Counted from the first letter of the stretch, positions 1 to 42,379 are shown. The stretch: DNA of 42,379 bases from Polymyxa betae A26-41 (GCA_003693705.1 RBZT01000700.1:1-42379), one strand, 5' to 3'. The notes: generated from the sequence alone by a model not told the origin. Program-made: numbers and translations.

Positions 1-720
1 GGCAATACTAACCCCGTGGATGTTGGTCTGCGGAGAGTGGAAAAATTGCGTGCGAGAGAGAAGTTGCGGTTCGGAGAGTAGGCATCAACAAAGGTCCATT
101 TTAGCTCAGTTGCTATCTGAAAAAGTACCAAAAATGACGCGGGAGTTCAATTCGCCCAAAGGTATATTTATTTTAGGCAGCTTTGGACAAGCCCCAGTGA
201 AAAAAATACAAAATGCGTGACAGAGAGTACAAATCTGCGTATGAGTTTCTCCAATCCCTAACCCTTTTTAGGGGTAGCTGTATATGAATTTATTGTTTCG
301 GTGTTGATTCAAACCCATCCGCTGATTTCAAGGTTTAGCCGCAAGTCCGGCATTCAAACGAGTTATCTTAGGAGAAATGCCGTGTGTGGGATTGTTCCGC
401 ATCGAATAGGCGAGAGCAGATAGAGCATCTTATCTACGAAGCTGTCGGTTGAGGATCTCGGTGACGATCTTCAGCCATCTAAGTTAGCTGGCCGGTCTGC
501 CTCTCCCTGAGGTGGGTTTCCAACCATCCAATGCGTTATTGGTCTTCAAACCTCCATAACAAACCCTAACTGTCAATAATTGTTAGAAAATTTCCAGCCT
601 CTCATTTTCTTCACACATTTTTGTTCAGTATTTTTATTCAAAACATTCTCATTTCGCTTTCTTCCGAAATTCCCTCTGTCTCTCCATTGATTTGACACGG
701 TCTGTCATTAGTATTGCAGT

Positions 721-1827
721 GTGCCAAAAAGCTACGAACACGAGATGGTTCTGGGAACCCAGTGGCCTTTGAAGATTGCTCAAGTAGTACCCATCTTGTA
801 CTCTGTGCAAAGTAGCGACGAACGCGAGAAGAAGGCTCAGAAGATTGCTCAAATGATATCCATCTTGTCCCCTAACGATGATTCCCAGAAAAACAGGACT
901 TCAGAAAAGATGCTGGTTCTGGTGTTCCCAAAACTATTCGAGCATGCAAAATTTCTAATCTCGCTGGCTTTGCAATATGAGTGCTACTTCTTCCGTACCG
1001 ACAGCCAAAATTTCTTTTTATGCTGCCTGGTGATGGATGGCCAGTATTACCTGCTCGGACTGTACTGTATGAATGAAATGGATGCTGCTTTCAACTCCCA
1101 ATTCATCAAGTTCGTTTTTCAGCACTTGAAAGATCGTTTCCAATATATGCTAATTGGGACCTGTGGTGGAGCCCGACCTGGTGACGATATCGGATCAGCA
1201 CATTTTATCACTTCAGCTGTGAAATACGATAGAGGAGTGATTGTGTCTGGAGGAGCATTCCAATTAAGAGGCAAATGTCCACTGATACAGACTGTGTCGC
1301 CTGATATCCCCGCAGGCGACACAACGTATTCAGGGAACTTTCTCTGTAAGGATTTGACAATAATTCCGAACGCTGATGTTCGGTTTTTGGATATGGAGAC
1401 ATTCGATTTTTTCAGCATTGGCATCGGAATGCAGCAAAGAGTTTTGGGAGCCATTCGTGTTGTTTCAGATAAACCTGGACAAAATTACAATGAAGCAACA
1501 CGTGCGGCTGTTGATTTCGACCAATGTGTTAGACAGTTCATCACGAAATTGAAACACTCGATCGATATCCACGGTTATCCGGTTGATTTCGAATCATTCA
1601 AGAATGATGTGACGGCGCAATTTCAAAAGTTTTTTTATGGTTTCGCCAAATGGCAGGAGTCGATAAACTATGCGTGGAGAGATTACATGCAAGCGAATTT
1701 TATTCCAAATTTGGTGGATGAAGCGCAGCGGAAAACTGGCGGCAACGGTGTCTTCGTGTCACTTGCACAGGTGCTTAAGGAAAAGATGAAAAACCGTCCT
1801 TTCTGCGAGAAAACCCGTAACAAGTGA
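721..1827 (+). CDS. Protein with C-terminal nucleoside phosphorylase (MTA/SAH nucleosidase-like, PNP_UDP_1) domain; N-terminal half unrecognised; 5' end uncertain
   Basis: Motifs LIGTCGG..GD, AVKYDRG, SGNF, FLDMET and AIRVVSD occur in the order expected for MTAN-type phosphorylases. The first ATG is at 745, and an acceptor-like ttgcag ends at 719, so upstream exons are possible. Confidence 0.7.
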   Translation: MPKSYEHEMVLGTQWPLKIAQVVPILYSVQSSDEREKKAQKIAQMISILSPNDDSQKNRTSEKMLVLVFPKLFEHAKFLISLALQYECYFFRTDSQNFFLCCLVMDGQYYLLGLYCMNEMDAAFNSQFIKFVFQHLKDRFQYMLIGTCGGARPGDDIGSAHFITSAVKYDRGVIVSGGAFQLRGKCPLIQTVSPDIPAGDTTYSGNFLCKDLTIIPNADVRFLDMETFDFFSIGIGMQQRVLGAIRVVSDKPGQNYNEATRAAVDFDQCVRQFITKLKHSIDIHGYPVDFESFKNDVTAQFQKFFYGFAKWQESINYAWRDYMQANFIPNLVDEAQRKTGGNGVFVSLAQVLKEKMKNRPFCEKTRNK

Positions 1828-2273
1828 TAAACGTTGTTCATCCTGCAGCAGACTATATTCTTATATCATATATTTTGTTCAGTAATTCCAAGATTCAATT
1901 GAATGTGATTCAGTTGAATGTCGGAAAGAACGATGACAATGCCTAATCCTGGCAGCTGCTAGGATTTCAATACAGTATATTTTGTTATGGATTTAGTCGA
2001 CCTTGACTGGGAGCAAAACATTCAAATAACAATTGAAGATGTCTTGTAAGTTTGGAATTGTAATCTTCTTTGAATAAGCTGCAGGAGCGCTATAACGAAT
2101 TCCAACCGATAATGAAGGATATGCAAAAAGTTAGGGTTTGCTGATGGAATTTCATGTCATTAATGGACACGGCTGCGCCACCGAATCAGACGTCATGAAT
2201 CGATCGAGTCCGTGAACAATATCGAACGACATCCTTCTCCGATTTCTTCATAACAGAAATCGCTGGTCCCATC

Positions 2274-3227
2274 ATGCCCTTCCAACCAATCACGGAGGAC
2301 GTCCAATATCCATCCGGTTTCACAGCCGATGACCAGAGCCTGCTCCTGGATGTCGCGAGGCTGTCGGCGCTCGCCTATCAAGAAGGCACTAATCTCACGA
2401 ACTTGTGGAACAGCGCTCTATCAGACAGTTCGCGCCCCTATCACGACCTTCTTAATCGCATCCGAACGTTGAAAATCATCGAGCAGCGTGAAGAGGGCCT
2501 GCAGGCGTTCTCCTGCGAGTATAAACCGCACGGATATCCGGACAATGTGCTGGCGATCGTGGTCCGCGGCACCTCGGACATCATCGACGCTCTCACCGAT
2601 ATCAAGATCCGAAAGATCGATTTCGGGTCGAACTCGAACGGCGAATTGCAGGAAGGAGTCCGCGTACACCGCGGCTTTCATGACCAATATGAGAGCCTGG
2701 TCACGCAGTTCGGAAATGTGATCACCGATTACCTGAAGAAGGGAGGCGTCGTACTGTTCTCCGGGCACAGCATGGGCGCAGCCATCGCCACCCTTCTCGC
2801 TATGAATTACGGCTCGTTCAAGGGGACCGGGAAGGTCTGGCTGACGGTGTTCGGATCTCCGGCCGTCGGTAACGTAAAGTTCGCGGAGCGATGCGAACAG
2901 GTCGTGGACCTGCTGTGGCGCGTTAAGAACGGCCGTGACCCGGTCTGTATGGTGCCGTCGGAGTTTTTCGGTTACAGACACGCCGGGAAGGAGATTCATC
3001 TCGGAGATGAAGATCCGCTCCCGCACTTCGCGTTCCTCTGGGATATCGCCGATCACGCTTTCAACAAGTACGTCGAGAATCTCGCTCAGAACGGAACGAT
3101 GCCGTCGTTCACACCCGCCCATGTTATGGAGAAGATTCAAAGCTCTATGGCTGGGCTGAGCATGGCTGCTCAGCAGGCTGCTCAGAAGGCTGCTGAGCAG
3201 GTTAAGCAGAAGAAGGTCGCTTCTTAA
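2274..3227 (+). CDS. Class 3 lipase (alpha/beta hydrolase), intronless, no obvious signal peptide
   Basis: VVRGT, VHRGF, GHSMG nucleophile elbow, VFGSPAVGN, RVKNGRDPVCMVP (catalytic Asp), GYRHAG and ADH (catalytic His). Confidence 0.93.
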   Translation: MPFQPITEDVQYPSGFTADDQSLLLDVARLSALAYQEGTNLTNLWNSALSDSSRPYHDLLNRIRTLKIIEQREEGLQAFSCEYKPHGYPDNVLAIVVRGTSDIIDALTDIKIRKIDFGSNSNGELQEGVRVHRGFHDQYESLVTQFGNVITDYLKKGGVVLFSGHSMGAAIATLLAMNYGSFKGTGKVWLTVFGSPAVGNVKFAERCEQVVDLLWRVKNGRDPVCMVPSEFFGYRHAGKEIHLGDEDPLPHFAFLWDIADHAFNKYVENLAQNGTMPSFTPAHVMEKIQSSMAGLSMAAQQAAQKAAEQVKQKKVAS

Positions 3228-3340
3228 TAAAAGCAATTGAAGCTTCGTGATAATATCATAAAGAGTTTGCTTGAAAAGATAAATTTTAATATATTGGTTA
3301 AGAAGATTCGCTGCGGACTACTATATGATCGACTTGACGG

Positions 3341-3768
3341 ATGCGAGCAAACACACGCATGATTGCCGTCATTGTTAATCTCCTGCGATGTCTCGTCAAC
3401 CTGTTCGCGGAGCGAGGCGAGCATCGCCATCTGCAGCCCGAACCTCAGCTCATCCGAGATCTGAATCTCTATCATGGCGCTCACAATCCGGATCTGTATA
3501 TGACAGGGAGATCGGCATCCTCCGGCCTCGACCTTCCATTCGGAGCTCACCTTCAGCGTACGAACTCCGTCTTTCGGCTTCAGCAGCCGATCTTCTACCA
3601 TCCGGAATGCAACATCATCATTTCGGCGTCCGCCATCATCCTACAGAGCTCCGCCCAGAAGCTCTGACCTCAGGACTTCAGCTCTACAGAGACAACTCTG
3701 CACTTGGAGCGAAGATCGAGGCCATCCATCACTCTGTTAGATTACACCAAGTTCTCATACAGATCTAA
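3341..3768 (+). pseudogene. Possible small frameshifted gene of unknown function
   Basis: Two overlapping ORFs (3341-3667 and 3388-3768). The start of one and the end of the other weakly resemble the ORF at 28021-28236. Confidence 0.25.
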
Positions 3769-3868
3769 CTAATAGGCTTCATATCCATCAGACCAATATC
3801 ACGGATTCGTACAATAACGCATCAAACAATGGAAAGTAACAATTTGCACATTTTCATAGTTCAACATA

Positions 3869-4321
3869 TTGTTACATTGTATCACTAAAACCAGCGAATT
3901 TTACAGAGAATGTCGAAAGCGAAATGGAGCTGCATGCTGGTGTCATGATACAAAGGATCCATTTCAATTAGATCTCTATACAGATCTTGATTGGAGTATG
4001 ACTGTTGATTATCAATTTAATGAGGAACTTTGTCAGTATGATACAACATCATCATACAGATCATCATCTCATATAGTTACTCCTATCAATATCAATCAGA
4101 TATCTACCAATGACAATCCATCACAGCAATCAGGTATTTATAGGCTTCTTCTGTTCCCAATATTTTCCTTCCTCAAATATCCTTCTAATAGTTCACATAG
4201 AGTCCTGCATCACGACATGTCCATCTTTGATCAGATCAAAATGTCCAAGATATCCAGGATAAGAGGAGGACGCAGTTCGAGATCGTCTCGACGTAGCAGA
4301 CGTCAACGGAAACGCAAATGA
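3869..4321 (+). CDS. Hypothetical protein with Cys/His N-terminal cluster and Arg/Ser-rich basic tail
   Basis: 150-codon open frame in AT-rich DNA ending SKISRIRGGRSSRSSRRSRRQRKRK. The start is uncertain (TTG). Confidence 0.3.
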   Translation: MLHCITKTSEFYRECRKRNGAACWCHDTKDPFQLDLYTDLDWSMTVDYQFNEELCQYDTTSSYRSSSHIVTPININQISTNDNPSQQSGIYRLLLFPIFSFLKYPSNSSHRVLHHDMSIFDQIKMSKISRIRGGRSSRSSRRSRRQRKRK

Positions 4322-4555
4322 GATTGAATTCAATCAGATGATTGATTGGCTCAAGTGGAAACTTGCCAGGATTATTCAGTAGATACAGAACTTATTCAAT
4401 GTTCGATTTCAAGCCCAACAGGGGATGGGATTTGTGAGAATTAAAGGGGTTTGGGGTCATGGGTTGGAGTCCCTGTTGGATTGGGAGGGTTGCCTTCTAG
4501 AGGCTCTCACATGGTCCTGCTGATAGGGACCAGTCGCGCAGCCTTTGACTCTGTG

Positions 4556-4708
4556 GGCGCGGCCTGTCGAGTTGCAATGGCGCGGCCCCGCGAGTTGCAA
4601 TGGCGCGGCCTTGCTCTTTCAGAATCTTGCAATGCCGAGGCGCTATCGACCTTGCGATAAGGAAGCAGCGTCGCCTATCGACCTTGCGATAAGGAAGCAG
4701 CGTCGCCT
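4556..4708. repeat. GC-rich tandem repeats (23-bp unit x2.4, then 32-bp unit x2)
   Basis: ggcgcggcc at 4556, 4579 and 4602; ctatcgaccttgcgataaggaagcagcgtcgc at 4643 and 4675. Confidence 0.9.
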
Positions 4709-5488
4709 GAGAACAAAGATCAACGAACTAGACGGCATAAGCACATGACCACTGCAAACCCCCAATCTGCTTCTGCCATTTGACACGACATTCAGGTTGT
4801 TATCAGAAACATCTCTGTCTGTCAATGGTGATCAATGTTCTTTTAGAACCAGCTTCATATCTGCTAGAATCTCGCACAGATTCGAACCTTCCATCGTCAT
4901 CATCTGGATGTAGGGTTTGGATGCTGGAACTCGACCTGGCGCCCTGATAGGCTTTGTTACAGAATCCAGCAAGTAATTGTCACTTGAAGCAATTAAATGT
5001 TACAGAAAATATCTTTGTCTCTTTAAAACGCACAGAATAATGTATTGTATTTATCCGTTTCCTTGAATCGACCAGCTGTCTGCTGCCGCCGACAGAGTCC
5101 ATAACGACGAAGATCTATTCAATTAAGTTCTCATAAATGGGTAAAATTAAAACTCTAAAAACGGAAGGAGCTCCTGAAAATCATTAAAAAAAGGTGAAAA
5201 GCCTACCTCAGACCTTGTGATACTGCTCCGTTCGTTGAAATCAGCAAACTTGTTTAATCCAATCCAATCCCATTACGCGGCGATTATCAGATCGAAGGCC
5301 GTTCCGGATTTCATTAACAAGACCGTCGTGCCCGTATTGGCGAATATCGATCTTAATCGGAGCCTCAGATCGCGAGTTCATGGCCACTCAGGATACTGAC
5401 GGCGACGGCAACAGTGCCGCAGCTAAGCGGAATAAGAGCCATAATTGCGGAAGGACCAACAAGAAGTTCCGTCACTCAAAAAGTCCAC

Positions 5489-5770
5489 ATTCTTGAGTTA
5501 TGCAAAAATATCCGTGAAAGACCCATTACCGGTATTATGTGATATCTGCAGGTGTCGCGCATCTTCTTTCAGTACGGCTGTGCTCTGCGACTTCTTACGC
5601 ACTATCTGCACTTTAATAGGGGTTTTAGGGTCCAATTCTTGAGTTTTGCAAACCTATCAAGACGCACAATTGTTTTGATATCAGAAAATGTCGAGCAACT
5701 TCTTCAATACCTACTGTAGTCAATACTGCTGTGTTCTGTGACTTTTACGCACTTATCTACACTTTCATAG
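5489..5770. repeat. Degenerate tandem duplication (~146-151 bp period)
   Basis: attcttgagttWtgcaaa at 5489 and 5635; gctgtgYtctgYgactt..acgcact..cactttMatag at 5577-5619 and 5728-5770. Confidence 0.8.
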
Positions 5771-5777
5771 CAGAATC

Positions 5778-6848
5778 ATGACCGCCAGCCGGCCGCTCAC
5801 GTTCCCATTCAGATTGTCGCCGGATATTCGGGCCGATCCCGATCACCGACGATTCCTGAAACGCGCTGCCCAGTGGAACGCTTCGGAAGCGCTCTATGTG
5901 GTTGCCGAGGAGCTCGGCTGCTGCTTCTATTACGCCGACATTGCGCGAGCCGCTCTGGTCGCCGGCCATTTCGAATTCTGGATGCAATATCTGCTGTTAT
6001 GTCGCTTCCATTGCATTGCTATCAACGATTCTTTTGAATCGTGGCCCTATTTTTTAGAGCCTGTTCGTATTCTATTCTATCCGGATCTCGACGATCGCGC
6101 TCGTTTCGAGGCGCTGAAATTCATTATAGAGATTTTCGTACCGAACCTACCTAAAAGAGGCGAGATTTTTCCGAACACTCTACAAACGAGGCGATTGCTG
6201 CCCGATCCGAATACGATCTGGACCAGGGACGAGATCGTCATTGATCTTCAAAACCTCCCCGTTCGTTTGGATTTCGTAGATTCGGCGCTGATGCCCGGAT
6301 CCGAGTCAATTTTGCGATATTTTCTTGAAGAAATCGCTGTCTGCACCAATCTGAATCATCTGAAGCGCGTCGTCTGTAGATTTCGACCCGATTTATACAA
6401 GTTGGATTTGGATCATCTCTCTCCGGACGTTTTACAGCATGCATTGCCGACAGCTTGTCAATATCGTACTCCGTCGAATGATTCAAATTTCCTGATACAG
6501 ATAACGGATGCAGCCTGGTGCTATCATTATCGCGCCAGCCTGAAAGACGTCGCTGATTTCCTGCAATATAATCCGGAATATATCAGTAAACTTCCCGCTG
6601 CTTTGAAGTTCTTTCAAGATGTGTGTGACGGTACTGCTGACCTCAGCGAATGTCATGTGTGGTTACGGGAGCTGCTCGAAGACGAGCAATCCCTCGAAAC
6701 GGATCGCCCAGAAATCGAAACTATCAGCTCGGTGGCTCGAAAGGTATCAGAACAGCTCTGTCGAATTTTCCATGTCTCAAATGAGACAGCTATCTTAGAT
6801 CTTAAGGATTGTCCTTATGAAATTGTCAGTTGGGAAGAGAGTATATAA
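5778..6848 (+). CDS. Hypothetical 356-aa Leu-rich, probably helical protein
   Basis: Long uninterrupted ATG-to-TAA ORF with protein-like composition; no family recognised. Confidence 0.7.
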   Translation: MTASRPLTFPFRLSPDIRADPDHRRFLKRAAQWNASEALYVVAEELGCCFYYADIARAALVAGHFEFWMQYLLLCRFHCIAINDSFESWPYFLEPVRILFYPDLDDRARFEALKFIIEIFVPNLPKRGEIFPNTLQTRRLLPDPNTIWTRDEIVIDLQNLPVRLDFVDSALMPGSESILRYFLEEIAVCTNLNHLKRVVCRFRPDLYKLDLDHLSPDVLQHALPTACQYRTPSNDSNFLIQITDAAWCYHYRASLKDVADFLQYNPEYISKLPAALKFFQDVCDGTADLSECHVWLRELLEDEQSLETDRPEIETISSVARKVSEQLCRIFHVSNETAILDLKDCPYEIVSWEESI

Positions 6849-7122
6849 ATGGACACCATATTATACACAGATTTTCCACATTTGGTGCAACCTAGTCTAT
6901 CATAATGTCAGCTGGCTAGATCTCATACGAACAAATGATGATATCAATCCATATAGTGGCATCGATGTCCCAAAATCAGCAGGGCTTTTACAACTGCCAT
7001 TACTCCGAAAACAAAGCTCAGGAAAGGAGCAGTGTCACGCAAAGGTTAAGGATAAACCCGATCGGGACGCTTTTGATAAAACGTTATGTGTAGAAAACAC
7101 ATTTGTGAGTTTAACGAGTATG

Positions 7123-10100
7123 TTATGAGGCGGAGATAGTTGCGAATAATTTCTCGGCGGTTGTGATTTGCAGATCGATGCCAAGATCATCACGGAAAGC
7201 ATCTCGGACGTTTTCGGATTGGGCAGAACCAGTAACGAGAATCAAACGCGAAGATTCGGTGGAAAACAACGGAGCCACGTATTTGCTCAAAGCATCATGT
7301 AGATCATTTACCGAAACAAGTTGAATCTGAAAAAAGAAGCCATACTTTAATGGGGACGAATGACAATTATTTCACAAAAACCCGATTGTCAAGCCTTGGA
7401 TGAAAGATCACATTAAAGCGAAAGGACGGCGAAATAACAAGAGAAACGGGGCGCAGATTGCAAACAGAAGACAAAATGAGAGGGAATCTGCGTACCTGTT
7501 CTAATAAACATTTCTGGTAGTCGTCACCGACGCCACGAAGAGTATTGTCTAGGTGTTGATGAGCGGCCGAAACGTGATTGTCACATTGCCTATGAATGTT
7601 GCACTCAGAACAAAAACAGAATATCTCAGAATAAGCAACACTTCGGAAATGTTCGGAAAAAGTCAAATCGAAAAAGTGAAAACAATCCTCACGAGATAAT
7701 GGAGAATGAGAGTGACGAACGTGCAGCTTCAACTGAGGCCGAGGTGAACGCTTCTGATCCACCGCTCAAAAGTTCCTCAACGACAGCACGGGCTTCAGCA
7801 TACGCGGCGGCCGGATTTGTAGCACGATGGACGCTGCACGAGACCAGCCCGGATTCGAAGTCCGCCGACATACCGTAGCTGTAACTAAGCCCGGCACCGC
7901 GGATTCGCTTCCAGAGCGGGCCTTCGGTCGCGGTCAGATACTCGAGTACCAAACGGACCGCGGGCACAACCGTACTGGACCACGAAGTCGGGACCAGCTT
8001 CGCTGTGAGACGTTCAGGAGATCTTGGCAGAAACGCTGCAGCATGACGTACCGGTGCGAGTTAGATAGGCTGAGTCGAGACCAGCGACAGTAACATATAG
8101 ATGAGCAGGGACAGACGTTGACTTTTGAAACTATTAATAAGCAGAAAAAAAGTGAAAAACTTTCAGGAAAGGCTTTACAAAATAAAGGATAAGATACAGC
8201 TTCCAAACGACAGACAATAAATGAAGGCTGAAACAATTGAGAGCCATGCAGTAGGGAACTATGTTCAGTTAACAGCATACCAGTTCTGTATACTTGCTAA
8301 CGAATGGGAAGGGATCCTCGGTCTTTTCAATTTTTGCATCTAAATCATCGAGGCATATAATCAGCAACGGCAGAAAAAAATCCTACAACTAAGCCCAGCA
8401 TACCTTGAAAAGCGGCACGTATTGGACCTGTAACATCGGTGTATTGCGAGCTATCGAGAATAACTTGGAAGGCCGGAGTCTGGGCCAGCACCTCTTGCAC
8501 GCGATGCAGAGCGGGAATGACTTCGGATAGGTCGGGCTTTTCCAGGATCTCCGACAGAAACGATTCCTGTGGCGATATAGATTTGGATAAATGATCAGGG
8601 CAACAGCAGAGAGCAGACCTGGCGAAATGGAGAAAGTATGACATGATTGCAGGAAGATGAATAGACAGAGAGGTGAGAGGCAGCGCCCAACACTCGATCG
8701 CCTTTCCGCTTCAGTGCCGCAATCGAGCTGTGCGTTAAGAGTAAGAAATTGCAGAGACGGTAATCAAACAGGTGAAGAAAAGCAAAAGAGCTTGAACAGA
8801 TACATTTTGGGATACTTCGCAAATAAACTTAGTTTTGTTAAATCTAACAAACAATAGCTTATTGAACAAAGAAAGAGCGGAATCGTCAACCGTTGGAGCA
8901 TGAAATGAAAAAACAATACACGTATTCGAATGAACGTACTTGTAAAGACGATTGCAGACCGAGCGTATACGGTCTTCGGTGAAAACGACACCGGTTAGGA
9001 CTGCAGCAAGCGATCAGAGGCCATAATACAAATTCTGAGCATTTACAAGTCCGCATCCAGTTGAGACAATCGACATAACGCTCTGCAGGCATTTTCAGTG
9101 AGATCTGGAACAGTTGCGGGAACGATCCACACGAGAAGCATGCTGCATACATATGAGAGTGAAAACTAAGCGCCGAACAAAACAGGGGGAGCAAGCCCAA
9201 CTAGAAAAACGAAAGTAAAGTCCAACCGAACATAAAGAAGATTGATGACTGAAAAATCAACCGATTCGGCAACAAGCCCCAGAAAACAATTGCAATGAGA
9301 AGAGGGAAAAAAAGGAGCGTATGTCGCATCAACATGAGAAAACAAATGGACAAAACCGCAAAAAAGGGAACTGATGACTGAGAAAATGCAAAAAATGCCG
9401 AAAATCATTGATTGGAAAAAACGATGCAATCAACAGATGTGATGATTAACGGACATGAGCGAGTTCCAGTGTGGGAAGACCAAGATACCGCAGATCTATC
9501 AAGTTCAGCGATTACCTCGCTATACGATAGTTCCTGTCCAGTCTATGATTCAAAACTCGATCAGAAGGCAGATAAATTGCGAGGCGGAAACGAATACCGG
9601 ATAGAGACGAACGTTGCTCTCGAACATAAGCTCGGCATATAAATCCAAGTATGGCCGCAGATCCACAGGCAGAGCATCGGTGTTACAGACCGCACGGACT
9701 TCGACGAATCGTGTCGGGATACTGTCGATCTGCACTGAGAACGGAAACTGGAACAGCGTGACGGTCCTGAGAGGGCGCGTGACGGATCGGTCCAGGTTGG
9801 TAACCGACTCAATATCGATCATGGAGATCTGGAAAACTGCTCAGTTAAGAGGCGGAGCAGTATGATCGGGTCATGGTTACATCGCCGAGATTCGGGACCC
9901 GAAATGATTCTATGAGAGAGGCCGGCGCCGGGACGTTATTGGCTTGTTCGGCACGCTGCAGCGCCAGGCCGCATGATACCAGAGCATCTGGGCCAAGAGC
10001 TGCAATCTGTGCATGAACTCGTTCATTCTCGGATAGCGTCAATTCCGCATCCAGAGCTGAAAACAAGTTCAATGGTAGCAGTACGGCGTTCGAAGAAAGA

Positions 10101-13100
10101 TAAAAAAGAATTAAGTTGAATTGAAAAGATTTGAAACAAACTTAGAGAGCAAAGCAGATTTTGTAAATAAAATCAGTACAGCAGGATCATCTTCAAGACC
10201 GAAGAGAAAAATGAATATGCTTGAAAACAAGGAGGAAACTTCACAAAAAAAGATGGGAAGCGTAAGCTGACCGCTTGAGGGGCGACTGAAAACGGTGACC
10301 CGGGGTGCATTAAGGATCATAACACGCAGGAATTCGATCCAGGCAGCGACGTCCAGGTCGAGAAGTTCTGTCAGAATCTGGTCCACTTGCACCTCCGTAT
10401 CCAAGTCGGCGTCCCGACCGTAAAGAAACACCTGCAAACAGCAAACAATTATTGACTGTAAAAACGCCAACGAATTACAAATGTGATCGTGGATTTTTGA
10501 AGAACCTTGCGAAAAGAAAGCACAGAAATCCCAATAGAAATGTAACAAGCAAAGTGAAGGAACAGAAAGACGAAGAGCGAAAACTGAATTCTAAGGTTTA
10601 CTTCAATTGCTTTGCCGGCTACGAACTCGTGAGGCCGCTCCTGTACAAAACAGACTCTCAATTAGGGTTTGGTCAGGAAAACATCTTCAAGAGTAGCCCA
10701 CCTCGAGGTCCGCATAGAATTCTCGCAAGGTCTTGCCGATCAGCCGATGGACGCGCTACATTTCAGAATCAAAACCAGCAAATTATATAGTCTCAAAATC
10801 TCCAAAAAATAGACAGTAATAATGGCTCAAAATCTCCAGTAAATGGACAGCGATAACGGCTCAAAATCTACAATAAAGGGGCAACAATAATGGCCCAAAC
10901 AGTAAGCGAAGGAGAAATGCTGCTATACCTGAATATCAAACGTGTCGGAGTTTTCAAAGACATCTTGCAAAGTCTTCATGGTTAAGGGCAAGATCTGATC
11001 CATCCTGACAAGACTGGTTGAGCAGAAATCAGTTTCAAAGGTTTCAAGAAATTACGTTTCTGAGGTAGCGTCGGAAAAAGTAACGACTGAGAATGCTGTA
11101 GATTGCTCGGTCAGGTGATGCTCGACGCTAGTACAGTATGGCGGATCGCATTCCACCAAAGCTTGCTGGAGCGGCGAAACGGCTGTGGATAGGCACTCAG
11201 ACCATAAAAACAGAGGTCGGAGAAGAAATTAGTGAAAATTTCAAGAAAGGTTTTACGCGCAAAAAGAGCATACTAACTTCAAAAAGCAAGAAAAAACGCC
11301 AAAACGCAAACAAGAAGCTTAAATTCATCAGACACCATCTAACACAGAATACAACTCGATCAAATTGTCCGATCATAAACATTATAGAAAAAACCAAGCA
11401 AGCGAGCTGACCAGATTCTGACAGGTAACGCCAAAGAATTATCAGCTGCATTTTCCGACGAATGTCGACCCAGGGCGGACCTACACAGCATCAGTTTGAA
11501 ACAAAACTGAGCGTGTTTTGCTCTCCGTACCGGCCCAGCCCATAACCACCATCCCGAAAGATTCCTGCAAAACTGATTAGAATATAGAACTCAGAGAATG
11601 TATCAAGAGCCGATACGTCGTCAGTCGGGAAATAGACGATCTGTTCTGTAGTCTGGATAGGAGGAACGGGCATATGCCAAGGCTTGACAAAACGTGAAGC
11701 AGCGGCCTCTAAGCCTGGATAAACACATCAGAAATGTGAAAATATAAAATAAGCAGTAATCTGCCAATCCCACAGAGGACAAGTGAAACTCATCAGCCCA
11801 AGATTTGAAAGCGGAAGCCAGAGATAGAAAAGAGCGCAAGAGAAAAGAAAGCAGAAGTGAGTTAGAAGGCAATGAATAAAGAGGAAGGTACCAACGCTTG
11901 CGGATAATCTTGTTTTCGATTGGTTCAAGGGCAGCCCAAAGCCGTTGCAGATCGACAACACCAGTGATGATAAGTGTACTGAAGACAGTCAGATATCAAG
12001 ACAGAAAATGTTTGCGATTTTAGCACAGGTTCTCCGGTCGGTAGTATTCTGCATGATACTTGCGAATTGTATCAATCGTCAGATGACGTAGTTCGTGTAG
12101 CATACCACCAGTCTCGGAAGAGTAACCTTTCATCGAAATTAGAAATACTGATCTTGGATTGAAACGAATTGCTGAAGAGAAGCGGAGAAACGCAATAGTG
12201 CTCAAAAAATATCAACGTTGTTGGCTAAATGTTATTCAAGCGATCCAGCAGAAATATCGTTCATACAAACATAGAAAATATAATCGACGAACAATATTAG
12301 AGCGGCAGCGAACACGAAAGGTTGAGAACGAACCGACCATGTTTCGGAAAGCAGAGACGACGCAAGGCCAGCATGACACGGGACATGGCGGTATTTTCCC
12401 GAGCTTGCATCTCACAGTAGACGACACCGGCGCTGATGATAAAGCTCAATGAGAAATAGGTTGGCTGATAAGTGTTGGCTCACTCGGTGCCGGAGTCGGT
12501 GATATGGTGCACTTCGGTCACGAACCCGCTGTCGGTTAACGTCGGGAAAAGAGCATGATCCAGATAGACGGGGATTAGCGCCAGAAAACCGTCCTGGCCC
12601 GCCGTGGTCAACGTATATGCAGTGTGATCCACGTCCGTCCAGGCATTGGTTCCTAAGAAACAAAAATCAGCGCATTGAGATCATATCAAAGCTGGCATCA
12701 AGGATAAGCACGATGTGGAAAACGGAAACAGTAAGTCAGATGGGAAAAAATAAGATAAAGTTCAGAAAAGGAAGAAAAGTCAACCTGAAAAAAAGACGAC
12801 CTTCAGACAAATTACGATTTGCCAATTCATCAAGAACGCCTTTGTAAGGGTAATCTTCTGATCTAGAAAGTGGGAGAATGAACGGAATGAAAGTTAAGAA
12901 GCAAGTTCAGCCAACCCCAAGAAGACGAGATGCTCAAGTGTATGTGGACACCTGACGAGAAGAATGTTATTCAGAGAAGCGATTCAGAGGATAAAAAATT
13001 ATCATGAAACGAATGGCAGAGAAAAAACAACGACAATGGGCCAACAACAATTGGACGCAACGAAAGCAAGAAACAATAAAGAAACTCAGAGCGACTAGGA

Positions 13101-13496
13101 GGAAGCAAAGTAGAGAAACATATACAGGAAATAGTGTTAAAATCATTCGAAGGAAAGGCTCTAATGGAAAATTACAAATCCGCTACAAAGTTGAAATTTC
13201 AATATAAGAAATATCAAATCAGGCAACACTTTTTGATTGGCGAAAGCTGCAAACAAGCGAAATAGAGAATCACAGAAAACACAGATAAGGAATCACGAAA
13301 AACCTTACCCATCATCTGAATGCGATTCGGTACGAAAAGTGAAGACCCCGTTCACAAGCGGGCCTGGGATAGCAGATAAAACGACAGAGAGGCCAGTTGC
13401 CGGGCTTCGGTAGATCTGGACATCGGGAAGCGGACCATGGCGGCCGGAGCTAGTCTTGGCTGTGTGAATCAGCTCGAAAGCAGGCGCAGATCGCAT
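7123..13496 (-). CDS. M16 (insulinase-family) zinc metallopeptidase, Cym1/PreP-related (C05D11.1/Sdd3-like), multi-exon
   Basis: Spliced exons read SDDG|CPHTLEHLVFLG|SEDYPYKGVLDELANR..|GTNAWTDVDHTAYT, containing the inverted zinc motif HXXEH. Downstream exons include GYSSETGG..IRKYHAEYYRPENL and EGPLWKRIRGAGLSYSYG. The last exon ends ISAS-TAA at 7123. Not every exon boundary was checked. Confidence 0.92.
10792..10895. repeat. Intronic 34-bp minisatellite (x3)
   Basis: ctcaaaatct at 10792, 10826 and 10860, with similar intervening sequence. Confidence 0.85.
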
Positions 13497-15377
13497 CGCC
13501 GAATTACAATTGATGAGGCGACCGAAGTGCCGTTGCAGATTACAAAACAGCCTCGAAAAGATATTTTGAAAATGGACAAAGAGAAAATGAGCGCACTTTT
13601 ATCACAAGCTGCCACTTTTCATGACTATAAAGAGTATAAATACAGTATTCATAATCCCTAACTTTAAGCACCCTTCACTTTAAGTACTTCCTGGCACATC
13701 AACCCTTGAAACCAATACGTTTGTATGTGGAATTAAGGTCGGTTGGAAAGGGGGAGTGAGCAAATTTAAGATATAGTGCTAATGATCTTTTCACTCATCT
13801 TAAGAATATGGCCTGGCATAGTTCATGTTATCGAGCCGCTTAACATCAGCTCTAAACAGTTTAAAGTATGCAGAAATCCGATCGAATTTGGAGCAAAGGA
13901 AATAAAGACCGACCCGAAAACCGGCTGGAATGTTCAGATAATGGCTTTGATGATGAAAACGCATATCTGTAGAATCTTCATTGAATCAGTTATCAGAGAA
14001 ATACTATCCATAACAAATTACTGATTCGTCATGAGCCATGGCGGTAGAAGCACGCAAGCACGGGTGGGTCGCAACCGTGCACATTCTTGGCATTTGTGAA
14101 GAGATGCGTCACAGTGAGGTTGCGACGGATCACTTTCGGATTCGCTTTTTCTTTTTCTAAAATCTGGTTCGGCCAAAGAGTTGGGCAAAACCAAGAGATT
14201 CGAGCTCTTGCGGGCAGAACCAAGTAGATTTCAAGTCTACCCCTTTGACCAACCTGACACAACTGCATACGCTTGGCTGTACTCAGCCAAAAGGTGTACT
14301 CATGAATGTCCTGACAAAATGCAGCGATTAGCAGTTTGAATGGCTCTCCAATGCTCATTTTGTTCCAGCAAACGTTTATAGCAGAGACCAGCAAACAGTG
14401 CATTTTCAAACCCGATCGAAGATCAGATGGTAGTGTTTGTATTCCAGCGAAAATCTCGCCCAATGAATGATTTCTTTCTGCAGCATGTAAGTACTGATAT
14501 CACAATGCGTCGAATGGACTTCACTGGTTTGTTTAACGTTCATGCGGTGCTGTCATCATCGTCAACAAAGATTCCGGTTAAGATGAAGAAATATGACGAA
14601 TTTAGACACGATTTAAATCCTAGACTCAGTTTGATTCAAAGTTTTATCCCAAACAGAACGGCTGCGGAATCACATTGCCGAATCACTTCCGTAATCGCTC
14701 AAACACCAGCAGAAATCACAACCTCCCTCTGCAGCCGAAATGTTTGCTCCATATCTCGTAGATTTTCGAAATCGCTGTTTTTTACAGGGTTTGCCAAAGA
14801 AAAGTCACTTGGCTGGCCAACATTTCATCAATCGGAAAAAGATGCGATTGCATGAGTTGACCTGCGTTAGATTCCAGTCATTCACAGCCACCATTAGAAA
14901 ACAAAACAGCTGTATATTGTATAACCCCTTCCGACCACCTATTGAATGACTATACAACATGACCGAAATGGGCAAAAGGGAATTGTTTTCTCCTCGTTAT
15001 CACGAATGATGGATGTCTGGTCGTTGCTTGGCGGACTTCCTCCATGCTGATTCTGGCATTATCTGGAGCAATACTCAAAGCTGATGTTCGTGGCCTTGAG
15101 TGAAGCGAGGAGAGAAACATAATTTTGCCGGAGGGCTGCGCTTCCCATCGGAGCTATGACTCTAAAGACGAGTCGTGAGCGACGACTTAAAGAACCAAGC
15201 CTTTGCAAAAGGGCTGCGCCACCCATCGGAGCTGAGACCAGCGTGCTCACCCCACGTATCGGAGCTTGTTCGGAGGTTATCCAGCTGGCTCCCAAGTTCA
15301 CCAAAATCCTCACCGTCCGACTTCTTCAATTCTCTCGGCTCTTTTTCAGCCTGATTTGTCAGCTGCTTAGAGGTTTA

Positions 15378-16252
15378 ATGTCGGCTGAAGAATTACTCCA
15401 GCTCATGAAGCATGATGGAGTCGAACGAAGCCCGCTTCTGGAACCCAAACCGGAGTCTGACAGCCGTCGCAAAAAGCCGCGACTTTCAAAGAAGCCGAAA
15501 ACGCAGCGACTGATCTGGACTGCGGATGACGTACGAACGTTACTCGATATCCGACATTCGGCGCAATCGTTGGAGCTATTCAAAGCTTGTAAAACTGCGA
15601 AACAGAAATCGTCGTGGTGGACGTGGTTAACCAAAGCCGTCTCCATGAAACTGGGCCGTCATGTGATCACGAAACAAGTCAAGAATCGATATGATAAGCT
15701 GAAGGCCGAATATCAACAAGTCCTGTATGTCGAGGAGCATAGGAAAACTCATCCTCATGTTTACGTCCGGTATCCAAAATACTGGGACGCCATGGTCGAT
15801 TATTTTCAGGTCCATACAAACATCTGAAAGCCGGGAGAGACTCAAATTGACTTTAGCTCGGGAGAAGCTCCGATATCTTTGTCGATATCAACGATGAGAG
15901 TGTCGCAGGCGATTCTAAAGCAACAGCATCGGAGCCCAGCTCTGATGAGGATTCGATGGAGCGGCCGGAAGGCTCTTTGGAGACGCTGGCTCAACTTGGG
16001 GAGACGATTTCAAACGAGAGCAACAAACTATCGAAAACTTGCCCTATGACGACCTTGGTGGATGGACGCTGCGAGCCGTCGGTCTCAGATCTGCTCGAGA
16101 ACTTGAAAAGCATGATACAAGCGCAAACTTCCCGTACTGAGTCACTGGTCGCCCATCAACAAGAGGCTGCCAGACATCAGAATGCAATTGATCTGCAGAT
16201 TTTCCGAATTTTGCAATCGATCTCGGATAAAGTCCAAACGAAACACTTGTAA
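15378..16252 (+). CDS. Myb/SANT-like (trihelix) DNA-binding protein, Harbinger-ORF-like; intron 15810-15856
   Basis: IWTADDVRTLL...WWTWL...KQVKNRYDKLKAEY...KYWDAM, preceded by the basic NLS-like RRKKPRLSKKPK. A 47-nt GT-AG intron joins in phase 0 to an acidic linker and a Gln-rich helical tail. Confidence 0.82.
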
Positions 16253-16477
16253 TGAATTTTGCTGAAATATCCCATTTGCCATCAGCATATATCCCATTTG
16301 GCATCATATTACAGTCATGTTCAAGAATGTGGAATTGTGCTTGGCAGATTTTCTAAATATAATCAATAATATGGCTGTTTCAATGTACTGAAACGAAATG
16401 ATTTGTCCTAGAAACTACAGGGTTCTCCCTAAATGGTTAATGGCCAAAAGCAGGCAGGAAGGACCACAGAGCCGACA

Positions 16478-16579
16478 CAGCCTGGGCGGGGCCTCCCCTC
16501 TTCCGATACAGGAAGAGCTGTCTGGGCGCGGCGTCCCCTCTTCCGATACAGGAAGTGCAGCCTGGGCGCGGCCTCCCTC
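16478..16579. repeat. 40-bp GC-rich tandem repeat (x2.5) with internal hairpin
   Basis: Units start at 16478, 16518 and 16558. Each full unit contains cttcc-gataca-ggaag. Confidence 0.9.
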
Positions 16580-16799
16580 GCCTCCGCTTTGAATCTTTTC
16601 GAGCATGCTGACTTGCTGAGCCAGCAGTCATCGGCATTATAGCAGGCTGTCGAAGAGCAATGCACAGCACGTGGTAAAATGGTCCCAAAGTTGGAGGTCG
16701 AAGATTGTCATTAAGAAGCCTGACACGATATTGTGACACCATTGGGGTTCCCTCTCTAGAGCATCGAGGTCTTGTGAGCGTCATTTTCTCCCTCTATCA

Positions 16800-17510
16800 G
16801 CCGTTCATCGTCCCATCTGGACGAGATCCTTCAAGCTCAGTCAGATCTCCTCACCAATATACGATCTTCGCCCTAATGACCTTGTTGAGTTGGTTCGATT
16901 AACCCAAATGCAAACCTGTGTGAATGCTGCTAAAAATTCAGGTCTGTTTTTTACTTGGCTCTGAACTTAATCGCCGCTATTTGCTCAATGATGCATAATT
17001 TTCGGCTTTTTTACATGAATCGAGATGATTTGCTATTTTAAATACTCTCCCAGAAAATGTTTTTTCGCTGCGTTTACAAATCCATTATCATCATCCTTCA
17101 AAGTTGATTCGAGAGGTTTAGACCAGGTAGGCGAGGTTGAATGTTATTGCGCTATCAGCTACTGCTTCTGCATGATATTAACAAGCATGTCCGGAAGCAA
17201 CTCATCACTTCCTAACAAGCAGAATCTGTCGGCATGAGCGTAGTCGGGCTGTTTCCGGTAATCTCGCAAAGGTCCTTTTTTTAGGAGCTTTGCCATTCGG
17301 TGGCGCCACTGCGGAAAGTTGGCTCCATTGAATATCGGCATTAGTGCTCGTTCATTGGGAGCGTCGCTCATGGTGGAGTTGGGGACTTTTAAGCTGAACG
17401 AACAGAGAGACGACAAGACAGCGACTCCCTCTTGTTGTGTCAATAGCGAAGTAGCCTTCGCCCTTTTATTATTCGTAGTTAATGTTTCAGTTTTTACTGG
17501 AGCAATGACC
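16800..17510 (-). mobile_element. Ty1/copia LTR retrotransposon remnant (gag N-terminus, degenerate PBS)
   Basis: MPIFNGANFPQWRHRMAKLL (ORF 17371 to 17159) matches the copia gag N-terminal pattern. ggtcattgctccag (17510-17497) matches the half-tRNA-Met PBS GGTTATGGGCCCAG at 10/14. The left boundary is approximate. Confidence 0.65.
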
Positions 17511-18289
17511 ACGGGCATCTTTATGAAAAAAAAAACAGCATTTTCATGTTTGCTTGTACATCGAATCGGTCAAGAAAATATTCGCAGATTCTGAGCTGAT
17601 ACACGAGGGCGCTGACAACAGAGTCTCGATTAAGCTATGTTTCAGGAACTGAAACGTGTCGTCATTCATCAGAACCTGAAAGAAAAATGGGTCTGATCAT
17701 CTCGAAGACGGGAACTGAAATGTTCAATCAGAGCGTTATCATCACCATGGAACTCATCCCAGAAATCATCACTCTCAATCAGCGGCTTGAACGCAGACGC
17801 GGACTCCGCGAACGCTGTCGCATCCCTATCCAGAAATCCACGTCCAGAATTACCTTGGCGGTCTTCCCATTCCGGAACAGCCCGAACCCAGCAATTTGAA
17901 GGTGATCATGATGGGCCAGTACTTCCCCGCGAGTAGCGGATCTCGAAACAGGCAATCGAAGAAGTCGTCACTTTGTTTGTCGCCGCCACCAATGTGTTTC
18001 ACGAGCAGGCGCAATCCGGTTGGCCAGTACGACCGCGCACCGATCGTCGCGGATGCTGTCGCAGAACGGCTTGAGCTCGAACAGAACCAGTCCCAGGTCC
18101 GTTCGGACATTCGGCATAAAAACGGACCCATCTCGTACAGGTAATCGGCATACGCGGCCTCCGCCTGACGGTGTCCGCATCGTCAACCTCGACCAAGGAC
18201 ACAGAGTCGAGGATTGGGAACTGAACCCTAAACCCTAAACCCTGCATAACGCCGAAGTCGGCGAGTTCATCCGGGCAACGAGACAGCAG

Positions 18290-18420
18290 ATGTTTGGGCT
18301 AGTTTGGCGACATCGATTCATTCGGGTTCGTGGTTCCTATGTACTACAGGAGATCATCGTATTCATGGCGGAAGGAACAATGATTGCGGACCCCATGACC
18401 CCAACGGGGGTCATCACCAT
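18290..18420 (+). pseudogene. Possible copia RNase H C-terminal fragment
   Basis: RHRFIR...IIVFMAEGTMIADPMT resembles the copia ending RYHFIRE...MIADxLTK. Confidence 0.3.
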
Positions 18421-21390
18421 GATTGACTGGTTTGGTGCGATGGTGACAGTGTTTGAACACCTTGACGGATTCAAAGCCCAAATGGCGAAATTCGAATCTT
18501 TTCGCAAAAGCGCGGATTGTGAGCAACCATAAGTTTGGCTTTGAAATTTCCGAATGACCACCGACCATGAATCGGCGCAGACCGTGAGGCTCGCCACGGC
18601 CCTGCTTCCATGAATATTAGAGCCATCCACCAATAGTTCCCAGTATGAGGTAAAAGCCAACTTATGGTCATCACGTTACTCTTATAGAAATCCTGTTATT
18701 TCCATACAACTAGAAGCAGCTTCTCCTCGGCTTTGCTCAGGTAGAATCCGATATTGGCTCTGCCAATCAGATCGAGAGTATGGGCTGCCAACATAATGAT
18801 CTAACTGTTACGCTCCTGCACAAAACGTTCGACCGTGATGACTCATGAATCCTCAATAGTGCCAAAAGGATTTCGAAAAGTGCGAACGAAATTTTGGAAT
18901 CAAACTGCGCGATTGCGTTTCTACTTCATGTTTTGGGTACTTATCTGGTGCCAAAATATTTCATGCCCTCACAAAGATTGTGTCCCGCAGTAGGTAAACA
19001 TTCTTTAAAAAGTTCGCTTTATAGAAATATTCCTTTCGGCAAAAGCTATCGATCTTTAACGCTATTGTTTGGCAACTGGGTCATCCAGCACGAGAATATA
19101 GTCCGAAGTTTATGTATGGGAAATTTGAGGATTAAGGCCGCAGGTAATATCGAATGTTTCGAAAACTCAAAGATATTGAATAAAAATGCGCCGCTTCTGA
19201 ATCCCGAGAAACCTACTTTTAAGTACCACGAAAGCGGTAGCTGCAATATAGCAATATAATCGAAGCTTTTTTAATGGAACCAACACGCAGTTTTAAGCGC
19301 AGAAATGAGCGCGAAAATTTGTGCGTTGTGCGTCACAACTTCGATTTCATTTTCTTGTGCTAAATTTGATTGTTTCTCGGCGACGTCCTTAACAACGGCA
19401 TTTGTAAATTTATATTAAAATGGGAGGGTGGCTAGTTGCTGGATGTATGAGAATGAATCTGTGAATAGATGGATCTTCCTATCTACAAGTTCTAGTGGAA
19501 GAGATACCTAGACCTGATTTCAGTTTCGTCGCTCGATACAGCGTTTTTGAGATTTAACGCAGTTTTGATTGAGAGTAACAAAGCTGTTCTGGGCGGTCTC
19601 TATCTCTGGTGGGATCATGTCCGGATAAAGAAGCTGAAACACGCCCGAGCTACCAGTCCGCATTGCCAAGATAAACAATGAGCTTTGATCGCTTCTAGAA
19701 TGAATCCAATAATAATCGGGTCTTGACTTCGCCAACAAATCGCCATCTTAAACCCGGCTATCGAGAAAGGAAAACAAGTTTTCATCATGATAGGATCATT
19801 GGCGTTTTCGTGTTAATCAGGGTTTTAGGGTTTCGCTTATAATTGCTAAAGCAGCCGTTATGTCAGCTGGTTTGATTTCATCTGAGAGCGTATTCAATAA
19901 CTTGATTTTTTTAGCAAAAACTGTCGATGTTGGGATGGGGAAAAATCGATTTCCTTAACAGACGAATTTGGGTTTGAAACGACCCGTTCTACCTCTGCAA
20001 ACGTGTAGCTGTAATTCTGACATTGTCTTTTTCAAGATATCATCAGGCTTAGAGTTAACCTTAAGACAATGAAGGAGCGATATCCTGTCTGGTTATCCTC
20101 ATCTCTCGTATTGATCAGAGTCGGCTGAACTTATTCATCCTGTAAAACATTTAACGAATAACTTTGTGTATTTACGAACATAAAAAACAAATGTTTTTAT
20201 AGGAGATCGCAGATATAACCCCAGTATAGGAAACCCTAACTTTTAGGAGTCAAATCTGTAAATGAATTCAATTTTATCGGCAGGTTACGGTTTATAAGGC
20301 GGTGTTGAAATAGAAGTGAGTTCGGTATACAGCTGAGTGTTTCGCGCCTCGGAATAATGCAGTCCTAAAACGTTATCGATATCGATTTTTTTCACAAAAT
20401 ATCACGGGAGCTGTTTTCTGGAATTGTTGCTTAGACCTATTTTGCTTTGATGATATTGTTCATTACGCCGCCCAATCATGCGTTAATTAGGTGGGCTTGA
20501 TAAGGCGTTGGTGACGACTCCCCGGAATTTGACGAATTCGACAAGCTCGGATGTCGTCGTGGTTTCCGCCGATGGAAATTTATCACGAAAGTGCCATGAG
20601 AAAATGAAAGAAGAATCTTGCGGATTGAAGGAAATGCAATTTTTTGGGAATGGATTCTGAAAATTGATTTTATATATTATATTTTAGGGGATTTTTGGAA
20701 TTCGATACGAAGGCGTCATTGTTATTTTCGTATGTTAAAATCTTGAAAATCTTGACTCGGGGTGAATTTTGTATCTTTTTTATGGGGAACACTGGATTTT
20801 AACCGACTTGACAAAATACAAACGAACCTGCTAGTTGTATTTTTACAACCAGTTGTACGACGAACTTCTTATTATTAAAGGGCGAGCCTAACCCTTGGCG
20901 AACCTCTGGCTGTTATCAATAGATACCGCGCAGTAGTCTGATTTATTGAGCTCCCTTGGATCGTTGTTATGTTTTTTTTGTTGAAATTCGAAATTCAAGC
21001 TGAATAGTGAATACGCACCGCCCCGTTAGGGGTGATTTAATGGTGTAAATTGTTTCAATCTTCTTTGGAAGAGGTTTTTGTATTACAATTCAGTTTAAAA
21101 CTTTTCTGAGTTAGAATGCCTTTGCAGTCAGCACAGCGTTCTGATGTCGCCAGTCTTGCTCGGTTTATTGTTTGGATTTACAAAGTCGGCATTTTTAACT
21201 CGAGAACCTCGTTTTCCCTGACCGCGCTGAGGTGGAAGGACCGGCAAACAAATTGCAAAAGAAATTTGAATTTCCTGAACATGGGAAATTGAAGAAATAT
21301 TGTTTCGTCATTTGATTTATGATTATCATATTCAGAAAACGTTCTTCATATCCTACAAGCTGAGTCGTCTTTCTGAAAATCAGCATAAAA

Positions 21391-21736
21391 TGCTTGATCT
21401 CCTTGATATAATAATTGTCCAGCTTGTAATTTTGAAAACTTTTTTTGGTTATCAGACGATTTAATATTATTTTATCTTGAATTATTTGCTGTTTATAATG
21501 CGTCAAACCAAGTTTTGGAGTCTTGAGAGGAATAGAGAACAGGGTTCGAATCCCTGAAGGGTGCCTTTTCTCGAGACTCTTCTCTTTCTTCGTAAGAAAA
21601 GCCTAGTAAGAGAATAGTCTCATTAATGGGTGAAATATCTTCTAAATTTGAAACCCTAACCCTAACATAGACTGTACTCGCATTTGGAATGGATTATCGG
21701 GTTCGTATTGATGCAAAAGGTTCAGAGATTTTATGC
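21391..21736. repeat. Left arm of a long degenerate inverted repeat (internally deleted copy)
   Basis: Reverse-complement blocks: 21391-21430/27541-27582, 21470-21483/27407-27420 (14/14), 21522-21570/27146-27194 (45/49), 21571-21644/27067-27139 and 21663-21736/26298-26370. Confidence 0.85.
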
Positions 21737-22060
21737 TCTCCAACGAGCAACGGAATGCATCATATATCTGGATTGTATTATCTGGTACAACATGTTGACA
21801 AAGGAGGCCTGAAGCTCGTGGCAGGTTCGCTGCATCTCGTTGTTTTTATTCCTCGTTGGTGACAAACCCGAAAGTTTGGCATTCAGCAGCACAATTCGAA
21901 GCAGATTGAATGGTGCGATCCAATTAGGAGCACGAAAGAAACGAAATACACAGATTTTATCTTCTTCCAGCTCACCGTCAGGTCACAAAAATGATTCAGA
22001 AAAGACACGTAGAATCAGAAGTCGAAAAAAATACGTTAGCTGCGCACAAACACTGTACCG

Positions 22061-22617
22061 AGTAACATTGTTTGCGACCCTGAATTCGAGTTAGCAGTGG
22101 TAAAAGTTCAGAAATCACAAATGGCAGGAGAGCCCCTCAGTCTTTCACGAAAAGAGAAGGCATCGATTAAACATTTACTGAAACCAATCAATCATATTCC
22201 TGCAACTGACACAACCGATCATAGTATTGTCGAAGATGTTGACTTAACCGGATTAGCGGCTGCTATCCGTCGCTGAAAAAAACGAAAGATCGACAGGCCA
22301 AACGAAAGTACTCATTATATTGATCTTAGATTTATCCGGCCAACAACAAATGTTTGCGAGCGGATGTTTAGCACTGCTGGGTATACCTACTCCAAGACCC
22401 GGCAGAGCTTGCTGCCAGAAAATCTGGAAATGCAACTCTTTCTTAAAGCAAATGACCATCTATGGGACGAATCCCTTTTTATTTGTTATTGCACAATAAC
22501 TTATTCCTATTGATGCAATCTTAGGAAATTATTCTTGAGCGCGCCTCAGCCCAAAAGAATAACTTATTCCTGTTGGATCATCCCAAAAAATAACAAATAG
22601 TTATTTCGGAAGCCCTG
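22061..22617 (+). mobile_element. hAT-superfamily DNA transposon 3' remnant (transposase C-terminus plus putative right TIR)
   Basis: Frame 22061-22513 reads IVCDPEFELAVVKVQ...(one TGA)...YIDLRFIRPTTNVCERMFSTAGYTYSKTRQSLLPENLEMQLFLKAN, the hAT C-terminal dimerisation-domain pattern. Subterminal aataacttattcct occurs twice, and the element ends ...cggaagccctg (reverse complement CAGGGCTTCCG). Confidence 0.85.
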
Positions 22618-23352
22618 CAAACACAGAACGAGACAAATCGAAAGTCGTTATCAAGAAACAATACTGCGTGATGACTTTTTTGCTGACAGAAAACTCTTCG
22701 TAGAATGGATTGGGAAAGGGATTCTGTCTGTCGACGGATGCGAAACATCACTATTTGGTGATTTGGCTAAACCCTAAAACCCTACGCTTAACCGCACCAA
22801 GCAAACGATGCAGCCTAAAAGCATTGCAGCCGAATATCCACTTTAATCGAATGTCCTGTATTACCAGATCGGGTGTCAAGCTGTCAAAAATCGCGCCTGA
22901 ATCGTCGACCATTGTCACAGGAAATCGACGTGATGAACGGCGTCGCCTCTATGAGACCGTCTCAGGTTCGTTTTGAAAGAGGGGGCGATTACGAAGGAAG
23001 GAGCGGCTCAGATGACGATACTGACAGCTGTTTAATAAGATAAAATAAAATGACAAAAAGATGGACGAAAAGAAGAGAGATTCTCCTGAATTTCACGACT
23101 CACTATATAGCAATGATCGAGTCGGCACGGAAAGCGCAACCTCCTGCAATCGCCGAGCCGGTCGCCTGCGCTCGACCCTCTCCCGTATCCCCAACCCCAT
23201 CACACCGATCTGCCCCTTTTCACCTGAGAATCGTCCCAGCCCGATGCTGAATGGAATCGCTGGTTGGCAGCAATAGCAGAAAAGTCCGCCAACCCCGTGA
23301 CGGACTTTCGTCACTGCGTCAGTCCATTCTCTCTTCCGAGCTCTCTCTGGAC

Positions 23353-25870
23353 ATGAACGCCGCCGCCATGCTCGTGGTCGTACTGGTCCTGCTGGGCAGC
23401 GCCGCCGCCGCCACCGACGACCCCTTCGACCGTCTCCCGGAGGCACTCGTCGAGCGGATTCTGGCCCGGGATCGTCGACCTGGGGCCAGTACGACCTCCA
23501 TGGGTGCGTGTGTCGGAGATTCCGCGTCCTGTCCACGACCACCCCGATATCGGACCTCGACGATGGACGGTTTCCGGACTCGGAATTACTCCGACGGATT
23601 CAGGCGGCGGTGAATTTTATGGCGGCGATGGCGATTCCGTCGCAGGTCGTCTTCAGTCCGCAGCGGACCGTGTCCCTGTACGACCGCCTCGTTGGCAGCG
23701 AGCATTTGACGGAGACGGAGAAAGCCGCCGGACTGAAGGTCCTTATTGACGAGATCGACGCGGATCTGATCACGGGACTTTTGGCCTCCTCTAAAGCGGA
23801 TCTGAAATCGGAACCATTTCTGCGATTATTTCGGAATTATAAAAAGCAGCTGGATATGGAAACAACATTCACGCATCATCAAATTCCTCCGGAGGTCATC
23901 GAATCGCTTCACGATGCTGAGTTTGAAACCAATAATTCCGGATTCTCCGAGGAGGTCGTAGCCGAAGTCCGTGGTCGATATCCGCCTCCATTCAATCGAT
24001 TCTTTCCGCAAGGACCTGGCTTTGGACCATTGATTTGATTCCAGAGACGTTCGCATCCATTGGGCGATCGCTCTGTCCTCCTGGCTCTGCTCTATCAAGG
24101 CGTCCGCTTCAACATTACGCACTTTTGCCATTTTGTGTTTTTCTCTGCTGATCAAGTTCCGGACATTCTTCCGCTATTACGTTCACAGAATCTGGATGCT
24201 CTCGATGTAATGTTTCACTTCATCGAAGCGAAAAATCTGGATCGAGTCCGGGCGATGTTTCGCATTCCCAATTTGCGCTCTCTAATTCTCACTAATTCCG
24301 ATTATTTCCAGAAAAAACTCCTCGATTTCTATCGTCGTCAATCTCCTTGGCGTGTATTCTCCATAACCCTACTCCGATTCGTCACCGAACTGCCGTTCTT
24401 CCCGCAGATCGCGAATTCCTCCGATCAGTATGGATCTACTCTATTGAGTGTATTCATCTATAATTGGAAGAAGTTTGATACTACAGATGATCCGTGGTAT
24501 CAAGCTCTATTCGATCTTATTCGGCCTTATACAGAGGATTTCGATTCCCGATTCGTCCGAATGGCCGCACAAGCTCAGGAACTTCATCGTCTGGAACGTC
24601 TCGGTCTTCCGCCTCCTGTTCCATTCCCTTCTAGTCCGGACGATCCGCACAACCCCATCACGGACATGGAAGATCCCCGATTGGAATTTCGTTCCAATTG
24701 AGAGCGCCGAATCTCCGGAACTTTCCGCGGCGTCGAATTTCGATCGTCTTCCGGACGATCTTGTTCGAGGCATTCTGCGCTCGGATCGGAATCTTGTCCG
24801 AGTCCTTCCGCAAGTTTGTCGCAGATTCCGTCATCTGTCCATTCCTTCATCGATGCGGAATCCGCTATGTTTCGCGTCTCTTGAGCTCCCCGATCTGTTA
24901 CGAGCTTTGCCGCAGCTGCTTCGTCAGAACGTCGATCTCCGTCGCCTTTTAACACCGCACGTGATCGTGAGCCTGTACGACCGGGTGATGCGGTGCCGGA
25001 ATCCGAACGAGTGGATCTGTTGAAGATTCTGATGGAGGAAGGTGACCGCGATCTGGTAACGCGATTGTTATGCAGCGGATCGCAGCTCTCATCACCGCGT
25101 ATGATGGAACTATTTCTCAGCCAAAGGCCGCCAATCGATTCTGCCGCAGCTCGGCCTCCGAATATTCCCGCCTCTCTCGTTACAACGCTCGCGAGATTTC
25201 CGCTGCTCAATTCACCGAGTTTTTCTCTCAGGCGGACGTTGATGCAGTCCGCAGTCGTTTCCCGCCTCCGTTTAATCGCCTGTTTCCATTCGGATTCGAA
25301 TCGTCAAATCGTCGTTTACAGGACTCGTTCGTCTGGTGGAAACACAGCGATCAAGACCTGTTGCAGACGCTGCTGCGTCTCGGATTTCGTTTCTCGTACC
25401 GCGATTATTTCTGGCTTCAAGACGTCTCGAGTCTCTCCGAAGTCCGAAATCATTCCGCATTTGGGGTTCCCCGAACCCGGTTTTGCCGCTTTGATCGACG
25501 ACCTCCACCGTACCAATACGTTGATTGCCGCGCGGACCTGTCTCCGGTCTCCATTGATGATGGATTCCATCCGCTCTTGTCCGACCTCTCTTCTGTCCGC
25601 GATCTCGAACTTGCTTGCTGATGACGATCATCGGTCCCGATCTTCCATACGATTTCTTCGTCTGGTTGCCGAGATGCCATTCTTCCCTTCGATTGCGGCC
25701 CTTCTTTCCATTTCTGGAAGCGTTCTTCTCCTGAAGACCATCAATGGTTTCAGTTCCATTTCGATGTTCTACGAGCTCATCTCCCCAATTTCCATCAACA
25801 AATCACGCAATTCGAGATTGATTATGAACTTGAAATGCTGAAGCAGGATTCGAGAAATGTTCAATAAACG
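23353..25870 (+). pseudogene. Secreted protein with two tandem [F-box-like + unknown domain] units; disrupted by frameshifts and a TGA
   Basis: Signal peptide MNAAAMLVVVLVLLGSAAA; F-box-like FDRLPEALVERIL..VCRRFR and FDRLPDDLVRGILRSDRNLVRVLPQVCRRFR. Units share SLYDR, R(Y/F)PPPFNR(F/L)FP and LR(F/L)VxE(L/M)PFFPxIA. In-frame TGA at 24036; frame changes near 23500, 24690, 24990, 25130 and 25440. Confidence 0.75.
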
Positions 25871-26297
25871 GAACCTTTTGAACCTTGGCATTCGTCTTCG
25901 GACTTTATTAACCAATCAAGATCTTGATTCAGACTTCCTGTCGTCATCAGAATCTGCAGCCGCACAGAGTTCCAATGATAATGCGCTCACTCCAAAAGTT
26001 CGCAATCTGAACAGGTTTGGGGTTCCATCTGTAAGAAACTTGATATCGACAGGATTAGGGTTTAACCTGCTCATTAGATACGATCATCGTCGTACTCGGC
26101 GCTATGGCGGCCTCCTGCTCAAGTTCTATCATAATGGCAGCCTTTCTGCGTGATCCTGAAACTCTTTAAAATGCCTCATTATCTTTCAGTATTAGAAATT
26201 GTCTCGTAATCAGTAACAGAGATCTTGTTAAGCAAGCTCCAGCTTGATTCAAGCTTAGAAAACCTCCGTTCAATTGCGCAGAGATGATATATAAGCT

Positions 26298-27582
26298 CCA
26301 TAAAGTCTCTGAACCTTTTGTATCAATACGAACCCGATAATTCAATCCAAATGCGAGTACAGTCTATGTTCGGATCTGAGAAATACGTTCAAGCATGAAG
26401 TTCAACGTTTATCCTCAATCCAGGTCTGCATTCTGATTGGAATAGTTTTCTATGGCCATTGAACGCAGGTAGATGATCACTCATCATCGTAAACCCTAAC
26501 TAGTGGAAAGTCCATCAATATTGTGAAGAGGATTTCCATTCAGTCCATCACTTGTTCATTGCAATAACAGCTGTAAACTGGGATCTTCCACGGGCTCAGC
26601 GCCGATATGATGTGCTGCTTCGAACAACCAAACATGTCTGTGCAATTTAACAGCCTTCAGGTTTGTATACAACAACCAAAACTTTGCAGATATTCTAAGT
26701 AGGCCTCAGATAGATGCCGCTATAGAAGGAATGGGACCCTGTATGCCGTAACAATACGAATTGATCGATTGAAAAGGTGAAGGACCAATTACGGGCCGCG
26801 GTCCGAAATGAAGGAGCTGTATAACAGAATTGACGTAGTTCTATCATTAGAATTGTGATCGATTTGATCTCGGCAATCTCTGTTTCTCTGGAACACTCGG
26901 CGAACCCAGGCCTTTCTGCCGTGACCCCATGCAAAGATGGCCGCCATCAATGCGAGGAGATGTGGCACATTGGATTGGATTCGACTACCGGTAGTTTGTT
27001 GGTAAGACCGGGCGAAGCCCATGATATGCCGATTGTTCAGCATTTAGATCTTCACGAATTTCTTTATAGGAGGTATTTCACCCATCAATAAAAATATTAT
27101 CTTCTCGGCCCTCTTAGTAAGACCCAAAAGAGCCTCGGGAAGGTTGAAAAGGCGGCCTTCAGGGACTCGAACTCTGTTCTCTATTCCTCTCAAGCCAACC
27201 CTACTGTCTATCCCAGCTTACTATCTTCTTATTATACATAAAATCCATTCTTGTGCGCTTCCATTAATCGGCCATGAATTGGTCTTGTTGATATAGCGAT
27301 GTGTTCAAATCTGTGATCCCCATCTGGGTGTATTGATTGTAAATGTCACCATCAGCACATCACGAAATTAGGTTTTGATAAAGTTTGTACAGAACAAATA
27401 GATCAAAATTCAAGATAAAACAAAATTGAAGCATTCTGTTATGGTACTACTTTTGATGTTGGAATATTAACGGCAGATGTGTCTTTCGTTGATCGCATTC
27501 CAGACATATTTGATAGAGTCCAAGCGAGATTTATAAAAGAATTTCAAGCTGGACAATTAGAGTATCAAGGTTATCAAGCATT
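26298..27582. repeat. Right arm of the long inverted repeat (fuller copy, with ORF remnants and tRNA-T-arm motif)
   Basis: Carries the same blocks as the left arm in mirrored order. Includes ORF 26855-27091 and the remnant EFQAGQLEYQGYQAF, homologous to LQAGQLLYQGDQAF in the left arm. Confidence 0.8.
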
Positions 27583-28020
27583 CAATGATAGTCAATAATA
27601 TTTATAGGAAACCAATTGGGTTGAGTTTTATGCGACCCCAAAATTTAGAACCGAATACAGCCTTTACTACTAAAACTGGAACAATTGCTGGCTTAGTAGC
27701 TTGGCAAGTAGTAACAGTCAGACTAGCGATGCTAGTGATTTATTAACATCAGAAACGTATCAAAATAATCAAATTACTATATTACGGGTCAGTGTAAATT
27801 GTAAATACAAATTTTGACCACAAACTTCATTCAATTATTCTTGGATCGAACACACATTTGAAAACAATTGATGGAAGAGTTGGAACAATTATTTTCGGGG
27901 TTTTTAGTATTCCTTAAATCTTACAAGAATTGAGGCAACGTTTACCATCTACTTTTACAAGTTCTAGTTTGACAAGTTTAGGCTACTTTTATCGCAAATA
28001 TACAGCAATAAAAAAATTTA

Positions 28021-28236
28021 TTAACAGTCTTGAGTGTTAGAAGGCAGCAACAGGAAAATTGTATGCCGCAAATCGTTGATGCTATGCAGGATAGCGCGCG
28101 TTTGTTGCTGCGTTTGCTGTTGCTGTTGCAGTGCTTGCTGTTGATGACGTTGTCGTCGTTCTGATAAGCAGGCAGCCAAACACGTCAGAACCCCTGTAAG
28201 CAAAAGGACAGTTATTACGATAAGAGACAATATCAT
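28021..28236 (-). CDS. Small protein with hydrophobic N-terminus (signal/TM) and poly-Gln tract
   Basis: MILSLIVITVLLLTGVLTCLAAC followed by QQQALQQQQQTQQQ. Confidence 0.4.
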   Translation of the reverse strand: MILSLIVITVLLLTGVLTCLAACLSERRQRHQQQALQQQQQTQQQTRAILHSINDLRHTIFLLLPSNTQDC

Positions 28237-28300
28237 CTATAAAGTCGCCGACCTCCGGAAATGACCCCGAGTAAGAACCACACGAAGTTCCACCAAAAAC

Positions 28301-28795
28301 CATGGAATTCAAAGGCTGAGCCTCCAATTCTGCAATGGATGCATGCGCCCCAGCACTCCGTGGCCTGAGAGACAATCTTCAGAAGCCAAGGACTATCAGG
28401 ACAAAGCGGGCGAGCTAGAAACGAGGCAGGAGCTGGAAGAGATTGATGTTACGTTTAGAAGGTAATTTCAAGTATGATTTCAAATGCATGCCCGGGCACG
28501 CTTAAATAGCGACAGCGGCGCGGCTCTGGAGACGGCGGCGAACTTGGCAACGAGACGGTAACAGTGGCACGTCGCGAGACGCTCCAGTCGCTCTGTCGTA
28601 CTGTCACTTTGCCATGTTCGCACCAGACTTACCGAGAACTGCGAGCGGATTGTATGAGGGTTGCGCCGACGAGGGCACCGCAGACATGGCTCTGACAAAA
28701 TCATGCAATTCAACGGCGACACCTCCAATTCTGCAATGGATGCATGTGCCCCAGCACTCCCTGGCCTGAGAGAGAATCCTCAGAAGCCACGGACT
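28301..28795. repeat. Direct repeat pair (~94 bp, 401 bp apart)
   Basis: cctccaattctgcaatggatgcatgYgccccagcactcc..cagaagccaMggact at 28321-28394 and 28722-28795, each preceded by catgSaattcaa. Confidence 0.9.
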
Positions 28796-30617
28796 TGGGA
28801 AAAATGAAACAACTGCGGCAGGCGAAAGGCTACGAAGCGATGGACGCTGAGATGAGGGGGAGAAAGGAAGATAGGAATCGTATGGAATAGATCCCAGGAG
28901 TGCCTTAAGAAGGGGGTTGTGTGACGGTAGGGTCGAAAAACGAAAAAACAAAACAAAATCAAAGTCATAGAAAAGGCCGCGCTTTGACACTGTGTGATTA
29001 TCAGAAAAATCTATAAAAATTCACATTTTCTTCTGAATCTTGATAGGTTTAACATGATTTATGGAGTTGCACATCTTTACGCCTAATCCATATTTTGTCA
29101 GTGCTGACTAATAAAAAGTTATTCTCTTAAAATCAGGGTTTCGCTCGTTGATTTTTTGTTAAACTTACTTTGTTTGTAGATTCCCCTTCTTGCTTTGTTC
29201 CTTTTTAAGGCGCTTCTGCTTATCGTTCCAAGACACTAACTTCTGGTATGTAAGCTCTTTTTGTTAGAGATCGATTCATTGGGATAGATCACAGAACGGC
29301 GCTGATTCAGGCAGTAATTCCTTCCAGATCAAATCTACCTCGATGGCACTTTTCTGCCTGTTGGAACCTACACGGCCATACTTCTGAAAATACGCTTCAA
29401 ATACAGGCTTATAATTATCAGTTAGGATTATATGGTTGAATTTCAATTGAAAAATCATTTATCTCTTCTTAGGCTGCGAATATTCCTACGCACGTTCCAT
29501 CGTTCATGAAGCGTTGATCGCCTCGATACCAGATCCTGAGGCAATAGTTATAAATTCTACGCCAGATACGCTGCATAGAAAGCATTCAGATTGCAGAGCA
29601 GAAGCGTGAATTCGCAATTCTTGCAGAAACGCAACCAATCTGTCGTGACCACTCTCAAGGAAATTGGCGCGGTAAAGCGGAATTGAAGCACGCCTTTATT
29701 ACCAATAGAATAATGATGATGAAAAGGATACAACAGGAGAGGACAGGGTTGCGCAAACGTCGCTTATTAGAAGGGTCGCGCTGGCCTGGACCACTACTTG
29801 TGAGAGCAGCTGCTTTAGCGGGAGCGGCCTCTTCGTCATCTCCAGGAGGCTCCGTAGGGTTTTTGGGGTGGGGGCGTCGCTCGCTACGCAAACATTAAAG
29901 TTAGTAAAAAAGACAGCTGGATCGGAAGTAAGAAAAGGCGCCTCTACTGGCATCGACAGTTGATAATTCTTGGAATTCGGTTCTCTCGTATGTAGACAGC
30001 TGTAAAGCGACAAAGCGAAAAAATCAATGGTGGTGTTGGTTTACAAATAGGTTGTCTGTGCGAACAAGGCGTTTAGTTGATCCGATGCAAATTTCGAACA
30101 AATATCAGCCTTTAAGAGAGTGTATCGCCACTCCGGTCGCTGTTCAGGACAAAATTTGGAATCCAGACGACGACACTGTTTTCCCAGGCTTTCTGGAAAG
30201 TCGCGAATGAAGATTCTTAGGTACTTTTGGGCTATGAATATGCATTAGGTGATACGATCTGAAGAACGACAGCTAATCCCGATTCAGGGTCTTCATGGAA
30301 ATCAATCAATTCGTCGCTGACGGATTCCTGAATATCTTCAGCAATTTGCACATGTATTAATGTTTGTGATTAAACTGCCACATTTGGGAAAATTTTGTTG
30401 ATTTTGCTAAAAAAAGTGTTTTTTCATGCAGTGTACAGTAACAAAAATTCAATGGTGTCTTCAACAGTCTGAGGCTGGGTTTCAGGGACAACGGATTCAT
30501 GCATCGTTAATGATTTTTTCAGTTATGGGTTTTAGGAACTTGTCATAGACGCATTTCTATCAAATATTGGGGTTTTAGTTACTACATCACGGTGTATGAA
30601 GAGTCTGGAATGCGGGT

Positions 30618-31060
30618 TTATGGAAACCGCCTCTGTAGTTTTGCCAACAGTACATCCAGTTCCTCTGGAGATAGCACAAAGTTTCCAGTTTCTTCAAAGT
30701 CATTATCGACTGTAGTTTCCTCAGACATTTCGGAGTTTTCATTCTCCTCATCGTCTAACAAATTCAGATGAATATCGTGAGGAATCCGGATCAAGATTTC
30801 TTCAAGCTCCTTGTTGACTTCGGTTAAAAGTAACTCGATATCTTCTTCAGATAGCATTTTAACAGTTTCTCGAACTTCATCATTAGAAGTTAGAATATGG
30901 ACCGTAGTGTCTTGAGGTTCGGGTTCAGAGACAGGACTGGAATCTGTAACGTTACATTAGTGGCTGTGATGTAACATGAATGCAAGGGAATACCAAGTTC
31001 AGTGACAGTGACAGCCAGGGTGACGGCCAACATAAAGAGAAGAGCAAAGACGAGCTTCAT
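30618..31060 (-). CDS. Small secreted acidic protein (2 exons; intron 30944-30993)
   Basis: Signal peptide MKLVFALLFMLAVTLA. A 50-nt GT-AG intron with cactaat branch joins in frame to a Glu/Asp-rich body with internal repeat LSEEDIELLL / LSPEELDVLL. Confidence 0.8.
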
Positions 31061-31996
31061 GGTTGAAGGGGATCGACAGAGGCGAGAAATTCGGTTACAA
31101 TCAATATAATGAGAGCTGGGGATGAGAGAAGAGAATTGCGGACGCCAAAATCCAAGGCGGGTCTCACTCATCCCTCTGACAGTTTCCAGTCAGAGAGATT
31201 AATCGGATTAATCTGATCGAGTGGCAAATCTGACGTCAAAGGTAGCCCCCCCCCCACACACACATTAATATCATTAGAATGGTCATCATAGATTGGGCAT
31301 CAATTTGTATAAATACTATCGGAAGTAGTCAATGTACCTTCAAATTGTGAAGTGTTATTATATTTTTTGTATAAACTAAAACAAAGCTGATTAGAATCGT
31401 ACTTCTGGAAAAATGGCGAAGCCATCTTTTAAGCATTGTCGTTCTCGTTCTATACTCATTTCCAATGCCGGCGATTTCAATTCGCTAACCCTAAGTATGA
31501 ATAGGTACACTGGATGTTGAAGTCCCCTAGTCTTTTGTAGTTATAAATAGTTGAGTAACGCACCAAGGGCGTCCTGCCAACCGCAAATATCTTGTACGGT
31601 CGAAAGGTCAATCTGCTCACGAAGGCTCTATGGGAGCCTCCTTCAAACTGTTTCTGTGAGCGTCTAGATGGACATGATAGAATGAGTGAGAATGTTCTGT
31701 CTCCGTAACGCACGAACTGACCAGGTGGGCAATCAATCTCAGCCTGGACTCAAAGCTCTACATGAAGCTCCACTGGTAATACCCCAAACGCCGACGGGCT
31801 GCGCTATAAATTCCCGACCTGTGACAGGAAGGGCTGCGCTTTATCTCATCTTCGACTGGGAAACGGCGGGAGAAAGTGCGTAAGCCTGGAATATATGCCG
31901 GTCAGCGCTATAATATCGCCCTATGGACTGTTATACGACGCAGTTGCCCTAATGCGGAATTTGCCGTGATGAGAATCTGCGCGAGCTCGGTCAAAC

Positions 31997-32011
31997 CTCA
32001 TTCTGCAAACA
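31997..32011 (+). promoter_or_regulatory. Initiator-like element (TCATTCTGCAAA) upstream of the ATPase ATG
   Basis: TCATTY motif about 30 nt upstream of ATG 32031. A similar GCTCATTTTC lies on the minus strand about 90 nt upstream of the M16 ATG. Confidence 0.35.
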
Positions 32012-32030
32012 GCCTGATTGTTCTCATATC

Positions 32031-35000
32031 ATGAAGCTCTTTGCCATCACGTTCCTGGCCTTGGCTTATATAGCCACTGCTGCCCAGCAATCATCCCGCT
32101 CCCAATCTGGGTCCGACCCATCTATCACCAAGTCTCAGAGCTTTCCGCTCAAAGACCGTCTCGGACTTGATATGTCGCGCTCTACCACGATTTCTTCCGG
32201 CTACAAACTCGATGACGATAAGCAACGTGTCACCATCCGCTCTCCAGGTTCGTCCTCGGAGCCTTCTGTCTCCGACAAAGTCGCCCGGATCTTCAGCAGG
32301 GGTCCTTCGTCGCTGAAACCTTCCGAATCCGCCATCATCGAGGAGACGGTCGAGGTCGATTGTAGCCAGGCCGCCCTGCTTGAGATGCTCCAGAAAGCGT
32401 GTCCGAATCTGCAAAACGATGTTCCTGATGCCGACGAAGGTCGTCTGGGCGCCTTGTTCCGTAATATCAAGCACCATGTTAAGAGCAAACTACAATGTTT
32501 ACCGTGCTTCCGCGAATCTGATGCCAATGGTCCTTTCATTACCGACCGTGCCAATGAGGTCCGTTCTGCTCATTCCCATCCTTTTTTCCCATCATAATGT
32601 TTATTTTTTTATAGTTTTTCATATATATTTTATATTTTGTTATTTTTTTTAATTTTTAATTTTTTAGAATACTTTTAATATTTTTTACTATTTTTTGCTT
32701 GCTTTTCAAACACTTACTGACAATGATGTCTTTGTAGGAGAAATGGGCCGGTATGACGATCGATAATTTAATGTCTGAGCTACAGACGGATTCCCAAACG
32801 GGTTTAAGCTCTGATGAAGTGCAGCGTCGGATTGAGTCTATTGGTGCGAACGTCCTGGATAAGCCCAAATCGACTCCGTTCTATGAGATTATGTGGGAGG
32901 CCATTAATAACGCCATCGTCTGGCTCATGGTGGCCGGTATCACGGCCAAGTTCGTCACCAAGAAGATCACCGACGCCGTCGTCATGCTGCTCTGTGTCCT
33001 GTTCCTGATCGGAATGGGAACCTTGCCGGAATGGCAGGCTACACGTCAAGCTAATAATCTCGCTATTGAGGCTCCTGGTCAAGTTCAGGTCCTTCGTGAT
33101 GGACAGCCTCAGGTCAGTAATTACACACTTGCTGTTTTCAAGATTTTTTTCTAATAATTTTTGCCTCATTTGTTCCCATTTTATCAGAATATGTTTTCAA
33201 TTTTATCAAAAAAGTTTTCAATTCTATCCAAAAAGTCCTCAATTTTATCAGAAAAGTTGATCACTTTTGATTGTCTTTGATTTTGTTCACAAGGTTTCTG
33301 TTGTTTCAAAACCCTAAACCCTGACTCCTTGGCAGATGATTTCTGCGGAGCAGCTGGTCCCTGGTGATATCATCACTCTGCGAACTGGTGATCGTGCTCC
33401 TGCTGATTGTCGTGTCATTGAATCCAACTGCCTTCAAATCACCGAGGCCGAACTCACCGGAGAGTCGGAACTGATCGAGAAATCCCCTGAGCCTGTTCAG
33501 GAGCCCGGCTCGTCTGGGACCTACGACAACTTAATCCTCATGGGGACCATGGTCGCCAATGGGGACTGTACGGCCGTGGTTGTCGAGACCGGAATGCGCG
33601 CTCGCTATGGGTCGATTCAGGATATGTTGATCATGGTATGTAACATTACTTGTAGGATTATCGGTTCAAGTCCGATCCTTCTAAGCGTTTTGAATTTTTA
33701 TCTAAAAAAGTTTTATTTAAAAAAAGTTTATATTTATTTTTATTCTTTTCACTTTTCAAAGGATCGCTAATCCCGTTCTTCAGAAAGAGAGGAAATCGAC
33801 TCCGCTGACGGACAAGGTCTCTTCTCTGGTCCTGAATTTCACCAAATTCACTGTTGGTGTCGCGACCGTCCTCTCCGCTACCTGTATCGGCCTGCGCCGA
33901 ATCCCCGACCCGAATTCGAGCTCGAGTTTCGTCCTGCAGAACTTGATGCTGGGTCTGGAACTCTGTATCGCGGTCATCCCGGAAGGCCTTCCTATTGTCT
34001 GCGCATTGGCGTTGAACTCCGGCATGAAAGCGATGAAGGAGATCTGCAACACACGAGCCCGCACCATGTCCGCTGTCGAATGCCTCTCTTCTGTTGATGT
34101 CTTCTGTACGGACAAAACCGGCACTCTCACCACCGGCAAGATGACGGTCGTGGGCGTGTACGTCCCCGGGTCCGAGTTCCGTCTCCTGGCTGATGGTCAG
34201 GCTGTGAAGGATGATATCTGTGCTGGTCAGAGATCGGTCGTGTATGATGGTCCGGAACTCGATCTGATCATGTCGTCGGCTGCATTATGTAATAGTGCCG
34301 AATTACTCGATGGAGCCTGGAAAGGACAAATGTCCGATGTTGCTCTCGCTGAAGTTGCTCATAAGCGAAAGATTGACGCCAAGAAGGTACCGTTTTTCAA
34401 ACAACTTTTCAGCTTTTCAGATTTTTTTCGATTTTTTTCTGAATAATTTTCTGTTTTTTTCTTGTCATCTCGTTTTTTTCATTCATAATATAATGTTTCT
34501 TTATGTCATCTTTCATATTAATTTCTCTTCATTTTATCTTAAATTTCATCATTTTCATCAATGTTGGATCTAACTTCATCTCTAATTTTGTTTTGCAGAT
34601 CTTCGATACAATCGCCACGAACACCTTCGATTCTAAGCGGAAGATGATGTCGGTTGTTGTTAACAACAACCCTGAAAATCCCATCTTCGCATCCATAACC
34701 GATGCTCGATACGTGGCTGTCGTCAAAGGTCTCGCTGTTTCTTCTAAACCCTAAACCCTAATGTTAATATCCCTGTCCAGGTGCTCCGGAGAAGATCCTC
34801 GATTTATGTGATGATCTGCGTCAGTCTAATGGAGAAATCCATCAACTGTCAATGGAAGACCGACACGACCTACAACGGCGTGCTCGCATCCTGTCCGAGT
34901 CCGGATATCGAATCCTGGCGCTGGCGTACCGGCCCCTCCCGAGCCGTGACGATCTCAGCCCGCGATTCGTCGAAGATCGTCTGGTGTTTGTCGGATTTAT

Positions 35001-36811
35001 GGCGATCGTGGATCCGCTGCGTGATTCTGTCCAAGACACCGTTCGCCGCCTTCATCAAGCCGGAATCGCGGTCAAGATGATCACGGGTGATTCGATCGGG
35101 ACGGCGTCCGCCATTGCCCGCCAGGCTCGCATACTCTATAACGCCGACCCGTTCACGGCCTGCGTTGAATGCACGGACCTGCAAGCGTTACGTAAAGAGG
35201 TCGACGATCTCTTCTTTCGACAGCTTCTCCTTCTGTACAAATGTCAACCCGTGGTGGCCTCCAACCCGGACTTGCTGCAGAATATCGCGCGATATCTCAA
35301 AGATGGTGATACTCCGGAGTCCGTCGGCACACAGTTCAAAGAAGCTCAGACAGAACTGGATGATTTCGTGGAACGGACTGCAGTGTTCGCACGAGCGCAG
35401 CCTGAAGATAAGGTCAGTTATGTGATGAGGATTGAAACCCTAAAACCCTAACCCTCTTCAGGTCACTATTGTCGAATCTGTACAACGTCGGAAGCATATC
35501 GTGGCCATGACGGGTGATGGTGTCAATGACGCTCCGGCGTTAAAGAAGGCCGATGCCGGAATCGCGGTGAAATCCGCCACGGACTTGGCGAAACGTGCTG
35601 CCCCTGTGAACTTGTTGGATGAGGACTTCACTCGTGTTGGACAGATCATCTGTGAAGGACGTCGTGTCGCATACAACATGGTCAAGGCCGTCTTCTGCAT
35701 GTTCGGGGGAAACGTCGGTGAGCTCGGCCCTTTCTTGGGTCAACTGGGTGGGATTCCCGCACCACTCCGCGGTCTACAGGTCCTCTGGTTAAACGCCAAC
35801 ACCGATATCTTTAATATCACCCCATTTGCCAACGATCAGGTATGACAAGTGGCTTGCTTTCATACTTTTCACAATTTTCCCAATTGCTAAGACACAATTT
35901 TGAATATATTGCGCGGTTAATTTTTCGAGTCTCACATTTTGCGCTTTCGATTTGGCTCTCTTTTACGCACTTTGTTGCGTTGTTATTTTATGCGTGGCCT
36001 TTATTTTCGCTTTCACTTGGCTTACAAATCCGCACTTTTACAATCATTGTGCGGTTTATTTTTACTCTTCGCGCTTTTTTGAGTTTGCGCGTCGCGTTTT
36101 TTTGCTTTCGATTTGTCTTACAGTCACGCACTTTTCTGCGTTTGTGTTTATCTTGTTCAATCCTTGATTGTGCTTGTTCACTGATTGATTCGTTTATAGC
36201 CAGTCCATGACTTGATGGCGGATCTTCCTATATCTCCATCTGCTCCAGTTCTAAAATATTGGCATTGGGTCCAAATTATTGGCATCAACTTGTTGACCAC
36301 CATGTTCTCCTACTTCATCTTACTGTTCGGCAACCGTCGTCTGACCGGAAGCTTTCTCGGACACGTTTCGGATCCTCATTCCACCTCTGCCGCCAGCGCT
36401 TTTGCCTCCATCAGTACTGCTGTCACGACATTCATGGTCGTATCGCAGCTGCTGCTCTCTTATACATGCCGAAATCTCGAGGGGTCCTTCGTCGGAAGGG
36501 AATTCTTCACGAACTGGCCAATGCACGCGGCTATCATCGGATCATCAGCATTGACCATTGGCGTGCCTTTTATCCCAAAAGTCAACCACTATTTGGAGAT
36601 GCATTCTATGCCTTATCTACTCCTGATCGTGGCCCTCGCATGTTCACCATGCTTAATGCTCGGTCATGAAGCTATGAAACTGATCAGGCGCCGCAATGCA
36701 ATTCGTTTCACGGATGAATCTGCTGTTCCTCCCACACCCGATCAAGGCTTATGGAGTTACACAAAAAGCGCTCTATCAACGCTGCGAAGATTGGTGAAGA
36801 GATCCCATTGA
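32031..36811 (+). CDS. Type II P-type cation ATPase, ATP4/ENA(Na+)-like, with N-terminal signal peptide and Ser-rich extension; 8 exons, 1185 aa
   Basis: Exons 32031-32558, 32738-33112, 33336-33635, 33784-34386, 34599-34728, 34781-35412, 35462-35839 and 36200-36811 sum to 3558 nt with no stop. Motifs TGES, IPEGLP, DKTGTLT, KGAPE, MITGD, ARAQPEDK and MTGDGVNDAPALKKAD are present. Confidence 0.92.
33175..33258. repeat. Intronic 21-bp minisatellite
   Basis: Repeated caattYtatcMRaaaagt units in ATPase intron 2. Confidence 0.7.
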
Positions 36812-37194
36812 GCACCAATACTCATAATTACCCAACTTCTTATATACCTTTCTCATTGTAGTTTTTCAAATACACTTTTATATCATTTCCATATCATCTC
36901 TTCTTGCTGTCCTTGTTGGCATGATTTGCTTCGGAAAAGCCTCGCTTACTATAGGAAGCTAATGCCGTAAGCTATCGGAAGCTAATTGCGTTTATTACAT
37001 TGTAGTAACTTTTAAATCAAGCATTTTGGGTCATCTCCAGATATCCAAGTTCTGAAGCTTTGTCAGATCTCCAATAAGAGGTTCATGACTTTGGAAATCT
37101 TCTGGTAAGTGCTTTAGAGAGGTTGTGGAATATGATTTTTACAGCTCTAATTTATGATGAATTGCCTGAAAGTAATATCCCAGTCAACATAAAA

Positions 37195-37427
37195 ATGACA
37201 GAAAATTGACATCATTAATACAATGATGTTCAAGACAGTATAATATTGGTTTTAGAGAAGTTTCGAGATATTCACTCAGATCAGATGATGAATTCAAATT
37301 TGGCTTCTTCACGCAATTATTCACTCGCTGAAGACACTCCAACATACGCTTCTGTGATATACTCAGACAATACAAATAAATTTGAACATAGTAATACCGT
37401 CCCGAATCCTTTCATAGAATATCTCAA
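37195..37427 (-). repeat. Inverted copy of 38972-39206
   Basis: About 235 bp at roughly 85% identity by manual alignment. Translations are SDLSEYLETSLKPILYCLEHHCINDVNF and PDLSEYLQDSLNPILYCLEHHCNNDVNY. Confidence 0.92.
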
Positions 37428-39299
37428 AGACACAGGAGTAAGATTTCTGTATCAGGAAGAAGCCACATCTCTTCTACCTCATACTGGAACGTTATCAAAA
37501 TCTTTATTACACCATACAGATATCGCTCCAGATTTACCTCCTATTCTGGAAACTAGCAATGTAATTCTTTCTTATCAAGTCTCATGTCATAGAAATCTCT
37601 GAGATTTTCGTAATCAGATTGATGAGCCTGTTGAAACTATATACCGGAAACGTCCTCGTATTGAAGAGAAATCATCATCAACAGACATTCAATATTTCTT
37701 CAATCATGATGTTACTGATATTCACGACTATTTCAGTCTCTGCAAGTTTCTGGTGAATTTTTTAGAGCCGTTCTGTCCCTCTATATATTGACTGTAGATT
37801 AGATCAAAGAGCCGAATAATGAAGAACTTCAATCTCTGTCTTCGACTTGTGGTGATACAGATCAATGCTCCATGACAAACTGTCAATTTTTTACCAATGT
37901 GAAAGGACATTATCTGGATGTGAGCGAAATCAGACAAATCCGTTCTGCTCGTTGTACATTACAAAAGCTAATTCTGATTGCGAATCTGTATCGGAAATTG
38001 ATCTGGGCTTCCCGAAAATATGAATGGTCATGGAGGAAGGGTGATGGGATAGTACAGGCCTGGCTGATTCAAGTATGTCGTCCTGTATTACGATGTGTCA
38101 TGGAATGCTGTCAGAAAGATCTCCGGAAGTTTCAGACACTTTGGGGGAATCCCTTCAGTCATTGGGTACTCCAAGAGAAATGTTTCAGAGATGAATGTCG
38201 ATCGAAACCGTAAATTGCCGATCAGTCTATGAATCAGGTCCAAGATAGATCTATTGACCCTCCTGCTCTACAAACTGACCATAATCCGTCCTTAAAACGG
38301 ATGAAGATTTGTTCACCAACAACAAATCTCATGCTGCCAATGTTTAGCGCTCTGCCTGAATTTCTGAAATCGTTAAATTTTGATGTCGAGGAGATCACAG
38401 ATTACATTACACTTTGTGCTTTTCTGGTGAGATTTATTCATATTGAATGCGGAATCTCCCGCTCAATCTTTCATTCAGAAAAAGCAGCCTGATGATAACG
38501 AGTACGCGTTTCTTACTGATACGAACATATTGTTCCCATCAATGGGCAGAAAGCACTCTGTAAGAGACCCCTCTTGATGATGATTTCATATTGACCGAAA
38601 CCTCGGAAATCTCAACTTCGGCAACCACGTTACAGAGATTGATATTGGCGGCCAGTTTATGTCTAAAAATAGCTCGGGCCAAGATTACCGACCCGAAATT
38701 GAACATGAGACGTGAAGGCTGTCGTGATTGGCTGCGGCGAACATGTTACTCAGTACTTTCATGTGTTACAATATGCTGTCAGAATGATCTTCGGGTCTTT
38801 CAATCTCGATGGGGAAATCCGTTCCAGCACAGTCATTTTGGGGAGCTTTGTTATAGGCATAATGGCAAGACTAAACAGTGCGGATTTGAAACTCTCATTA
38901 TCAGTGACAATAAGAAATTCTCCATCAAATCACAACTAGTTCGTGATAGAAGAGACCATGCTCATTGCCTATTGAAATATCCTATGAAAGGATTTGAGAC
39001 GGTAATCCTGTATTCAAGTCTATTTGTAGCGTCTGAATATATCACAGAAGGTCATGTTGATGTGTATTCAGCGAATGAATATTTACGTGAAAAAGCCATA
39101 TTTAAATCCATCACCTGATCTGAGTGAATATCTCCAAGATTCTCTAAATCCAATATTATACTGTCTTGAACATCATTGTAATAATGATGTCAATTATTTC
39201 TGTCATATATTTGGACATTATATAGATCAATATCAATTTCAACAGAATTATTGTCCTGGACCTACTGGACAATGTCCTGCTCTTTCTGCAGTAAATTAG
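37285..39299 (+). pseudogene. Multi-exon gene/pseudogene with three copies of an unrecognised Cys-rich helical domain
   Basis: Inferred introns 37561-37617, 37753-37802, 38427-38478 and 39002-39029. In-frame TAA at 38211 and a further disruption near 38480-38563. The 5' end is uncertain. Confidence 0.6.
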
Positions 39300-40430
39300 T
39301 AAAGTATTGTTCAATTTTTACTCAGCTCTACAAATTTTCACGCAAATTGTTCCAAACAATCAATGACTAAACACAGCCAACAATGTTAACATTCACATAC
39401 AGAATTCGTATGAAGAATATTTCACAGAATTATGCACTGTTCATTACAGGCAACTTTAACAGAAATCATCAACTACACTCAAATCACAAGTTACTAGATG
39501 CATAGTAATACTGAAAAGGCTGTACGAGAATTCGAACTGCTAGTGATGATCGTACGACCACGGAGTCGAACAAAATGTTGAGAGTGCGACTTTACAGGTT
39601 GAGGTTTTAGCATAACCGTTGCGGACCTTTTAATCTATAGTATTTGGAATTCACGAAATCGTTTCCACTTTGTATAGCAAGTGTGAAAAACTTCGCATTT
39701 TTGAGAATATGACCGCAAATCGAACGGTTTTGCGTCGGATTGTTTTGGACGAATTCGCAGATCGGAACTGAGAGGAAACCCTCCTGCTTGATATTGTCAC
39801 ACATAAGTCCATCTATAAGGAAAGCGATAATCTCAGTGGCATCGAACTGAGTGCCAAATTGCACGATTAATCGAGCTCTGTTACTGCGCATGAGATCCCG
39901 AAATCGCGACTTTTGATGAGCTGATTCAGGACCCTAAAAGCCACGTTTGTGCCAAACTATGGCATAGTCGGTTCAAATGGGAACGATAGAAGCCATTGAC
40001 ACTGTTAAGTGTGTCATAAATGGTCCCATGAGACTGAGCTTCATAATGTTCAAACCGTCGATCCATCAATCATCAGCGCCATCTGGAGATATCACTGGAC
40101 GTGACGAAGGGATTCTATCAGAGGAATGGAGTGCGGGAATACAGAGGACGGGAAGCGAGGAGCGACTATCAGATTGACATTCCATGAATCTACGAACTCC
40201 GTATCGATCCTCAGCACGCTCTTACAGACGGTTCAGGAATGTTCCTGTAACAGATATCTAAATAATTCTCAATTCAAAAAGGCCAATAATAGATAATTTT
40301 AATTTGGAGAAAACTTTGACCTGATGAGAGATGATTTCCGTGAAACTTTCATCGAAGATTCTCCAGGCTCCGTAGACTAATCGTCACTGACTCCGTGATG
40401 ATCGAATTTCTTCACTCTTCATTCCTTCTG

Positions 40431-41850
40431 ATGGTCGCGTTCCGTCTCTGCATCGGCGTCGCCGCCGTACTGGTCCTGCCTGGGCTCGGCGCCCTGGTTC
40501 AGGAGGACGCTCTTTGTTCGATGCCGCGACTAGTGAGCGCCGAGGATCGAGCGGCGGCCGCCCTGTTACCGGACACGTTGGAGGTCCTGGTCCAGCACGC
40601 CCTCATCTCGGAGACGTTCTGCGATCTGGTTCGTGATCGGCTTCAGGCAGCGATCCGCAGAGAGATCGTGGAGCCGCTCTTTGACCCGATGCGATTCGAT
40701 ACGGAAGTAACGTCGACATTGCGGATCATGTTACGGGTTCCGGACTCCGAAAACGAAGGAGATCGATCAGGTCTCGTACGCCGATTGAAACGATTGCGAT
40801 CGTCCTTGGTCCGAAGTCCGATTCGCGATCCGCCACGGATTCCGTATCTGATCGAGACTCTGAAATCCTCTCTGACTGAATCCAAGATCATTTATTTAGC
40901 AGAAATATTGTCCGAGTTAGCGACATCTGCGGACTGGAAATTAGTGCAGAAGTCCGTGGAGTTCTTCATCACGGAATGCGATTGTCACGCACTCTGTAAT
41001 TATATGATGGGATACCTGTTAGGTCCGGGATCTGATCTCTACGGACTCACGGACCAGCTACAATCTCTCATTGTTCATGTTCTTAGTCCGCATTATAACC
41101 CATCAATACTCCGTCACTTCCACTCTGTCCTGTCTCGTCTCCAGCCCAGTCGGTCGTACTGGACCAGCACGGAGATTCTGGACAAGTGCGGACGTGCGCT
41201 TCCGCCCCTGCTCCAGCTGTATCTGCGCACCTATAACCAGTACGACCTGCGCGATCATATCGTGAAACGGCATCTGGAAGAAGTCCGTGCGGATCCCGAT
41301 CTGATCTCGTCTCTCTATCAGATTCGGAGTTTGTCTCAAGATCGATCTCGTCCTGCGCATTCCGCAGTTGTCCGTGAGCGAATTCCGCCGCCTCGCTCCG
41401 CTCCTGTTACGGACGTCGTTCGAGGATCTGTTCCCGCAGCTGGTCCATGCGGGCCGGTACGACCTCGTCTTGGAGCTGTTCCGACTTCGCGGTCTGGTCC
41501 GTGGCAACTTTCGTGTCATGCAGCCTGTATGGGCGTATCTGTCATGTTTGGTGACTATTAAATTAGGCCGTGGCGATATAGTTGATGGGTTCCTCTCCAT
41601 TCCGTTCACCACGACCAGAATTCGGCGCAACCTTCACGCACTCCGTAGATACGATCCACAACGGATATCGGGACATAATCGGGAATCGCTCGACCTGCTC
41701 TACCGACTGTTACAGAGCCGGTACGACCAGCTCCGTGATGAATTCGCGCACCTGTCGGAGATGCCACTGGATCGCGACGAGGTCGTACTGGACCACGAGG
41801 CGTTTCTCGCGGTCCTGGATGAGCCCCATCCGCGCCAAACTTATCTGTGA
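40431..41850 (+). pseudogene. Predicted secreted Leu-rich protein with one frameshift near 41370 (pseudogene or sequence indel)
   Basis: Signal-like MVAFRLCIGVAAVLVLPGLGA. Protein-like composition passes from frame 40395 to frame 41368 (SEFRRLAPLLLR...HPRQTYL-TGA). Confidence 0.65.
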
Positions 41851-42379
41851 GTTGAGAATGCAAACCCTAACCCTAATATAGAATGTAACGAATCCGTGAG
41901 AATCCGATACTTGTCTCGCCGAAAAAGCGATTAGCAACAATTCAATGCATTTAAAGTCTGTCATACAAGCCCCAAAGGACGCTGGTGGACGGCCCCTGCC
42001 AAAAAGATCCGACGGTACAAATGTGAAATGAACGAGTCATGCAGAATGGAGGGTGAAATAGAAGTAGGAATGCCCGACGATCAAAAAGGCTGTAACAACT
42101 AATGAGTTAAGAAGTATTTCCCGCGTTGTAGGAATCTGTTGACAAACCTGCGCTTCCAGAATAACTGCGTGACCCTGTGCACCAAGTACTACTGTACTCT
42201 ACACTTTCTCATTTAGTCATTTACAAGATTTTTACTTTATAAGCGCGCGATATTTACTTTACCTAAAATATCTAAATAAATCTAACTAACTTCTTCAATC
42301 ACCTGTTTTTGCAAAGACGGTTTCCTGGATTAGCTATCTCAACCACTCAGCAGAATCGTGTTAAGTAAGCGATGTCAAC

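Follow-up and report, generated by a model that had tools for sequence, protein, structure and literature searches.

In the Polymyxa betae A26-41 genome, the plus-strand locus at 32031-36811 of the analyzed window (the whole stretch of 42,379 nt, RBZT01000700.1) encodes a P-type ATPase preceded by a leader with a signal-peptide-like start. Judged by its sequence, it is a real lineage-specific variant of the type II pumps that has not been described. Its best single explanation, held tentatively, is inversion towards the host: the protein may be a Polymyxa-specific, ATP4-derived type II cation pump that the signal inserts backwards, so that its catalytic domains face the host cytosol. This places inversion ahead of a normally oriented pump whose leader is regulatory. 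A single orientation is assumed for P-type pumps, the ATP-binding head lying in the producing cell's cytosol. With marginally less assurance, the locus could represent the first P-type pump reversed on purpose, in which the signal flips ten helices and the head uses host ATP to strip cations from the host cytosol. A role at the host interface is plausible because P. betae, which transmits beet rhizomania, lives as an obligate intracellular parasite of roots (Phytomyxea, Rhizaria).

The eight-exon model proposed in the sequence-only reading held exactly, with exons totaling 3558 nt, a single terminal stop, and a product of 1185 amino acids. All seven introns are GT-AG and have a higher AT content than the exons. 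Exon 1 (32031-32558) contains the signal-like start and the rest of the leader, and its GC3 of 0.60 equals that of the pump exons. Intron 1 (32559-32737; 179 nt, phase 0, GC 0.22) joins the leader to the pump, and the donor, branch-like, and acceptor sequences attributed to it are all present. Exon 2 (32738-33112) encodes Cation_ATPase_N (Pfam PF00690), M1, and M2, with Lys251 gained in the M1-M2 loop, and exon 3 (33336-33635) the actuator domain (PF00122) with TGES at residues 342-345. Exon 4 (33784-34386) spans M3, an ATP4-like DP loop (Arg439/Arg440), M4 with PEGL (E468), DKTGT with the phosphorylated D511, and the start of the N domain, which continues through exon 5 (34599-34728). Exon 6 (34781-35412) completes the N domain and encodes P-domain sequence with an insertion of about 50 amino acids and an ATP4-like QPEDK motif; its sole close database match, 97% identical, is a fragment that was deposited under beet as BVRB_026150, sugar beet being the host. 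Exon 7 (35462-35839) carries GDGVND, M5 (N940 and E943), the gained Arg959, and M6 (N967, T970, and D971). Exon 8 (36200-36811) carries a charge-depleted M6-M7 loop, M7-M10, PF00689, and a basic C-terminal tail, together with the gained Arg1028 and Lys1109 and with Gln1065 replacing Glu in M8.

The Pfam domains follow the expected order (Cation_ATPase_N, E1-E2, hydrolase, and Cation_ATPase_C), and the features of type II P-type pumps are present, namely, the A, N, and P domains with DKTGT, TGES, GDGVND, and KGAPE. The catalytic motifs, described earlier as intact, were all found, including PEGL and MITGD. Database searches covered the gene one exon at a time, and joined models of the intact genes served for alignments and trees. 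Hydropathy and alignment gave ten membrane helices with PEGL in M4 and with M5 and M6 weakly hydrophobic. About 30 nt 5' of the ATG, an initiator-like element (TCATT..TGCAA, 31998-32008, plus strand) probably marks the transcription start; it resembles protist initiator motifs and occurs at a similar distance in the paralogues on contigs C628 and C94. Five sequencing runs from two studies hold 0.69 to 0.71 of the locus words, the expected share being 0.69 for spliced RNA with exon 1 and 0.585 without it (sampling SD 0.02). The locus is apparently transcribed and spliced with exon 1 included, the runs not being recorded as RNA and the word share being blind to exon junctions.

A search for paralogues with and without the leader, as the sequence-only reading had proposed, returned three further leader copies in the genome, each directly 5' of pump sequence, and about 20 other type II/III pumps, none of which has a signal-like start. 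These signal-less pumps cover housekeeping transport. The leader-bearing copies on C738 and C94 are 80 to 90% identical and broken by frameshifts, with an additional large deletion in C94, which leaves two of the four family members broken. The C628 copy is intact, encodes 1197 amino acids, and has seven introns at identical positions and phases, its intron 1 measuring 69 nt against 179 nt in the window copy. Between these two copies, similarity stops at the donor and restarts at the acceptor, upstream of Met182. Identity is 38 to 46% along the leader (42% overall) and 86% in exon 7. Synonymous sites are saturated (pS of about 0.7; 0.66 to 0.79 in the leader), and pN is 0.35 to 0.42 in the leader and 0.08 to 0.35 in the core. 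The leader is thus coding and constrained, because pN lies well below the saturated pS, and purifying selection has evidently preserved the catalytic and ion-site residues in the two old paralogues. Met1 is the sole Met of the C628 leader. The claimed joining of leader and pump was borne out by the intact C628 copy with the same introns, by the constrained leader, and by the lack of another Met before the core, which together support a single gene.

Two separate products, a secreted protein of 188 amino acids ending at 32597 and an ordinary pump from Met182 (32753), could arise through a separate start or intron retention. The open reading frame 32031-32597 is complete alone, Met182 is conserved, and the word share of the runs fits joined and separate transcripts alike, but the leader-core gap of just 69 nt in C628, with the same donor position and phase, and the resumption of similarity at the acceptor before Met182 make this arrangement very improbable. 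A decaying or non-pumping family, its odd features resulting from relaxed selection, is more improbable still. It would account for the two broken copies and a stem branch of 1.1 substitutions per site, but pN is far under the saturated pS throughout, exon 7 retains its high identity with all catalytic motifs intact, and the locus appears to be transcribed and spliced.

The signal-peptide-like N-terminus (residues 1-18, 32031-32084) has Lys2, a hydrophobic core of 13 residues, and, where cleavage is likely, small residues. The remainder of exon 1 (32085-32558) encodes a Ser/Thr-rich linker, probably disordered, followed by short helices, the last of which is basic and bears two conserved Cys (residues 138-159). 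This basic Cys-bearing helix resembles a cytosolic acylation motif. The predicted structure of the leader is of low confidence and uninformative (pLDDT 45). In both intact copies, a basic residue at the start is followed by a hydrophobic core of 10 to 13 residues, small residues, and then a polar Ser-rich stretch. Their signal regions are 30% identical and alike in character; such identity is usual for signal peptides. Both N-termini passed a simple signal-peptide rule of our own, distinct from SignalP and unreliable for cleavage sites, which was passed by 0.9% of ATG-started background stretches and about 0.5% of shuffled leaders. By this rule, the basic n-region, the short h-region, and the small residues at -3/-1 of a cleavable ER signal are present, and the N-terminus in both diverged copies looks like such a signal. 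The head-to-head neighbor gene also begins with a signal-like peptide.

No PEXEL (RxLxE/Q/D) or RxLR motif was found after the signal in the leader, and an RVxF-like motif was present in the C628 leader only. Leader homologue searches gave one low-complexity match among 1.84 billion representatives, with a length window of the tool that hides full-length kin; two further searches gave no outside match, and two metagenome scans and one prokaryote scan gave no close relative. Four weak matches to the Cys helix within the genome represent a repeated element and were rejected as related genes. The bipartite leader suggested previously was ruled out as one of the plastid type, as residues 21-80 contain seven and five acidic residues in the two intact copies and the transit region is not acid-poor. 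Plasmodiophorids are not known to have a plastid.

The class of the pump core was analyzed in a tree containing the ENA, SERCA, Na/K-like, and ACU-like paralogues of the genome, prokaryotic pumps, and a Phytophthora protein, with PfATP4 outside the set. The two intact copies sit on a long stem of 1.1 substitutions per site and join this one partial Phytophthora cinnamomi protein (XP_067800183) at 92/94, the tool's mark being 95. The protein is called ATP4-type by its motif match to PfATP4, and its source names it fungal-type Na/K efflux. In a previous tree, in which Mg and H+ pumps were present, the pair was pulled towards those long branches. The nearest database proteins to the core are only 33 to 40% identical. 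Among PDB entries, PfATP4 matches best for exon 2 (9n10, top match of the two-copy profile), the M3-M4 piece, and exon 8, whereas for exons 3, 6, and 7 the scores of SERCA, PMCA, or Na/K pumps are at least as high. Shared with ATP4-type pumps are the M3-M4 DP loop, GKMT after the phosphorylation site, YTxR after M8, and the ion ligands of M4, M5, and M6. The Polymyxa pump differs from them by its signal-peptide leader, the charge-depleted M6-M7 loop, the absence of the large M7-M8 extracellular domain, a long branch with about 33% identity to the nearest database match, and Gln1065, in both copies, in place of the M8 Glu (PfATP4 E1176). The core is nearest to the ATP4 type, in agreement with the likeness first noticed, and is a long-branched type II pump, likely of ATP4 ancestry.

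The likeness to ENA, also claimed, was not upheld. M5 (GGNVxEL) and M4 (IAVIPEGL) resemble those of ENA (IID) pumps, but the genome's ENA-type pumps, including two on C439, form a separate clade without the M6 Asp, those on C439 have no signal and a normal charge bias, and TIGR01523 was never the best model; ENA membership was rejected. Among NCBIfam models, the SERCA/SPCA model TIGR01522 scored highest for four exons, far under the cut-off, and equivalents of SERCA E309, N768, E771, N796, T799, and D800 are kept. The best trees place the pair neither with the genome's two SERCAs nor with prokaryotic IIA pumps, which speaks against membership in SERCA/SPCA (IIA). Bacterial transfer was likewise rejected, the pair standing apart from prokaryotic pumps with no sign of recent transfer. 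The residues do not fix the transported ion, because PfATP4 and SERCA have the same ligands (PMC12537908). From ATP4 ancestry, Na+/K+ is slightly favored, and Ca2+ is a less probable candidate.

A cleavable signal followed by a long translocated N-terminus is a standard route to the N-exo topology (PMC13261788). In the leader, hydropathy revealed no membrane helix between the signal and M1, so that the conflict with normal topology noted in the sequence-only reading persists at the sequence level. With a signal, ten helices, and none extra, the whole pump would be reversed, which predicts a shifted positive-inside bias. This was tested with a score counting K/R within 5 residues of the helix ends, ATP side minus far side, with the helix ends set by eye. 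The score was -1 in each of the two copies, which share a history and are not independent samples. The 68 prokaryotic homologues averaged 7.7 (SD 2.0), none scoring under 3, and the ten paralogues without a signal, long-branched ones among them, ranged from 5 to 14. Whatever the flank width, both copies scored lower than each of the ten paralogues and no higher than the lowest prokaryotic homologue, their scores turning positive with wider flanks.

Each of the five normally outer loops contains a K/R common to both copies (K251, R439, R959, R1028, and K1109) at positions where 0 to 16% of homologues have one. The gained residues lie just after odd-numbered or just before even-numbered helices, where reversed insertion needs them. 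K/R in all five outer loops was found in 1 of the 68 homologues, and the outer-loop total is 9 and 11 in the two copies versus at most 6 in every homologue. In ATP4, a basic M3-M4 loop is the ancestral state, the ATP4-type control being one partial protein. In the short M6-M7 loop, which inversion would require to pass through the membrane, the basic motif is gone and 1 to 2 K/R remain versus a mean of 5.3, with PfATP4 keeping 6; the signal-less paralogue C525 likewise has only 2 there. Basic residues remain after M4, before M5, and after M10. Judged by the sequence, the cytosolic N-terminus and positive-inside bias of type II pumps both appear to be missing; the bias appears lost in both copies, eroded rather than strongly reversed, and the charge pattern suggests that the topology conflict is resolved by inversion of the whole pump. 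N-glycosylation sequons on the ATP side numbered 0 versus 4.0 expected (P = 0.015) in one copy and 2 versus 4.4 expected (P = 0.15) in the other, a scarcity that gives a weak extra hint of passage through the lumen.

The retained basic flanks after M4 and M10 agree with a normal topology, which all other P-type pumps share. Here, the N-terminus would target the ER or serve as a membrane anchor without translocation of what follows, and the leader would act in the cytosol as a regulatory or sorting domain of a specialized Na+/cation pump inside the parasite; the basic helix with its Cys pair and the RVxF-like motif, the latter in C628 only, look cytosolic. A short hydrophobic core after K/R is, however, the pattern of a signal peptide and not of a reverse anchor, and the conserved K/R gains in five outer loops and the M6-M7 loss would be left unexplained, and we regard this topology as rather unlikely. 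An effector, secreted or extracted as a whole chain and re-inserted in a host membrane in normal orientation to alter host ion balance, would combine a signal peptide, a disordered linker, and a cytosolic-type enzyme. The signal-like start of the neighbor gene, the birth-and-death of copies, and the weak hydrophobicity of M1, M3, and M6 in the window copy are compatible with it. Nevertheless, the strongly hydrophobic M1-M4 of C628 would halt translocation, normal host insertion should preserve the positive-inside bias, and the leader has neither PEXEL nor RxLR, which renders the effector improbable.

For inversion towards the host, the following course is proposed. The signal peptide would be cleaved in the ER and the N-terminal part of 210 residues translocated. 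M1 would act as a stop-transfer helix and each later helix would take the opposite orientation, so that the lumen of the ER would contain the A, N, and P domains. Exocytosis would then expose these domains outside the plasmodium, facing the host cytosol; alternatively, shed vesicles might carry the pump to host membranes in an orientation workable for the host cytosol. Host ATP would then power the removal of cations from the host cytosol, either to the parasite or to a compartment, with protons probably exchanged for them. A catalytic head facing the host cytosol implies a plasmodium surface bathed in it, and phytomyxids penetrate to the host cytoplasm (PMC10953367). An ATP-free gap, such as a host-derived membrane around the plasmodium might create, would starve the inverted pump. 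Inversion is also opposed by the basic stretch after M10, which would need translocation, by M5 and M6, which are weakly hydrophobic yet would need to re-open translocation, and by the resemblance of the Cys-bearing helix to a cytosolic acylation motif.

The same charge evidence would fit an inverted pump that stays internal, in the ER lumen of the parasite or in food vacuoles with engulfed host cytoplasm, and the plasmodia of phytomyxids take up cytoplasm and organelles of the host by engulfment (PMC10953367). ATP would presumably not last long in a digestive vacuole, and no retention or sorting signal was identified, so an internal location is, if anything, slightly less probable than the effector. 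For inversion towards the host, a parallel exists in microsporidia, where hexokinases, cytosolic enzymes that use ATP, carry signal peptides and work at the surface of the parasite (PMC6460350). The logic is the same, an intracellular parasite adding a signal to a cytosolic ATP-using enzyme for the host side, but the hexokinases are soluble and located in the surface coat, whereas the Polymyxa pump has ten helices and would need a reversal of its topology. The literature consulted, which lacked most subscription papers, revealed no P-type pump that has a cleavable signal or is oriented in reverse.

Published secretome pipelines for these organisms drop anything with membrane helices (PMC12503489, PMC4815078), so signal-bearing pumps would have been missed. 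If true, inversion of a pump powered by the host would give an intracellular parasite a new means of acquiring ions or of damping the host's ion signals. It would also offer a natural experiment on how a signal peptide and a few charges can flip a protein of ten helices, and a marker for the question of which membrane lies between plasmodiophorids and the host cytosol. Even without inversion, the locus would represent an undescribed family of signal-bearing pumps in the vector of beet rhizomania.

The P. betae genome (27 Mb) holds about 20 type II/III pumps (contigs C889, C68, C890, C959, C233, C846 and C824), including an expanded group in which M4 reads PQGL rather than PEGL. The gene model BVRB_026150 (KMS93965.1), deposited under sugar beet, is most likely P. 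betae contamination of the beet assembly.

Upstream of the leader-bearing pump gene (32031-36811, plus strand), a minus-strand neighbor at about 30600-31060 lies head-to-head with it and begins with a signal-like peptide; beyond this start, and probably across an intron, it runs on into a small acidic protein. DNA similar to this neighbor was also found close to the broken pump copy on contig C94. On the 3' side of the pump, window segments 37195-37458 and 38452-39295 match the locus of another broken copy, on C738, in both orientations, and the duplication therefore reached past the pump gene. Weak matches to the pump leader at four other loci of the genome (L046:373-453, L047, L048, and L049) are copies of a dispersed repeat that carries a short reading frame rich in Cys and His.

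Telomere-like AAACCCT units occur in tandem inside three introns of the window pump (33113-33335, 34729-34780, and 35413-35461), 19 to 35 nt upstream of the acceptor, at the branch position, and are present in two introns of the intact paralogue on C628, too. In the catalytic domains, both intact copies share cysteines that are absent or rare among homologues; in the window protein model these are residues 326, 379, 489, 501, and 547, encoded by exons 3 and 4. These residues could form disulfides if the catalytic domains traverse the ER lumen.
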